From assembly GCF_000142905.1 (NCBI RefSeq), contig NW_013657654.1:124001-188000 (forward strand): a stretch of 64,000 nucleotides of DNA, written 5' to 3'. Under the pieces are notes generated by a model, which saw only the letters and a list, made by a program, of their open reading frames with translations, searched no databases and had not been told where the DNA came from. Positions within the stretch are counted from its first letter, which is position 1, and each line of letters starts with the position of its first letter. The DNA is from Thecamonas trahens ATCC 50062 (lineage: Eukaryota; Protista; Apusomonadida). Below are positions 1 through 64,000 of the stretch, one piece after another. The position numbers were made by a program, and so were the translations under genes.

Positions 1-233
1 CGTCAGCAGGTTGCGGCACACAGGAAGCAGGAGCATCGAGCAGTTAAAGTTGAGCATCGCCGCCGCTCCACGTGCAATCGTCACACCCTCGCCAAGAAGC
101 GCATACACCTGCTTGTTCTTGCCCGTCCGGTACCGCACGTACGTGAGGAGAAACACAAACACGTTGATGCCCATGTACACAATCAGACATGCCGTCGTTC
201 GCCCATTGTTCACCGCAAAGTTCTTGAGCCGCT
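1..233 (-). CDS. NADPH oxidase (NOX/gp91phox family), N-terminal exon; runs off the window start; start exon not located
   Basis: Not in the ORF track. Manual translation gives (E)RLKNFAVNNGRTTACLIVYMGINVFVFLLTYVRY...[29 protein letters not shown], matching NOX2 [25 protein letters not shown]. Candidate CAG acceptor at 236-234. Confidence 0.88.
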
Positions 234-847
234 CTGTCCTCCATCAATTCCCCACCGACCACCGAGTAGCGCCCCGCCACAACATCCCCGCCCGTCCGCC
301 CGTCCGCCCGTCCGCCCGTCCGCCCATTCCCCCACCGCCACACCCCGCACCCCCCCCCTNNNNNNNNNNNNNNNNNNNNNNNNNNNNNNNNNNNNNNNNN
401 NNNNNNNNNNNNNNNNNNNNNNNNNNNNNNNNNNNNNNNNNNNNNNNNNNNNNNNNNNNNNNNNNNNNNNNNNNNNNNNNNNNNNNNNNNNNNNNNNNNN
501 NNNNNNNNNNNNNNNNNNNNNNNNNNNNNNNNNNNNNNNNNNNNNNNNNNNNNNNNNNNNNNNNNNNNNNNNNNNNNNNNNNNNNNNNNNNNNNNNNNNN
601 NNNNNNNNNNNNNNNNNNNNNNNNNNNNNCCCCCCCCCCCCCCCGTCCTCCCCTTCCCCCCCCCCCCCCCCCCCCTACCCCTACCCCTACCCCTTCCCAC
701 CTCCCACACAAGTGCATGCAACTGAATATTGGCTATCTACAGGTACGTACCCTTTTTGGTCAGAGGACGCTCGCTTGCAGAGACAGGCTGCATGGTGGGG
801 CCTCGGGAGGACAGAGAATTTGAGAGGCGAATGAGGGCAAAGAGCGT

Positions 848-1414
848 TTAATCCTTTACGGTACGGAATGGTCAAATTTGTCCATCGCGCAAGCCGCGCT
901 CTGCGACGGCTTGTTGGGGAATAGTGGTGATGACGAGCAGCCGCAGAGGTGCGGATCCGCTTGCGCGACGGCGCGGAGTCGGCGGCGTCGGGGCTGGCGG
1001 CGAGGGCGGCGAGGGCGTCGATGATGTCGCAGATAAAAGCCACGCGAGTCATATGGCGGGGTGTGAGATCGTGTCAGCGTAGAGCGCGTACGCGGCGTCC
1101 AGAATCCAGTACAAGATGGCGTGGCACCACTTGCGCGGCCACGCCGACTGGCAAGCTCGTCCGTCGCAAGACGTCCTCGCGCTCTCCCGTCCCGCTACTG
1201 TGTTCAACTCTGGCATGCTCTCCTTCCCGGTCCTCGGGGTCGTCAACGACAAGCTCCGCACCGTCCGCACCCGCCGCTCCTCCGGATCGGCGCCGTACGG
1301 CACCTCGCGCGCCTCGCCCATGCCCCAGGCGTCCGTCACCGCGACGGCAACTCGAGCATCCTTCAGGCGGGCGTCTACATGTCGGCCGCCATCAGGTGCG
1401 GGCGCGCCTCCCAC
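848..1414 (-). mobile_element. Possible degenerate piggyBac-like transposon remnant
   Basis: RKWCHAILYWILDAAYALY...(frameshift)MTRVAFICDIIDAL resembles the piggyBac transposase C-terminal region. TTAA followed by TCCTTTACGG at 848 resembles a TTAA-CCCT terminus. No clear second TIR or catalytic core seen. Confidence 0.3.
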
Positions 1415-1576
1415 CTCAAGCCGCTTGAGACGCGCGACAACGCGTCCGAACGACCGTAACGTTAGAGGTTATCCGCCAAACTGGCCGGGTCCACGTGAAA
1501 AGGCGCTGGCGGTTGGGTGGGGTGGGATTGCAAAAAAAAAGACCACTTTATCGTCGCCTACCACTGGCAAACACCT

Positions 1577-2532
1577 TTAGCAACACTTGGTCTGCTCTGG
1601 CTTGCGTGCAGTGATGTACGCTGAGACGACGTAGTCCTCAACGCTGCGGCCGGGCGCCCACTCGCGGATAAAGTCACGCGAGTCGTCCTTGGGCTCGATG
1701 GAGACGTCGACAAAGCCAGCGTTCTCAAGCATCGACTGGAGGTCGGTGATGAGCGAGGCGCCGCCGATGCACGCCCCGATGAGGAATGCATCGCGGCGCA
1801 TCTCCTCGGGCAGCTCGATTGTGGCCACAACGTCCGAGAATGCCACCCGTCCGCCGGGCTTGAGCACCCGCCAGCACTCGTCAAAGACCTGCAGCTTGTC
1901 GGGCGAGAGGTTGATGACGCAGTTGGAGATGATGACGTCGACCTCGTCGTTGCCGATCGGGAGGTGCTCGATCTCACCGAGCCGGAACACGACATTGGCA
2001 TACTTACCACGCTCGGCGTTGGCCCGCGCCTTGGACACCATCGCCGGCGTCATGTCCACCCCGATGACCATCCCGCTCTCGCCGACCTCGCGCGCAGCGA
2101 GGAAACAGTCAAAGCCGCCACCAGAGCCCAGATCCACCACCACCTCGCCGGCCTGCAACTTAGCCACCTCCAGCGGCGCTCCGCATCCAAGCCCCATGTT
2201 GGCCCCGTCGGGCACCGCCTTGATCTGATCCTCAGTATAGCCCATCCGCGTCGAGATGATGGCGTTGATGGCCGCGTCCTGGTTCGTCCCGCAGCACGTT
2301 GCCGCCCCGCTAGCTGGCGGGCAGCATCCACCCGTATCTACATCCGCGCTTGCACTCTCTCCCACCGCGTTCGTCTTGGCTACCGCGTCGTACATGGCCG
2401 AACGCCCGCACGCACCGCATCGTCTGCGACTTGCGACGACACGGCTGGTGCCCCAGCCCCAGCCCCAGCCCCAGCCTCACTCTCCGCCGGACCACAGCTA
2501 CCGCCTGCACAGCATCCGCCCGTGCTTGACAT
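1577..2532 (-). CDS. arsM: Arsenite S-adenosylmethionine methyltransferase (ArsM), bacterial type; probable 1-nt undercall at 2398-2399
   Basis: GANMGLGCG, VVDLGSGGGFDCFLAA, DVIISNCVINLSPDK, GACIGGA and a terminal CC. An upstream ATG at 2532 (MSSTGGCCAGGSCG...DAVRAGVR) joins MYDAVAK if GG becomes GGG. Confidence 0.92.
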
Positions 2533-3274
2533 GGTTTTCGTTTGCCTCTGCTTCCCTTGCGAAAGTCAAGTGTGCTCAGTAGCGGTGGCGCCGGTAGGGC
2601 TTGGCGGGGCGGCGCGTGCGGTCTTACTGCGTCGAGTTGCGGCTCGCTGCGGAGTATTTTTCCTACTGCTCCGCGCCCCCTCACCTCCCATCTGCCTCTA
2701 CACGTTCAGTGCCATTCCCACTGCTGCATCCCCGACGTCCGTCCGCATCTTCATTTCACTCTAATGATACTCTGACCGGACCTGGTGGTCGCAAGCCCTC
2801 CACGAGCCCGTTCCACGGTCGTCGTCTAGCCTCACCTAGGACAGCTCCGCCTGTATTTTCTTGGTCAACCCCGGGGCGGAAAGTCCCACCCCTGCACCTC
2901 CCCCCTGCCTCCATGTTCCCCCCCACACCGCAAACTGCCTCTGCATCACATTTCAACGATGGCAACTACATCCATTTCCCCCCTCCCCATTTCCTTCCGC
3001 AAGTAGCCCCTCACCCGCTTTCGCACCAATGTCATCATTGCAAACGTTGCCCGTCCCAAACTTGCCCATCAACGCGACATCAAGAACACCTTGCCGACCA
3101 GCCCCATCCAGCCCCATCCAGCCCCCATCCACGGCCATCCCAGATCCCCCCCCCCATCCCCCCTCCCCCCACCANNNNNNNNNNNNNNNNNNNNNNNNNN
3201 NNNNNNNNNNNNNNNNNNNNNNNNNNNNNNNNNNNNNNNNNNNNNNNNNNNNNNNNNNNNNNNNNNNNNNNNNN

Positions 3275-3275
<1 letters not shown>

Positions 3276-3343
<68 letters not shown>
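3276..3343. repeat. (CA)n microsatellite next to an assembly gap, probably intronic
   Basis: Seen directly. Confidence 0.95.
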
Positions 3344-3344
<1 letters not shown>

Positions 3345-3387
3345 GATTCCCTCTTTCTCTCACTCACTCACTCCTCTCCCCATCCAG

Positions 3388-4292
3388 TCCATGCCGGTAC
3401 CCGGACGGCGGCGTTCAGTGAGGCGCCGGCTTACCTCCAGTGCAACCGGTTCATCACCCATGGCTATCGTGCTGGCGCGCCCGGACGGCGGTTTCTGAGT
3501 ATGAGCGAGTGTGTGGCATCGATGGTCCATGTCCATAATGAGACGGGCAACATCTGGTCGCATCTCCTCCCGCTGCTCTTCTATGGTGTCTTCCTCGTGA
3601 ACTTGGCTGTCAACGTCACGCGGTTCGATGCCCGGCCCCATCCCGATGCGCCCGAGCACTCGTTCCTCGTCCATCCGCGGACATCGTTTGCTGTCTTTGC
3701 TCTTGGCTCCTCGGCATGCTTCCTCTTCTCAACCATCTACCACGTTTTCAATGCCCACTCGTTTGCCGCCTGGCGCTGCACCCTAGACATGGACTACCTC
3801 GGCATCGCGCTCGGCTTTATGGGCGCCGCCATCGGCTCGGTCTACCCGCACCTCTACTGCTTCCCGGACCTCATCGTCACCTATCAGGCCGCACTGCTTG
3901 GCGTCGGCGTCCTCATGGTTGCCGCCCTCAACTCGCGCTTCAACGCCGAGGCCAACCCGTACGCCCTCCACTTCCGCGGCGCCCTCATGTCGCTCGTCTC
4001 GCTCTCCACCGTCGCTCCGTACGTCCACCACTACCTCATCACCGGCTCCTTCTACTCTGATGAGAAGGCCTTCTTTTGGTCCAAGTTCCCTATTGTCGGC
4101 GCAGTCGTCGCCGTCACCGCCGTCATCTACACCTGCCAGCTCCCCGAGCGCCTCTTCCCGGGCCGCTTCAACACCTGGCTCCACTCGCACCAGCTCATGC
4201 ATATCGCCGTCGCCTTCAACAACCTCCTCCTCCTCTCCATGAACGTCCAGTACTTTGACTGGCGCATGACCAACGGCTGTGCTGTCCTCTAA
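3388..4292 (+). CDS. PAQR / adiponectin-receptor (Hly-III) family membrane protein; 5' exon unresolved
   Basis: PAYLQCNRFITHGYR, HNETGNIWSH, STIYHVFNAHS, DYLGI, PERLFPGRFNTWLHSHQLMH. CAG acceptor ends at 3387. Confidence 0.9.
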
Positions 4293-4357
4293 CCTCTGCC
4301 GGTTCGATGAATCTCATCATGGGCGGTGCAATGAACAGCACTCAACACTCTACAGCG

Positions 4358-6568
4358 TCACTCGCGAACCGCGCTAACGATCTCATCCACGGTCATCGCC
4401 ACAGGCGCGCCATCGACTCCGCGCTCGTTGATCGCCACGTTGCCGGCCTCAACTTCGGCCGGCCCGACCACACCCACGTAGTTAAACTGCAACTTCTTGG
4501 CCTCGCGGATCTGCTTGCCAAGCGAGCCGCCACGCGCCATCTCGGCATGGACTCCAGCAGCGCGCAGCGCAGCCACAATCTCTGCCGCCCGCGCCGAGGG
4601 CGCCCCATCTGCTGTCGCCGCCACAAACACCTGCCGTGGTGAGCACCAGACGGGCCACGCCCCGCCGGTGTGCTCCGCGAGAATCGCCATGAACCGCTCA
4701 ACAGAGCCGAGCACTGCCCGGTGGATCATGATTGGCTGCGCACTCCCGCCGTCGGCGGTTCGGTACTGCAGGCCAAACCGCGCCGGCAGGTTAAAGTCAA
4801 GCTGCACCGTCGCGCACTGGTGGCTCCGCCCTAGCGCGTCCGCCACAGACACATCGATCTTGGGTCCGTAGAACGCGCCGTCGCCCTCCTTGACCCCGGC
4901 CTCCACGCCGGCAGCCGCCACCGCCGCGTGCAGCGAGGCCTCAGCGGCCTCCCACGTCGCGTCGTCGCCGATTGCGTTCTCCGGCCGCGTCGAGACCTCG
5001 ACAGAGATGCCAAAGCCCAGCTCGCCGTAGAGCGAGTTGATAAAGTCGAGCGTGTCCGCAATCTCGCCCTGCACCTGCTCGCTTGTGCAGAAGATGTGCG
5101 CATCGTCTTGCGTAAACCGCCGGACCCGGGTCAGGCCCGACAGAGCGCCGGCGACCTCGTTGCGGTGGAGCGGCGAAAAGTCCGCCATCCGCAGCGGCAG
5201 CTCACGGTACGACCGCACCTTGCCGTCGAAAATGAGGCAGTGGCCGGGGCAGTTCATCGGCTTTAGGCCAAACTGCTCGGCCGATGCCTCGTCGTCACCA
5301 CCTTGGTCGGCCGGTGCCAGCGCAGACACCTTGTACATGTCCGACGAGTACTTGTCCCAGTGGCCAGACACCTCAAACAGCTCCTTCTTGCACAGCAGCG
5401 GCGACGAGACCTCGTCGTACCCGCGCGCCACGTACTCCCGCCGGATCCGCTCCACTAGCGCGTTGAAGATCCGCACCCCGTGAGGGAGGAGGAATGGCGA
5501 GCCCGGCGTGTGCGGATGGAACATCCACAGCTCCTGCGCAGCCCCAATCTTGCGGTGGTCGCGCCGCGCCGCCTCGTCCAGCCGCGCACGCCACGCCTTC
5601 TTCTCGCTGCTCGCCGCAAACGACCGCCCGTAAACCCGAAACGCGCCAGAATTGACCCCCGACGACGCCGTCACCAGAGGGGACTTGATCAGCGAGACCA
5701 GCGGGAGGTGCGGTCCAGCGCACAAGTCCACAAAGCTCCCGTTGGCGTACACCGCCAGCTGCGCCCCGCCCGACGCAAGCTCGTCGATCCGCGCAAGCTT
5801 GGCCGGCGAGCCGGCAAAAAGGGCCTTGGCCTCGCTCGCGCTCACCTCCAGCCGCTCGAATGCGCCGCCCTCGCGGAGGACTCGGCCCATTTCCTTGGTC
5901 ACCGCCCCAAACTCGGCCTCGGCCACCGCCCCGTGCCCGCCGTCAACCTCGTACTCGTAGAAGAACCCGCCGCCGCCTGCAGGTCCGGCATTGTCCGCCA
6001 ACGCAGGGCCCGACCGCAGATGGACCGCCAGGCCACGCTGCTTGGCCAGCACCCGCTCGAGCGCCGCGCCCAGCACGTGCGCACTCGAGTGCCACAAGAC
6101 CTTGCGCCCGGCGTCCGATCCGAGCACAACCATCTTGCCCTCGCCGCAGACCACAGCCTCGGCCAACGCCTCGGGAAGCGGGGTCATCACATCGTACAAC
6201 GCCCCATCCCCGCCCTCCACTGCCACCACCACCTCGCTCGGCTCGGCCTGCCCCAGCCACTTTCGATCCGCATACATTTCCGCCACCCTCGGCATCAGCG
6301 CCAGAACGCTCTGTTCATCAGCTGCACCCACTGCAGACACCCGCCCTGTCCCCTCGGCCAGCGCCCGATACACCTCATTCCGCGCCGCCAGACTCGCCAG
6401 AGCCGCTGATACCGCCGATGTCGCCGATGTCGCCGATGTCGCCGAAGCCGCCGCCTCGCTAACTCCAGACGATGACAACGACAACGACGACGAGTAGGCA
6501 GCCGAGCGGAGCCAGGGCAGGCCCATGCCCGCAACCCGCCGCATCTGCGTCCTGCCAGCACCAAGCAT
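4358..6568 (-). CDS. TARS2: Threonyl-tRNA synthetase, probably mitochondrial
   Basis: HSSAHVLG, DLCAGPH, RDHRKIG, LKPMNCPGHC, HRNEVAGALSGLTRVRRFTQDDAHIFC, GAFYGPKID, HRAVLGSVERF. The N-terminus is Arg/Ser-rich like a presequence. Confidence 0.92.
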   Translation of the reverse strand: MLGAGRTQMRRVAGMGLPWLRSAAYSSSLSLSSSGVSEAAASATSATSATSAVSAALASLAARNEVYRALAEGTGRVSAVGAADEQSVLALMPRVAEMYADRKWLGQAEPSEVVVAVEGGDGALYDVMTPLPEALAEAVVCGEGKMVVLGSDAGRKVLWHSSAHVLGAALERVLAKQRGLAVHLRSGPALADNAGPAGGGGFFYEYEVDGGHGAVAEAEFGAVTKEMGRVLREGGAFERLEVSASEAKALFAGSPAKLARIDELASGGAQLAVYANGSFVDLCAGPHLPLVSLIKSPLVTASSGVNSGAFRVYGRSFAASSEKKAWRARLDEAARRDHRKIGAAQELWMFHPHTPGSPFLLPHGVRIFNALVERIRREYVARGYDEVSSPLLCKKELFEVSGHWDKYSSDMYKVSALAPADQGGDDEASAEQFGLKPMNCPGHCLIFDGKVRSYRELPLRMADFSPLHRNEVAGALSGLTRVRRFTQDDAHIFCTSEQVQGEIADTLDFINSLYGELGFGISVEVSTRPENAIGDDATWEAAEASLHAAVAAAGVEAGVKEGDGAFYGPKIDVSVADALGRSHQCATVQLDFNLPARFGLQYRTADGGSAQPIMIHRAVLGSVERFMAILAEHTGGAWPVWCSPRQVFVAATADGAPSARAAEIVAALRAAGVHAEMARGGSLGKQIREAKKLQFNYVGVVGPAEVEAGNVAINERGVDGAPVAMTVDEIVSAVRE

Positions 6569-7060
6569 GACCTGCACCTAAGCAGGAGGAAGAGAGAGAG
6601 AGAGAGAGAGGAGAGATACAGCTTGTGGTGTAGGCTGGCTGGAGCGGCCGGCTTCGTGGCGGTCCGTNNNNNNNNNNNNNNNNNNNNNNNNNNNNNNNNN
6701 NNNNNNNNNNNNNNNNNNNNNNNNNNNNNNNNNNNNNNNNNNNNNNNNNNNNNNNNNNNNNNNNNNNNNNNNNNNNNNNNNNNNNNNNNNNNNNNNNNNN
6801 NNNNNNNNNNNNNNNNNNNNNNNNNNNNNNNNNNNNNNNNNNNNNNTGCACATACGTCCCACCCACTCGCCCCCACTCCCCCCCCCCCCCCCCCGCCAAT
6901 CACCCCCCCCCCTCCCAACCCCTGGCCGACCCAACTCGATTGAACTCGATCCATCCATCCTCTCCCCAACCCCCCCCCCTACCCACCCCCACGCACATAC
7001 ACACATACACACACACCCAACACTCTGCATCTTTATTCTCATTCACTCCTCCCTCCCACC

Positions 7061-7972
7061 ATGTCGGGCTCGGGAACAGACTCAGAGGCGTCGGACAAGC
7101 CACGCGTGGTCGTCTCCATTCATTCCAGCTCGAGCAGTGACACCGTGACCGACGACAATGGCGCAGCGGCGAGCGTGGGCGCGGCTGGCTCGGGTGCTGA
7201 GAGCCCAGGCGCTGAAGTCTCGGGTGTGGCAAGTGACTCTGGTAGCGATGTAGGATCGGCAGGCGCGAGGCGTGCTGCGTCGGATGGCGGATCGATTTCG
7301 GATGAGCATGGGCCGAGGCGGAGAAGGCGGATGGCGACCGACGACGACGAGGTCATTGAGCTCGGGTCGTCGTCGGGCGATGCGCGGGCGCTGGCTATGG
7401 TACTGGGGGAGGAAGAGTCAGATGAAAATCTGGCGGCGGCAGTGGCAGCAGAGGAGGCGGCCGAGCAGGTGAACGAGATCAAGTCGCGGTTGCATGGATC
7501 ACGGTACTTTAGTGCACCTGATCCGACCATCAAGTGCTACCGCTGTGATCAGATGGGCCACATGGCGGCCATGTGCCCAAACGAAGAAAAGGTCAAGGCC
7601 TGCTTCCTCTGCGGAAGCACAGACCATGAGCGATCGGTTTGCACACGCGAGACCTGCTTCCGCTGTGGGATGGTCGGCCACATCGCCTCCAAGTGCACCA
7701 CCAACATCTCGTCGTCGGTTCGCTGCGACCTGTGCTCGCAGCGCGGCCACTCATCCGGCAACTGCTCCATCCACTGGATCTACAACTTTACTGGTGAGTA
7801 CAAGCTGCAGTGGCGCGCCGCACGTGCCGCCGAGGCACAAAAGGAGAACAGCCGCCTCGGCCAGCCGCCGAGCGTGGTGTACTGCTTCAACTGCGGGGGC
7901 CGGGTCACGACTATGCCTCTTGTCGCGCTCCCACAATGAGCGACATGCTTCGCCGTCGTAGATCTGGTTCGC

Positions 7973-8004
<32 letters not shown>

Positions 8005-8214
8005 TACAACGGTGGCTCGCGCCGCTCGTCGTTCAGTAGAGACTCGCGCGATGCCGGCCGCAGTCGCAGTCGTGGCCGCGGCCGCGGCGGGTTTTTCCAG
8101 GGCAATCGAAGCCGCGGCTCGCGCCGCGGCCGGAGCAACAGCTACAAAGGCCCTCGTCGCAACAGCTACGACAACCACTCGCGCTCGCGCTCGCGCTCTC
8201 GCCATCGCAGCTAG
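7061..8214 (+). CDS. TRAMP-complex zinc-knuckle protein (Air1/2, ZCCHC7-like) with RS/RGG tail; 1-nt undercall at 7902-7904
   Basis: SRYF motif; four CX2CX4HX4C knuckles; an IWRxY-like IHWIY motif; the fifth knuckle CFNCGGRGHDYASC is restored by GGG to GGGG. Confidence 0.82.
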
Positions 8215-8251
8215 CCAGTCTGCCTCTGGCTGCAATGATAAAGATCCCCCC

Positions 8252-9070
8252 TCACACAAAGAGCGAGGTGAACACGACAGAATCTAGGTGTAGATCGTCA
8301 GCGAGCAGGTGCCGCAGCTCCGACGGCGGCAGCTCGACCTCGTCGAACCGCGGCCAGGCGGCCGGATAGTCCGCGACCAGGTCAGCGGCCGGCGCCTCAC
8401 CGCGAAACACCACCCGCTTCCATGACAGAGCCCGAACACCAGCCCACATAGCGGTCACATCAGCGCGTTTCCCGCGCATGACCATAACGCCCGGCTTGCC
8501 GATGCCAAAGACTCCGGAGACGCCATGCTCGCCGGCGAGCGCCGCCACCCGCCGGCGCTTGGTCCTCGAGCTGACATGATGGAACCAGGCCCAGGCGACC
8601 ACCTCCACCGTGCCGTGCTTGTCATCGTCACTGCTTCTGTTGCTGGCGCCGTCGCTGGTACACTCGGCACGAGCAGTCTCGGCCCATGACTCGAGCGCAC
8701 TAGCCACGGCAGCGATGGCGTCGAGCGGCGGCAGTGCCTCGCCGCCGCCTGCCGCCGCCATCAGCGCAGTCGTGACAGAGCGCGGCAGTGCGCTACCGTC
8801 TACCCTTCGCGCGCATCGCAGCACCACCCCGGCCGTCACGCTGCCATCGCTGGAGCCATCGTCATCGTCATCGCCGTCGTCTGCATCCGCAAAGTCGAAC
8901 GTCGCCACGGCAGTGCTGCTCGCCAGCCGGACAGCAAAGCCGGCCACATGTCCGCAGCCTTGATGCAGCACAAGATCCAGCTCGCCATCCATGCAGTACA
9001 CAGCCTGCACCATCTCCATCTGCTCGCTAACCCCATCTGGCCCTGTCCCGCACAGATCGCACCTGTCCAT
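8252..9070 (-). CDS. RWDD2-like protein (RWD-like N-terminus plus DUF1115)
   Basis: EQMEMVQAVY; WAWFHHVSSRTKRR...GVSGVFGIGKPGVMVMRG...W...LSWKR. Confidence 0.78.
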   Translation of the reverse strand: MDRCDLCGTGPDGVSEQMEMVQAVYCMDGELDLVLHQGCGHVAGFAVRLASSTAVATFDFADADDGDDDDDGSSDGSVTAGVVLRCARRVDGSALPRSVTTALMAAAGGGEALPPLDAIAAVASALESWAETARAECTSDGASNRSSDDDKHGTVEVVAWAWFHHVSSRTKRRRVAALAGEHGVSGVFGIGKPGVMVMRGKRADVTAMWAGVRALSWKRVVFRGEAPAADLVADYPAAWPRFDEVELPPSELRHLLADDLHLDSVVFTSLFV

Positions 9071-9390
9071 GACGGCACGGCGATGGCGCCCAAAGACAGG
9101 TGTGCGACCCAGACAGCCCTACTGCACCACCACTGCCAACCCACCACCAACCCACCAACCCACACACACACACGACCCAAACCGTCCTCCCGATCCACCC
9201 ATCCTTCACCATCCCCCACCCCTTTCCCCCCAAATCTCCCAATCTGCCGTCAAATCCCCCGCCAAATCCGCCGCCCGCCACCCGCCACCCACCACCCGCC
9301 GCCCGGCCCTTTTGCCACCTTTGCCAACGGCTCTCCCTCCCGCCCACCTCACCCGTCCCCTCCCCCTCACCCCCTCGCCACCCTAGGCAG

Positions 9391-11875
9391 ATGCCTGCCA
9401 GCAACCGCCCACACTCACGGCTGCGGGCTGCAGACGCATACATGAAACAGATCCGTGCAGCAGATATGTTCAAGGTATGCCCACTCCGTCCTTCTCTTGG
9501 CAATCCCCACCCCCCACCCCCCCAACCCCAACCCCAACCCCCCAACCCCCCAACCTCCAACCCACTCACCCCCCACGTGCCCGTAGGAACTGGCAGGCAT
9601 GCTGGCGCTGTTCCAGCCGGATGATCCGTTTGCTTTTCTCATCGATGGCCTCCGCCAGTTTCAGAACCAGGCGGCTTCGGTAGGTGTAGACGGTGTGGTC
9701 TTCTCGGCTCATCCGGCTTCAGCTACGGCTACGCCGCCCATCTCGGCTGCCATCTCCTCTCGCATCGCATCACCTTCGCCCGTCCCGCGCGTCTTTGCAG
9801 CAGATTCTGTGCCGTCGGACGCACGTTCTCTGGCCTCGCCGTCTCTGCGGCCGTTTTCCAGATCGTCGTCGCCCATGGCCTTGCACGAGTGGCCACTGAG
9901 GTCGGCATCGCGTGCAAGCTCCCGCACAGACTCGCGCGCGGCTTCCGGTTCCAGGCGTCCGGCCTCGGCTATGGGCCCCGCATCGCCCGCACGAGCGACT
10001 CCGGTCCGTGACTGGGAGCCGCGGCTAGAGGAGTACGACTTTGAAACCGGCATCTCACTTGTCTACGTCGATACCAACGCCAACCTCATTGCCTCGTCTG
10101 AGACATCAGCCCGTGCCGCCGCGCCCGATCTCACCTTTGTCACCCAAGCCCACCGGGGCGCGGATGGCTCGCTCACTGCAAGCTCAGACTATGCCGGTGT
10201 AGGCCTTCCCACCGGCACCCGGACTGCCGTCGCCGTCGCCCAAGAGGCAGCCCGGCCCGACGACCAGCTCGTGACTCTCCTCGCCTACGACCCGCGGCTG
10301 CGCGCCATCGACTCGGACGTAGACGCCCTCACCGCGGCTGGTCTTCTCAACCAGCCCGGTCCGTTTGACATCCTTTCCTTTGCTGCCGGTACCCACAGGC
10401 CGGCAGACTTTGCCACCGCGCCGCTCGCAGGGCCGGCCATTCTCACCATCGTCCCGCGCGGGCACACCCTCCTCCCACCCGTCCTCGACGCCGCGGCCGC
10501 CTCACTTGCTGACGCCCTCCTTCGCCTCACCGGCCTCCCGGTTGCGGCTGCACTCCATCTCGAGGACGTTCGCATCTCGCTTGCTGTCCGCCCACAAGAC
10601 ACGCCCGGCATTGCCTCTGCCACCCTGGCCTCGCTCCGCGCCCTCGAGCACAACTCCCGCCGGAGCCAGGCCGTCAAGCTCGAAGTCGAGGCTGAGCGCA
10701 AGGCTCGTGAAGCCCGCGCCCGCAAGCTGGAAGAGTTTGAGCGTGCAGACCGCCTCGCCAAGCTCCGCGAAGGCCAAAAGATGGTCGCCCAGCGCGAGGC
10801 TCTTCACGCCGCCGCCCGCAAGCAGGAAGAGCTACAGGCGGTCATTGATGCCGAGCGCGCCGAGAAAGACGCCGAGCGCCAACGGCTCGAGCGTGAGAAG
10901 CACAAGCATGAGCGCTGGAAGACGGTCCTCCTCAAGCAGAAGGAGTCGCTCGCTGCCGAGAAGGCGGCCAAGGAGAAGGCGCTCGAGAAAACCATGGCCC
11001 AGCTCTCCGACGCCGAGCGCGTCCGCCGTGACACCCTCCGCCGCCGCGAACTCGAGCAGGCTCAGCTCAAGGCCCAGCTTGAGGCCCGCGAGACTGAGCT
11101 TGCCGCCCAGCGCGCCGCCGCGCTCGAGGCCCAGACCGCTCTGGTCAAGGCCGAGGCCGCCCTCGTTGCCGAGCGGCGCACCAAGTCCGAGCTCTCTGCA
11201 GAGGCCAAGAGCGAACACGAGCGCGCTGTCGCCGCCGAGGCTGCCGCCCGCAAGCGGGTCCACGACGTTCAAGCCGCTATGATGGATGTCCAGGGCGAGC
11301 TCGACGCTGCTGACATGGAGCGCCGCCAGCTGCGCGCCCAACTCGAGGAGGAGCGCAAGGCTGTCGAGCTCCGCGATCAGGCCCGCGAGAAGCTGCTCTC
11401 GCTCACGTCGATCTGCGGCGTGGGCGTGACAAACTCGGCTGGTCGCACCGACTGTGTCGCCGTCACCACACTCTCCGCCGACGGCCCCGCTCAACTCGCC
11501 GGCCTTCGCGTCGGCGACCTCATCCTCCGCGTCGGCGAGATCGAGACCAACGAGCGGCAACACTTTATGCATGTCCTTCATGCCGCCTTTGTCGGCGAGA
11601 CAGAGATCTTCCACGTCGAGCGCAACGGCCGCAAGCTCCGTGTCCCTGTCCAGTTTGGAGCAAAGGGCTGCACCATGGACGAGGTTCGTGCCCTTCGGCA
11701 CCTTGCTGGCGCCGACTGGTGCAGGGCCCGCGATGACGGCGTCGAGGGTATCACCGACATGGGCAAGCTCCTCCTTGCTGCCGAGCAATCATCGGGCGCC
11801 AAGTCTTCCGGCTCACCATCCTCCAACCGTCCCGGCTTGTCACGCCGCCGCCCGACCGGCCGCAAGCGCAAGTGA
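9391..11875 (+). CDS. Protein with RIIa/Dpy-30-like docking domain, long coiled coil and C-terminal PDZ; exons 9391-9474 and 9587-11875
   Basis: The GTATGC...CTCAC...TAG intron gives YMKQIRAADMFK|ELAGMLALFQPDDPFAFLIDGL. E/K/R/A heptads follow. PDZ signature: VAVTTLSADGPAQLAGLRVGDLILRVGE. Confidence 0.78.
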
Positions 11876-12624
11876 GCAGCGAGCCCGCCGCATCACATGC
11901 CGCTCTCCACCATAGCCGCAGGAGCAGCCGTCGACTGGCTTTGACCTCCTGCATCCTCTCCATCAAACGCCGCCAGCGTCCGAATGGCCAGCGCCACATG
12001 ATCCAGCACAGAGGTGCACGAGACCCGGACAGCGCGCAGCTCGTCCGATGCCACAGTCCTAGCAAGCACGATGACGACCACAAGCCAGCCGTCCACCACC
12101 ACCACCACCGCCACCACCACCGCCACCGTCACCATCACCATCACCACCACAGTAAGTGCACCCTCCCTCCCTCCACCTAGACTCCCTTCTACTCCGGCAT
12201 GACCACCTACACTGCCAGGACGCCATCATCATCCACCGCCCACTGGCGAGAGACCACCTCTGGCCGCAGCTCCGCATCCACACCCACAGCACCAAGCACA
12301 ATGTCAGCACGCCGCTTGCTGCCCACAGGGATCCGGCACGTCACGCTGTACATGATGGAGTATGTGCACAGGCAAGTGTGAGGGGGTAGAGGAGGGGTGG
12401 TAGGGGGTGGGGAGAGATGAGTGTGGGTCTTTCCGGCGGCCGCTCGCTGCCTGCTCGCCGCTGCCCGCTCCTCACTGCCACCCCTCCCCATTCCAACCCC
12501 GTTCTACCTCGCTCTCCAAAGAAGGATCTCGTTCACTTCCGCCCACCTTGGCGAATGACTCGTGCGACAGCACCATCGTCACACACCTCTGCTAGAATCA
12601 AACTTTGGTCTCCTTCGCTTTCGA

Positions 12625-15331
12625 TTATCCATGATTGCCTCCAGGGAGCGCGGCGGCAAGGTCGGGAAGCGACAGCCGCCGCGATGGGGACGACGCGTCA
12701 GTGAGGACATGGCCTGGGAGTGCAGATGCTGCCGCTATGTCGCGACGCACAGCCTCGGTTGCTGGCATAACTCGCGCAGAGCCGGTGGCCATTGCTCGTA
12801 GCCGCGGCGAGTCGATGCCGTCTCCGCCGCCGCGGCTTCCGCCACCCGCCGCTGTGCTCGACACAAGTGCTTCGAGCTGGGCTAGCGTGTCGGTCAGCAT
12901 CTGACCGCCAGCAGCAATGGCTGGCCCGTGGCCGAGCTCATCCAGTCGCGCTGCAGTGTCGGCGATCAGTGCCGCCACAGACCGGAGCGACATCGACAAC
13001 GCCATCATCGAGCTCGAGCCGCCGGCGAGGCTCGGCGATCGCGGCGACGCTGGCGCTGTCGGGTTCGGCCGCAAATGGCTTGCGCCGCCGAGCACTGCGA
13101 GCAGCTTGGACGCCGCAGGCGTTGCATCCTCGAGCAGAAACAAGTGCTTGAGCATGCCGAGTTCGAGCAGCGCGTCCTGGATAAGCGCCGCTGCTGCAGG
13201 AGATGCCTGCGCAAGGTTGCAGAGCAAGTTGAGGAGGACGTGGAGGACGGCCGGCGGGCGTCCGAGATGCGTGAGACCAGCAGCGGAATGCCCTCGTCGC
13301 TTGAGCTGACAAAGTGGGCCCGCGCCGTCGCGTTTCGTAGAAGCCGATCCAGTGCCTGGAACAGGTGGTACAGCAAGTTGGCCGCAGACGCTGGCGTCTT
13401 CCAGATCAGCGATGTCAGCGACGAGAGGAACTGCGGTCCAAGCTCTACGAGGGTGTCCATGTGGAGCCACGCGATCTGCCGCAGCGCCACCTCGTGCAGC
13501 CGCTCGTGCCGCTGCCGGAGCCAGTGGTGGATGCGCGGGACCTCGAGCTCCCGCAGGCCAATCTGTCCGCGCAGGACTCGCAGCCGCTTCGCTACCCGCG
13601 CCATCTCGGGGCGCGCCTCGGCCTTGGTCTCCAGACAGTCGTTGATGAGCGCCGCGAGTGGGCCGGCCAGCCACGCCGGCAGTGTCGGCTTGGCCGTCCC
13701 ATCGCGAACAGCGTCCAGCAGCTCGCCCATGTCGCGAAGCGTCCGCTCGTCAAGCTGGTCGCGGAACGGGAGCTGCCGCGTCACAAGCTCAGTGAGCAAG
13801 ACGCCGAACGAGTAGACGTCGACTGCAGGGCCATACGCCTCGCCGCGGAGCATCTCGGGCGCCATCCACTGGAACGTCCCAGCCGTCTCTACCACTCCCG
13901 CCCGTGACGCAATGACCGAGAGCCCAAAGTCGGCCACCTTGACCGTCCCGGACTCGTCGAGAAGCATGTTCTCAGACTTGAGATCGCGATGGATGACTGG
14001 CGGCCGCAGTCCGTGCAGGTACGCCACGCCCAACGCGGCCTCGTGTGCCAGTCGCAGCACGTGCTCCATGTCGCACACCTCGGAAGTCTCGTGCAGGAGC
14101 ATGAACAGCGAGCCGCCCTCCAGAAACTCGGTCACGATAAACACACCGCGCTCCTCCACCAGCGCACCCATGTACAGAACGATGTTCGGGTGTCGCAGCC
14201 GTGAGAGGACCTCGATCTCGTGGACCATGTCGTCGACCGCACCCGCGTCACCAGACACAGCCTCGTCGCGAAGCGTCTTGACTGCTACATCAACACCCCA
14301 TACCCGCCCGCGATACACAGCCCCGAACGAGCCCTCGCCCACCTTGTCGAGCAGTACCACTTCTGACAGCGAGATCGTCGACAGCGCCGCGCCCGACGCA
14401 TGCCGCGCCTCGTTGAACGCAGATCCTTGCCTTTCACTGCCGCCGCAAACCGAGGTGTTCAGAGACGCCGCCAGCGCGTCCGAGATGAGCACCACCCCGA
14501 GCCCGAGCACGAGCTTGTCTCGCACCTGCCGTCCGAGACGGTGCTACAGCCCGAGTCAGCATCTGGCTCCGAGCTTGAGCTCGAGCCGGAGCCACACGAG
14601 CCAGATTCCGAGTCGAGACTCGAGCCCGGTGATATCGGCGAGGTGCACCGGCCGGGGACCGCCAGCAAGCCGGAGAGCGTTTGTGAGGTGGCGACGAGCG
14701 TCGGCGGCGACGACGGCCGCGAGTGCGTCCGCGACCGTGGCACTGCACGGACCGGCGACAACCGCAGCGGCGCAAGACCAGCCACCACTGCATCGACCAC
14801 CTCATCAGCAAAGCCAGTACCCACTACAACCTCACCGCCGACTGATGCCATCTCGTCGACCACCACCACCCGGACAAGCTCGTCTAGCGACGACAGCAGC
14901 GACGGCGAGCGCCTCAGCGGCGTGACCGGCGCTGAGACCGAGAGATCGACACCGCCCGCCGTCGCAACCAGAGTTTCCGGCCCGTTAGCCACCGATCGCG
15001 GACCTGGTGATGCCGGCGGCGTCAGCACCTGGGCCGGTGCGTGCGAGAGCGCAAGTGCCAGGCTGTGGATCAGCGCAAACGAGAGGCCCGGTGCGCCCGC
15101 CGCGGCGCACACCGCGTCCAGGCCCGGGCCAAGCAGCCGCTCAAAGGCCTCAGGGCCATGGGTGGCGAACGAGAGTCGCCGTACTGGCGACGGCGAGGCC
15201 ATGGGCGACCCGAGCGAGGCCAGCGACGACGCTGACGCTGACGTGTTCATCCGACGTCGAGTGGGGAGGGAGAGGGGCCGGTCGCTACCGAACAGGCGTG
15301 CGGCGTGCGGCCGCGCCACGGGATGCGCCAC
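12625..15331 (-). CDS. TKL (Raf/MLK-like) protein kinase with a helical, ARM-like C-terminus; possible intron 14525-14437; undercall at 13256-13258
   Basis: VGEGSFGAVYRG, VAVK, LRHPNIVLYMG, IHRDLKSENML, DFGLS, GTFQWMAPE, DVYSFGV. The kinase core is certain; the joins to the flanking frames are inferred. Confidence 0.8.
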
Positions 15332-15524
15332 CAGCTGGCAGCCACCGCAGGCAATCGGATCCCTCCCCCTATTCTGATTGACTCGCCACGGGCTTTGTTT
15401 CTACATTCTTCCTCCGCACACTGCTCTCCACAACCACCCCTCATTCTCTCTCTCCCTCTCTCTTTCTCTCTCTGAGAACTCACTCTCTCAATCTCTGTCG
15501 TGCCAAGACCCGCGCGATTTGGAC

Positions 15525-16574
15525 TCACTCGCGGAGGCAGTCGATCATGCGGCCGAGCAGGCCGGCGAGCTGCAGGAGTGAGACAACACCGTCGGTGAAG
15601 CGAGTGTGGGTGATGCCAATCTCCTTGATCATGTTGAGCTTGTGCATCTCCGAGAGATCCGGGTACGACTTGACAATCTTAAAGATAGTGCCGATGATGT
15701 CCGAGCCCGAGTAGCCCTGGTACCAGAGAGTCTCGAGGCGGGCGTTGGCGGCAAGGAGGTCGCCCTGGCGGACAGCAGCAATCATGGCCTTGACCACGAC
15801 CGGATGCGGCTGGTCGCAGACCTTGAAGACGTGGTCGGGGGTGACCATGCCAAAGCCGGCGACGGTCGACTCGAGGTTGTTGATGGCCTGGCGCATGTCG
15901 CCGTCGGCGGTGAAGACCAGAGCCTCGAGCCCCTCGTTGGTCGACTCGACGCCTTCGGCCTTGATGATCTGCAGCAGCCGGTCAAGGACCTGCTGGTCGG
16001 TGAGCCGGGCGTAGCGCAGGATGGCGCAGCGCGACTGGATGGGCTCGATGATCTTGGTCGAGTCGTTGCAGGCGAGGGCAAAGCGGGTGGTGGCCGAGTG
16101 CAGCTCCATCGTCCGCCGCAGCGCCTGCTGCGCGCCGGTAGTCATCGAGTCTGCCTCATCGAGGATGATAATCTTGTGCCGGCCCGGAGGCAGGGTCACC
16201 TTCTTCTGTGCGAACCGCTTGATGGTGTTGCGGACGACATCGATAGAGCGCTCGTCCGACGCGTTGAGCTCGAGCACGCCCTCTGCAAAGGCGTCTCCAA
16301 GCAGGGCGCGTGCCAGGCACAGAATGGAAGTCGTCTTACCTGTCCCGGGAGGACCGGCAATGAGACAGTTCTGCAAGTTGCCCTGCTTGGCAATGACCTT
16401 GAGCCTCGCCACCGTTGCCTCATTGCCCGTGATCTCCTCCACCGTGTTGGGCCGGTACTTCTCCACCCACGGGACAGAGAAGGTGGCGTCACCAGAGTAA
16501 CCTCCGCTCTTGCTCGACGACGCACCCGCCCCGCCTCCGCTGGCAATGCTACTGATCTCCATAGGTGCTGCCAT
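15525..16574 (-). CDS. RFC2: Replication factor C small subunit (human RFC2 / yeast Rfc4)
   Basis: [65 protein letters not shown]. Confidence 0.96.
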
Positions 16575-16823
16575 ACTCGCTCCCTGCCTCAGACAAGTGC
16601 CCGTCGCTCCTCTCGCGCCGGTCGACAATGTGACCGCCGAGTGGGGAAGATTCTACGACCTCTTTTTCTGACCCGCGAGGGATGGACTGGCTGCGGCCCG
16701 CTGCGGGTCATGGCCATCCTTCAAGGCCTTTGCTCTTGTTGCTGTGTAACCCATCCGATCACAGGTCCTACCGTTCGTAGGCCGGGCGTGCGGGGTCATG
16801 GACTTGATGTGTGTCGTATGAGG

Positions 16824-18222
16824 TCAGAGAACTCGGAACGAGAGCTGCGGGGCGGGCGAGGGATACGTCGACGCATGGTTGTGGATCTCCCACGGCGTGG
16901 CGTCGCATTGGACCTCGACCGCCTGCATCACGGCTGCAGTGGCGGCTACAAGCTCAAGATGGGCCACCCGCGCGCCAAGACACATGCGCGGGCCAACAGA
17001 GAACCCGTCGCGCATCAGCGGGTGATGGATGAGCGCAGACTTGTCGATGTTGGAGCTGAGGAAGCGCTCAGGCCGGAAGAGTTCTGGACTCTCGACATGC
17101 TGCGGGTCGTGAGCGACGCCGGTTGGGAAAACGCGAGCCAGGTACTGGCCGGGAGCTCAAGGGCCTTGCCAGATCCCAGCACCACCTCTGTCGCCTCGTC
17201 CAGCATACGGACAAACATAAAGGCGGTTGGCGTGAGGCGATGCACCTCGCGCTGCACGGCCTTGAGGTAGTGCAGCCGACGCACATGGCCGCGGGAAAGC
17301 TCATCGCTGCCGACGACAGCGGCAATCTCGGCCCGCAGCGTGGCCTGCGCCTCGGGGTTGCTACCGAGATGGATGAGGGTCCAGTGGAGCGTCGACGCCA
17401 CCGTCTCAAACCCGGCCATCAACAGGCCGGGCATGTTGGCGGCAACAGCATCGGCGTCGATCGCGCCAGACTCGACCAGGTCGTGGGCATAGGAGAAGCC
17501 GTAGGCGGGCGGGGCGCCGAGAGCGCGAGCCACATCGGCCTTGCTATGCTCGACCATAAACTGAAGCGAAGCCTGCCAGTCGCGCCAGAGTCTGGTCCGC
17601 ATCGTTGCGTGTTTCTTGCCCAGCGGACTCATCAGCATGCCCGACGCACACTCCATGGATCGGACTGTCGCCGCCAGCAGCGGATGCATGCCGCCGTCGA
17701 CCGGGCGCGGCAACGGCGCGCCAAGCACCGCTCCGCACACCATGTCGAACGAGAGCTGCTGGAGCCAGCGATGCAAGTCGATGCGGCCACAACTCATTGC
17801 CAGCTCCTTGGCTGCGCGCCTCGCCACACGATCGACCGATGATGCATACCTGGCGGCAGCCTGGGGCGAGAGCAGCGTCCGCTGCATGGCGGTCCGAGTC
17901 GCCTGCCAGGTGTCGGTGCCAAACGCCATGGCTATCTCACGGACTCCGCGCCTTGCCCTCTTCTCAAAAAGGCATGCAGCATCCAAAGCGAGTCTGTAGC
18001 GCCTGTGGGCCATGGCCCTGCCGCGGCATGGACCTGGGCCCAGACCCTTGGGTCGAACACCACCACCGTCTCCTCGCCGAGGCCGCCGAGGCTCACCACC
18101 TCGCCCCATCGGGCGTACATCTTGCGGAGCATGGGCACCATCCGACTCGAACCGCCCTCCTTGGCCACCCACCATGCGTTGCCGAGCAGAGGCAGCCGCA
18201 GCGGGCCTGGGATGGGTGGCAT
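16824..18222 (-). CDS. Cytochrome P450; two 1-nt undercalls (17966-17970, 17128-17131); start uncertain
   Basis: PGPLRLPLLGN, WQATR, AGFETVAST (I-helix), EVHR (ExxR), FRPERF and the heme motif FSVGPRMCLG, spread over three frames joined by adding one T at each site. Confidence 0.9.
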
Positions 18223-18646
18223 GCGGGGAGAGATGGGTAGACGTAGACGAGGGTGCGGGCGAGAGCGGCGACGTCGGTGCCGCCGGCAGCCTCCTGGACG
18301 CGTGCCGCGTCCGGGGGCACAGGCCAATGAGAGGGCTAATCACACACGCACCGCACTACACATACTACACAGGTATGTTACCATCGGCGCCAACATCGCC
18401 GTCATCGCCAACGTCAGCACTCTCACTATCGTTGCCACTGCCGCAACTGGATCACGTAGCCGGCAACCGGCAGCTCTCTCTCTCCCTCCGAGTCTATCTC
18501 ATGCCAGTACACATTCTTGCCCCAAACCCCCGCTCAAGCGTCTGCTGCAAAGTCCGGCTCCAGACCAAGACCATGACGAGCAGCGAGCAGCGGTTTGCAT
18601 CGATCGGTGCGGCTCCGGCATGAGAAGGGGGGGTGGCTTGGTCCGA

Positions 18647-19049
18647 TCACAGCGGCGGAAGCGAGACCGACTCTAGCATGTGACGATCGAGCGAGTCGCC
18701 GACCTGCGGCTGTGCAGCACCAGCGCCAGCCATGTTCATGAACGCCTGGCAGACCACCAGGTAGGCAGCCTGATAGCTGTGCAGCGCCGCGCAGTTTGAC
18801 CGGAACCGCTGAACCTCGCTCTCCAGTCGTTCCAGCTCTCCGTTGAGACCTACCCAGAGTGGATGTGAGTGGAGGGGAAGGGGGGGGGGGGGGGGGGGGG
18901 GGCAGTACGGAGTACCGGGGNNNNNNNNNNNNNNNNNNNNNNNNNNNNNNNNNNNNNNNNNNNNNNNNNNNNNNNNNNNNNNNNNNNNNNNNNNNNNNNN
19001 NNNNNNNNNNNNNNNNNNNNCCCCACCACACACACACACACACACAAAC

Positions 19050-19085
<36 letters not shown>

Positions 19086-19109
19086 CCACGTACGGTTCAA
19101 CTGGTCCAT
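18647..19109 (-). CDS. Small (~72 aa) helical protein; exons 19109-19094 and 18849-18647
   Basis: GTACGT donor and TAG acceptor are phase-compatible: MDQLN-R-LNGELERLESEVQRFRSNCAALHSYQAAYLVVCQAFMNM...PPL*. The intron contains a gap. Confidence 0.6.
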
Positions 19110-19277
19110 CTCCTGTTACAAGCAAGTCAAGTGGTTGCCTCACCCGCACCCGCGCCTGCCCGCCAACCCCCCCCCAACCCCAACCCCCCCAACCCCCCCC
19201 CCCAACCCCCCTCTCCCCCCCCCCCTCCCCTCCCTCCCCTACCCCATCCCGCCCCACTTCACCCTCCAAGAGCCACC

Positions 19278-22200
19278 ATGAGCAACGCCCCGACCTTCAA
19301 ACTCCTTCTTGTGGGAGATGGAGGGACAGGCAAGACTGCCTTCCTCAAGGCCATCAACTCCCTTGCCTTTGAGACCAAGTACATTGGTATGCAATCCCCC
19401 TCCCTCCCCCATCTCCTCACCCATCCCCATCCCCATCCCCTTTGTATGCCCAGGCATGTATGCCTGCCTTTCTTTCGGTCACCCTTCTGTCACGCACCTT
19501 GCCACCACCACACCAAGTCGCCTTCCATTGCACCACCACACACACATACACGCACACACGCACACACACATGCACATGCACATACAAACAAACATGCACA
19601 CACTCACATATACCCCACACACACCACACCACACCATCCGCCCCGCATGTAGCCACACTTGGTGTCGAGGTGGATGAGGTCAGGCTGGCGACTTCGTCCG
19701 GCCCGCTGGTGTTCAACGTGTGGGATACGGCCGGACAGGAGAAATTTGGTGGCCTCCGCGATGGGTACTACATCCAGGGCCAAGCGGCGGTGATTTTTGC
19801 TGATGCCTCGTCGAGGAGTTCGGTCAAACATGCAAGGACTTCATGGCTTCGGGATGTGGTCCGAGTCTGTGATGGCATCCCCAAGGTCTTCGTCTTTAAC
19901 AAGACAGACGTGCCCGGTGGTGAGGCCAGGCACGTGGACAAGTTTGATGCTGTCTTTGGGCTCTCGGTCAAGGCCGCGGTGGCGAACAACGACTACGCGT
20001 CGCTCAAGGCTCCTTTCCTCTTCCTCGCCCGAAAGCTCACTGGCATTCGCGATCTCAACCTCGTCGGCGAGTCGTGGTCCAAGTCGGAGGTCCTTGTCGG
20101 GACCATTCTTCCCAGCGATGGCGCAACTAAGGACGAACATCCCAGCTCTGCCGATGCTTTCAGGGTCTCCAGCCCGCAGTCGAGTCCGCAAGCCCTTCCT
20201 CAGGGTGAGGTGTATGGTGATGGCGGCCCAGATGGGATCGACGACATTGTGTCGCCCGCGTCGGGCAACGGCGACAATTTCACTCTCGTTACGGGCTCCA
20301 AGACAAAGTCTGCATCGTCAGGCGGCTTCAAGTTTGGATCTCCCAACGCCGCTGCGCCTAAACCGTCTGGCGGCTTCAAGTTTGGATCGCCCGACGCCGC
20401 TGCGCCTGCATCGTCAGGCGGCTTCAAGTTTGGATCGCCCAACGCCGCCGCACCTGAACCGTCAGGCGGCTTCAAGTTTGGATCGCCCAACGCCACTGCG
20501 CCTAAGCCGTCTGGCGGCTTCAAGTTTGGATCGCCCGACGCCGCTGCGCCTGCATCGTCAGGCGGCTTCAAGTTTGGATCGCCCAACGCCGCCGCACCTG
20601 AACCGTCAGGCGGCTTCAAGTTTGGATCGCCCAACGCCACTGCGCCTAAGCCGTCAGGCGGCTTCAAGTTCGGATCGCCCGACGCCGCTGCGCCTAAGCC
20701 GTCAGGCGGCTTCAAGTTTGGATCGCCCAACGCCGCTGCGCCTAAGCCGTCAGGCGGCTTCAAGTTCGGATCGCCCAACGCCACTGCGCCTAAACCGTAT
20801 AGCAACTTCAAGTTTGGATCGCCCAACAACTTGTCGCCTGGACAACCCAGACACACACCATCGGGACCTTGGAAGTGCCCTGCTTGCGAGGCCAACAACC
20901 CTGCCGACAACAACCACTGCAAACTCTGCACCACTCCGCGGGTCCGCGTGGATCCGCAGTCCAAGCTGGCAAACTGGGGCCCACCGGCCAAACCCAAGGC
21001 AAAAAAGCCGACCAAGACGACCAAGATGGCCGCAAAGAAGAAAACTGCAAAGGCGACAAAAAAAAGGCTGGCAATGGCAAGACCGCCGCGGTCTCGCTTG
21101 CCTCCATCGGCTACCCCGACCCTACTGATGACTCCGACGCCGAGCTGATTCTGGCCGAACAGCGCCAGCTGCTGCAGGAAGCCCCGCCGCCGCCCGCTGT
21201 CTCAGATTTCGAAGCCTACAAGGCCGGTCTGATGGCCCGCCTCGACGCCGAGGCTGCCCGCCGCGGATACACACCCGACGAGAGCGACCGCAAGGCCGTG
21301 CTCAAGCGGCTGCCGGCCAACCTGGGCCAGACAGCGTGGCGGACACAGATCAAGAAGGTACTTCGGCAAGTGCACTCTTGCACCAGCATCGGCACAAGTG
21401 CTGCCCAGCTTGTCCAGGACATCGTGGTGTCGTCGCTCGTCGACGTTGTCACCGCCACCCGTCAGCTGATGGCGAAGCGCGACGAACTCATCGCCAACTC
21501 GCTCGAGACCGACGAACGCTCCGCTGAACTCCCCGACGTCGTTGCTGCTATCCGCCTCGCTGTGCCGGGCGAGCTGGCCATGCACGGTACATCCGAAGCA
21601 ACCAGGGCCGTCATCAAGTTGAAGGCTGCCCAACCGCCAGCCACGCTACGAACCGCATCCACCGCCAGTGGTCTAGTCTTTTCGACCCTCATTACCCGCT
21701 CCGGCATTGCCAAGCGGTTCGGGAGCTCGGTCCTCTCTCTCCCTGATGGAAGCCCTGCGTTTTCTGTCGAGGCCCTCGTCGCCCTTACCGCATTCACCGA
21801 GTACATCACCGCCGAGATCCTCGAGCTGAGTGGTAACGCCGCCCGCGACAACCGCCGTGCCCGTATCAACGAGCGCCACGTTCTTCTCTCCATTTCCTGC
21901 GATGAGGAGCTGAGCAATCACTTCCGCAGCGGCATCATCGCCCGCGGCGGCGTTTTGCCGCACATTCATGTCCGCCTCTTGCCTGTCCACGGCGGCGCGA
22001 ACAACCGCGACATGGAAGAGAATCGGCTCGTCGATGCTGCCCTCGCTACCGCCGGCTCGAGCGGTTCCACCTATCGCCCAGGTACCCTGGCTCTCCGCGA
22101 GATCCGCAGCGCGCAAAAGTCCACCGACCTCGCCATTGCTCCAGACATGTTCCAGGCCGTGGTCCGGGCGTTCTCCGCGATGTCGCTGGCGCTGACATGG

Positions 22201-22376
22201 GCATCTCCGATGAAGCTTACGCAGCCCTGCAGCACGCAGCCGAGGCCCATGTCGTCGAGCTCTTTCACCTCGCCAACGTTGTCGCCATTCACCGCGACTC
22301 GACTCTTGTCGAGCCCAAGGACTTGCAACTCACGAAGCGCATCCAGACAGCGAGCCGTCGCCACTTTTACGCCTAG
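19278..22376 (+). CDS. Fusion protein: Ran-like GTPase, 11 FxFG repeats, RanBP2 zinc finger, H2B-H2A-H3 histone folds (~944 aa); intron 19387-19652; undercalls at 21058-21065 and 22175-22176
   Basis: Ran: FKLLLVGDGGTGKT, YI|ATLGVEV, WDTAGQEKFGGLRDGYYIQ, NKTD, PFLFLARKL. Repeats: GGFKFGSP. Zinc finger: WKCPACEANNPADNNHCKLC. H2B: KKVLRQVH...PGELAMHGTSE. H2A: EYITAEILELSGNAARDN...DEEL...GGVLPHI. H3: YRPGTLALREIR...AIH...PKDLQL. Each domain call is strong; a single polypeptide depends on the A8-to-A9 repair. Confidence 0.8.
20318..20824 (+). repeat. 48-bp coding tandem repeat (SGGFKFGSPxAxAPxx), 11 FKFG motifs
   Basis: Seen directly. Units 2-4 and 5-7 form a 144-bp higher-order duplication. Confidence 0.95.
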
Positions 22377-22377
22377 A

Positions 22378-23757
22378 TCAAACTCTCTCTCCATCGCATT
22401 CACCTCGAGATGCCACCAGCTCGCGCAGAGCGGTCGCCTCTCGCCGCGAGACGCGGTCACACCAGGATGCGTCGATGGCGGTGAGTACAGGAAGCGCAAA
22501 ACTGACCAAGTCAAGCAGCCCGCTACCGGTCACGTCGGTGCAGCAGGAGACGTTGAGAGAAGTGAGCGTAGTGCCCGCGGCTTCAGCAATCGCCCACACA
22601 TCCGAGTCATCCACCGCCGTCCGCGAGAGGTCAACCGCTGTGAGCGCCGGGAGAGGCGTGACCGCCTCGTTGGCCAGCGCGCTACTCCACGCCGTGCTCA
22701 CCATCGCCGGTGTGAGTCGCGGACAGCCCGAGAGCGAGAGCCGGCCGAGTTCGGTCCATGGCGCGAGCCGCGGTCCAACAAAGCTGGTGAGCCAGGCTTC
22801 GTCCACAAAGCCAGCTCGATCAACGACAAGGTTCCGCAGCGCTGGCATCTGCCCAAGCCACTCGCTGCACTCGCTCAGCTCCATGCTCGGCGATAGCCGC
22901 GCGTGCGCCAGTGAAAGCGATGTCACCGTTGGAGGCAGCTGCCACACGTGCAACGCCGTGAGCTCAATGCGATCCAGCGCTAGCACCGCCAGCACCGGTG
23001 TCGTAGCTGCGTTGATCAGGGCAGCCACGCCACTGCAGGTGGCTCGAGGTGCAAACGAGATGTCAAACGCTTCCAATCGCTCCAACTCCGACCACGCACT
23101 CGCCAGCCGGACCAGTGCAGCGTCGCTGAATGCGGTCCGTGAGAGCACCAACCCGATGATTCGATCCGGTGCCGTATGCCTCGCCAGCGCGGCCGCACAT
23201 GCGTTGCCGGCTTGGTCACAACCGTGTAGTGAAATGCGGCTCGGAACCGCACCGTGCTCGACCAGCGTGCCCGAGATGACCGCAGCGAGCGCATCATCGC
23301 TCGCGTTGGAGAGATCGACCAGATCAAGGACCCGCACGTGCGCCAGCAGAGGCGATCGCGCAAGCGCCCACAAGGTAGCGTCCGGTCGGCCATGCGCATC
23401 GCCGTTTATCATCTCCGGCAGCGACAGTACCCGCCAGAGACCCGGATAGCCCGTCGCTGCCGCCCGCAGAGCCCGGCAGCTCCGTCCAGCACGGGCGCGA
23501 TCACGAGGCCCCAGCTCAGCCATGATGGCCACCAGGATCTCCACCGGCAGATCCACTAAGGTCGGAGGCGGAAGAGGCATCCACGCCGAGGCATCGACCG
23601 CCGGCAGTGTAAATGTGTAGCTCACGCTCCCATCCTCAGCGTAGCTCCTCTCTGCCAAGCCCCCGGGCACGACCTGCGGGACCGCCTCCAGCAGCGCCTC
23701 AAGCAGCCGTGGCAGCGGCAGCGTCCGCGCCGCCCACTCTGTCACATCGCTCGCCAT
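22378..23757 (-). CDS. F-box/leucine-rich-repeat (FBXL) protein
   Basis: F-box LVDLPVEILVAIMAELGPRDRARAGRSCRALR...LWRVLSL; cysteine-containing LRRs (LSLSGCPRLT, LNVSCCTDVT, IDASWCDRVS). Confidence 0.87.
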   Translation of the reverse strand: MASDVTEWAARTLPLPRLLEALLEAVPQVVPGGLAERSYAEDGSVSYTFTLPAVDASAWMPLPPPTLVDLPVEILVAIMAELGPRDRARAGRSCRALRAAATGYPGLWRVLSLPEMINGDAHGRPDATLWALARSPLLAHVRVLDLVDLSNASDDALAAVISGTLVEHGAVPSRISLHGCDQAGNACAAALARHTAPDRIIGLVLSRTAFSDAALVRLASAWSELERLEAFDISFAPRATCSGVAALINAATTPVLAVLALDRIELTALHVWQLPPTVTSLSLAHARLSPSMELSECSEWLGQMPALRNLVVDRAGFVDEAWLTSFVGPRLAPWTELGRLSLSGCPRLTPAMVSTAWSSALANEAVTPLPALTAVDLSRTAVDDSDVWAIAEAAGTTLTSLNVSCCTDVTGSGLLDLVSFALPVLTAIDASWCDRVSRREATALRELVASRGECDGERV

Positions 23758-23989
23758 ATAGAGAAGGAGAGGTGTGTATGTGTATGTGAGGTAGAGCGAG
23801 GTGCAGCCCAATCCAGCACCCTGTTGCCCATCCCGGACAAAGACCTGCTGCTGGTCGAGCCGGTGCCCGAGCCAGTGCCCCAGCCGGTGCCCCCGAGCCA
23901 GCGCCGGCGTCCGAGGCCACCGACTGCTGCAGCCGACTCTTGCCGCCACGGCACCACTCATCTAGCACCTTTTGTGCAGAGAGCGGACA

Positions 23990-25291
23990 ATGGCGTTGCT
24001 GCCGGGAATGGACACAGGGCTGGGGCTGGGGCTGGGGCTGGAGTGGCCCATGGGGATGGGGGCGGGGCGGGCGGTGGGGGCGGTGGGGACGGGCCGGGCT
24101 GGACGGCCCGACGACGAGGCCGAGTGGGGCCAGACTCAGGCGGTGGCAACGGAGATCGGGGCGGTCGATGGAATTGAGGTGGGGATTGAGGCAGAAGCAG
24201 ATGTCAATCTCGTAGCAGAGACCACTCTCGGAGCTTGTGGTGCGTCTTCCTCGCTGGAAGATCGGCTGAGAGAAGCCAAGGCTGCCCATCGGGCGGCAGT
24301 GATCGAGGACGCCACCCAGCAACTGGTGCTGGATACCGCAGCCGCGGTTGTTGCCGACTATCATCTGGGCTCGATGGGGCTGGTGCCAGAGAGTGGCGGG
24401 GGGAAGACGTCGATGTCGGCCAAGGCGGTCCTGCTGCTGGAGCGGGTCCTCGCCTGGCACGCGCTGCACGATGTGGTCGATTTGGGTGCTGTCGCCACAA
24501 GAGCTGGTGTGCCGTCGCCAAGCACCCCATCAGGCGTACATGGGGTATATCTCCTTGGCCTTGACCCCGAGTTCTTCGAGTGGTCGCTCCTGGCGCCGTT
24601 TGTGGGCGCCGATGCGCTCGAGGCCGAGTCGCCGGAGGCCCGCCGCGCTGCGATGGACGCTGCGCTGGCCGCGTTGGCTGACGAACTGCGGCCAGAGCTG
24701 CAGGCGCGGCTTGCAGCCGATGCCACCTTCCTCGCCTCACTGGTGAGCGAGGAGGCGTCGCCCGGCGGCCGACCGAGTCTGGCGGCATGGGTCGCCGAGG
24801 CGACCCTCGAGACCGAGGCCGCCCGTGAGCTGGAGACCGCGTACAACGCACGAACGCTTGAAGCCTTTTGGGAGCTATACACTCTCGTCGGCTCTCGTAT
24901 TGGCTCGGTGGTCACCCTCATTCAGGACCATTTGCTTGGTACTGCGGTCCGCTCCGAGCGAGTCCGTGGCGAGTTTCTCGCCGCCCGCGCCCACGCGCTT
25001 GCCCTCAAGCTGCAGGTCACCAAGCTTCAGCTCTTGCTGGAGACTTACACGCCACGGACGCTTCCAGCCCTCACCGTCATCCGCGACGAACTGACACAAG
25101 CGCTCGCCTCTGCCCGCGATCAGCTGCAAGCCGCGCGTGCGCGTGAGGCCTCGTTCGGGCGGCTCGGCCGCGAGTTTGACGACCTCGTGGCGTCCTACAC
25201 CTCGATCCTCGCCGACATTGAGAACAAGGAGTGGGCGCTCTCCCAACTGCGCAGTGACACCCGCTTCTCGTTCTCAAACCCGAGCTCATAA
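23990..25291 (+). CDS. HAUS4: Augmin/HAUS complex subunit 4
   Basis: LKLQVTKLQLLLETYTP...IRDEL...LGREFDDLVASYTSILADIENKEWALSQL matches the HAUS4 C-terminus. 5' end uncertain. Confidence 0.8.
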   Translation: MALLPGMDTGLGLGLGLEWPMGMGAGRAVGAVGTGRAGRPDDEAEWGQTQAVATEIGAVDGIEVGIEAEADVNLVAETTLGACGASSSLEDRLREAKAAHRAAVIEDATQQLVLDTAAAVVADYHLGSMGLVPESGGGKTSMSAKAVLLLERVLAWHALHDVVDLGAVATRAGVPSPSTPSGVHGVYLLGLDPEFFEWSLLAPFVGADALEAESPEARRAAMDAALAALADELRPELQARLAADATFLASLVSEEASPGGRPSLAAWVAEATLETEAARELETAYNARTLEAFWELYTLVGSRIGSVVTLIQDHLLGTAVRSERVRGEFLAARAHALALKLQVTKLQLLLETYTPRTLPALTVIRDELTQALASARDQLQAARAREASFGRLGREFDDLVASYTSILADIENKEWALSQLRSDTRFSFSNPSS

Positions 25292-25314
25292 CACTTTGAT
25301 CGCATAGCATTTCG

Positions 25315-26991
25315 ATGGCTCCCGTTTCCTTGCGAGATCGCGTCGGCCAGCGGCAGAGCCCAGGATGGCATTTGGAAGGTCTTGCGCTTCGACGACAGCA
25401 GGCCAGCGCAGCGGACCCCTCACCGCCCACAAGCAAAGCCCTCAGACACACCACTTCGACCGTCGCAGAGCAACAAGGGATGGAAGGCGACGGAAGCGAA
25501 GACCCGGAGGAGCTACGTGCGCAGGTGGAGGTGCTACAGAGCCTGCTAGATCGAAGTCTGGAGGTTGTGGAGGCCATGCTGGGGGAGGCCGAGGTGGCGG
25601 CGGCAAAGGGACGGCGGCGTGGCGGCGAGGTGTCTCGGCCGCGGGACGCACGGGATCTGGCGCACTCATTGGTCTCCTTCCGCAAGCGGCTGCGGGCGGA
25701 GGAGGGCATGCTGGATCGGCTACGGACGGGTCTCATTCCGCTCACAGCCAACAGGGTCAAGTCATCCAATCTCCACGCCCTCTCGGCCATCCTGGCCACC
25801 GCACGCAAGCTCGATGGCCTCGTCAGGCTGGGCGGATCCTTCAAGTACGGCGCCAAGGCCAAGGTCTACGTCGATGCGGTGGTCAAGACTCACTCGGCTG
25901 TCGAGTGGCTCAAGGTCAAGGTCACTCCACCAGTCCCCTTTCACAACATGTACGCCGGCCATGGCCGCGCCTCGTCGTCGTCCATGATCGATCAGGCCCG
26001 CCACCTCCTCGACGCTGCCGCCGAGCACCCACATGGCTTTACCATTCCGGCTGTCGTCTACGTCTTTGTCGGTGGCGTCTCCATCTCGGTCGCCGCAGAC
26101 CTGGAGGCGCTTGGCATTGTTGTTCGCGGCGAGCGGGTCGATCTCGGCCCGCTCGATGGTGTCGCCCACGCCGCTGCCCCGTCACCGTTCATCTGCCCGT
26201 CGACGCTCGCTTCGTTTGGCCTGCTTGACAGCCCGGCCGGCCCGCTCGTCTCGGCGCCAGCTACCACCGTCACCGAGGCCGAGCTGGCTGATCTCATGGC
26301 CGGCGGCAAGATCATCGAGGACGCGCAGGGCAATCGGTATGTTGTCGAGACGATCGAGGAGTATGAGTACGAGTACGACGAGTATGACGAGCCCGAAGGC
26401 AATGACAATGGGGACGTGGTTGGTGCGGCGGCAAGCACGCCGCCGGCCGACAGCAGCGCCGAGATGCTCAATCTGGACGTCTCCGCAATCCTTGCCTATG
26501 TCTCGGACCTCTGCCAGCCTGGCGGCGCCGAGACCGAGTTTGACGACCCGCTCATTGCCAAGCAAGCTGCCAGCGAGCGACAGCAGCGGCAGCTGCCGCT
26601 AATGGAACGGATGATGGCCGGCAAGCGGCTGGTGGTCTGCGAGACCGCACTCGCCTCACTCCAGGCCATCCTCGACACCGTGGCTGGGCCCGGCGAGCGC
26701 GCCCGTGCCGAGGCGCTCCTCGCCAACGTCGCCATTGTTCCCGACGAGCTTTCCGAACGGATGGCGAGCCTCCGCCCGACGCTCCGCATCAAGCCCCGCG
26801 CCCGGGTGGTGTTTGGAGTCGGCGACGCACTGGGCGTCCCGACGCTCACCGCCAACAACGGCTTTGTCCGTGCCGCTGCTCAGCAAGGCTACAACTTTAA
26901 GGCCATTGTCATCATGGCCCGCGCCCTCACCGAGAGCCGCCGCCTCGAGCAGGCCGGCCTTACGCCAGACCTGGATACCGGCTGCGCATAA
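25315..26991 (+). CDS. UPF0415 / C7orf25 (DUF1308) family protein; start may be 25480
   Basis: [13 protein letters not shown]...[47 protein letters not shown]. Confidence 0.85.
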
Positions 26992-29676
26992 AGTCATCAT
27001 CGCCGCTCGACGCCGGCGGCAGCGACGGGTAGAGAGACGGCGCCGCCGGCGCGGCTGCAGACACTGCAGGTTGCGGTGCCGGACGCCGCCCGCCGGTGTT
27101 CCCATGCGAGTCGCTGCTGTACGATCCGCCGCCAACTGGTGCCGACGTGCCCTTGGGCGTCGAGCACATCGAGCACGCGAGCGCGCCGGGGCTGTTGTCA
27201 AAGGTGCAGACCGAGCACGACCAGGTCGGGCCCGACGGCTGCGATGGCACGGATGGCGGCCGCGGCGACGGCCGCGGCGACGGCTGCCGCGGCGCTGCCG
27301 GCGACGGAGTTGCTGTCCTGCCTGAGCGCGCCGAGCCGCACATGGCACACGATTCGCCGCCCGAGTTGGCAAAGGTACATGCCGAGCACGACCACGAGCC
27401 TCCGCCGCCTGATGCTGGGGCCGAGGGTGTCACTGTGGCCCACGGTGGCGACAGCGAGCTCGCTGCCGGAGGTGCAGACGCTGCTGGCGCAGCCGATGAC
27501 AACGACGACGAGCTTGGTGCCGCACCGCCCGACGCTGCGAGCAGTCGCGGGTCGACCCACGACGTCTCGCGGGTCGAGTGATTTGCGTAGTACGGCCGGC
27601 CAAAGTCTGTTGCACACTCCTCCCAGAACTCGGGCATGGGCTTGGAAGCGATGGCGAGGTGATTTCGGACGTGGATGCCGACGAGCTCGCGCATGCGGTC
27701 AGCATCGGCCCGCGAACCCGCCAAGAAGCAGGTGGTAATCTTCTCATCAGCCTTGCCGTCCTTGCGGATCGAGATGCCAAACGCAGCTTTGCCCTTGTGC
27801 TCCTCCACCCGGTAGGCGTCGATCCAACTGATCGGGTAGTGGACCGGCGTCTTGGACCGGAACGACGAGTTGGGGATGACCGTCACACCCGATGGCGAAA
27901 TCTCCAGCACCACCGATGCCGCCACCCACTTGTTTGGCAGCGAGGCTGGAAACTTGACTGCCTCGGGCACGTGCAGCGAGAGGCTCGCCTGGCTCATCGA
28001 GCTAGAGAACGAGGTAGCAAACGGCGAGGTGGCTGATGCTGTCGATGTCGCTGTCCCGTGGTTGTCCGGCACGTCGCCGTCGGCCTGCCGTGCCACAAGC
28101 TCAATCATGGCAGCCTCGAGCACCGATGCGTGGGTGCAGTTGTTGACCGTGTCGCGGAGCTGTGGATAGGACCACTCTGAGATGGTAGCAAGCGGCGGGT
28201 GGCAGTCCGCCTCGTTGCCCATGTCAAACAGGGTACCGTCTTCGAACGCGTCCGGCGCCGGATTGTCGGACGACGAGGATGACGACGAGGACGACGAGGA
28301 CCGCTGCCGCGAGTTCGGCTCGCTGTACGGCATGTGACTCGGATAGTGGGATGGATATGGGCTCGGCATGTCGACGCCCGGGTACGAGGTGGCGTAGGGT
28401 GCATGGGCCGATACCGGCGCTGGCGCCGGCGGGGCGGTTGCCGGCGGCAGTGACGAAATCCGCCGATTTTCGTCGATGAGCTTGAGCATCTCCTGCTCCA
28501 TCTGCGCCCGCTCCGAGAGCCTCAGCTGCTCGAGCTCTTCACGCTCCTGCTTGCGCAGCTGCTCCAGGTGCTGGGCGTACGCTGCGAGCTCGGCAAGCTG
28601 TGCCTGGGTTTTGGACTGTACGGCCCGCATCTGCGCGTCATACCACGCCTGCGCCTCCATCTGGGCCTGGACTTGGTTGGCCTGCGCCTGCTCCAGCTGC
28701 TTCTCATACTGCGCCCGCGCCTGTGCCTCGGCCTGGGTGTGGGCATGCGCCTGTGCCAGCTGCTCCTGATACTGCGCATGTGCCTGCGCTTGCGCCGCTG
28801 CCTGATCGGCCTGCGCCCGCATCATCTGCTCTTTGTACGCAGCCTCGACTTGTGCAGCTGCCTGCGCAGCTGCATGTTCAGCTTGTGCCCTTGCCTGCGC
28901 CTCTGCATGTGCCCGTGCCTGCGCCTCTGCATGTGCCCGTGCCTGCGCTTCTGCCTGCGCCCGTACCTGCGCTTCTGCCTGCGCCCGTGCCTGCGCCTCT
29001 GCCTGTGCCCGTGCCTGCGCCTCTGCCTGTGCCCGTGCCTGTGCCTCTGCCTGCGCCCGTGCCTGCGCCTCTGCCTGTGCCCGTGCCTGCGCCTCTGCCT
29101 GTGCCCGTGCCTGCGCCTCTGCCTGTGCCCGTGCCTGCGCCTCTGCCTGTGGCGTTCATCTGGGCCTCGATTTGGGCGTACTCGTGCTGGACGACCTGCC
29201 CATACAGCGCCTGCGACCTGCCCATACAGCGCCTGCGACTGATCGGTGGCGGCCTTCTGAGCCTCCGCCACCCTAGCATCGTACGCCTGTTTGGCAATCT
29301 CAGTCGGCATGGCCGAAGCAAGGTGGTGCGAGTACTCGGCCTGCGCCTCGGCCATGGCCGTGCGCAGCACGTTCTCGTACAGCGCCTGGGCTTGTCCACG
29401 AGCAGTCTCCACCGCCTGTGCCTGTGCCTGTGCCTGTGCTGCCACCAGCCGAGCCTCAAACGATCCATCATCCGCCGGGGCACCTGCTGGTGGAGCCTGT
29501 GCCTGCACGTGAGCCATACCGGGGTGACCAGCCTGTGCTGCTTGTCCAGCTTGCGACCCTTGCCCGTGCGGACCTCCTCCTCCACCCGCAGCAGCAGCGT
29601 CAGCCAGCATCTGCTTCTGCGCCTGCATGAGCTGCTGCTGCATAAGCAACAGCTTCTCCTGCTCACTACCCGACAT
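26960..29676 (-). CDS. Adaptor protein: Q/A-rich coiled coil, PH/PTB-like domain, WW domain, two NZF zinc fingers; frame breaks at 29196-29239 and ~29150
   Basis: WW: [35 protein letters not shown]: [10 protein letters not shown]...CAMC and [10 protein letters not shown]...CSMC. The N-terminal join is inferred. Confidence 0.75.
28886..29150 (-). repeat. 24-bp coding repeat (AQAEAQAR), about 11 copies
   Basis: Seen directly: GCCTGCGCCTCTGCCTGTGCCCGT units on the + strand. Confidence 0.9.
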
Positions 29677-29786
29677 GTTCCTTCCTCTTCCTCCCTTCTG
29701 CGTCAGGTATACTCCCTTCTCCTTCCCCCCTCCCCTTCCGCCGCCTGCTACACCTTCCATGCTCTCCTCTCTTAGCGGAACGATGG

Positions 29787-30030
29787 TTCGTTCGTTCGTT
29801 CGCTCGTTCATGCGTTCGTTCGTTCATGCGTTCGTTCATTCGTTCATTCATTCGTTCGTTCGTTCATGCGTTCGTTCGTTCATTCATTCATTCGTTCATT
29901 CACTCATTCGCTCGTTCATTCGTTCGCTCGTTATTCATTCATTCATTCGTTCGCTCGTTCGTTCGTTCATTCGTTCGTTCGTTCATGCGTTCATTCATTC
30001 ATTCGCTCGTTCATTCGTTCGTTCGTTCGC
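29787..30030. repeat. (TTCG/TTCA)n tetranucleotide microsatellite between divergent genes
   Basis: Seen directly. Confidence 0.95.
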
Positions 30031-30587
30031 TTCTGAATCGCAAATTGCTCGTCACATTCGTCGATTCCATTACCTTGTCACAACTGCTTCTTCGTATCCC
30101 GCCCTTCCCTTCCCCTCCCTTCCCCACCCCAACCCCAATATTACGCATGTGCGAAGTGGGGACTGATCGGAGTAGAGTCATTGCGCTGATACACCCTCGC
30201 AAACCATGATCGCCTCGTTCTCGCTGCATAGAACAAATACCACCACCGCATTCCCGTAGATAGAGCCCGCTCCAAGGCCCACCCCCCAAGCAGACCGCCC
30301 CCCCCCAGGCAGACCAGGGGACATGCCATCTACCGCATCCAGACTCACATCGGTACGTGGGAAGTAGAAGGTGATACAAACATTGCATATCACCCCCTCT
30401 CCAGATTCCACATCCCAGCTCCACAAACACGATCCTTGGGCTTCTCCGTACCCCCCTCCCCGATGGCCACATCGACGGGCGCGCCGAACCCGAATCCAAC
30501 CAAGGCGACTCGACAACAAGGACAGGGGACAGCCAGGGGCAAGCCGGGCACGTCACCACCCCACCCGACCTACACAAGGGGGGAAAC

Positions 30588-32419
30588 ATGTCCTCGTTGG
30601 CGTCGCTCCTTCCTGCGCCTACCCGCAAGTCCACACTTCCGGCGGCCAAGGCTGTGGAGGCTCTGCCCTCTGCTGGTCAGGGAGGCAAGTCCAAGGCGCC
30701 CGTCCCGGCCTACGGACAGCGGGCCAACTCGGGCTGGGTTCCGCGGACAGAGGCCGACTATGACGACGGTGGTGCGTATCCCGAGATCCATGTTGACCAG
30801 TACCCACGGGGGATGGGTCGTGGGGGAGGACAACGTCCACCCTCGCCGCAACCGTCGATGCCTCGGGGACCACGTCGTGGGACGCGGTCGCCCGCGCTGG
30901 CCACTCGCAGAGCGTTACCGTGTACTCGGGCCCGAGCGCGCTGATCGAGGCTGGCGGGGCGGGTGCTGCGCTGGAGCGCCCATCGGCCGACGACATTGCT
31001 GCCAATGTCGAGGCCACTCGCAATGCGCTGATGAACGTCAAGCACGCAACCATGACCGACGCCCGCGTCCGTGGCCGTGCCACTCTCGGCGACGCCAACA
31101 TGGTCGGTAACGCCACCTTTGTCAAGTACACTCCGCCGACCGCCGCCGCCGCCAAAACTGGCATCCGGCAACGAGTCATCCAGATGGTCGACATGCCGGT
31201 CGACGCGCTCGAGCCGTCGCGCTTCCGCCACAAGAAGCGGCCGGGTGGCCGGCAGAAAGAGGCGCCTGTCCCGATCCTGCACTCGCCCGAGCACAAGCCG
31301 TCCAAGGCCGAGAAGGCCAACCTCAACATCCCGCCGGCCATCTCCAACTGGAAGAACCCGCGCGGTGACGCGGTTCCGCTCGACAAACGCCTCGCCTTTG
31401 AAGGCCGTGGCCTCGTCGCCCCGGCAATCTCGGACAAGTTTGCCAAGCTCACCGACGCCTTGCAGATTGCCGAGGCCGCCGCTCGCGAGCAAGTTGAGGC
31501 CATGGCAAAGGTTGAGAAGCAGATGAAGCTCAAGGAGCAGGCCAAGGAGGATGAGACGCTGCGCGAGGTTGCCCGTGAGGCTCGCGAGCGCCGTCGGCTG
31601 CAGCAGCTCGCCGGGCCGAGCGCAGCACGCGCTGGTGCCGCCGCTGCAGGTGGCAACCCCAACATGGTGCCGCTTCCGCCGCGCGACCGCGGCACCCCGC
31701 TCGCTCAGGCTGCGCCACTGCGGCCAGACCTCAAGCGCAAGCGCGGGACAAAGACCCAGGGCGGTGCCAGCACTGCCGCCGACGACGGCGCCTACTCGTA
31801 CTCGTACTCGTACTCATACTCGGACAACGCCCGCCCGGCCAAGCTGCCACGGGTCTCAGCCGCCCCGGTCGCCGACGTTGCCGCTGCCGCCGAGGACTCT
31901 TCGGCCGCTGCCGCCCCGGTCTCGGCCACCTCACGCGCCGAGCGCGACGCCATCCGTGAGGAGCGTCGCAAGCAGCGCGAGCGTGAGCGCCGCCGTGCGG
32001 CCTCGGGTCAATCGCGCGACGCCACCCGTGACATCTCCGAGCTCGTCGCCCTCGGCCGCGCCAAGCCCACCGCCTCGGCTGACGCCATGTACGACCAGCG
32101 CCTTTTCAACCGCGCAGGCGGGCTTGGCGACACCATCGACCCCGACAAGGATGGCGGCGCTGGCTTCTCCGGCTCGCTCTTTGCTGCCCAGCGCCAGCGG
32201 GCCTTTGTCCCCTCGGCAGAGACCATCGCCGCCACCGCCAGCAAGGCCTTCACCGGCTCCTCCTCGCGCCAGGCCGGCCGCCCGGTCGAGTTCGAGAAGC
32301 ACGGTGCCTCGACCGCCGCCTCGACATCCCAGGCCCAGCCCACCTCTATCGACCCGGCCGCCGCCCCCGCCGCCGATCCATATGGTCTCAGTACCTTTAT
32401 GAGCAGCAAACGCAAGTAG
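30588..32419 (+). CDS. SNW1: Splicing factor SKIP/SNW1 (Prp45); undercall at 30822-30826
   Basis: GWVPRTEADYDDGGAYPEIHVDQYPRGMG, FVKYTP, DALEPSRFRHKK, IPPAISNWKNPRG, RDISELVALG, YDQRLFN, RPVEFEK. Confidence 0.93.
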
Positions 32420-32542
32420 AGCACAGCCCGTCTCCACTCGAAACTTGCCGGCCGCCAACGCCAACCCCAAAAAGGTCGTGGTTCCCCGCTTTGCCCACAG
32501 CCACCCCACCCCTCTCTCACGCACCCGGCCCACCTCGCGTGA

Positions 32543-35500
32543 ATGGCGCCAGCCTTGGCTGCCCTCCTCGATGCCCTTCCTCCCGCAGCCATAGCGTATG
32601 CTGAGCGCCTCAAGGTGGCGTATACCGAGGCTCTGGAGCCACTTCCACCGCCAGCATGTGTGCCCTTCGCCTCGCCGTCGGCTGCCGCCGCCGCTGCTGG
32701 CGCAGGCTTGGCGCCAACCCCCGCGCCGGCAGCCACCACCGTCATCGGCCGGCTGGTAGCCTCGCCGGTTGTCCCAGGTGCGCTGGTTATCATTGACCTC
32801 GATGCTGCATGCCACGATTCGACCCGCTCTGTCAACGCGGGCGCAGCCGTGGCTCTCGTCGCTCCGCCGGCCCTGCTCGGTCCTCATGCCCAAGGCGCGC
32901 CGGTCGTCGTGTGGGGTACCCTAGCTCGATCTGCTCGCGGCCGTCCGGCTGTTGTGCTCTACGCCACACAGATAGTTGCACTTGGTGCGCCACCGGCTAG
33001 CACGCCGTTCCTGATCGAGGCGCATGCGCCGCTCTCGGTCGCGCAGGCCATGCTCGCCACCGATGCCACCCGCCCGTCGCTTCCGGATCCGCGGCCAGGC
33101 GCAAAGCGTAAGCGCCGTGCCAGTGCCAAGCTTGCCATCTTTGGCAGACTCGTCGCCAAGTCGCCTATTCATCGCTGGGGCGCAGGCACGCTCTCGTTCT
33201 TCATCGAGCTCGAGTCGGGCGGCGTCGCCACCTGTGTCATCTTTGCTGGGCCTCGCCCAGTCCGGTGGTACCCGTTTCTTGCGCTCGGTGCCTCGGTACT
33301 CATCACCAATGTTCGCAGCAAGGCAATGCTTCAAGGCACGGCTAATGAGCGCGCGGTGTTTGCAGTCTCGTCCACGGGCGGATCGGTCCACGCCTGGGAT
33401 CCCAACTACGCTCCGCCGCCGCTCCCTGGATCAGCGGCCAAGCGGCTTCGCAGTCTCTCCGGCCGTGCAGTCTCGCCGAAAGCTGCTTCCCAGCTCCCGC
33501 CGCCGCTCCTCTCGCGGACCGCCTGCATTGCGTATCGCGGAGTCATTACCGCCGTCGCTCCGGAGGAGGCCAGTGTCATGCTCGACGGCGCCATCCGCCT
33601 CTTGCTTTCGCACCACCCGACGTCGGCGCTGGGGCTGGTTCTTGTTGTCGGTTCCCGAATTCGTGCCTGCAACGTGCATGTTGTGCTGGATCCGGAAACG
33701 TCGCTTTTCGCTGGCCTCGGCGCGTGCTCGTACTCGACGATCGAGCTTGTTGCACCGCCGCCTACAGCCGCGTTAACCGGTAGCCTTGTCCCGCCGTTCC
33801 GTCTCGCTTCACGAGCGATGGCGCTGCACTTTAAGACCATGACTTGGCTTGACTACTATCTGCTGTTCAACAAGCTGGCAGCGACGCTCGAGACTGCGTT
33901 CCATGCCTCGCTCAAGCGCAAGCACATTCGCGGCTCAGAGCGGGCTTCGGGCATCGACATCGGCCTCGCGCACTACCTGCTCAAAGCGTTGGGCGCGCTT
34001 TCGGCCAAACGCAACGTCACCTCTGAGTTTCTGGCACATCCTGGCGGGTGCCATCTGGCGTGCTTCGGTTCAGACGACGACGCGCGTCCGCAAGTTGCGG
34101 TCCCATCGCAGCTCGACAAGGCACGAGCACCCGGGGGAGCCCTTGTCGGCTTTCTAGTTCCGTACCGCGGCGGTCTTGCGCTCCGCGACGACCGTGCTCT
34201 TGTTCCGATTGTAGCGTCGGATGCTCGCAGCGTGGTACGGTCATCCTCGCTCGGGCACCTCTACCTCGTGACCGACTTTCGAGTTGTGGACGACGACGGC
34301 AGCGTGACGTTTGTGGCGTGCGCGTTGCAAAACGCTCGATGCCTCCTCCATGAGCGCCTATTTCCGCTCATGCGCGCCATCGCACTCCCGCCACCGCCAC
34401 CGCCGCTGCCGAGCACGGCGACAACGCTAACGCCGCCGCAGAAACCTGACCCGTTCTCCACAAACGAGCTGGTAATGGCGGTGCCGGAAGCGACGCCGGC
34501 GCCGTACCACACGCTCATTGAGTCTGTGGACGGACGGCGGGCACGGACGGTACCGTCAGGCGTGCTCAAGCCGTATTTGGGAGCAAAAGTGCTTTGCGAG
34601 CTCACCGATGGAGTCGAGCGGGAGTGGCCCGGCGCGCTGCTGATTTACGTTGTCCACGTCTCGCCCGTGATGGACGGTCGATGCCACGCCGAAGTCAAGC
34701 TCCTCCCGCCTCCAGGTGCGCTTGCGCCAGTCACTGCAGGGCTGCTTGTGCTCGAGCCATCTGCGCTCCTTCACCGTCCAATTCTCCACCCGCGTTGCCT
34801 GTACTACATGTTCAACGTTCTGGCGACGCTGCCGGATGGGAGCCGTGCGATGGTGCGGAGCCTGGCCCAGCTGCTGGTCGCGCTGGGCGGGCGGGTCGGC
34901 GCGTCGCCGGCGACCAATTTGAGTGCGTTCTCGCGCAAGTTCCAAGCGTCGCGGCTCGGTGCGGTGACGACTGCGGCTGCTGGCGTCTTTCCGGTCCTCA
35001 CACTCAGCGACAACGCTGTTGTTGAGTCTGTCGGCGTTATTGGTGACGACGAAGCCGCCGCGCTTGGCGGAAACGTTCCGCTGGTGGCGTCAGAGAAGGT
35101 GGCGGCGATTGTGCGTGCGCTGCGTGCACACGATGACGCCGCTGAGGTTCCGAGCTCGATCGGCGAGCTGGCGCTGGTAACGCTGCCCATTTCGGCGTAC
35201 CGGTACCCAGAAAACTACGAGCGTGTAGTGAGCGTCGAGGCGCTTGTTGTGGCGCGCGAGGCGAGTGGCGAGCCGGCGATGACGTGGTGCGTGACGCTCC
35301 GCGATACGCGAGCGGCGCACACGTTGTCGTGGTATGTGGACACTGCACAGTTTGGATGGATTGGTGGCCTTGTTTCGGGCGCGCGAGTCGAGCTCTCGCG
35401 GGTCATGTGCAAGATCTCGCGGTCGGGTAACATCTACCTGGTCATGGCGGCGACAACGAGCGTGGTGGTCCGTGGCTGGGTGGAGAGCGAAACATGCGAT

Positions 35501-36217
35501 GCTGCAGTGGAGGCGCGGCTGGAGCCCGCCTTTCCGCTGGCGCAGTACTACGCGGTAGGGACGATCATGCGGCGGGTAGTGCGGATCCGCGGCTCGATCA
35601 CTGCGCTCTCTGGTCTGCGGCTGGTATGGAAGTGTCTCGGGTGTGGCGAGACGCTGGGAATCCCGGGCCGGTGCGCGGCCGGGTGCGTCCGCGCGCCGAG
35701 CAAGTTCTTCCTCGACGCGACGGTCTTTGTCGATGACGGCAGTGCCGAGGCGACGGTCTTTGTTGACGGCGATCTCGTTTGGCGGGTGCTCGGCCTCTCG
35801 CGGCGGCGCGGGCAGATGATGGCGGCGATGGCCAAGCGGCACGGCGCGTTGATCTTTGCACGGCAAGGCACCCGACTGGAGCTCGTCTCCAAGCCAGAAG
35901 CACTTGCCGATCCGCGTGAGCACGAGCTTCGGCAGCTGGCGCGGGCTGCAAATGCGCCACGGGTAGCGCGACAGGTCTGGATGGCAGTCCGGCGGGTGGC
36001 GCGAGCACGGTCCGACGCAGCTGTCACTACCACGCCCGACGATCTCCCTCCGCCGCTGGCGGGCGTGCTCCGGTTCAAAACGCTGCTTGTCGACGGGGTC
36101 CATGCGCCGACGCTCGCGCTTCCGCGGCTGTATCTCAAGGCTGTAGCCGTCGATGAGGTCGACGCCGCCGCCCACATCGAGGCGCTCCTTGCGAACCTGT
36201 CGCTCGGCAGTCGGTGA
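32543..36217 (+). CDS. CTC1: CST complex subunit CTC1 (multi-OB-fold telomere protein)
   Basis: YRGVITAV...LDGAIRLLL, IRACNVH, LGACSYSTI, RNVTSEFL, GLVSGARVELSRVMCKISRSGNIYL, WKCLGC...C...C, VDDGSAEA. The 1224-aa length fits CTC1. Confidence 0.78.
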   Translation: MAPALAALLDALPPAAIAYAERLKVAYTEALEPLPPPACVPFASPSAAAAAAGAGLAPTPAPAATTVIGRLVASPVVPGALVIIDLDAACHDSTRSVNAGAAVALVAPPALLGPHAQGAPVVVWGTLARSARGRPAVVLYATQIVALGAPPASTPFLIEAHAPLSVAQAMLATDATRPSLPDPRPGAKRKRRASAKLAIFGRLVAKSPIHRWGAGTLSFFIELESGGVATCVIFAGPRPVRWYPFLALGASVLITNVRSKAMLQGTANERAVFAVSSTGGSVHAWDPNYAPPPLPGSAAKRLRSLSGRAVSPKAASQLPPPLLSRTACIAYRGVITAVAPEEASVMLDGAIRLLLSHHPTSALGLVLVVGSRIRACNVHVVLDPETSLFAGLGACSYSTIELVAPPPTAALTGSLVPPFRLASRAMALHFKTMTWLDYYLLFNKLAATLETAFHASLKRKHIRGSERASGIDIGLAHYLLKALGALSAKRNVTSEFLAHPGGCHLACFGSDDDARPQVAVPSQLDKARAPGGALVGFLVPYRGGLALRDDRALVPIVASDARSVVRSSSLGHLYLVTDFRVVDDDGSVTFVACALQNARCLLHERLFPLMRAIALPPPPPPLPSTATTLTPPQKPDPFSTNELVMAVPEATPAPYHTLIESVDGRRARTVPSGVLKPYLGAKVLCELTDGVEREWPGALLIYVVHVSPVMDGRCHAEVKLLPPPGALAPVTAGLLVLEPSALLHRPILHPRCLYYMFNVLATLPDGSRAMVRSLAQLLVALGGRVGASPATNLSAFSRKFQASRLGAVTTAAAGVFPVLTLSDNAVVESVGVIGDDEAAALGGNVPLVASEKVAAIVRALRAHDDAAEVPSSIGELALVTLPISAYRYPENYERVVSVEALVVAREASGEPAMTWCVTLRDTRAAHTLSWYVDTAQFGWIGGLVSGARVELSRVMCKISRSGNIYLVMAATTSVVVRGWVESETCDAAVEARLEPAFPLAQYYAVGTIMRRVVRIRGSITALSGLRLVWKCLGCGETLGIPGRCAAGCVRAPSKFFLDATVFVDDGSAEATVFVDGDLVWRVLGLSRRRGQMMAAMAKRHGALIFARQGTRLELVSKPEALADPREHELRQLARAANAPRVARQVWMAVRRVARARSDAAVTTTPDDLPPPLAGVLRFKTLLVDGVHAPTLALPRLYLKAVAVDEVDAAAHIEALLANLSLGSR

Positions 36218-36342
36218 CTTGGTGACTCGCTCAGCGACCACTCCACTCACATGCACCGCCGACGGACCGGAGGCCGGCGCCGCACCCGAGGCGGCCCGCG
36301 GAGGTAGGTAACGACTCAAATACACTGTATGGAGAGGCTTGG

Positions 36343-37074
36343 GTGTGGGGAGGTGCAGCTCACCGCGAGCGCGGCGGTGACAGGTCGAGCGGTGGTGAGG
36401 GGCGTGGAAAGCAGCGACGCGGGGCGGACGAGGTGGTGGTGGCGGTAGCCGAGACGGCGGAGAAGGCGCTGGTGCAGTTGCTGGAGGAGCGGCCGGAGCG
36501 GCCGATTCATGCGCTCGCGCAGGCGTTTGCAGCCATGGCCGCGGCCGAGGAGAAGGCGGCCGATGGGCTCGCTCCGGTCGTGGAGCCGCTGCGGCCGGTG
36601 GCCCGGGCGAGGGTGATGGACGCTGTAGCTGCTGCATGCGCTGCTCCGGAGCGATGGGAGGTGGCGGCGGCAGCCGAGGTCGGCGAAGATCTGGACGATG
36701 GCGAGGTTGACGGCCTCTCTGGCGCAGGCCTCGGGATTCTCTTGCGACATCTCCCGTTTGCGGTGCCGGAGGCCGGGCGGGCGGCTGTGGATGGCGTAGT
36801 GGCGGCACGCGCCGACGAGCTAGTCTCGTTCCGGGAGGCTACTGCGGGAGCCGAGGTGTTGGCGGTGATGGAGGCGATGGCGACTGAGGCCGGCGCGCTG
36901 TTTGACGCCTGCGACGTGTCTGGCGCCGGCGCGCTTCCGCGCAACATGGCGCGATCGCTGCTTAACGACGCCGGCGCGCCTTTCGACGCCATCCCGGCTG
37001 ACGGGGGCGCCGATGGACTCGTGAGTCGCCGCGAGTTTGTGGCTGCCATGATTGCGCTTGCGCCGCGGTCGTGA
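36343..37074 (+). CDS. TPGS1: Tubulin polyglutamylase complex subunit 1-like; start unresolved
   Basis: ALVQLLEERPERPIHALAQAF, GLSG...LLRHL, ELVSFRE...AGALF and SRREFV are colinear with TPGS1. Confidence 0.62.
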   Translation: MWGGAAHRERGGDRSSGGEGRGKQRRGADEVVVAVAETAEKALVQLLEERPERPIHALAQAFAAMAAAEEKAADGLAPVVEPLRPVARARVMDAVAAACAAPERWEVAAAAEVGEDLDDGEVDGLSGAGLGILLRHLPFAVPEAGRAAVDGVVAARADELVSFREATAGAEVLAVMEAMATEAGALFDACDVSGAGALPRNMARSLLNDAGAPFDAIPADGGADGLVSRREFVAAMIALAPRS

Positions 37075-37116
37075 GGCGGAATGAAGCGGAGTTTATGGGT
37101 TGGCAAAGTGGGCTGG

Positions 37117-38149
37117 TTAAAGGCCCCACGAGTTGCGCATCATGAGATCAAACATGACGTCCTTGTCCAAGCTGGCCGAAACGCCCCCTGTAGCAGACAC
37201 GATAGAAGAGGGGAGAGAGTGAGTGCGTTGGTGAGTGAGTTGGGAGGGGGGGGGGGGGGGGGGAGGGGGAGGGGGTCATGGTGTACGTACAGTAGTAGGA
37301 CTCGAACTCCTGCTTGGTGACGACGCCATCGGGGTTTGCAGGCGAGTCAAAGGAGCGGAGGAACTGGAGGAAGACCTTCTCTGCGTCCCACTCGCCAGAC
37401 ATGTACTTGGGGTGATGACGGGGGTCGTACGAGTGGGCCAGATCCTCGACAGTGACGACACCATCTCCGGTGACATCGATCTTGCGGAAGGCCTGATCAA
37501 TGAGAGCAAGACGAGAGTCCGACATGGGCGGGCGCAGATGGTACAGCATCTCATCAAAGTTGATCGTCCCATCGCCGTTGGTGTCAAAGTACTGCGCCAG
37601 CCGCTCGACCTCCTGTCCGAGGGAGGAGAAGGCGAGAGGGAGTGAAGAAGCCGATGGTTGGGGGTGTACGGACATGGGTATGTACATGGGTATGTATAGG
37701 TGTGGGTATGGGCATGGGTGCGGGTGTGTGTGGGTGTTCGGTGGTGAGTGTCCAGTGTGAGAAGGGGAAGGGCCGCAGCAACAGGGCCATGTTCACGAAG
37801 TCGCCGTTAGCTCTTCCGGGACGGTTCCGGGGGGGGTAGGGTAGGGGCAGGGGGGCAGGGGGCAGGGGGCAGGGGGGGGGGATGGCAAGGAAAGGGGGAG
37901 GAAGGGGCGTACCTCCTGGCTCACGTGGACGCCGTAGTCGCGCAGGCCCTTGGCAAACTCGGGGACAGAGATGCAGCCCGAGTTGTCGTCGTCCATGACA
38001 CGGACCCACTTTGAGAGGCCCTTGATGCCCGAGGCGCCACGGGCGAGGCATGCAGCACGGATCTTCTCGATGATCTCGCCGAGGTCACGGGGGGTTCCCG
38101 ATGGTGCCATTGCCTGGCCCTGGTCCTCGTAGTATCCGTAGTTGGACAT
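37117..38149 (-). CDS. Calcyphosin-like EF-hand protein; exons 38149-37913, 37612-37291, 37187-37117
   Basis: CLARGASGIKGL, MDDDNSGCIS, FDTNGDGTINFDE, RPPMS, HHPKYMSGE, DGVVTKQEFESYY|WGVSASLDKD...MMRNSW. Canonical, phase-compatible splice sites. Confidence 0.92.
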
Positions 38150-38233
38150 GTCGCTCTTTCTTCTGCGTCGAGTGGTCGCCCTCCAGGGGGTGTCTGTCGG
38201 TTTGAGGCTAACGACGAGCCACTCGATGGTTCC

Positions 38234-38502
38234 AACAACAAACCCATCGATTAATTGGGTATCCTATCGATTGACCACCCATCGATAAACTGAACAACAA
38301 ACCCATCGATTAACTGAACAACAAACCCATCGATTAACTGAACAACAAACCCATCGATTAACTGAACAACAAACCCATCGATAAACTGAACAACAAACCC
38401 ATCGATAAACTGAACAACAAACCCATCGATAAACTGAACAACAAACCCATCGATTAACTGAACAACAAACCCATCGATAAACTGAACAACAAACCCATCA
38501 AT
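38234..38502. repeat. 24-bp AT-rich minisatellite AACAACAAACCCATCGATWAACTG, about 11 copies
   Basis: Seen directly; head-to-tail copies without unique spacers. Confidence 0.95.
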
Positions 38503-38602
38503 TACCCCCAACATGCCATGCCATGTCATTAACAGGTGCAGGAATGGAACACCCCCCCCCCCACCCCTCTCCTCCTCCCCCCCCAACCCGCCCTGCCTTC
38601 CC

Positions 38603-40929
38603 ATGGCCACCCCAGAGCACGGCCAACCAACCGTGCTCTCCCTTGACGATCCTGTGCTCTTTGCCATTGCCGAGCCCATGCTTGCCCCCCCATGCCCTCC
38701 TCCTCCTCCCTCGCTCTCCTCCTCGCCGCGGCCTACGCACCCACGAGCCTCACCCCTCCCGCGGCCTTCCCCGCCGTCGGTGCCCTCACCCACCTACGGC
38801 CATCCCCAACCACAAACTCTCCCGCACAACCGCCCGCCAAGCCTGCACCGCCCGCCAAGCCTGCACCGCCCGCCAAGCCTGCACCACCCGCCCCGCTCGC
38901 CCCACTCTCCTCGCTCTCGCCCTCCTTCCGCCCCGCAGAGTTCCGCGACGGCTCGTGGTTCGCCCGCCTCGTTGTCACCCTCCTCTCGTCCACCCTTCCG
39001 CCACCGGAGGCCCGGGCGCATAGGAGCACCGTCCTCCGGGCCGCCACTCCGCTCGCCGAGCGCGATGCCGCCGCAGAGCCCATCATCACCGCCGCCTGCC
39101 GCAAGGTGGTCCTCTGCGGCGCCTCGTCTGCCGCCGCCTCCACTGCTGCATCCGCCGCCGCCTTGGGCACCGGCTTGCTCGCAGCAGGCGCCGCCTACTC
39201 GGCCGTCGGCACCGCACTCGCCGCAGAAATGGTCCTTACCACACAGATCCAGGTCGGCATGGTCATGGACCTCGCTCTCAACTACGGGTACGACTTTGAG
39301 GACACCGCCACCCCGAGCCTGCCCGAGGCGCTTATCCTCCGCATGTACCACCTTGCCACCTCGGGCCTCGGCCTCTACGATCCCGAGGGCCCGTTCAACC
39401 TCTCAGCCGCAGACGTCCGCCGCTCGTTTGTGCGCGCCGCCGCGGGCGATGAACATGCGCTGTTGCATGTCTCGTCCCGCGTCTTCTCGCTCGTCGCCAA
39501 GCCCATCGGCGTCAAGCTCGTCGAGATGACCATGCTCAAGTCGGCCGTGCCCATTGTCTCACTCCTTGCCTCCTCGGGATGGTCGTACTTTTCCACGCAA
39601 GCCATCGGCCACGTCGCGCAGCGCGAGCTCAAGGTCGCCTCGTTTGTCTCCAAGACCGTCCGCGCTCTCGTCGCCGCCGCCCCGCAGTTAGCTGCCTCGC
39701 AGCCGCTGCAGATCGTCCTCTTCTCGGCCCTCCTCTCCGCCGCTCTTCTTGACGGCTCGGTCTTTCCCTTTGAGGCCGCTGTCTACGACGCCTTTGTCCG
39801 CGCCCTCTCGCCCTCGCCGGACATCTGGCCCCACGTCGACTACCTCGTCTTTGGCGCTTTGCCGGGCGCCAATGCTGCCATCGATGAAGACTTTGTTCTT
39901 GTCGGCACTCCGCCGGCCTCGTCGTCCACAAGCTCCACCCCATCGTCGGTCTCCTCCTCGTGCTGCCTCACCGCCGCCGAGCTCTCCGGCTCAGACTCGT
40001 GGATTATTGTCGACGACCCGTTCGACGCCTATGTCACCCGCCTCGAGACCCTTGCCGCCTCGCACCTCCCGGCCCTCGCCGACAAACGCCTGTGGAACTC
40101 GCCGTTTGACGTCCACGCCATTCTCACCGGCCTCTATCTCATGGCCCACGCCGGCGGCGGCCTCGGCGCATCGGCAGGCCTCGGCTCGACCGAGCCTGAG
40201 CCTGGATCGTCGGTCCTCGACCTCAAGCTGGAGTTCCTCCGCTCCATGCGCGCCTACCTTCCCGCCTTTGACGTGCCCATTTCACCGCTCACCCTCTCGC
40301 TGGCGTCGAGCGCAACCCTACCGACAGACCCAACGGCGCTGCAGCAGCTCATCCGCGACCGCGGCGTCCGCTGCCCAAAGTGTGGCGTCCTTGTCGTCGA
40401 CCTTCAGTCGGTCACCCTCCCGCACTCGCCCGACTGCGCGCTTTGCAACTTTGAGCGTGAGCTCAAGGCCACCTTCCGCCCCTCGCCCACACTCCTCGCT
40501 CTGGCCAAGGCCGCCCTTGACAGGCAGCTCCGCGCCGCCATCACCGACGACCAGGTCGAGACCGTCCGCCGTATTCAGTCAGCTGTCCGTGCGCTCTCGG
40601 TCGACCCGCTCGACATCGCCCTCTTTGCCGACGACATCTCACTCACTGTCGCCCGCACCTCCGAGTCCATTCAGGCCTCGGCGCTCGGCTCGATCGCCGT
40701 CGCTGCTGCAGACGCTGCCCTCGAGGGCACCTCGCTCCTTGTCGCCACTGCTGCAGACACCACTGTCTACGCCGCAGACACCGCTCTTTGCTGGTCCGCT
40801 GCCATCGGTGACTCGGTCGCCGCCGCCGCAGACTACCTCTACGCCTCGGTCACCGGCTCGACCCGCTACCGCCCGCTCCATCTCACCGATGTCTTTACCG
40901 ACGCTGTCTCTTCGCTCAACGAGCTCTGA
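38603..40929 (+). CDS. Hypothetical protein with EcsC-like and TerB-like segments; probable undercall at 38685-38691 (otherwise start at 38692)
   Basis: AEMVLTTQIQVGMVMDLALNYGYD, KSAVPIVSLLASSGWSYFSTQAIG, AALLDGSVFPFE, CPKC...CALC. Long ORF with strong coding bias. Confidence 0.6.
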
Positions 40930-40939
40930 GCCGCCGCTC

Positions 40940-43900
40940 TCAGATCGAGAGCTGCGTGTAGCCCGACGTGTCCGAGCTCATTCGCGGCTTGCCCATCCGC
41001 AGCTTGGCCGAGTACGCCTGGATGAGCGCCGGCAGCGAGTCGTAGAACGTGTGGCCCTGGTCGCCCGTGTAGCCGCGGCCAGGCGCAGAGTACAGCTTGG
41101 ACTGGATAACCGCGCCACGCGAGTCGATGTACGCCACCACAAAGCCGCCGGACGTCGACTCAGAGACACGGACCAGGAACTCGCCCGGCGCCGCGTTGGT
41201 CAGCACCCGCGCCGTCTGATCCTTGTTGATAAATCCATGGAACCAGAGGTTCGACATCAGTTCGGTGCAGATCCGCACGCTCTCATGCAGCGGTCCGAAC
41301 CACTGCAATGCATACTTGAGCGAATCGAGCGTGAGCTGTCCAAGCCCGCGCGGGTTGAACAGCTCGTTGAGATAGCCCTGCTGCTCGGCTGTGAGTGACA
41401 GCCCAAGGTACGCCTGAAGCGCAGAGAGGAAGTTTGGCATCAGCACCGCCTGCGCCTGAACCCCAAAATACCGTTCCCAGAACGCCTCGGGCGAGAGGTG
41501 CTCCGGCTCAGAGAGCGCGAGCGAGTACACGTCCGCCGGCGACGAAAACGCTGGCTGCTGCCCCAGCGCCACTCCACCGGGGCCAACCGCGTGGTTTGCG
41601 GTGCCCGCCGTCGGTGATGCGCCCGCAAACCCTGCCGCAAACCCATTTGCAGGCGTGTAGCTCGACGTCGGCGTCGTCTGCGGCGAAAACCCTGGATGGT
41701 AGCCCGGTAAGGCCGACGATGCCGGCGGCGGGCCGGCCACAGACACTCCGCCGTGCATCCCGCCCGCTCCCGGGTACCCACTCGGCGCGCCACCGTGGTG
41801 GCCAGGGTAGCCCCCACCGCCCACAGACTGCATCGGGTTCATCCCGCCCACAGACTGCATTGGGTTCATCCCCATGGTCGCCATCCCGGTCGGCGACGGC
41901 GTCGCACTCGCACCCATCGCCGACGGTCCCCCGCCCATCGCAGGCGTCGGTGATGGGACCGCAACCTCGTCCACAGATGCAATCCACGGGTGCTGCAGCA
42001 GATCCGCCGCCGACGGCCGCTGGTTTGGATCGCGCCGGAAACAGAGGTTGAGAAAGTCGATGCCCGCCGCAGAGAGCCCCTCCGGGTACTTTGGTGAGTC
42101 GTTCGACTTGCCGATCTTAAACAGCGCCGTAACCGGCGAGAACTCGGACCACGGCGGCCGCCCGGTAAGCAGCTCGATGGCCACACACCCGACAGACCAG
42201 ATGTCACACCGGGAGTTGTACGGCTGCTGCAGAACAACCTCGGGCGCCATAAAAACGGCGTGCCCTTGAACGAGTGCAGCGCCGCCGACGACATCGTCCC
42301 TGACTCGATGAGCGGCTTGGACGCCCCAAAGTCTGTGAGCTTGATGATGGTCTGCTGCGCCGGTGCAATAAGGATGTTGGCGCACTTGATGTCGCGGTGG
42401 ACAATGCCGTTCTCGTGGAGGTACTCTAGCCCCAGCAGAACTTGCTTGAGGTATGATCGCGTCACACGCTCCGACACCGGGTACTTGTGGATGAGCTTGG
42501 CCAGCGAGCCGCCGGGCACGTACTCGAGGAAAATGTTGAGCACAGCTTGCCCGTCCTCGTTGGTCGCCCGCTCAGTCGCAATGTACCGAACAATGTGCTT
42601 GTGCGAGAGCTCCTGCAGAATCGCAATCTCGCCCTCCACCTCCAGCAGCTCTTCCTGGTTTGACTCGGAGATGTTGTCGAGCACCACCTGCTTGACCGCC
42701 ATCAGCTCCGCCGTCGCCTCGTTCATGCCCAGGTACACCTTGCCGAACGCGCCCGACCCCAGAAGCTCGCGCTTCTGCCAGTGGATCGTCCCTGACGGCC
42801 CGTACGTCGGTCGGCCCTGCTGCGACATCCGCATCGCCGCCGTCGACCGCACCCCCAGCTTCTGCCCACGCGTCGTCGCGCCCATCACAGGCATTGACGC
42901 GTTGAGTCCAGACGCCGGCACACTCGCCGGCACACTCGCACGCGGCGAGCCGCTGGACCCGCCCATTGTCGGCTGCGACGACACCCGCGGAAAGCCAGCG
43001 TGCCCAGGCACCAGCGAGTCCGGCGTTCCCGGCACGGCACCGCCCGACGTCCCAGACCCGGACCCAGACGCGCACTGGACAATGAGATCGATCTTCTTCT
43101 TGCTCGCGTGTTCGTCAAGCATGTACGCAAAGTCGTCTGCGTTGATCACATCAATCAGCGTCCCGTCCGCCCGCTGCCATGAAAGGTACACCGCCGTCTT
43201 GTACGCCTCGTCCATCTGCGTCTGTAGCTTGGTGAACGGATCCGTCCTCTCGATGCGGAGCAGCTTGAACGCTCCTTTGAATTTGCACTTGAGCACCACT
43301 GTCGAGGAGACCACCGCTGGTTTTGCTCCCGCTGCGCTGCCGCGCCCGCCAGAACCACCTGAGGATGCCACCGCCACTGCCGCAGACGCAGCCCCGGCTG
43401 CCGTCAGCGAGGCGAGTCCAAGCGTGACCAGCGGCGGCGGCGGAAGCCGCACCGAAAGCGTCTCTGCCGAGAGCACATCCCGCGCCGTGTAGCCGCCAAA
43501 CACATACCCGGTCGAGTCAACCGCAGCACTCACCGCAAACGCTCGCCCAATCCCGGCCGCGTCTTCGTCTTCGCCCGACGCCGGCACCCACCCGGCAGAC
43601 GGTGCCTCGAGGTTGAGCGCCACCGCATTGCTTAGCAGCGCCACTGGCGACCGCCGCGCAGCGCTCAGACCGCCGTGCACCATCAGTGTCGAGCCGATGA
43701 GCACTCCAACGTGTCCGTATCGCGCCTCGGCGCTCACCTCCACCATCCGCCAATGGCCTGTCGCAAGATTGAGCACGCATGTGTCACCGAGCACTCCCTC
43801 GCTCGACGAGTACCCGCCGTGAACCACCAGGCACGGCACCCGCTCGCTCCCACCCGACCACATCGCAACCACCGCGTGCGCCCGCGGGCTCGGTGCACCC

Positions 43901-44733
43901 GACGTGCCTACAACCTCCCACGCCCCAGTCTGCGGCTCGAGGGCAAAGACCTCGTTCGAGTACCCGTCGCCCCCCAGACCGCCAAAGATGACCACCCGCT
44001 CGCCTGATCCCAGCGCCGCGCCGCCACAGCCCCATCGCGGGCTCGGCCCGGCGCCCGACGACGCCAGCCGCGACCAGAGCTGTGTCCGCGTGTCAAATAT
44101 GTGGACATCTCCGTAGAGCACGTTGCGCGGGCCGCACCCACCAAAGACCACCAACACCGCATCAACTGCCACCATAGTCGCACCGAACCGCGGCGACGGT
44201 GCAGCCTCCGGCGGGCAGGCCAGCTCAGACCACGTGCCCAGCCCCGGGTCCAGCATCCACAGATCGCCCAGCACCCGTCCATCACCGGCAGTAGCACCGT
44301 AGCCGCCAAACACATAGAGCGTGCCCTTGACAGCCGCCGCCGCCGCCATCTCCCGCGCTTCGGGCCTACCACCTGCTCCTCCGCCATCTCCGACTGTGCT
44401 CCATCCTGTGTATGTGCATGTGCGCATGTATGTGTGTGTATGTGTGTGTGTGTGCCCATACCCGCCCCGTGAGTCGCCTCCCTCTTCTCTTCCCCCCCTC
44501 CCCCCCCCTCGCGACCTGCCAAGGCCTTCCACCCGAAAAAGGTCGTGTCTTGGCCATCGAAGGGGGGGGGGGGGGGGGGGACACACGCTTCACACCCTTC
44601 CCTGCACCCCTTCACACCCGCATGTCCCCATACCCACCACCACCACCACCACCACATTCGCTCTCTACTCCTGCCCTTCTTCCCCCCCCTCCCTCCCCCC
44701 TTCCTCCTCCCGAGTGCACGTACGGTACGTCAT
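40940..44733 (-). CDS. MAP3K (STE11/MEKK family) with Kelch propeller, PB1 and C-terminal EF-hand-like plus SH2 domain; exon 1 is 44733-44724, exon 2 starts at 44405; undercall at 42251-42255
   Basis: Kelch: YVFGG, VVFGG, VIFGG, VVHGG. PB1: VLKCKF...LSWQRADGTLIDV...DDF. Kinase: WQKRELLGSGAFGKVYLG, IFLEYVPGGS, HRDIKCANIL, KGTPF(F)MAPEV. SH2: WFHG...GEFLVRVSES. Confidence 0.88.
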
Positions 44734-45016
44734 GGAGACTGTCGTTCACAAGACGGAGGTCGGCGAAAGACGTGTGCTGAACGGTGGGTGGGGGTGTAGA
44801 GTGGGTTGGTCACGGGGGAAGGAGGGGGGGGGGGGGGGGGGGGCACCACCTGCATGTGCTACTTGGCGACACTCATGCGAAACACACTGCCAGCGCCAAC
44901 AGTAATTGCTTTGTCGCTGCCTTCTACTTTACCAACTGAGATCTGATGGCGATCAGACGCTACATATCAATGCGCCCGAGTCCGCTGCTGCGGCTCATAG
45001 GCGGCATCAATACGTG

Positions 45017-46156
45017 TCAAAAGACGTCCATGCACCGCAGCATCTTGTACATGAGAACGATGCCGATGAGGCCAGGCAAGCCAAGGCCGACAAGTGTGCC
45101 GATGCTTACGTTGAGGGCGTACTGTCGAGCCGCAGGAAGGTCGGCCCACTCGACAATGACCACAGAGTCGGCCGGTACGCCGAGCTGCAAGTTAGCGTCC
45201 GCAAAGTGGGTGATCGAGTCGGCGACCGCGCCGCGGCAGAACTTGCTGTAGAGCTTCGAGTGAATGACGGCCGCCTGGCTCCGTCCCGGATCGTACCACA
45301 GTGACTCACGTGCGTAGTCCACCGACGGAAAGATGCGACACCCGATCGCAGTCGTCCGGCACGAGCAAGCAAAGACCGAGACTTCCCTGCTCCCCACCGC
45401 AGTCACAGGCACTGCGATCTGCGCTGCCTTTTGCTTTGAGCTCTTGGACTTCTTCGACGAGCTGAACCGCTCGCCCACCGCATCCAGATGGAACTCGTGG
45501 CCGCCGGTAAAGTCGGCAAAGGTCTTGCCGCGCAGCGCCTCGAGCTGGACCGAGCTCTGCGACGGGACAGGCCCAGTGTAGTACGAGTCCGACGAATCGA
45601 TCTCAGCCACCACCGCCAGATAGATGCATCCGACAATGGTGGCAACACCGAGCGTGGTCGAGATCACCGCGACCGACATGCCCGAGATGGCCATGACATC
45701 GCCAAATCTGCGGGTGCACACAGCACTGACGATCAGTAGCGTAAGCAAGACCACAGGCACGCCGGCAATCGTCACCACAAGGCCAACAATCAGCCCGACG
45801 TTCGGATTGTGCCAGGCGTGCGAGCTAGCGAGGCAGGCCGAATATACGATGAGGTGCAGAGCGACGATGGCCACAAAGAACACCACCAAGCCATTGACTC
45901 GCATAGCCGGACACGTCCATTCAGCTCTGTTCCCAGCCGGCTGCAGACGCACGACGTTGTGGCCGCCGGCCTCCATCGCCACTGATCCCCGTCGCCGCAC
46001 GACGGGAGGTTCGGCTGCTGGGGGCATGGCCGGCGGCGCAGGTGTGGCCGCTGGTTGCGGCACAACAGCCACCGGCACCGGACGGCCCTTGGCGGCCACT
46101 GCGTCATCGTAGGACGGCAGCGCGGCGTCCCACAACTCCACATGGGTGGAGGACAT
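45017..46156 (-). CDS. Hypothetical membrane protein (about 4 TM segments, Cys-containing loop)
   Basis: 379-aa ORF with three central and one C-terminal hydrophobic segments and an N-terminal LPSY motif. Confidence 0.65.
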   Translation of the reverse strand: MSSTHVELWDAALPSYDDAVAAKGRPVPVAVVPQPAATPAPPAMPPAAEPPVVRRRGSVAMEAGGHNVVRLQPAGNRAEWTCPAMRVNGLVVFFVAIVALHLIVYSACLASSHAWHNPNVGLIVGLVVTIAGVPVVLLTLLIVSAVCTRRFGDVMAISGMSVAVISTTLGVATIVGCIYLAVVAEIDSSDSYYTGPVPSQSSVQLEALRGKTFADFTGGHEFHLDAVGERFSSSKKSKSSKQKAAQIAVPVTAVGSREVSVFACSCRTTAIGCRIFPSVDYARESLWYDPGRSQAAVIHSKLYSKFCRGAVADSITHFADANLQLGVPADSVVIVEWADLPAARQYALNVSIGTLVGLGLPGLIGIVLMYKMLRCMDVF

Positions 46157-46262
46157 GGACCTCGCGTGAGGCTGGTATGTCTGTGATGGCAGTCGTGGCT
46201 AGTCAGCCACCCGCCGGAGTCAAGTGGCAGCTGAACCACAGCAGCGCAAAGCGTTCAATTGG

Positions 46263-48121
46263 TCACTGCGCATGCTGCAGAATGAGGTGGTAGCCCTCCA
46301 GCCGCTCGGCATCACCCGAACGGACGGCATCGCACATGTGGAGAATGTCGTCGGTCTCAAAGAGATGGACCTGAGCGAGGAAGAGGAGCATGTGAAAGTC
46401 GGCAAAGACAGCGGTGAGCGGCTCGTTCTCGTGGGTGAGGAACCGGGTTTTGACGTGCATGAGCGTGGCGGCGTCGCCGATGCGGTGCTCAACCGGAAAG
46501 TCCCCGGTGAGGCCGCCAGCGTGCGGAGTGACCGAGTGGATGCGAGCGTAGAAGAAGACTGCCGGCGGCGCCTGCGTCTCCGAGTGCTGGAACTTGACGT
46601 CCTTGACAACGGGAACAACCGAGACGTCGTGGCCGTAGGCTGTCGAGTCGGGCGGCGCAAAGTACCGCTTCTTGGCGAGTCGCACCGCAAGTGGTGTGAG
46701 CTGGAAGGCCAGCGCCTGCAGGTTGTCACCGAGGATGGAGACGGTGAGAGTGACAAACTTGTCGTCAGCACCGAGCGCCGCCATGCGCGTCGCCGCCAGA
46801 CGCAGCTCAGCGCCACGCAGAAAGTTCTCGGCGTCGTTCACCGCCCGCGTAAAGATGAAGCCAACCAGGCTCCGCCCCAGTCGCTCGCTCATGGTGCGGA
46901 CAAGCTCAAACTCAGCTGTCGCCTCATCGTCGTCGGCGTAACTGAACCCGCTCCACTCATCATACGCCTGCTTCGGCTCGTAGATGTAGTCAATTCGCAC
47001 CACGCCCGAGTCCTCGTCGAGGACGCCAAAGAGCAGACCCGAGCGCTGCGCCACAAACGCGCCGTCGTGCCGCGCAGGCGCGAACCGGTTGATGGCCTGA
47101 GTGTCGACCTGCACACCGGCCACACTTGCTTCGGCCGCGTTTTTGATGACAGGCATCTGGCCCATAGTTCCGTGCATGCAGTGAACGCACCGCCCGTTTG
47201 GCCCATGGAACGGGCACCGGATCCCGCCGTCCTCGTCGACCTCCTCGGACGCCGACGACGATGACACGCAGTTGGGGCAGCTCATTGTTGACGGATGAGT
47301 GCACTCCTGCTCCGCCGGCTCTGACGCTCCGCCGCCGTCCAGGCACGCCGGGCATCGCATCGATGGCGGATGCGCGCACTTGCGGACCCAGCCGCTACTC
47401 CCGGCCTTGGCCTTCTTCTTCTTCTTCTTCTTCTTTTTCTTGTCCTTCCCACTCTTGCTCCCGGTGCAGTTGATGCAACGGGTCGTCGGCCCATGCGAGC
47501 ACTTGGCCGCGCCGGTCACTCCGCCCTCGGCCTCGGACGGCATGCAGATGAGGCACGAGACACCCTCCGGATGCGAGCACTTCATCACCCCTGTCGCCTC
47601 CCCCTTGCTGCAATGGAGGCAAGTAAACTGCGGCGCGTGCTTGCACCGCTGTGACGCCGCCGCCCGTCCGTCCACCGCATACACCAGGCTCCCATGCACA
47701 ATGCCCAGCTCGCCCACCGGCCCAGATCCACGGTACACGTCCTTGGGCTTGCGCTCGCGGGCAGAGTACAGCCCCAGCTCGCTGGCCGGAATCTTAGTCA
47801 CAGCCTCCACCTACACATATACAAAGCCACGCCCCGTCTGTCAGTCACTCTCTCCCTCTGCCGCTGCCGTCCTTTCCCCCCCCCCCCCTCCCCCTTCTCC
47901 CCCTCCCCTGCTCTGACCTGATCGATCGCGACCTGATCGATCGCCATTTCCCGAAGAAGGTCGCACTCTCACACTGGCCAAACTGCAACCACCACGCCCT
48001 CCTCCCGCCCACGTACAGCCTTCTTCAGCTCGGCGAGCGTGCCGGTGCTGGGGAACGAGACGTTCACTTGGCCGCCATCTTCTTTCTTTACCCGCACAGT
48101 AATCAGCCGCGTGTCGGCCAT
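46263..48121 (-). CDS. NPL4: NPL4 (Cdc48/p97 cofactor)-like; exons 48121-48017 and 47810-46263
   Basis: UBL-like N-terminus (ITVRVKKEDG...LGIVHGSLVY); CxHx4Cx2C motifs; MPN region QRSGLLFG...IDYIYEPKQ, LGRSLVGFIFT, AFQL, FPVEHR, DFHMLLFL. Confidence 0.85.
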
Positions 48122-48255
48122 GGTCGGCGTGGAGAGTCGGGTGTCCGTCTCGGAAGCAGACGCCCGTAGAGCGCTGGGCGCCCAAGATCGCTGGCTCATC
48201 CGCCAGTTAGCAGCCAGTTCAGTCACTCCGCGGCAGGGCTCATAGGAGGGCCGGA

Positions 48256-49476
48256 TCAAGCAGTCGATGAGCTCTTGAAACCAGACGAGGCAAGGTGCCG
48301 GGCTTCAAAGCCGTTTGACCGATCGACGCCGTCCCATCGGTAGCCTGGCGCAATGTCGAACCGGTTGGCCGGCGGCCGGCCGAGGGTGTACCGTGGCCGC
48401 GCATCGGCAAAGCTCGGCCCACTTTGGCCGCTCGCTCCCCCGGCTGCCTGTGAAGATGCTAGCAGTGCCATCGGATCGTCCCATCGTGACTTGGTCTGCA
48501 TGAGTGCGGCAACCGAGGCGTCCTTGGACGACTGGGCCAGCGGCGTCGCTGCCACCAGCCGCGCTTCTGCAGCCTGTGCCTGTGCGCTAGCCATCTGCGC
48601 CAGCCCGGTGCCCCAGATAGGAACCTCTCCACGACGCTTGCGCGCGGCTGCAGCCTCAGCGGCCGCGGCCTCGCTGGCAGTCATCCTGCTTCCGTCCTTG
48701 TTGCGGTAGACGGTGGTGCCGGCCTCGGCAGTGCCCACATCGCTTGGCGCCCGGCGTTCTCTGCGCAGCGGCCGTACAACCCGCGATGGCTCCACCGCCC
48801 GCACCGAGACAACCTGCGCCAGCCACCCACTTCCATCATCGTCCGACCACTCGGCGCCCAAGCTGCTTGACGAGACCGACCATGCGCCGGATCCCGACCA
48901 CAACGGCTCGCCCTCAAGCGCCCCGCCCGGCCCCGCTCCATCATTGCCAGACGACGACGAAGAGTCGTGGCGCATCCGCCGCCCGCCGCCCGAGTACGAT
49001 GATGAGCCCTCCCGCCCGCTACCACTCCCGGACATCGACCGGGTCTGCGACGTACGCTTCGACCTCCGCCTCCGCTTCCGCTTTCGCTTCCGCTTCGCCT
49101 TAACCCTTCCCGCCGACGCCTCGCCCTGCCTGCGCCCTCCATGCTTCGCTTCTCCGCGCCACACAAACTCGCCATCGTCCATGGGTGCCAATCCCGCCGC
49201 CATCCCGGCCCCGATCCCGCCACCCATCGCGCCCGCCGAACCCGGCGCCATCACCGGTGCCGACCTCCCGGACGCGTCGCCATACTGAGCAAGAATCTTG
49301 TCGACGTCGACCATGGGCTTGCAGCCTTCCTCGCCATGATCCTTCCGCTTGCCCTTGCCCTTGCCCTTGCCCTTGCCCTTGCCCTTGCCCCGCCGCCGCT
49401 TGGCCGTCCGCCCCTCACCGCCAACACTCCCGTCACCACCGCTGCTCCGCCGCCGCTTCCGGCTCTGCTCGTCCAT
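48256..49476 (-). CDS. BUD13: RES-complex splicing factor BUD13/Cwc26
   Basis: TVYRNKDG, WGTGLAQ, RWDDPMA, PPANRFDIAPGYRWDGVDRSNGFE. Confidence 0.9.
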   Translation of the reverse strand: MDEQSRKRRRSSGGDGSVGGEGRTAKRRRGKGKGKGKGKGKGKRKDHGEEGCKPMVDVDKILAQYGDASGRSAPVMAPGSAGAMGGGIGAGMAAGLAPMDDGEFVWRGEAKHGGRRQGEASAGRVKAKRKRKRKRRRRSKRTSQTRSMSGSGSGREGSSSYSGGGRRMRHDSSSSSGNDGAGPGGALEGEPLWSGSGAWSVSSSSLGAEWSDDDGSGWLAQVVSVRAVEPSRVVRPLRRERRAPSDVGTAEAGTTVYRNKDGSRMTASEAAAAEAAAARKRRGEVPIWGTGLAQMASAQAQAAEARLVAATPLAQSSKDASVAALMQTKSRWDDPMALLASSQAAGGASGQSGPSFADARPRYTLGRPPANRFDIAPGYRWDGVDRSNGFEARHLASSGFKSSSTA

Positions 49477-49801
49477 GACTTCCACACCTGCTGCACTACC
49501 GCAACGACTTGCCGCTGTAGAAGGCTTTCCCGCACTCGCTCGCCGCCACCAAGACGAGTCTATGTGTCCCACCCTAGCCCTACTCCCCCACTGTGGGCCG
49601 GGGGGGGAGGAGGGGGCGAGGGGGGGCCGCGGGCGGCGCCAGCGCAGGGCGACTCAGCCGGGTTGACACCCAGCACATCGCCCCCCTCCCCCCCCTCTCC
49701 CTCGACGACATACACTATATGGATCTCTTCCACTTTCTTTTCTTCGCCATGATGGCATGCAACCGAGGTACGATCGCAAAGTCGCGCAAGCACCCTGCAC
49801 T

Positions 49802-52306
49802 CTATTTGCCATGGGCCGATGGGGATGCAGAGTCGTGATCGTAGTGTGCAAGGCAGCGGACGTACGAGTCGACAATGCCCGAGATGGCGACCGCATCTTC
49901 AGTGATCTGGTCGCCCTCAAGCGAGGTCTGGAGCATGGCAAGGACCCTACGGACACCGGCCCGGCTCCCGCCCTTGTGCAGGAGACACGAAGAGTGCTCT
50001 TTGCGCCAGGCCGCAAACTTGGCCTTGACGCTGGCCAGACTGCGCTTGGCCTCCATGAGCTCGGCGTCGATGGCGGTGTTGGCCCGCTTCAGCGTAGCGG
50101 CCTCGTCGCGAGCCGCGCGAAGCGCCGCGTTCGCCTTTTTGCGGAACGCCTTGGCAGCAACAGCGTCCTTTTCCATCGCGTACGAGAGCGACGAGAGCTG
50201 CGACTCGGCAATCCGCAGCTCATTGGCTTTGGCCTCCAGCGCAGCCTCGGCGTTGCTCTTTGCCGCTGCGCCCTGCATCTTGGCCTGCTTGGCCTGTCGC
50301 CGCCCGGCCACAGCGCCGCGTCGGGCGTCGCCGGCAGACTGTACCACCCGGGCGCTCAGCGCCTCTACCTCGTCTGCGCTGGCGTCCAGACCAAGGTCGT
50401 TGATGCCCCGCAGCTGCAGGGCCTCAGCAGTCGAGACCAGGCCCTGAAGCGCAGCGTACGCTATCCGCGCCATCTTGTTCTCGCGCTCGGAATCGTTGGC
50501 CTGCTCCCGAGCAACACGAACCTCGGACGCGAGCAGCTCAAACGTTGCCTGCATCGTGTCGAGCAGTTGGTCCTTCTCGTCGTTGATGGCCTGCAGTGCA
50601 ATAACCTTGGCAGTCAGGTCAGGGCTTGCTCCTGGCGATGGTTCCACGGCAGCACCGCTGAACACCTCGCGCGCCTGCACCGGTGTAAGTGGCGCGTCGG
50701 CTGCTCCCTGCAGGCGTGCCAGCTGCGCTTGAGTCCGCGACGTCGATGGCGTCAGCGGCGTCTCCGCCACTGGCGCGGACGTAGCCGGCGTGCTCGCCGC
50801 CTGCAGCGTACGAGCCCGCATCAGCTCGGCCTCCAGCTCGGCCACGCGTTCGGCCGAGCGGCTGGCCTTGGCACGCACCATAGCAAGCTCAGCAGAAAGG
50901 GATGCCGTGTACACCTCCGACTCGTCAGTTCCACTCGCTTCGGCGCGCGCCTCTAGTAGGCTATGGGCATGCTCAAGCTCGCCTTCTAGTGCACTGACGC
51001 GAGCAGCCGTGGCCTCAAGCTCACGGACTCGAGCCCGCAGTGCGATAGCTTCCACATCCGACGACGGCAGCGAGTCCACATCCGGTGGCGGTGCGGCGCG
51101 AACGGCGTTGAGCTCGCGCTGTGCCGCACGGAGATCGGCCTTGGTCAACCCAAGCTCAGACGCCGCCTCCAAATACTGCTGGTGCGAGGTGTCGAGCGCA
51201 GATTCGAGCTGAGCCACAAGGCTTTCGAGCTCGGCGACGCGCACGCTCTGGTCCGGGGAGACCGAGAGCGCGTGCGTCGGCGGAGCAGGCTCAGGCATTG
51301 CACGCAGCAGAGCGACGAGATCGGCCTCGCTTTGAGCAGCCTCGCCCTGCTGAGCAGCAAGGATGCGCTCAGCTGTGGCCTTGTGAATTGACGACCAGTG
51401 ATCGTGCATCTCAGCGTAGCGCTGGTTGGCAGCCTCAATTTGCGCCTCCCACTGCGCTTGGCGCTTCTTGTACAAGGCGGCGGCGGCGTCGAGCTTGGCC
51501 TTGAGCTGGCGAATCTGCTCCTCGAATGCGTGCGAGACCGCCATGGCCGACTCGAGCTGAGTCTTGTGCTTGTCACCGCGGAGCTCGGCATCGCTGGCAC
51601 GGCGTTCGGCCTTGCGGGCGTCCGCGGTCGCACGTGCAGCCTCGCGCTGGGCCTCCTTGACCGCTTCGCGCGCACGGCGAACCTCGTCCTCCATCGCCGT
51701 CACCCGCTTGTCAACTTTGAGCGCTGACCGCGCGCGCTTGACCCGCGCTTGAGCCTCCATCCGCACCCTGGCGTCCTTGTCGCGATAGTGGGCTTTGGCG
51801 GCGGCGAGCTCAGCCTTGGCCGCCTTGGCCTCTTCCTGCGCGGCGGCAGCAGCGTCCTCGGCGGCACTAACCCGATCGCCGAGCGCCTTGACCTGCAGCG
51901 CCCGCTCGCGCAGCTTTGTTCTTAGCCGCTGATAGGTGGCCGAGTCCGACTTGAGCTCGCCATTCTCGAGGGTGAGGGCCGTGATGCGGCGGGCGGCCTT
52001 GGCGAGGTGATCGGCCAGGCACTCGAGCAGGAGATCAGCCTCTCCCTGCTCGGGACTCTTGCCTTCCTCCTGCTCAGCCCCAGCCGTCTCCCTCGCCGCA
52101 TCCAGCGCCGCACTCACCGCCTGCACCTCTGCACCCATCTGCGTCATCTCCAGCACGGCCTTGACCTCGTCCGGATGCAGCTCGCACAGCCGCCGTCGCC
52201 GCCACCCATCGTCCTCTTGCCTGCTGCTCGTCACCCGTGCTCCGGCTCCGGTCCCGGCTCTGGCTCCGGCTCTGGCTTTGTCTCTAGCCCTAGCTCTCGC
52301 CGACAT
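49802..52306 (-). CDS. Long coiled-coil hypothetical protein
   Basis: 834-aa ORF of A/E/L/R/K heptads; no family recognised. Confidence 0.72.
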   Translation of the reverse strand: MSARARARDKARAGARAGTGAGARVTSSRQEDDGWRRRRLCELHPDEVKAVLEMTQMGAEVQAVSAALDAARETAGAEQEEGKSPEQGEADLLLECLADHLAKAARRITALTLENGELKSDSATYQRLRTKLRERALQVKALGDRVSAAEDAAAAAQEEAKAAKAELAAAKAHYRDKDARVRMEAQARVKRARSALKVDKRVTAMEDEVRRAREAVKEAQREAARATADARKAERRASDAELRGDKHKTQLESAMAVSHAFEEQIRQLKAKLDAAAALYKKRQAQWEAQIEAANQRYAEMHDHWSSIHKATAERILAAQQGEAAQSEADLVALLRAMPEPAPPTHALSVSPDQSVRVAELESLVAQLESALDTSHQQYLEAASELGLTKADLRAAQRELNAVRAAPPPDVDSLPSSDVEAIALRARVRELEATAARVSALEGELEHAHSLLEARAEASGTDESEVYTASLSAELAMVRAKASRSAERVAELEAELMRARTLQAASTPATSAPVAETPLTPSTSRTQAQLARLQGAADAPLTPVQAREVFSGAAVEPSPGASPDLTAKVIALQAINDEKDQLLDTMQATFELLASEVRVAREQANDSERENKMARIAYAALQGLVSTAEALQLRGINDLGLDASADEVEALSARVVQSAGDARRGAVAGRRQAKQAKMQGAAAKSNAEAALEAKANELRIAESQLSSLSYAMEKDAVAAKAFRKKANAALRAARDEAATLKRANTAIDAELMEAKRSLASVKAKFAAWRKEHSSCLLHKGGSRAGVRRVLAMLQTSLEGDQITEDAVAISGIVDSYVRCLAHYDHDSASPSAHGK

Positions 52307-52810
52307 GACTTCCCCTCAGGGTAAGGAAAGTGGGAAGGGGGGGGGGGGGGGGAGTGTGGCGTGGAGTGTGGCCTGTCCGCCTCCGCGTGCCGGCGTGTCG
52401 TTCCCCAGAGTTGGCGGAAATGGCGCCAATGCGCCAAAGTGTGGTGGCAGGTGGTTTGGCCACGGAGCGGAACGAACGAACGAACGAATACACCAAGGAC
52501 AGATAATCGTTGGGAAGTGGTAGCGGGTGACTGCCCCCCGGGGATTGCCCCCCGGGGCTTTCCCCCCCCCCCCCCCCCCCCCGGGCCCCCCGCCCCCCGC
52601 CCCCTGCCATCTTCTCCATCACCGCATGTATAACACTCATCGGTTGCCAATTACATCATCCTCCCCCTCGACTCCACAATCCCCCACACACACCCTTTGC
52701 ATCGCCTCCATCACCTCCCTTCACACGGCCTCTTCCACCTGCCGCTGGCTGCCAGCTCTGTGATCACACACTCTCCCTCCCACCCCACCTGACTCGACTG
52801 GGGCAGGCGG

Positions 52811-55800
52811 ATGGCGGCAGAGCCCGAACTGGTGTTTGTGGTGGCTCCGCCAGGTGACGACGGACGTGTATACCATGCAGCAGTCGGGCGTGAGCGGGTC
52901 CGTCGGCTGTCTCCGGCCGAGGTCTTTGCTAGCGAGTCTGGGCCTGCCCGCAGCAGTGGTGGTGGTGATGGCGGTGCGGACGGAAGGCACTTGTCGCTGC
53001 GGATGGTGGTCAATCGGGTGAAGGAGATGCTGATGAATGGCGAGGAGGTGCTGATCGACGACGATGGGGATAGGGTCAAGCGCCGGGCTGCCTTTGTGGC
53101 TCTCCGGACCAAGATCCCTCGCCTGCGCATCCGCTTTGTCGCTCTCGATCCGGCTGGCGGTCGCGCCCAGCTCCTCTGGGCCGCCGCCGCCCGCTCAGGC
53201 CCACTGCTGCTTCTGGAGCGCATTGCCGCTGTTACAGACGGATGGTATGGCCCGATGACCACCGCTGGCCGTGATGTGCTCTCTGAGCCGCCGCAGGCGT
53301 GGACCTCGATCCGCGGCTATCCAAGCCAGCCGGACGAGCGGTACGATGTGCTCGACGTCATCCGTCTCCCGCTCATCCTCCCCGGCGAGAAGACTGATCC
53401 ATGGCCGGCACTGGTCTTTGACGCAGAAGTTGTTTTTGATGTCACGCCTTCGTCGCATCATCTCTCTGTGGCGCCAGTTGTCATTCGGCCGCGCACCCTT
53501 GCCGCGCTGCGGGTCTGGATCGAGTCGCTCCCGTGCTCGCGCATTGTGCTGGTCGTCAACGAGCTGCTGCTGTTCAACGGCGGGCTCTCATCGGAGCTTG
53601 CACCATCGGTTGTTCACAACCAACTGCCGATCGGCACGCTTCGTGCTGCGCTGCGGACCGCATGCTGCGAGCTGGCGGGCCTGCTGCAGACCCCGCTGTA
53701 TGCCGTGGTCTACACTCTGCCCGAGGCGACGACAGCGGCGCCACGGCATGCGCCACCACTCACCCACGCGCTTGCCCTTCTTCATGGGAGGCACCACCTT
53801 GACCTCGATCTAGTCATGTGCGTCTCGGCGTCGTCAGATCGGATGGAGCCGGTCCTCGCCATGGGCATCCACGCCTTGCTCGGTTCGTCGTTTGTAGACA
53901 CGCTCGGCATGCGTCGAGGAACCTCTTTCCATGGGCCGTCCATCTCTAAGCTACGCAGCTTGCTGCAGTTTCGGATCGGAACAAGGCCAGCGTGGCTCGC
54001 CAACGTGGTGTGGATGCCGTGCCCCGAGTCGACATTCCCGGTGTCCTGCGCTCCTTCGTCATACGGCGTCAGAGATGACTCTGCTGTCAACAGAGCATTC
54101 TCGCTGGAGCTCGACTCCGAGTCGGATGGCGAAGAGAGAGCAAGTTGGACCAAAAGCGCCAGTCTGGATGCCTTTCCTCTCGCTCCTACCGGCGGTGCTG
54201 GCCGCAAGGGCGCGGTCATGTCCGAGGGTGGCGTGGAGCCTGGGCCAGAGGCAGGCGTTCTTCACCTCGGCATCTTTCCGGCCAAATGGCCAGCCGAGGG
54301 GCAGGCTAGCGCACGCGAGGCCGGCATGCTTGACGTCGATGCGAGTGCGGCGGCCGAGGCTGTCGGGATGGCGCCGTGCGAGCGGTGGGAGTTCAAGCGA
54401 GTGTGCAAGATAGTGCCTGATCCGGACTGGACGCTCTCGACTGTCCATCCGGATGGCTACCTCTGGGACCACTTGCAGGTGCAGCAAGTTGCAGTCGAGA
54501 TAGCTGGCGGCAAGCGGCACTCGGTAGAGAGCGGCATGCACCTGGCCCGCAAGTTTCGGGCGCGGTTTACCAACGTCTGTTGTAAGGGGCCGCTCATTCT
54601 CGGCACAATGGCCGGCACCATGCCCGACCCGTACTCGGTGTGGATCAAGTTTGCCTTTGCTCACCATCCGCCGCACGCTCCGACTGGCATCAAAGCCTTT
54701 GGCTGCTCGTGCCCCGCGGCGGCAAAGTCCCGGCATGCATGCAAGCACGTCGTGGCGCTGCTCATGCTCCCAGTCTGGGCGTCGAAGCACACGCCCGGGT
54801 CCACAGAGCCGCCCATCATCTCACCGGAAAAGTCACCGAGCTCGCGCAAGCTGCGGGACGCCATCCTCTCGGGCGCCGCCGGAGTTCCGTCGAAGACCGA
54901 GGCGGCTGCCTCAAACTCGCTGTCGATGGGCTCATCGTCGCAGCCGTTGACGCCGTCGCTGGTGCGGCCGTCACAAGAGAGCGCCTCCCTTGCGAGAAAC
55001 CACGCTCCACCTGTTGCGGCTCACGCGCCGGCGAAAGCTGTCGCGGTTGACGACGCGCACGATGCTGTCAGAAACACGACGCGCCGGTTGTCCCACTCCA
55101 CCGGCCACCGGACACGCACGAACTGCTGGCCAAGGTTCCGGCTGAAGTCGAGCCGCAGCCCGGCGATCGCATGTACTTTGACGCCGGCGGCAACTTTACT
55201 TTTCGGCGCACGACCTGCTTGACATGGCGCTCGAGACGGTCAAGCTGGCGCAAGACGCCGTGATGAATGATAAGCCAGAGATCGTGGCAGAGGTCGGGGC
55301 AGGGGTCGGGGCAGAGGCCGAGACGGGGTCAGAGCCTGCGACAATACTCGCGCGGCCACCGTTATCACCGTCACCGCCACCAACGCTGTCACCGTCGCCA
55401 CCACCAACGCTGTCTTCCTTGCCGCCAATTACATCTGCAGTTGCGAGCGGAGGCATGGCAACGTCGCCGGCGCTCATGTCGGAGACTCGGGACAGGAACT
55501 CGCTGTCACTGAAGGCGCGAATTTCGGAACTCTCGGCCGCGCTGACCGAGAGTGAGTCGACGCCGGCGCCGACACCGTTCCATCCAAGCTCTCCGCTACG
55601 ATTGACCGAGTCTGTGGCATCGTTTCCTGCGTCGGAGAGCAGCCCACCGCAGGCGCTCAAATCACCGGCCCGGCGGCCGCTCTCGCTTCTTGCAGATGCG
55701 TTTTCGGAGCCGAGCGCCGAGGCTGGGGTATCGCTGGCAGCTTTCGATGACGATGACGATGGCGCGGCTCGCAAGCGCAAGCGTGAAGCCAGCCCGCTGG

Positions 55801-55928
55801 CACCACCAAGACCACCGCCCAAAACGCGGCCGACAACCGTAGTTGCGCCGTCGGACTCGGACTCGGACTCGGATTCGAGCTCTGGCGCGCTGCTCGGCCT
55901 GCTGTCAAAGCATGGGCTCATCGAGTAG
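52811..55928 (+). CDS. SWIM zinc-finger protein with degenerate PNK-like kinase and HAD domains; undercalls at 55072-55074 and 55200-55203
   Basis: SWIM: GTMAGTMPDPYSVWI...GCSCPAAAKSRHACKHVVALL. Adding one A and one T joins ORFs 52811-55222 and 55224-55928. Confidence 0.7.
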
Positions 55929-55935
55929 GCGACAA

Positions 55936-57564
55936 CTACGGGGAAGGTGCGGAGCCAGGGCAGTTGGGCGCGGAAGCGGTGGCCTCGTTGGCGAGGAGCA
56001 GCTGCAGGTCTGCAATTTGCCGCATGCCAGCCTTGAGAACAACGACGTCGTCCTGGAGTGCCATGACCGAGGCAGCAAGCTGCTGCATGTGCGCCGACTT
56101 GGACCGCGCCTGTGGCTTGGCTTGCGGCGATCGCTTGAGCGAGAGCTCCGAGGTGTGGACGGCCTGGTGGGTCAACGTCTCGAGCTGGTCGATGACCGGC
56201 GCAAGGTCGAGCTTAAAAGCCTCCAGCTGCTCGGCTGCGATGCGGGTAGCGAGCCGTGCGGCTTCATCCGCGGTGGTAAACTTGCCTGCACGCTCGGCCT
56301 TGCCCGGCGAATGCGCCGGCTTGGAGGCGACGGCTTCGAGGGCTGTCGACGAGGCATGGAGCGCGGTGGAGGTCTTGGCGTCCACGTCGGCAAGCTTGTC
56401 GAGCATGACGCTGCGAGTCGTCTCCTCAGCCGACTCGAGGGCGTGGATCTTGTCCTTGAGACGCAGCAGTGCAGCCGCAAGGCTTTCGATCCGATCGTCT
56501 TCCACCTGAGAGGGGAGGCCCGAGACAATGAGTGGCTTGACAAGGGCCTCCATCGCTTTGAGTTCGTCGGCTACCACCGCCAGCGACTTCTCAATATGGT
56601 CGTGAAGGCCGTCGACCTCGGCCCGGAGCACCGATGGCAGCTCGGCCGAGGCCTCGAGCGCTGCCATCCGCTGCTCCAACGCATGCAGCGTAGCCGCGCA
56701 AGCACACGCAGCGCTGGCGGTAGCCTCAGCGGCGGGCAACTCGGTCGGGGCTGGGGCTGGGACCGGGATCGGGGCCGGCTCGGGCACGGGCACGGGCACG
56801 GGCTCGGGCTCGGGCACGGGCTCGGACTGCGGCTGCGGCTGGGGATTAACAGCAGGCGAGAGATCGTCGAGGACAAGTGCGCGGGCCGAGGCTGGTGACG
56901 CTGACGGTGAGGCGTGCTGGGCAGCGAGCGCTTCGCGGCGAGCACGGCGAAAGTCGGCAAGCGGCGAGCCGAGGGCGAGGCGGACAACCGGCTCAGCCGA
57001 GCGGGCGGGTGAGGCCGGCGGCGGGTGCTCGTGGCGCGGCTTGGCCGCTAGCGCAGCGAGCTGATCCAGAGCCGATGACGGCGGCTTGCGCGGGAGCGAG
57101 CGCAAGTGCGGCGAGTCAGCATCGTCATCAGCGCCAGCGCCGGCTGGAGTGCCCGGCGGTGGAGATGGCTGCGGCGGGGGGAGTTTGCGCGGCTCGTCCT
57201 CTGCGCGCGGCGAGAGGCCCAGAGAGTGGCGGCCAGGCAAGAGAACTGGCTCCAGGCCGGCCTGCGGCAGCCGATCATGTAGGCGCCTCCCGATGGAGCC
57301 GGCAGGGCGCCAAGAGGTAGCGGCATCGGACGCGGAGGCAGCCGACGAGCGAGGGGCACGGGTTGAGGGCTGCTGTGTGAGAGGCGAGGGGCGTGGCGAA
57401 GGCGATGCAGCGTGGGCAAAGCGGGCGCGCCACGAGGCAAACGAGGCGTGTATGGCAGCCGAGGGCGAGAGAGAGGCTGGCGGGAGGCCTGTGGCCGGGT
57501 CTGACGGCGGCAGTGGGAGGACGTCCGAGGGTGCAAAGGCCGCATTGCGTCTGCGGCGGGACAT
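55936..57564 (-). CDS. Hypothetical Pro-rich / coiled-coil protein
   Basis: 542-aa ORF with a heptad-rich C-terminal half. Confidence 0.62.
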   Translation of the reverse strand: MSRRRRNAAFAPSDVLPLPPSDPATGLPPASLSPSAAIHASFASWRARFAHAASPSPRPSPLTQQPSTRAPRSSAASASDAATSWRPAGSIGRRLHDRLPQAGLEPVLLPGRHSLGLSPRAEDEPRKLPPPQPSPPPGTPAGAGADDDADSPHLRSLPRKPPSSALDQLAALAAKPRHEHPPPASPARSAEPVVRLALGSPLADFRRARREALAAQHASPSASPASARALVLDDLSPAVNPQPQPQSEPVPEPEPVPVPVPEPAPIPVPAPAPTELPAAEATASAACACAATLHALEQRMAALEASAELPSVLRAEVDGLHDHIEKSLAVVADELKAMEALVKPLIVSGLPSQVEDDRIESLAAALLRLKDKIHALESAEETTRSVMLDKLADVDAKTSTALHASSTALEAVASKPAHSPGKAERAGKFTTADEAARLATRIAAEQLEAFKLDLAPVIDQLETLTHQAVHTSELSLKRSPQAKPQARSKSAHMQQLAASVMALQDDVVVLKAGMRQIADLQLLLANEATASAPNCPGSAPSP

Positions 57565-58087
57565 ACTGGCGTGTGTGGCGTGTGTGGTGTGTGTGGTGTG
57601 TGTGGTGTGTGTGGTGTGTGGCTACCGGGGGTGGGGTGGGGGTGGGTGGGGGTGGGTGGGGTGGGTGGGAAGGGGAGCTGGGTGGCACCCACTGGCTGAC
57701 CCCCCCCCCCCCNNNNNNNNNNNNNNNNNNNNNNNNNNNNNNNNNNNNNNNNNNNNNNNNNNNNNNNNNNNNNNNNNNNNNNNNNNNNNNNNNNNNNNNN
57801 NNNNNNNNNNNNNNNNNNNNNNNNNNNNNNNNNNNNNNNNNNNNNNNNNNNNNNNNNNNNNNNNNNNNNNNNNNNNNNNNNNNNNNNNNNNNNNNNNNNN
57901 NNNNNNNNNNNNNNNNNNNNNNNNNNNNNNNNNNNNNNNNNNNNNNNNNNNNNNNNNNNNNNNNNNNNNNNNNNNNNNNNNNNNNNNNNNNNNNNNNNNN
58001 NNNNNNNNNNNNNNNNNNNNNNNNNNNNNNNNNNNNNNNNNNNNNNNNNNNNNNNNNNNNNNNNNNNNNNNNNNNNNNNNNNNNNAT

Positions 58088-59962
58088 CCCGAGCTCATCT
58101 CGGCCCATCTGGATGGCTCAAAGTGGACCAAGGCCTCGTCCAAGGTCACTGTTACCACCATCATCAACACTCAGTGCATCACTATTGGTGATGCCCTGCG
58201 GGATATGGACTCCAGGGATGTCATCTCGGGCGACTTTGTCCTCGTGGCCGGCGACGTCGTCTCCAACCTCGACCTCCGCCCCGTCATCGCCGAGCATAAG
58301 AGGCGCCGGGAGGCCGACAAGGGCGCCATCATGACTTCGGTGTACAAAAAGGTGGCGCCGTCGCACCGTACCCGCTCGCTCAACGATGACGTCATTGTCG
58401 GGCTCAACACAGAGACGTCCGAGGTGGTCTACTTCTCGTCCGAGGTCGAGTCGTCCAAGATTGATCTCGACGTCCGGCTCTTCACCGAGGTGCCCAAACT
58501 CGAGCTCCGCCATGATCTGCTGGACACCTTTATCGACATCTGCGCACCCGAGGTGCTCATGCTGTTTTCGGACAACTTTGACTACTCGGACTTGCGCTCC
58601 GACTTTGTGCGCGGCATTCTCGGCGCCGAGATTCTCGGCAACAAGGTCTTTGCCCACATTGTCTCCTCGCACTACGCCGCCCGCATCCAGTGCCTCAAGA
58701 CCTACGCCGCCGTCTCGCTCGACGTTGTCCACCGGTGGACCTTTCCGCTGGTGCCGGACTCGAACTTTATGAACTCGTCGCTCTATCGCCACGCCCGCCA
58801 CAACGTCTATCGCGAGCAGGGTGTCACTCTCGCCCGCTCGTCAGTTGTCGGCGGCGACACGGTCATCGGCCGTGGAACGTGCATTGCCGAAGGCGCGTCG
58901 GTCGAGGGCTGCATCATCGGCCGCAACTGCGTCATTGGCAAGGGCGTCAAGCTCGTCGGCTGCTACATCTGGGACTCGGTTACCATCGAAGCCGATGTCA
59001 CGGTCGAGTCATCCATCATTGCCTCGGGCGCTGTCCTCCGCGCCGGTGCCGTCGTCTCGCCCGGCTCGATCGTCTCGTACAATGTTGTCATCGGCGCCGG
59101 TCACGTTGTTCCGCCGTCGACCAAGATCACCACCGCCGCGCCGTCGTCGTCGTTTGACGACGCCTCGTCGTTTGCCTCGGACTCGGGCGAGCTCGCCTCG
59201 TCACCGCTCGCCTCTTCGCCGCACGCCGCCGCTTTTCTCGCCCGCTCCTCACCGTCGCGCGCCTCGGCTGTGCCCAGCAGCCTGCACGCCGACGTCGGCG
59301 CCGGCGGCGTCGGCCGCGTGTACGACGACCCGTGCCAGGACTCGTCGCTTGTCCTCCGCCGCCACATCGCCACCGTCCACGACCTTGACGACGAGAGCGA
59401 CTCGGAGTCGACCGCATCCGACGACTCGCTCGACGACGGCAACTACGACCCGCATTCGCACTTTATGCGCGAGATGGTAGCGACCATGGACCGCGGCGCG
59501 ACTGAAAACCACGAAGTTGAGAATGTCGCTGTCGAGATTGCCTCGCTCAAGCTCGCTTTTGACCGTACCGTCGCTGACGTCTCCACCGCCATCCTTGTCT
59601 GGCTGCTCGGCGCTGTCGACGCCAAGGATCCAATCAACTCGACCAAGGCCATGCTCGGCAAGTGGAGCCCGCTGTTGCGCAAGTTTCAGGGCGATCTCTC
59701 GCGCGACGACGAGACCGATCTCTGCATCTCGTTCCAGGACTACGCCATGGCCCACCCCGAGTTTATGGCCGTCTCGCACATCCCGCTCCAGCTCCTCTAC
59801 GAAGACGACATCCTCTCGCGCAACGCCATCCTCGCCTGGGCCGACCTGGTCAAGGAGGAGGGCGACGACGTTGCCATTCTCGACCACGCCGACCGCTTCC
59901 TCACCTGGCTTCGCGAGAACAACGACGAGTACGAGTACGACTCGTACGAGGAGTACGAGTAA
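58088..59962 (+). CDS. EIF2B5: Translation initiation factor eIF2B epsilon subunit; 5' end lies in gap 57713-58085
   Basis: IGDALRDMD...DFVLVAGDVVSN, IDICAPEVLMLFSDNFDY, HRWTFPLVPD, hexapeptide beta-helix, W2 domain EIASLK...LYEDDILSRNAILAW. Confidence 0.95.
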   Translation, partial: PELISAHLDGSKWTKASSKVTVTTIINTQCITIGDALRDMDSRDVISGDFVLVAGDVVSNLDLRPVIAEHKRRREADKGAIMTSVYKKVAPSHRTRSLNDDVIVGLNTETSEVVYFSSEVESSKIDLDVRLFTEVPKLELRHDLLDTFIDICAPEVLMLFSDNFDYSDLRSDFVRGILGAEILGNKVFAHIVSSHYAARIQCLKTYAAVSLDVVHRWTFPLVPDSNFMNSSLYRHARHNVYREQGVTLARSSVVGGDTVIGRGTCIAEGASVEGCIIGRNCVIGKGVKLVGCYIWDSVTIEADVTVESSIIASGAVLRAGAVVSPGSIVSYNVVIGAGHVVPPSTKITTAAPSSSFDDASSFASDSGELASSPLASSPHAAAFLARSSPSRASAVPSSLHADVGAGGVGRVYDDPCQDSSLVLRRHIATVHDLDDESDSESTASDDSLDDGNYDPHSHFMREMVATMDRGATENHEVENVAVEIASLKLAFDRTVADVSTAILVWLLGAVDAKDPINSTKAMLGKWSPLLRKFQGDLSRDDETDLCISFQDYAMAHPEFMAVSHIPLQLLYEDDILSRNAILAWADLVKEEGDDVAILDHADRFLTWLRENNDEYEYDSYEEYE

Positions 59963-60015
59963 GAGTAACACAACCGTGGTGGTGCAAGTTGTCGGTAGAC
60001 ACGTGCAGCGCAGCC

Positions 60016-61967
60016 TCATCGCGCCGCCGCGTGGCCCTCGGCATTGATGTGCTTGAACATGGCGTTGCGGGTTGGGAACTGGGTGAGACACACACTGCAC
60101 TGCCACTGCGCGGCAGCGCCCTTGCCCTTCTTGCGACGGCGGGGCCGGCGCTTCTCGGTCACGGCTCGGTCGGGCTGGTCCTCGGTCACGGTCGCGCGCT
60201 CCAGCGCCGCACTCGATGACGTGTGCGGGACGTGGGTCTCGTTCCGCGCTGTGTCCATGTACACAAACCCGGTGTCGGCGCCGGCGCCATCAGCGGCGTC
60301 GGCGGCGAGCATGGCCTCACGCACCTGCGCTGCCTTGCGCTTGTGCTTCTTCGAGTTAAGGTGGTTCGAGAGCTGGCCCGGCGACTTGAACTTTGTCTTG
60401 CACAGTGGGCACCACGGCCTGCCGTCGGCGTCGACAATGTCGGCCGGTGCGATCGACGGCGCAGGGGGCTGCGCCGGCTGCGTCGGCTGTGCCGCAGCTG
60501 CGGGAGGCGGCTCGTCTAGTGACGCTGCGGCGTGGCCGCCGGCGATTCCACCGGTGTGGCCGGAGCCGAGAGCACCTGGTCATCGGCGCCGTTGCCGATG
60601 ACCTGCTCCAGGGCGGCGCCCGCGGCAGCGGCGCGGAGTTGGGCCTCAGCGGCGGCCTTTTTCTTGTGCTTCTTGGAGTTATTGTGGTTGCGGAGCTGGC
60701 CGATGGTGCCAAAGCTCTTGGAGCAGAGCTCGCACTCGTAGACGATGGTCGCGTCGTCGCCCGAGGCAGAGTTAGCGCCAGTAGCGGCAGCTGCGGCGCT
60801 GGGAGCCACCGAAGCGCTGGCCGAGGTGTCGACGCGGTCGTAGATGGAGTAGTTGTCGTCGTAGAGGGCGGCAAACTCGTCCGAGTCCATCTCCTCCATC
60901 ATTTGGGCCTCCCAAACCTCGCGGGCAGCCTTGGCTTGAGCGCGGCGGGTCTCAGCGTTGGCTTTGGCGCGGGCAAGGGCGGAGGCCTTGCGCTCGGCCT
61001 TGGTCTTGGCCTCTTGTGCAGCACGGCGTGCACGTTCCTTCTCGAGGGCGATCATGCGCGGGTCGCGGCGGGCGACCGACTTGACCAGAGAGCGAATGAG
61101 CTCGTTGTGCTCGATTCGCGCCTTGTTGCGGGCCTTGTCGTTCTTCTTCCTGGCAGCGCGCTTGATCTGGCGATTTGGCGCGGTCCGCAGGTCGTAGATA
61201 TCGACCCATGCAAAGGACTTTGCGGTGGTGAACGCGTTCCACGCCGAGTAAAAGGCGCGGACGGTCTCGGGAGCCGCCTGCGATCCACCAAACGTCGGAC
61301 GGGTCCGCGGCTTGATATCGGGCGCGGCAAGGTCGACCTCTTCGCGGTTGAGCGCCTCAAACAGCCCGCCCATGACAGCGTAGAACGAGTCGTCGTCGGC
61401 ATCATCAAACGACGAATATGACGAGGAGGAGAAGAAGGGCCAGACGTTGACGAGAACAGCGTCGCCGTCGCCATTGCCGCCGCCACTCGATCCAGCGCCC
61501 CCATGGAGGATGGAGATGCGATGCTCATCGTACCACGCTCGCTCGTCGGGATCCGACAGCGTCTCGTACGCCGCCTGGATGCGCTGGAAGAAAGCATGGG
61601 CCTCCTCCGCCCGATGCAGGTTCTTGTCCGGATGCCACTCCCTAGCCAGTGCCCGATACGCCTTCTTGATGGCTGCTTCCGATGCGTCCAGTTGCAGGCC
61701 CAGTAGCTGCACAGTCAGGAGGGGAGAGGGGAGGAGGGTGAGATGGGGGCGGAGCCGGGGGGGGGGGGATGATGGGGGGGGGGGGTGGTTGTGGTGTGGG
61801 TGGGACAGCGAGATCAGATCAGATCAGAGCTGATCAGAGCTGATCAGAGCTGATCCTGAGCCATCCTCCTGCTCCTGCTCCTCCTGCTCATAGCCACAGC
61901 AGGCCCTTGCATCAAAATTCCATACCTCGTAGTGGCACACCATGCGCCCGGTTGCGTCGGACGACAT
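60016..61967 (-). CDS. DNAJC21: DnaJ-family ribosome biogenesis co-chaperone DNAJC21/Jjj1; exons 61967-61926 and 61706-60016; undercall near 60530
   Basis: CHYE|LLGL...IKKAYRALAREWHPDKN, ERAWYDEHR, FYSAWNAFTTAKSFAW, RRDPR, and three C2H2 fingers. Confidence 0.9.
61811..61860. repeat. Short GATCAGAGCT tandem repeat in the DNAJC21 intron
   Basis: Seen directly, 3-4 copies. Confidence 0.8.
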
Positions 61968-62320
61968 GTGTGGTTGTTGGGTGGTGGGGTGGGGTGGGGT
62001 GGGTTGGGGTGGGTGGTGGGTTGGGGTGGGTGGTGGCTGGTGGGTGGTGGGTGGGGTGGCTGGTGGGTGGTGGGTGATGGGTGGGTGATGGGTGGATGGG
62101 TGATGGGTGCTGGCTGGTGGGCGATGGGTGGCTGATGGGTGATGGGTGCTGGCTGGTGGGCGATGGGTGGCTGGCTGACGAGGGACGAATGACTGAGAGG
62201 CTCTCCACCCAAAGCCGACAAAGGCACCGAACAGAACAATCCGACTGCCTGTTGCCCCCCCCCCCCCCCCCCCCTCCCCCCTCCCCCTTCCCCCTCGTCC
62301 CCCCACACCTCCCTCCTTCC

Positions 62321-63382
62321 ATGTCCGCACTACTGCGTGCTCTTACCCGGGCACTCCCGCGCCACCCACTGCGGCCTGTCTCGGCTGCCACCACCACTTC
62401 GGCCGCCCGCACGATCTCGGGCACATCGCGGGCAGAGGGGCATGTTGCGGGCCTAGGGACTACGGTCGAGCTGAACAACGGGGTGGCCATGCCGCGGATG
62501 GGTCTCGGCACGTGGCAGGCCGAGCCGGGCGCGGTGGGCGCTGCCGTCACTGCTGCTCTCGCCGCAGGCTACAGGCACATCGACTGCGCCTCGGTGTACG
62601 GCAACGAGGGCGAGGTGGGCCTCGCGCTGGCGGCGGCCATCGCCGATGGCGTTGTTACGCGCGATGACGTCTTTGTCACCTCCAAGCTCTGGTGCACCTC
62701 GCACGGCACAGACAACGTGGCGCCCGCCCTCGAGCGGAGTCTGGAGCGGCTCGGACTGGACCATCTTGATCTGTACCTCATCCACGTCCCTGTCGCCCTC
62801 CGCAAGCGCGCGCCTGAGGACGGGGGCAACGAGGCTAGCGTCGAGATTGTCCACATTCCGCTGGCAGAGACCTGGGCTGGCATGGAATCTGTGCTTGCGG
62901 CAGGCCTCACCCGTGCCATCGGTGTCTCCAACATGCCCACCCTCACCCTCAACGACCTGCTCGGCTCGGCCTCTGTTATTCCGGCCGTCAACCAGATCGA
63001 GCGCCACCCGTACCTTCCCCAGACCGAGCACGCTTCCTGGGCCGCAGAGCACGGCATCCAGATCATCGCCTACTCGCCGCTGGGCAACGCGTCGCTCGAC
63101 GCCCACGCTGCCCCCGGCGCCCCGCCGCCGCTTCTGGAGCACCCGGTCGTCGCAGACGTGGCCGCCGCCGTCGGTGCTACCCGCGCACAGGTCCTCCTCG
63201 CCTGGAACCTGGCCCAGGGCTCGTCGGTCATCCCCAAGTCGGTCTCGCCAGCTCGCATCGTCGAGAACGCTGCCTCCATCGACCTGCAGCTGCCGGCCGA
63301 CGCCCTTGAAGCCCTTAACGCGCTCGATTGCGGCAGGCGCTATCTCGACTTTGCCTGGACTGGCTTCTCCCTCTTTAAGTGA
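62321..63382 (+). CDS. Aldo-keto reductase with a presequence-like N-terminus
   Basis: MPRMGLGTW, GYRHIDCASVYGNE, FVTSKLW, LDLYLIH, AIGVSN, NQIERHPY, AYSPLG, IPKS. The D/Y/K/H catalytic tetrad is intact. Confidence 0.95.
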   Translation: MSALLRALTRALPRHPLRPVSAATTTSAARTISGTSRAEGHVAGLGTTVELNNGVAMPRMGLGTWQAEPGAVGAAVTAALAAGYRHIDCASVYGNEGEVGLALAAAIADGVVTRDDVFVTSKLWCTSHGTDNVAPALERSLERLGLDHLDLYLIHVPVALRKRAPEDGGNEASVEIVHIPLAETWAGMESVLAAGLTRAIGVSNMPTLTLNDLLGSASVIPAVNQIERHPYLPQTEHASWAAEHGIQIIAYSPLGNASLDAHAAPGAPPPLLEHPVVADVAAAVGATRAQVLLAWNLAQGSSVIPKSVSPARIVENAASIDLQLPADALEALNALDCGRRYLDFAWTGFSLFK

Positions 63383-63461
63383 GTACCCGCGCTCCGTGGC
63401 ACAACTGTAAACCTGCAAGGGCATTGCGGTCGAGAGCGCCGCAGGCGTTCGGACCTGGAGC

Positions 63462-63737
63462 TCAGAAGAGCTTAAAAGCCGAGAGCATTGACGCGGCCTT
63501 GATGGCGCCGCGAACGTCAAAGCCCCACAGGTTCTTGATGTCGGCGTAGACGACATCGAGCTTTGCCCGCATGGCCGGATCGGGCCGCTTGACCACCTTG
63601 GTCGCCTCGGCGACCAACTCCTTCTTGGTTGCCTCGTCGAGGGCCACCCAGTAGTTGACAATGTCCTCAAACCGCGCCGTCCCGGCCTCCAGCTTTCCCT
63701 TGCCCTTGCCCTCCTCGTCCCCCTCCGCCGCTCCCAT
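63462..63737 (-). CDS. Small hypothetical protein, or the 3' part of a gene extending upstream
   Basis: MGAAEGDEE...FEDIVNYWVALDEATKKEL...IKNLWGFDV with strong GC3 bias. Confidence 0.5.
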   Translation of the reverse strand: MGAAEGDEEGKGKGKLEAGTARFEDIVNYWVALDEATKKELVAEATKVVKRPDPAMRAKLDVVYADIKNLWGFDVRGAIKAASMLSAFKLF

Positions 63738-64000
63738 CGCCGGCCCTGTCGACGCTGCCCGTATCCCACGCCATCTGCCGATTGCCATCCACCGCCATCG
63801 GCTGCCTGTCGCCGCCGTCGGCGCAGCACCCGCCGCCACACCCACAGTCGGCGCAGCAGCCGTCCACCGTCCCGCCGCCCACCGGCCCGCTCCGCACCAC
63901 GTCAAGCACCGCGCCGCCATGCAAGCCTCTTGCACCTGTCCCTGCTTCCTGCTCTGCTGCGGTAGAGAGCCGTGTCGCCTGTCGCCCTCCCGCAACACGC

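Follow-up and report, generated by a model that had tools for sequence, protein, structure and literature searches.

Structure of the Ran-histone fusion gene

The analysed window, the whole 64-kb stretch of Thecamonas trahens DNA, carries on its forward strand a gene for a 944-aa fusion protein that runs from the ATG at 19278 to the stop at 22376, in the order Ran-like GTPase, 11 FxFG repeats, RanBP2 zinc finger, Lys-rich stretch, helical segment and H2B-H2A-H3. The tandem histone triplet at 21337..22376 of the original prediction is no separate gene but the last 346 aa of this frame; the feature is real and larger than first noted.

All parts of the gene lie on the plus strand. Exon 1 (19278..19386), which matches the start of the public model XP_013757355.1, holds the start codon, the P-loop (G1) of Ran and the greater part of switch I. 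It is followed by a 266-nt intron with GT and AG ends (19387..19652), the splicing of which was detected in one contig of the public run X2 (depth 3) joining 19283-19385 to 19652-19752. Because of this join and the absence of X2 coverage at 19422-19643 and beyond 22418, we read run X2, labelled 'DNA?', as RNA. The remaining Ran-like G domain with switch II, the G4 NKxD motif and G5 lies at 19653..20077, the FG array at 20309..20833 (10.7 copies of a 48-nt, 16-aa unit), the RanBP2-type C4 zinc finger at 20864..20935, the Lys-rich tail-like or NLS-like stretch at 20981..21072 and a conserved acidic/helical segment, identical to the metagenomic relative in 25 of 76 positions, at 21094..21336. The histone module comprises an H2B-like fold (21337..21621), an H2A-like fold with docking domain (21643..21990) and an H3-like alphaN plus fold to the stop (22063..22376, the fold ending at 22349).

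The 944-aa frame was obtained with one undetermined base inserted after 21057 and one after 22168. In the assembly as deposited, the frame 20869-22896 covers both the H2B-like and the H2A-like fold but only the first part of H3; a different frame, which ends at 22376, carries the remainder. One base is missing after 21057, within the Lys-rich stretch, where three of three covering public runs (X1, X2, X15) have an extra base; this error conceals the join of the histone triplet to the Ran/FG part. The second missing base, after 22168, lies within H3 and is present in all six covering runs (X1, X8, X10, X11, X2, X15). In the assembly, H3 breaks at about 22168, at variance with the earlier description.

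The stored protein P0045, labelled as Thecamonas trahens XP_013757355.1, 'GTP-binding nuclear protein ran/tc4' (893 aa), matched at 100% identity over 95% of the query. This model masks both missing bases by two predicted false introns, one of which removes the Lys-rich stretch, and X2 contigs are unspliced across both (20747-21113 and 21600-22395). The public gene model is wrong at these two places. No single contig of the covering public runs bridges Ran to H3, since the FG repeat array breaks contigs. The RNA runs X15, X16 and X20 cover small parts of the gene, and their signal is mostly canonical Ran or H2A; canonical-looking Ran and H2A sequences are also present as loose ends in the T. 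trahens run X2.

Among the 46 window ORFs scanned, those with matches are cellular genes (for instance HAUS4, CTC1, ThrRS, Bud13 and kinases), and none matched a viral hallmark family. The GC3 of the fusion gene (0.70-0.74) is inside the range of its neighbours (0.67-0.82). The absence of H4, claimed before, holds for the gene and for the rest of the 64-kb window. A weak H4 match at 29776 is a microsatellite.

Ran-like domain, FG array, zinc finger and Lys-rich stretch

The best matches of the GTPase domain are Ran (about 49% identity over 142 aa), and the G1-G5 motifs and the Ran-specific switch II are kept, with Val replacing Ala in G5. In both the window protein and the relative P0046, the GTP motifs, T42, Q69 and switch II are retained, no residue of the segment W64-I81 differs from mammalian Ran, and alpha3 still has W104, R106, D107 and R110. 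The domain resembles canonical Ran (Gsp1) in its G1-G4 motifs, T42, Q69 and switch II, and differs from it by being fused and by the low identity; the K134-K142 basic patch and the C-terminal acidic tail are lost in both proteins.

The array consists of FG repeats with hydrophilic spacers, as in FG nucleoporins (Pfam Nucleoporin_FG, E 6e-6, under the curated cut-off), and the zinc finger matched Pfam Zn_ribbon_RanBP at E 6e-6 with 25.9 bits, under the cut-off of 27. Nucleoporins of the Nup153/Nup358 type carry FxFG repeats beside RanBP2 zinc fingers, and the two elements adjoin here as well; unlike those nucleoporins, the fusion has one finger, absent from the relative P0046, and no scaffold or anchor domain was seen. 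The Lys-rich stretch has a net charge of +14 and lies about 90 aa upstream of the H2B fold. The description of the triplet as tail-less is therefore right for H3 but overlooks this tail-like stretch. The original prediction also overlooked the main feature of the locus, the fusion to Ran and FG repeats.

Histone module and its predicted H4 partner

Pfam, the structural model and fold matching agree on H2B, H2A and H3 folds in series, and the order predicted from the DNA (H2B, H2A with docking domain, linker, H3 alphaN plus fold) was confirmed by these matches and their coordinates. The helices before H2B were considered as a degenerate H4 and rejected (negative HMM scores, hhalign probability 0.2%). 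Identity to canonical-type histones is at most 49% for H2A and 45% for H3.

The model of the relative's histone module (pLDDT 83.9, pTM 0.73) matched single-chain H2B-H2A with Z 25.5 (rmsd 2.0, 188 aligned) and H3 with Z 10.8 (rmsd 3.4, 98 aligned); the full-length relative, folded from 3 sequences, gave pLDDT 40 and was set aside. The H2B-H2A part is predicted to fold as an intramolecular dimer, and the H3 part is predicted to take host H4. The predicted complex of the H3 fold with H4, for which a vertebrate-type stand-in from a stored protein was used, scored 0.91 against 0.00 for the best control. Runs agreed to 89% or more, the partner pLDDT was 85 or more, and the model places H4 on both H3 and the H2A docking domain. 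The mark for H4 binding is reached by 51 of 78 solved pairs and 2 of 108 mismatched pairs, and the pass may reflect likeness to solved nucleosomes or memory of a textbook pair.

Two surfaces of the module were compared at the positions taken, after nucleosome structures, as the acidic-patch and DNA-facing residues. The acidic patch is complete (8/8) in the window protein, H2B E105 and E113 included, and in the relative. Compact triplets keep 6-8 of the 8 positions too, and no helix is better conserved than the one with the patch; a complete patch is therefore nothing unusual, and the contrast is on the DNA side. The window protein and the relative keep 8/25 and 9/25 DNA-facing basic positions, whereas all 15 compact triplets compared keep 14-21/25; the folds carry a net charge of +3 and +4, those of compact triplets +9 to +29, and the whole histone module has a net charge of +1 and 0, respectively. 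Insertions are found at H2A L1 and at the L2 DNA-contact loop of H2B.

The residues of the H3-H3' bundle (H113, D123, L126, I130) are kept in the window copy and the arginines at the H3 R63, R83 and R116 positions are lost, both as first described; in the relative, positions 113 and 126 are Thr and Ala. Of the loose nucleosome-like particle that had been suggested, H4 pairing is predicted, but a DNA-wrapping particle is weakly supported in view of the basic positions, the fold charge and the Thr that replaces H113 in the relative.

Relatives and other Ran-histone fusions

The profile search spanned 1.84 billion representatives, and among its best 150 rows both parts of the fusion were high-scoring in two clusters only. 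The full architecture is found in only two independent species-level examples, Thecamonas and a metagenomic relative (P0046, P0047 and P0053) encoded on three ENA contigs of 3.9-4.5 kb. The relative has an open frame with the same order of Ran, FG and H2B-H2A-H3, carries the basic stretch and the helical segment, and is without the zinc finger; its repeats are GFG-rich and of different sequence from the Thecamonas array. It is 42% identical to the Thecamonas protein overall (Ran 74/168, H2B 39/94, H2A 67/116, H3 41/94). The metagenome contigs differ in the histone folds by six single bases, three silent and three residue-changing (part of 11 differences classed), numbers too small to demonstrate selection.

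Three other metagenomic protein families likewise have Ran fused to H2B-H2A folds. P0137, P0335 and P0336 make up the first, P0336 with an ARM-like N-terminus judged by eye and without a Pfam match there; P0202 has three Ran domains, and the P0049 family has a C-terminal Ran fragment. Related histone repeats bear varied partners (ubiquitin, RING, SAM, R3H, tandem Ran). T. trahens has a second fused gene, the H2B-H2A doublet P0001 (XP_013762701.1), which is matched by a loose end in run X2.

The metagenome scan with Ran-derived patterns returned 80 loci, all Ran genes, none with Ran and histone in one ORF; 4 of 126 scanned loci carry Ran and histone on separate ORFs. IMG/VR scans with the window module, P0007, P0046 and P0189, which detect close relatives only, found no relative. 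On the viral contigs L090-L092 a small GTPase gene adjoins separate H2B and H2A genes.

Ancestry of the histone module

Trees of concatenated H2B-H2A-H3 were unrooted and built without archaeal histones by quick searches with SH-aLRT supports. Excluded beforehand were 49 rows that were near-duplicates or mis-predicted and 11 that were partial or strongly divergent. The labels 'viral-type' and 'protist' are inferred, most 'viral-type' labels from architecture. The two Ran fusions pair in the trees (95-98) and group with the T. trahens doublet and other repeats (P0001/P0301 and P0189/P0296) at 94 under C20 and 97 in another tree, the grouping being unresolved in a third. Their group sits beside canonical histones and other long repeats, apart from compact repeats (99, 89); the compact repeats include IMG/VR loci, and a single viral locus lies outside them in one tree. 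Trees of H3 by itself and of H2B-H2A by itself again bring together a comparable set of long, low-charge repeats (83-84), a grouping that shared loss of constraint could also produce. The join of P0137 and P0202 was flagged as long-branch, and the Ran tree, dominated by long branches, does not tell one origin of the Ran-histone fusions from several.

The AU test rejected a clade of the fusions with 12 compact H2B-H2A-H3 triplets (p=0.008; triplets alone p=0.37) and a clade with canonical-like rows (p=0.018; p=0.002 with three canonical rows), and gave p=0.093 for a clade with all compact viral-type repeats in unrooted trees with mostly inferred labels. Of the two origins first offered, domestication of a viral repeat is disfavoured if the known viral H2B-H2A-H3 triplets are meant as the source; the result for all viral-type repeats is compatible with an older viral source. 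The other offered origin, an independent cellular-side fusion requiring host H4, is supported by the H4 prediction and by the best trees, which group the module with the T. trahens doublet and low-charge repeats. We infer a cellular-side assembly from a divergent histone-repeat family and a Ran paralogue.

The module resembles the Nucleocytoviricota triplets (marine iridovirus MAGs, LCMAC102; PMC11222145, PMC9145170) in its domain order, the short H2B-H2A linker and the lack of an H4 fold and of an H3 tail. Unlike the viral triplets, it forms the C-terminal third of a Ran fusion that is cellular, intron-bearing and near-neutral, without a linked H4 gene in the window, it has lost the basic DNA-binding rim (8-9/25 against 14-21/25), and the protein has 944 aa where stand-alone compact triplets have 314-403 aa.

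Descent of the histone module, or of the whole gene, from a domesticated giant-virus gene would be compatible with any of the functions discussed below, and we consider it unlikely. The shared domain order speaks for it, as do the best viral structural match (the LCMAC102 triplet, TM 0.60/0.73), the virus clusters that are the Atlas structural neighbours of the histone part, the GTPase gene beside histone genes on L090-L092, and the AU results by which the clade with all compact viral-type repeats was retained and the canonical-like one was not. Against it stand the rejected clade with the 12 compact triplets, the spliceosomal intron, a GC3 within the neighbours' range, the absence of viral hallmark families among the 46 ORFs and the lack of a close relative in IMG/VR.

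Discussion

FG repeats are known ligands of karyopherins, as RanBP2 fingers are of Ran. According to PMC10629556, Kap114/Imp9 holds Ran mainly by switch 1, switch 2 and alpha3 and simultaneously holds H2A-H2B by the acidic patch in one ternary complex; RCC1 is the Ran exchange factor (PMC10629556) and binds the acidic patch (PMC6499780).

We tentatively suggest, at somewhat less than even probability, that the fusion mimics a nucleosome face, binding and buffering karyopherins and RCC1, and is not a DNA spool; the comparison of surfaces points this way, as the karyopherin- and RCC1-facing surfaces are kept and most DNA-facing basic positions are lost. The H2B-H2A part would be an intramolecular dimer and the H3 part would take host H4. 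Ran switch II/alpha3, the FG repeats and the H2A-H2B acidic patch would serve as ligands of importin-9/Kap114-type karyopherins, and Ran and the acidic patch would both be ligands of RCC1. Since one chain holds this ligand set, high-avidity binding of these factors is proposed, and the fusion may act as an adaptor or buffer for karyopherins and RCC1, at the pore or in the nucleoplasm, alongside the ordinary Ran and histones of the cell. The retained Ran switch II/alpha3 and acidic patch are those of the RanGTP-Kap114/importin-9-H2A-H2B and RCC1-nucleosome-Ran complexes (PMC10629556 and PMC6499780); those complexes are formed by separate proteins, whereas the fusion would offer the surfaces in one chain. 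The Lys-rich stretch could provide DNA binding, which would count against the mimic.

The double-histone-fold domains of Sos and ABTB2 (PMC13088155) are a known cellular parallel, with an H2B-like and then an H2A-like fold forming a pseudodimer in a multidomain protein; these folds serve non-nucleosomal interactions, and Sos acts on a small GTPase. The structure 1q9c matched the model of the relative's module (Z 18.9, rmsd 2.2, 162 aligned). Unlike Sos/ABTB2, the fusion has three folds including H3, is closer to core histones, carries the GTPase itself and has FG repeats, and no DH/PH/RasGEF, BTB or ankyrin match was detected outside the folds.

Alternatively, the protein may be a giant histone variant that enters nucleosomes or hemisomes with host H4, with Ran, the FG repeats and the zinc finger tethering loci to pores or seeding pore assembly on chromatin. 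We give this a low probability. The kept docking domain and H4-binding surface, the modelled position of H4 on H3 and the docking domain, the H3-H3' bundle of the window copy and the Lys-rich stretch would suit such a variant. ELYS connects the acidic patch with pore assembly, and viral H2B-H2A-H3 with H4 gives nucleosome-like particles (bioRxiv 2024.12.06.627149). However, the folds have lost two out of three DNA-facing basic residues, the module is near neutral, insertions lie at both H2A L1 and H2B L2, and the relative has replaced H113 and L126.

Effectors of pathogens target Ran, FG nucleoporins and the nucleosome face. The chain could accordingly be a multi-bait decoy of defence, displaying all three and soaking up or sensing effectors of giant viruses or intracellular bacteria, which we regard as improbable. 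The retention of protein-facing and loss of DNA-facing surfaces, the varied partners on related repeats, the patchy occurrence of the fusions and their fast divergence (long branches) are consistent with a decoy; but the GTPase aside, the protein has no effector or signalling domain, and its neighbours are housekeeping genes. It is very improbable that the gene is a pseudogene or a chimera without function, or an artefact of assembly joined at the FG array, since the two assembly frameshifts, the low contig depth, the lack of a repeat-bridging contig and the too few histone-fold differences are outweighed by the absence of both frameshifts from all covering runs, the spliced intron and a relative at 42% identity with identical order and an open frame on three contigs.

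It is possible, although doubtful, that the gene belongs to an undescribed protist family in which several histone folds are fused and which is distinct from both canonical histones and the compact viral type; its members would have lost DNA binding and been joined repeatedly to nuclear-transport modules (Ran, FG repeats and an ARM domain). The Thecamonas gene would then be the first named triplet and a single-chain mimic of RCC1/importin-9 ligands, and by uniting a nucleosome face with a loadable Ran it could generate or buffer a RanGTP signal at a distance from chromatin.

Histone folds are also fused to another domain in macroH2A. Fused core-histone pairs (HSIH) have been proposed in animals (Miyake 2026, as cited in PMC13088155). 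The Thecamonas protein differs from macroH2A and HSIH of animals in being a triplet, of 40-50% identity, in a protist and with Ran, and from canonical core histones in its fused gene, low identity and position outside the canonical-like clade (p=0.018).

No title or abstract describing this gene or a Ran-histone fusion was found in a search that reached subscription journals only in small part, and the accessible part of the 2026 double-histone-fold review (PMC13088155) lists no protist triplet or Ran fusion and gave 0 matches to Thecamonas in a term search. The Ran-histone fusion is apparently undescribed, its domain content being visible in public annotation under a record named only as Ran. 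The supplements of bioRxiv 2021.11.30.470311 cover Thecamonas and may list the gene.

The locus provides a histone triplet that is read-supported, spliced and conserved, in a eukaryote available in culture, and shows that the order H2B-H2A-H3 is not confined to viruses. The gene is a cellular data point for the question of where histone repeats come from, be they viral or stem-eukaryote relics or products of renewed fusion. With Ran and the nucleosome face in one gene, their coupling via RCC1 and importin-9 becomes testable with a single natural protein.

Ran–histone fusions in other proteins

We detected Ran joined to histone folds in several stored proteins. P0336, P0137 and P0335 (ENA proteins) carry an H2B-H2A doublet fused to a near-canonical Ran, and in P0336, the longest of the three, the first ~450 aa resemble importin-alpha-type ARM repeats as judged by eye, with no Pfam match in this part. 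P0202 combines H2B-H2A with three tandem Ran domains, and the P0049 family (12 cluster members) has a Ran C-terminal fragment, SAM and H2B-H2A-H4-H3.

Ran was also found fused to FG-rich (nucleoporin-type repeat) sequence in other proteins: four Ran domains in P0070 (Dictyostelium firmibasis), an HMG box joined to Ran in P0163, and the order Ran-FG-Ran in P0327.

On the viral contig L091 (1391-2884), a degenerate small GTPase gene immediately adjoins H2B and H2A genes, which are transcribed divergently; the viral contigs L090 and L092 have the same arrangement. An H2B gene lies ~1 kb or less from a canonical Ran gene on the metagenome contig L031.

Histone doublets and longer fusions

T. trahens has a second fused histone gene, XP_013762701.1 (P0001), which encodes an H2B-H2A doublet whose acidic patch is complete; its relative P0301 is 62% identical. 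P0004, P0005, P0306 and P0324 are H2B-H2A doublets as well, one of them labelled Balamuthia mandrillaris. Ubiquitin is carried by P0005 and P0306, and FG-rich linkers are present in P0005 and P0324.

Long multi-histone-fold proteins from metagenome contigs (P0189, P0296, P0203, P0211, P0218, P0220, P0226, P0240, P0259, P0279, P0289, P0305, P0035 and P0040) tend to cluster with one another in trees. Their fold orders include H2B-H2A-H4-H3, H4-H2B-H2A-H3 and H2B-H2A-H3, the charge is low in those measured, and some contain RING or R3H domains.

Other features of the window

A 100-N assembly gap (18921-19020), flanked by poly-G and CA repeats, lies ~260 nt upstream of the fusion-gene start codon; the fusion gene may have an additional 5' exon. 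A weak H4 profile match (29776-30036) was rejected as spurious, caused by a four-base microsatellite. Near the fusion gene, a minus-strand gene (26960-28825) encodes a protein with a WW domain and a RanBP2 zinc finger; this finger shows no close similarity to that of the fusion gene.

What the first reader, a model, noticed from the sequence alone, without database searches (positions are those of the whole stretch)
19278..22376. Ran GTPase - FG repeats - RanBP2 zinc finger - histone triplet in one predicted polypeptide
Seen: a spliced Ran-like G domain (19278-20065), 11 FKFG repeats (20318-20824), a RanBP2 zinc finger (20870-20941), a Lys-rich tail-like linker, then H2B, H2A and H3 folds ending at TAG 22374-22376, 1 bp from the stop of the convergent gene. 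Two one-base additions (A8 to A9 at 21058-21065, CC to CCC at 22175-22176) give one ~944-aa ORF; that is the same error type seen in conserved genes here. Known: FxFG repeats bind transport receptors, Nup153/Nup358-type zinc fingers bind Ran, and Ran is activated on nucleosomes by RCC1. I know of no protein that joins these modules. Inference: a chromatin-anchored nuclear-transport module, for example a pore-chromatin tether, a self-importing histone, or a local Ran-GTP source.
Basis: partly seen in the sequence, partly recalled or inferred. Interest (0 to 1): 0.96.

Follow-up and report, generated by a model that had tools for sequence, protein, structure and literature searches.

The report
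Ran GTPase fused to histone triplet
One gene of the marine flagellate Thecamonas trahens, with unbroken counterparts in ocean metagenomes, puts a Ran-type transport GTPase, pore-like FG repeats and three core histones into a single protein, which suggests a nucleosome that carries its own nuclear-transport switch.

Summary
Observation confirmed. The window is Thecamonas trahens ATCC 50062. At 19278-22376 (+) lie, in order, a spliced Ran-like G domain, 11 FKFG repeats, one Nup153-like RanBP2 zinc finger, a Lys-rich linker, and H2B, H2A and H3 folds, read in three frames. GenBank already holds a fused 893-aa model (XP_013757355.1) that hides both frame breaks behind artificial introns.

Three independent Tara Oceans contigs, probably from a T. 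trahens relative, encode the same order (without the zinc finger) as one uninterrupted ORF of 736-775 aa. It is collinear with the three window frames. Two other conserved genes in the window (a P450 and a kinase) lack one base in a short homopolymer in the same way, so the breaks are most likely assembly errors.

The neighbours are cellular genes. The histone part groups with a T. trahens H2B-H2A doublet, not with quadruplet histone proteins of the kind described from giant viruses. AT-rich marine contigs carry other Ran-histone fusions: importin-alpha-like ARM-Ran-H2B-H2A, and a spliced FG-Ran-SAM-H2B-H2A-H4-H3. I found no paper describing any of them.

Function is inferred, not shown: a nucleosome-forming triplet that displays a tethered Ran switch and FG repeats, acting as a chromatin-bound dock for transport receptors.

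The parts
19278..19386 (+). Exon 1: start codon and Ran P-loop (GDGGTGKT), ending in phase 1
   Evidence: Aligns to the N-terminus of the Tara ortholog and of Ran.
19387..19652 (+). Intron 1, 266 nt, GTATGC...TGTAG, CA-rich low complexity
   Evidence: Splicing restores the Ran switch I sequence. The annotated protein P0037 uses the same junction.
19653..20065 (+). Rest of the Ran-like G domain. Switch I Thr, DTAGQE, NKTD and SVK are present. The HRKK basic patch, the C-terminal helix and the acidic tail are absent.
   Evidence: Pfam Ras; PDB Ran E 1.8e-31; motif alignment.
20066..20315 (+). Ser/Pro/Asp-rich linker with no recognised domain
   Evidence: No Pfam hit. The equivalent stretch of the ortholog model is disordered, pLDDT about 30.
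20316..20827 (+). Eleven FKFG (FxFG-type) repeats in 16-residue units, encoded by a 48-nt tandem repeat
   Evidence: Pfam Nucleoporin_FG scores only 21-24 bits against a cut-off of 32.2.
20870..20941 (+). Single RanBP2-type zinc finger
   Evidence: Pfam 30.9 bits on a 46-aa stretch around the finger. The closest identifiable solved fingers are Ran-bound Nup153 fingers, 3gj8 and 7mo3.
20942..21066 (+). Lys-rich linker (29% Lys over 20942-21055) holding the A8 run 21058-21065, where the reading frame changes (break 1). The public model removes exactly this stretch as a 125-nt GT..AG intron.
   Evidence: The ortholog has a Lys-rich stretch at the same place inside its ORF.
21067..21261 (+). Conserved acidic and helical segment (GYP motif, acidic run, helices) before H2B. 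It lies in the second frame, upstream of that frame's first ATG (21232).
   Evidence: Alignment with the ortholog. No Met in this frame before 21232.
21262..21630 (+). H2B fold with an extra conserved N-terminal helix
21658..22026 (+). H2A fold with docking segment and H2A C-terminal motif. All six H2A acidic-patch residues are conserved.
   Evidence: Pfam Histone and Histone_H2A_C; alignment to solved single-chain H2B-H2A.
22078..22373 (+). H3 fold (alpha-N to alpha-3) with no H3 tail. It is interrupted by break 2.
22171..22178 (+). Break 2: one base is missing within alpha-1 of H3 (CC at 22175-22176 is one possible site). Too tight for an intron.
   Evidence: The public model bridges it with a 26-nt 'intron' at 22119-22144 that deletes conserved H3 residues.
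22374..22376 (+). Stop codon TAG, 1 bp from the stop of the convergent F-box/LRR gene

Best explanation
This is one real nuclear gene of Thecamonas trahens, conserved in a marine metagenome organism that is probably a relative.

Its product is a single protein of about 944 aa: a Ran-derived GTPase, a disordered arm with FxFG repeats, one Nup153-like zinc finger, a Lys-rich H2B-tail-like stretch, an acidic helical segment, then H2B, H2A and H3 folds. The two frame breaks in the window are most likely one-base assembly errors.

Inferred mechanism:
1. H2B and H2A fold onto each other within the chain. The H3 fold pairs with an H4 encoded elsewhere, so two copies can build a nucleosome-like particle.
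2. From the H2B end, the flexible arm holds out a Ran switch that has lost its auto-inhibitory C-terminal tail.
3. On chromatin, RCC1 docked on the conserved acidic patch would keep this tethered Ran in the GTP form.
4. Ran-GTP and the neighbouring FG repeats would together capture importin-beta-type receptors (or NTF2 in the GDP form).
5. That would mark the chromatin as a fixed site for receptor docking, cargo release, or attachment to pores or the envelope.

Shown: the sequence anatomy, its conservation, and the cellular context. Predicted: the fold. Inferred: assembly with H4, the nucleotide cycle, and receptor binding.
For: Identity and context:
- Organism and public fused model.
- Neighbours are ordinary cellular genes: ThrRS, kinases, P450, RFC, F-box, HAUS4, CTC1, NPL4, Bud13, zuotin.

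One polypeptide:
- Uninterrupted orthologs P0137, P0146 and P0157 come from three Tara assemblies.
- Their alignment follows the window frames in order.
- The segment just after break 1 is conserved in the second frame, upstream of that frame's first ATG.
- The same one-base homopolymer deficit splits a P450 and a kinase inside conserved motifs.

The contigs probably come from a relative:
- A Tara contig with similar GC (60%, against 62% for the ortholog contigs) shares PHD/FHA - doublet - AsnS synteny with T. trahens.

Ran part:
- G1-G4 and the catalytic Gln are intact.
- T. trahens and the ortholog share derived losses (basic patch, C-terminal helix, acidic tail) and a shared insert.
- Their Ran domains are sisters, SH-aLRT 89.

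Histone part:
- The best solved matches are engineered single-chain H2B-H2A proteins.
- The AF2 model of the ortholog has histone pLDDT above 90 and superposes on H2B-H2A dimers at TM about 0.9.
- All eight acidic-patch residues are kept.
- The histone part forms a clade with the ortholog (95) and then with the T. trahens doublet (93).

Functional link:
- Other Ran-histone fusions exist in AT-rich marine contigs. Their Ran domain sits among canonical Rans, so they arose separately.
Against: - There is no expression, read-level or protein evidence for T. trahens. No independent assembly of the locus turned up in the protein collections.
- Break 2 sits in a run of only two bases, which is a less typical error site.
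- Several DNA-contacting basic residues of H3 alpha-1 and L1 are replaced in both orthologs, so stable DNA wrapping is not assured.
- No H4 partner lies in the window.
- The zinc finger is missing from the ortholog, and it carries Glu-Ala where the Ran-bound Nup153 fingers carry Cys-Val or Leu-Val.
- The ortholog's Ran domain was modelled poorly, pLDDT 45-80.
- Both Ran branches are long, so their sister position could be an artefact.
- dN/dS among the Tara variants rests on fewer than 20 differences.
Confidence: 0.5

Rival explanations
1. Self-import and deposition cassette. The N-terminal half does not act on chromatin. It is a built-in transport and chaperone device for an awkward cargo. 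Ran-GDP plus FxFG repeats would recruit NTF2, or the Lys-rich stretch would recruit importins, to carry the triplet through the pore. In the nucleus, GTP loading of the fused Ran would release the carrier next to DNA. The arm might then be idle or cleaved off.
For: - The Lys-rich, NLS-like linker sits beside the FG repeats and Ran.
- One fusion elsewhere adds an importin-alpha-like ARM domain in front of Ran-H2B-H2A.
- Another starts with FG-type motifs.
- From general knowledge, not tested here: the Ran switch II Phe used by NTF2 is conserved, and importins are known to act as histone chaperones.
Against: - Canonical histones need no such device.
- The fused Ran lacks the C-terminal tail that stabilises the GDP form, which is the form NTF2 imports.
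- The acidic patch and the nucleosome-type surfaces are conserved, as expected for a protein that stays in chromatin.
- The ARM junction differs between two contigs, so it may be specific to a haplotype or to an assembly.
Confidence: 0.22
2. The frame breaks are real. In this strain the locus is a decaying gene, or two products: a Ran-FG-zinc-finger protein ending at 21148, and a histone doublet with a truncated H3 starting at ATG 21232.
For: - Taken at face value, the assembly has a stop at 21146-21148 and a shift in H3.
- No independent sequence of the locus was found.
- Break 2 is in a two-base run.
Against: - All three frames stay open and conserved up to the shared stop.
- Conserved coding sequence lies in the second frame upstream of ATG 21232.
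- Identical one-base deficits interrupt a P450 and a kinase within 25 kb.
- The ortholog is intact in three assemblies.
- Break 1 could also be removed by the 125-nt GT..AG interval used in the public model, which still gives a fusion.
Confidence: 0.12
3. A giant-virus gene that became resident in the host genome. H2B-H2A-H3 triplets are a hallmark of Nucleocytoviricota, some of which also encode Ran. The protein would serve, or once served, viral genome packaging or hijacking of host transport.
For: - The triplet order with a separate H4 is so far described from giant-virus metagenomes (PMC9145170, PMC11222145).
- Many triplets with other N-terminal additions exist in metagenomes.
Against: - Flanking genes are cellular, and no viral hallmark gene was seen among the large ORFs scanned.
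- GC matches the genome.
- The gene has a spliceosomal intron.
- Its histone part groups with a T. trahens doublet that lies in conserved cellular synteny, apart from the quadruplet-type proteins.
- Nothing related was found in IMG/VR.
- An ancient transfer in either direction is not excluded.
Confidence: 0.1
4. Artefact: a chimeric assembly or a merged gene model of neighbouring Ran, nucleoporin and histone genes.
For: - The public model contains two artificial introns.
- The scaffold has gaps nearby.
Against: - There is no gap inside the gene.
- The same order occurs in single stop-free ORFs in three independent assemblies of another organism.
Confidence: 0.03

Closest known systems
H2B-H2A-H3 histone triplets (with H4 singlets) of giant-virus metagenomes (Talbert et al. 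2022, PMC9145170; Irwin and Richards 2024, PMC11222145)
   Same: Same order of the three folds in one chain, canonical tails missing, and H4 not included. The related viral doublets and quadruplets form nucleosome-like particles.
   Different: Here the gene is cellular and spliced, lies among housekeeping genes, and carries about 650 aa of Ran, FG repeats and a zinc finger in front. In the tree it groups with a T. trahens doublet rather than with the quadruplet-type proteins. The viral origin of those comparison proteins was assumed, not checked.
Nup153 and Nup358/RanBP2 (nuclear-pore proteins with FxFG repeats and Ran-binding zinc fingers)
   Same: FxFG-type repeats sit next to a RanBP2-type finger. 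Ran-bound Nup153 fingers are the closest identifiable solved relatives of the finger.
   Different: No pore-anchoring domain was detected, and there is one finger instead of four to eight. The dipeptide after the second Cys is Glu-Ala, not Leu/Cys-Val. The protein carries Ran and histones itself. The ortholog lacks the finger.
Canonical Ran / Gsp1
   Same: About 50% identity to human Ran. The P-loop and switch II are identical, and the catalytic Gln, switch I Thr and NKxD are present.
   Different: It lacks the HRKK basic patch, the C-terminal helix and the acidic DEDDDL tail. It has a 6-residue insert after G5 and a long branch in the tree. It is a divergent extra copy, presumably beside a normal Ran gene. 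I did not check for that gene.
RCC1 on the nucleosome acidic patch producing Ran-GTP at chromatin (general knowledge)
   Same: It links Ran to H2A-H2B. All eight acidic-patch residues are conserved here, so the exchange factor could dock beside the tethered Ran.
   Different: In the known system Ran is free and diffusible. Here it would be covalently held on the histone. No RCC1 interaction was tested.
Histones with appended globular domains (macroH2A) and engineered single-chain H2B-H2A
   Same: A histone fold carries a large non-histone domain. H2B followed by H2A in one chain folds as a normal dimer, and these are the top PDB matches.
   Different: The appended parts here are a GTPase and FG repeats at the N-terminal side, and a third fold (H3) follows.
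Other Ran-histone fusions found here in AT-rich marine contigs (P0155/P0158/P0159; P0326)
   Same: A Ran domain lies directly upstream of H2B-H2A. One starts with FG-type motifs, and one has an importin-alpha-like ARM domain.
   Different: Their Ran domain is near-canonical and sits elsewhere in the tree. Their histone sets differ: a doublet, or H2B-H2A-H4-H3. One has SAM domains, and one has a degenerate switch II (WDFSGRE). They are undescribed and their organisms are unknown.

Membership tests
Ran family of small GTPases | Ras-like G domain with G1-G5 motifs and Ran-type switch II (DTAGQEKFGGLRDGYY) | tested here: met
   Pfam Ras. Every PDB hit at E <= 1e-10 is Ran or its yeast homologue Gsp1, best E 1.8e-31. 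G1 and switch II are identical to Ran, NKTD is present, and G5 is SVK instead of SAK.
Ran family of small GTPases | C-terminal extension (helix plus acidic DEDDDL) and the HRKK basic patch it binds | tested here: not met
   Both are absent in T. trahens and in the Tara ortholog. The chain continues into the linker.
Ran family of small GTPases | GTP binding and hydrolysis, regulated by RCC1 and RanGAP | not testable with these tools
   Only the residues can be read. The catalytic Gln and the switch I Thr are present.
Core histones H2B, H2A, H3 | Histone folds with family-specific motifs (H2A C-terminal motif, acidic patch, H3 alpha-N) | tested here: met
   Pfam Histone (three folds) and Histone_H2A_C. 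PDB alignment shows all acidic-patch residues kept. The H3 alpha-N motif YRPGT..LREIR is present.
Core histones H2B, H2A, H3 | Canonical N-terminal tails with their modification sites | tested here: not met
   The H3 tail is replaced by the linker from H2A. The H2A N-terminal tail is replaced by the linker from H2B. In front of H2B there is only a Lys-rich stretch.
Core histones H2B, H2A, H3 | Assembly into a DNA-wrapping particle with H4 | not testable with these tools
   The H2B-H2A part of the ortholog model matches solved dimers at TM about 0.9. Some H3 DNA-contact residues are replaced. No H4 gene lies in the window.
Giant-virus histone repeats (triplet type) | H2B-H2A-H3 in one chain | tested here: met
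Giant-virus histone repeats (triplet type) | Encoded in a Nucleocytoviricota genome or an integrated copy of one | tested here: not met
   Cellular neighbours, host-like GC and an intron. No relative in IMG/VR. Groups with the cellular doublet.
FG nucleoporins | Tandem FG (FxFG) repeats in a disordered region | tested here: met
   11 FKFG in 16-residue units. The Pfam Nucleoporin_FG score is below the cut-off, 21-24 bits against 32.2.
FG nucleoporins | A structured domain that anchors the protein in the pore scaffold | tested here: not met
   Apart from one sub-threshold Nucleoporin_FG match, the matches found are GTPase-type (Ras and related P-loop families), RanBP2-type zinc-finger and histone-fold families.
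RanBP2-type zinc fingers of the Ran-binding (Nup153/Nup358) class | W-x-C-x2-C-x3-N-x6-C-x2-C zinc ribbon | tested here: met
   Motif at 20870-20929. Pfam 30.9 bits against 27. The closest identifiable solved fingers are Nup153 fingers.
RanBP2-type zinc fingers of the Ran-binding (Nup153/Nup358) class | Ran-contacting residues after the second Cys (Leu/Cys-Val in the Nup153 fingers) | tested here: inconclusive
   The window has Glu-Ala at these positions. That these residues matter for binding is from my memory of the Nup153-Ran structures. Binding cannot be judged from sequence.

The most novel reading that the evidence does not exclude
Ran-histone fusions are a so far undescribed class of chromatin protein that arose at least twice in eukaryotes. 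They would form nucleosomes, or half-nucleosomes, with a covalently attached Ran switch and FG repeats. Particular chromatin would then carry its own fixed Ran-GTP signal and docking site for transport receptors, for example to seed pores or envelope, or to tie loci to pores, without relying on a diffusible Ran gradient.
Probability: 0.3. Interest if true: 0.92.

Novelty: new variant of a known kind. Interest (0 to 1): 0.82.

Why it matters
Ran-GTP production is coupled to chromatin in all eukaryotes, but only through RCC1 binding transiently to H2A-H2B. A natural protein that welds Ran, FG repeats and three core histones together would be a direct physical link between the nucleosome and the transport machinery. 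It would also be a ready-made tool for asking what a fixed Ran signal on chromatin does.

It shows that single-chain histone triplets, so far discussed as a giant-virus feature and used in arguments about the origin of nucleosomes, also exist as spliced cellular genes in a free-living protist lineage close to animals and fungi. They sit there beside a paralogous H2B-H2A doublet.

The recurrence of Ran next to H2B-H2A in unrelated marine eukaryote contigs argues for function rather than accident.

On the practical side, the public protein record is mis-modelled at two places and named only as Ran.

Tried and rejected
- Exact look-up of ten long window ORFs found none in the collection, so it did not identify the organism. 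The organism came from the Ran-piece search.
- A GC3 frame plot across the gene was too noisy to place the frame switches.
- Scans of IMG/VR with P0159 and P0157 found no relatives.
- Looking for a third frameshift example around the NPL4 gene and in other ORFs gave no Pfam hits.
- No H4-like sequence was found in the window by tblastn.
- Paper searches by accession, by Thecamonas/apusomonad plus histone/Ran, and by Ran-like plus histone fold found nothing on this protein. The supplements of the chromatin-evolution study that grew T. trahens also hold nothing. Recent viral-histone papers do not mention Ran fusions.
- I considered programmed frameshifting or transcriptional slippage at A8. I set it aside because break 2 has no slippery site and other genes show the same defect.
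- I ran no further search on hunting for independent T. trahens reads. The clusters of both T. trahens histone-repeat proteins have a single member, so such data seem absent from the collection.
- The joined 944-aa model was never searched or folded as one sequence. Exon 1, the second-exon frame and the two later frames were searched separately, by reference. In two local trees and one local motif alignment the pieces shared one row, with X at the split codon or at the break.
- No contig handled here was taken to be human.
Full report
**What is in the sequence.**
The window is GC-rich (65%) scaffold sequence with five N runs. On the + strand, an ATG at 19278 opens a 109-nt exon that encodes the Ran P-loop. 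A 266-nt GT..AG intron follows (19387-19652). A second exon then continues the Ran switch I exactly in phase.

Pfam finds the following:
- Ras on the second exon (E 6.5e-15).
- A RanBP2-type zinc ribbon, 30.9 bits against a cut-off of 27 on a 46-aa stretch around the finger.
- A sub-threshold Nucleoporin_FG match.
- In the next frame, two histone folds plus the H2A C-terminal motif.
- In the third frame, a further histone fold.

There are exactly 11 FKFG motifs (20327-20818), encoded by a 48-nt tandem repeat. The frame changes twice, each time as if one base were missing: near the A8 run at 21058-21065, and within 22171-22178. With two added bases the model is 944 codons.

**Whose gene it is, and what is already public.**
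The Ran-containing frame matches at 100% an 893-aa GenBank/UniProt protein of Thecamonas trahens ATCC 50062 (XP_013757355.1, KNC49871.1, A0A0L0DCM1). It is named only 'GTP-binding nuclear protein ran/tc4', and its precomputed Pfam list already holds Ras, zf-RanBP, Histone and Histone_H2A_C. So the fusion is in the databases.

That model bridges the two breaks with a 125-nt GT..AG 'intron' (20942-21066), which removes the Lys-rich linker. It also uses a 26-nt 'intron' (22119-22144), which deletes conserved H3 residues and reads ten codons in the wrong frame.

The large ORFs around the gene encode ordinary cellular proteins: ThrRS, a PDZ protein, kinases, a P450, an RFC subunit, an F-box/LRR protein, HAUS4, a DUF1308 protein, a WW-plus-zinc-finger protein, CTC1, NPL4, Bud13 and zuotin. 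This is not a viral island.

**Is it one polypeptide?**
The strongest evidence comes from elsewhere. Three Tara Oceans assemblies hold contigs (GC 62%) with one uninterrupted ORF of 736, 741 or 775 aa. Its order is: Ran-like domain, Gly-Phe-Gly repeats with Lys spacers, Lys-rich stretch, a GYP motif with an acidic run and helices, H2B, H2A, H3. The true start lies seven codons upstream of the called one, and there is no intron.

Aligned to the window, this protein follows the first frame up to the Lys-rich stretch, then the second frame, then the third. The conserved GYP/acidic segment lies in the second frame upstream of that frame's first ATG (21232). A separate histone gene starting there would therefore cut off conserved coding sequence.

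Break 2 falls inside alpha-1 of H3, where there is no room for an intron.

Two other genes in the window show the same defect inside conserved motifs:
- A P450 is split between its ExxR helix and its heme-binding loop at 17138-17158. Its two halves match Pfam p450 positions 81-350 and 365-447 in different frames.
- A kinase is split between DFG and APE at a T5 run, 42242-42264.

I therefore take both breaks as assembly errors. For break 1, a real intron at 20942-21066 would also keep the frame, so either way the product is fused. I recall that this assembly dates from the pyrosequencing era, which would fit homopolymer under-calls, but I could not verify that here. No independent sequence of the locus was found.

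**Relationship of the orthologs.**
A Tara contig of similar GC (60%) carries an H2B-H2A doublet flanked by a PHD/FHA gene and asparagine synthase. That is the same arrangement as the T. trahens doublet gene XP_013762701.1, at 55-65% amino-acid identity. A relative of T. trahens is therefore present in these waters. On GC content and histone grouping it is the likely source of the Ran-triplet contigs. No contig links the two loci, and the two loci's contigs came from different assemblies.

In a tree of concatenated histone folds:
- The window and the Tara triplet form a clade (SH-aLRT 95).
- Its sister is the pair of doublets (93).
- Both lie apart from the quadruplet-type proteins and from canonical histone arrays.

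The Ran domains of the window and the Tara protein are sisters (89, long branches). They share derived traits: loss of the HRKK basic patch, a six-residue insert after G5, and loss of the C-terminal helix and acidic tail. The fusion thus predates their split. The Tara variants differ mainly in FG-repeat number. The few substitutions give dN/dS of 0.15-0.49, which is weak evidence.

A search of 1.8 billion representative proteins found no third cluster with both Ran and a triplet among the top 150 hits.

**The parts.**
- *Ran.* The domain is about 50% identical to human Ran. It has an identical P-loop and switch II, the catalytic Gln, the switch I Thr and NKTD.
- *Zinc finger.* Among solved structures, Nup153 fingers crystallised with Ran are its closest identifiable relatives (the top-scoring hit is a 3566-residue chain named only 'RanBP2-type zinc finger'). 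It carries Glu-Ala where those fingers have Cys/Leu-Val, and the ortholog has no finger at all.
- *Histones.* The histone part matches engineered single-chain H2B-H2A proteins best, and it keeps all six H2A and both H2B acidic-patch residues.
- *Structure model.* An AlphaFold model of the intact ortholog has pLDDT above 90 across the histone folds and a disordered FG/linker region. Its H2B-H2A part superposes on solved dimers at TM about 0.9.
- *H3.* The H3 fold keeps alpha-N and the His of the H3-H3 interface, but it has lost several basic DNA contacts in alpha-1 and L1.
- *H4.* No H4 gene lies in the window.

**Other Ran-histone fusions.**
AT-rich (35% GC) marine contigs encode two more architectures.
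- One is Ran, linker, H2B-H2A. In one contig it is preceded in the same ORF by an importin-alpha-like ARM domain (rice importin alpha, E 2.7e-14). Two contigs differ upstream of the Ran domain, so this junction needs confirmation.
- The other is a spliced gene. Exon 1 has FG-type motifs and ends inside the P-loop. A GTAAGT..AG intron restores GDGGVGKT. Then follow a Ran domain with a degenerate switch II, SAM domains, and H2B, H2A, H4 and H3 folds. Its neighbour encodes a JAB-plus-AP2 protein.

The Ran domain of the first, the only one placed in the Ran tree, sits among canonical Rans, far from the apusomonad pair, so these fusions arose separately. The second's Ran was cut out of that tree by the length filter; its C-terminal half is 78% identical to the first's. 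Many other H2B-H2A-H3 triplets with unrelated N-terminal additions (R3H, RING) also exist.

**How it most likely works.**
Shown: the anatomy, its conservation, and the cellular context. Predicted: the fold. Inferred: everything that follows.

The H2B-H2A pair should fold within the chain, and H3 should pair with H4. Two copies would give an octamer-like particle with two flexible arms leaving from the H2B N-terminal side. Each arm carries FG repeats and a tail-less Ran.

From general knowledge:
- RCC1 docks on the acidic patch.
- Ran without its C-terminal tail favours the receptor-binding state.
- Importin-beta-type receptors bind Ran-GTP and FG repeats on different surfaces.

Together these suggest a chromatin-fixed, high-avidity dock for transport receptors. 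Its role might be local cargo release, or attachment to pores or the envelope.

The main rival is that the N-terminal half serves import and deposition of the triplet itself. The ARM-containing fusion fits this rival particularly well. Real frameshifts (a decaying gene), a viral origin and an artefact are less likely, for the reasons given under each rival.

**Known or new.**
H2B-H2A-H3 triplets with separate H4 are described from giant-virus metagenomes (PMC9145170, PMC11222145). I found no paper that mentions a cellular triplet, a Ran-histone fusion, or this accession. I class it as a new variant of a known kind (histone-repeat proteins) with an unprecedented partner.

**Procedural note.**
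The joined spliced and frame-corrected model was not submitted to any search or fold; its pieces were searched apart, by reference. In local trees and one local alignment the pieces shared a row, with X at each junction.

Noticed in passing
window 17138-17158 (- strand): A cytochrome P450 gene is split between two frames inside the conserved stretch between the ExxR helix and the heme loop. One base seems to be missing in a CCC/GG run.
   Followed up: yes
window 42242-42264 (- strand): A Kelch-PB1-kinase-SH2 gene is split between DFG and APE at a T5 run, where a sixth T would restore GTPFFMAPEV. It is the same error type.
   Followed up: yes
L001:10001-10924 (T. trahens GL349434.1) and L006:2534-3322 (Tara): T. 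trahens has a separate 290-aa H2B-H2A doublet gene (XP_013762701.1, named histone H2A) with an acidic N-terminal extension. Its PHD/FHA and asparagine-synthase neighbours are conserved in a Tara contig.
   Followed up: partly
L004:150-3107; L003:811-2349: AT-rich marine contigs encode Ran-H2B-H2A. In L004 an importin-alpha-like ARM domain precedes it in the same ORF. L003 and L004 are 98% identical from the Ran P-loop onward but unrelated upstream.
   Followed up: partly
L008:5428-9696: A spliced gene encodes FG-type motifs, Ran (switch II degenerate, catalytic Gln replaced by Arg), SAM domains and an H2B-H2A-H4-H3 quadruplet. The intron splits the P-loop. The neighbouring gene encodes a JAB plus AP2 protein.
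   Followed up: partly
P0003 (Logan contig, 369 aa): Another architecture: ubiquitin-like domain, Gly/Phe-rich stretch, H2B-H2A doublet.
   Followed up: no
L002, L005, L007 (FG region): The Tara orthologs are 96-99% identical in DNA, but their FG-repeat regions differ in length (proteins of 736, 741 and 775 aa), so repeat number appears to vary in the population.
   Followed up: partly
window 26963-28825 (- strand): A second RanBP2-type zinc finger (36 bits) lies 4.6 kb downstream, in a WW-domain protein.
   Followed up: no
window 19027-19255: A CA microsatellite and long poly-C/CCCCT tracts lie just upstream of the start codon, next to a 100-N gap (18921-19020). The intron is also CA-rich.
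   Followed up: no
P0179, P0203 and others (representative search): Many metagenomic H2B-H2A-H3 triplets have long N-terminal extensions with other domains (R3H, RING) or none recognised. Their origin, viral or cellular, is unknown.
   Followed up: partly
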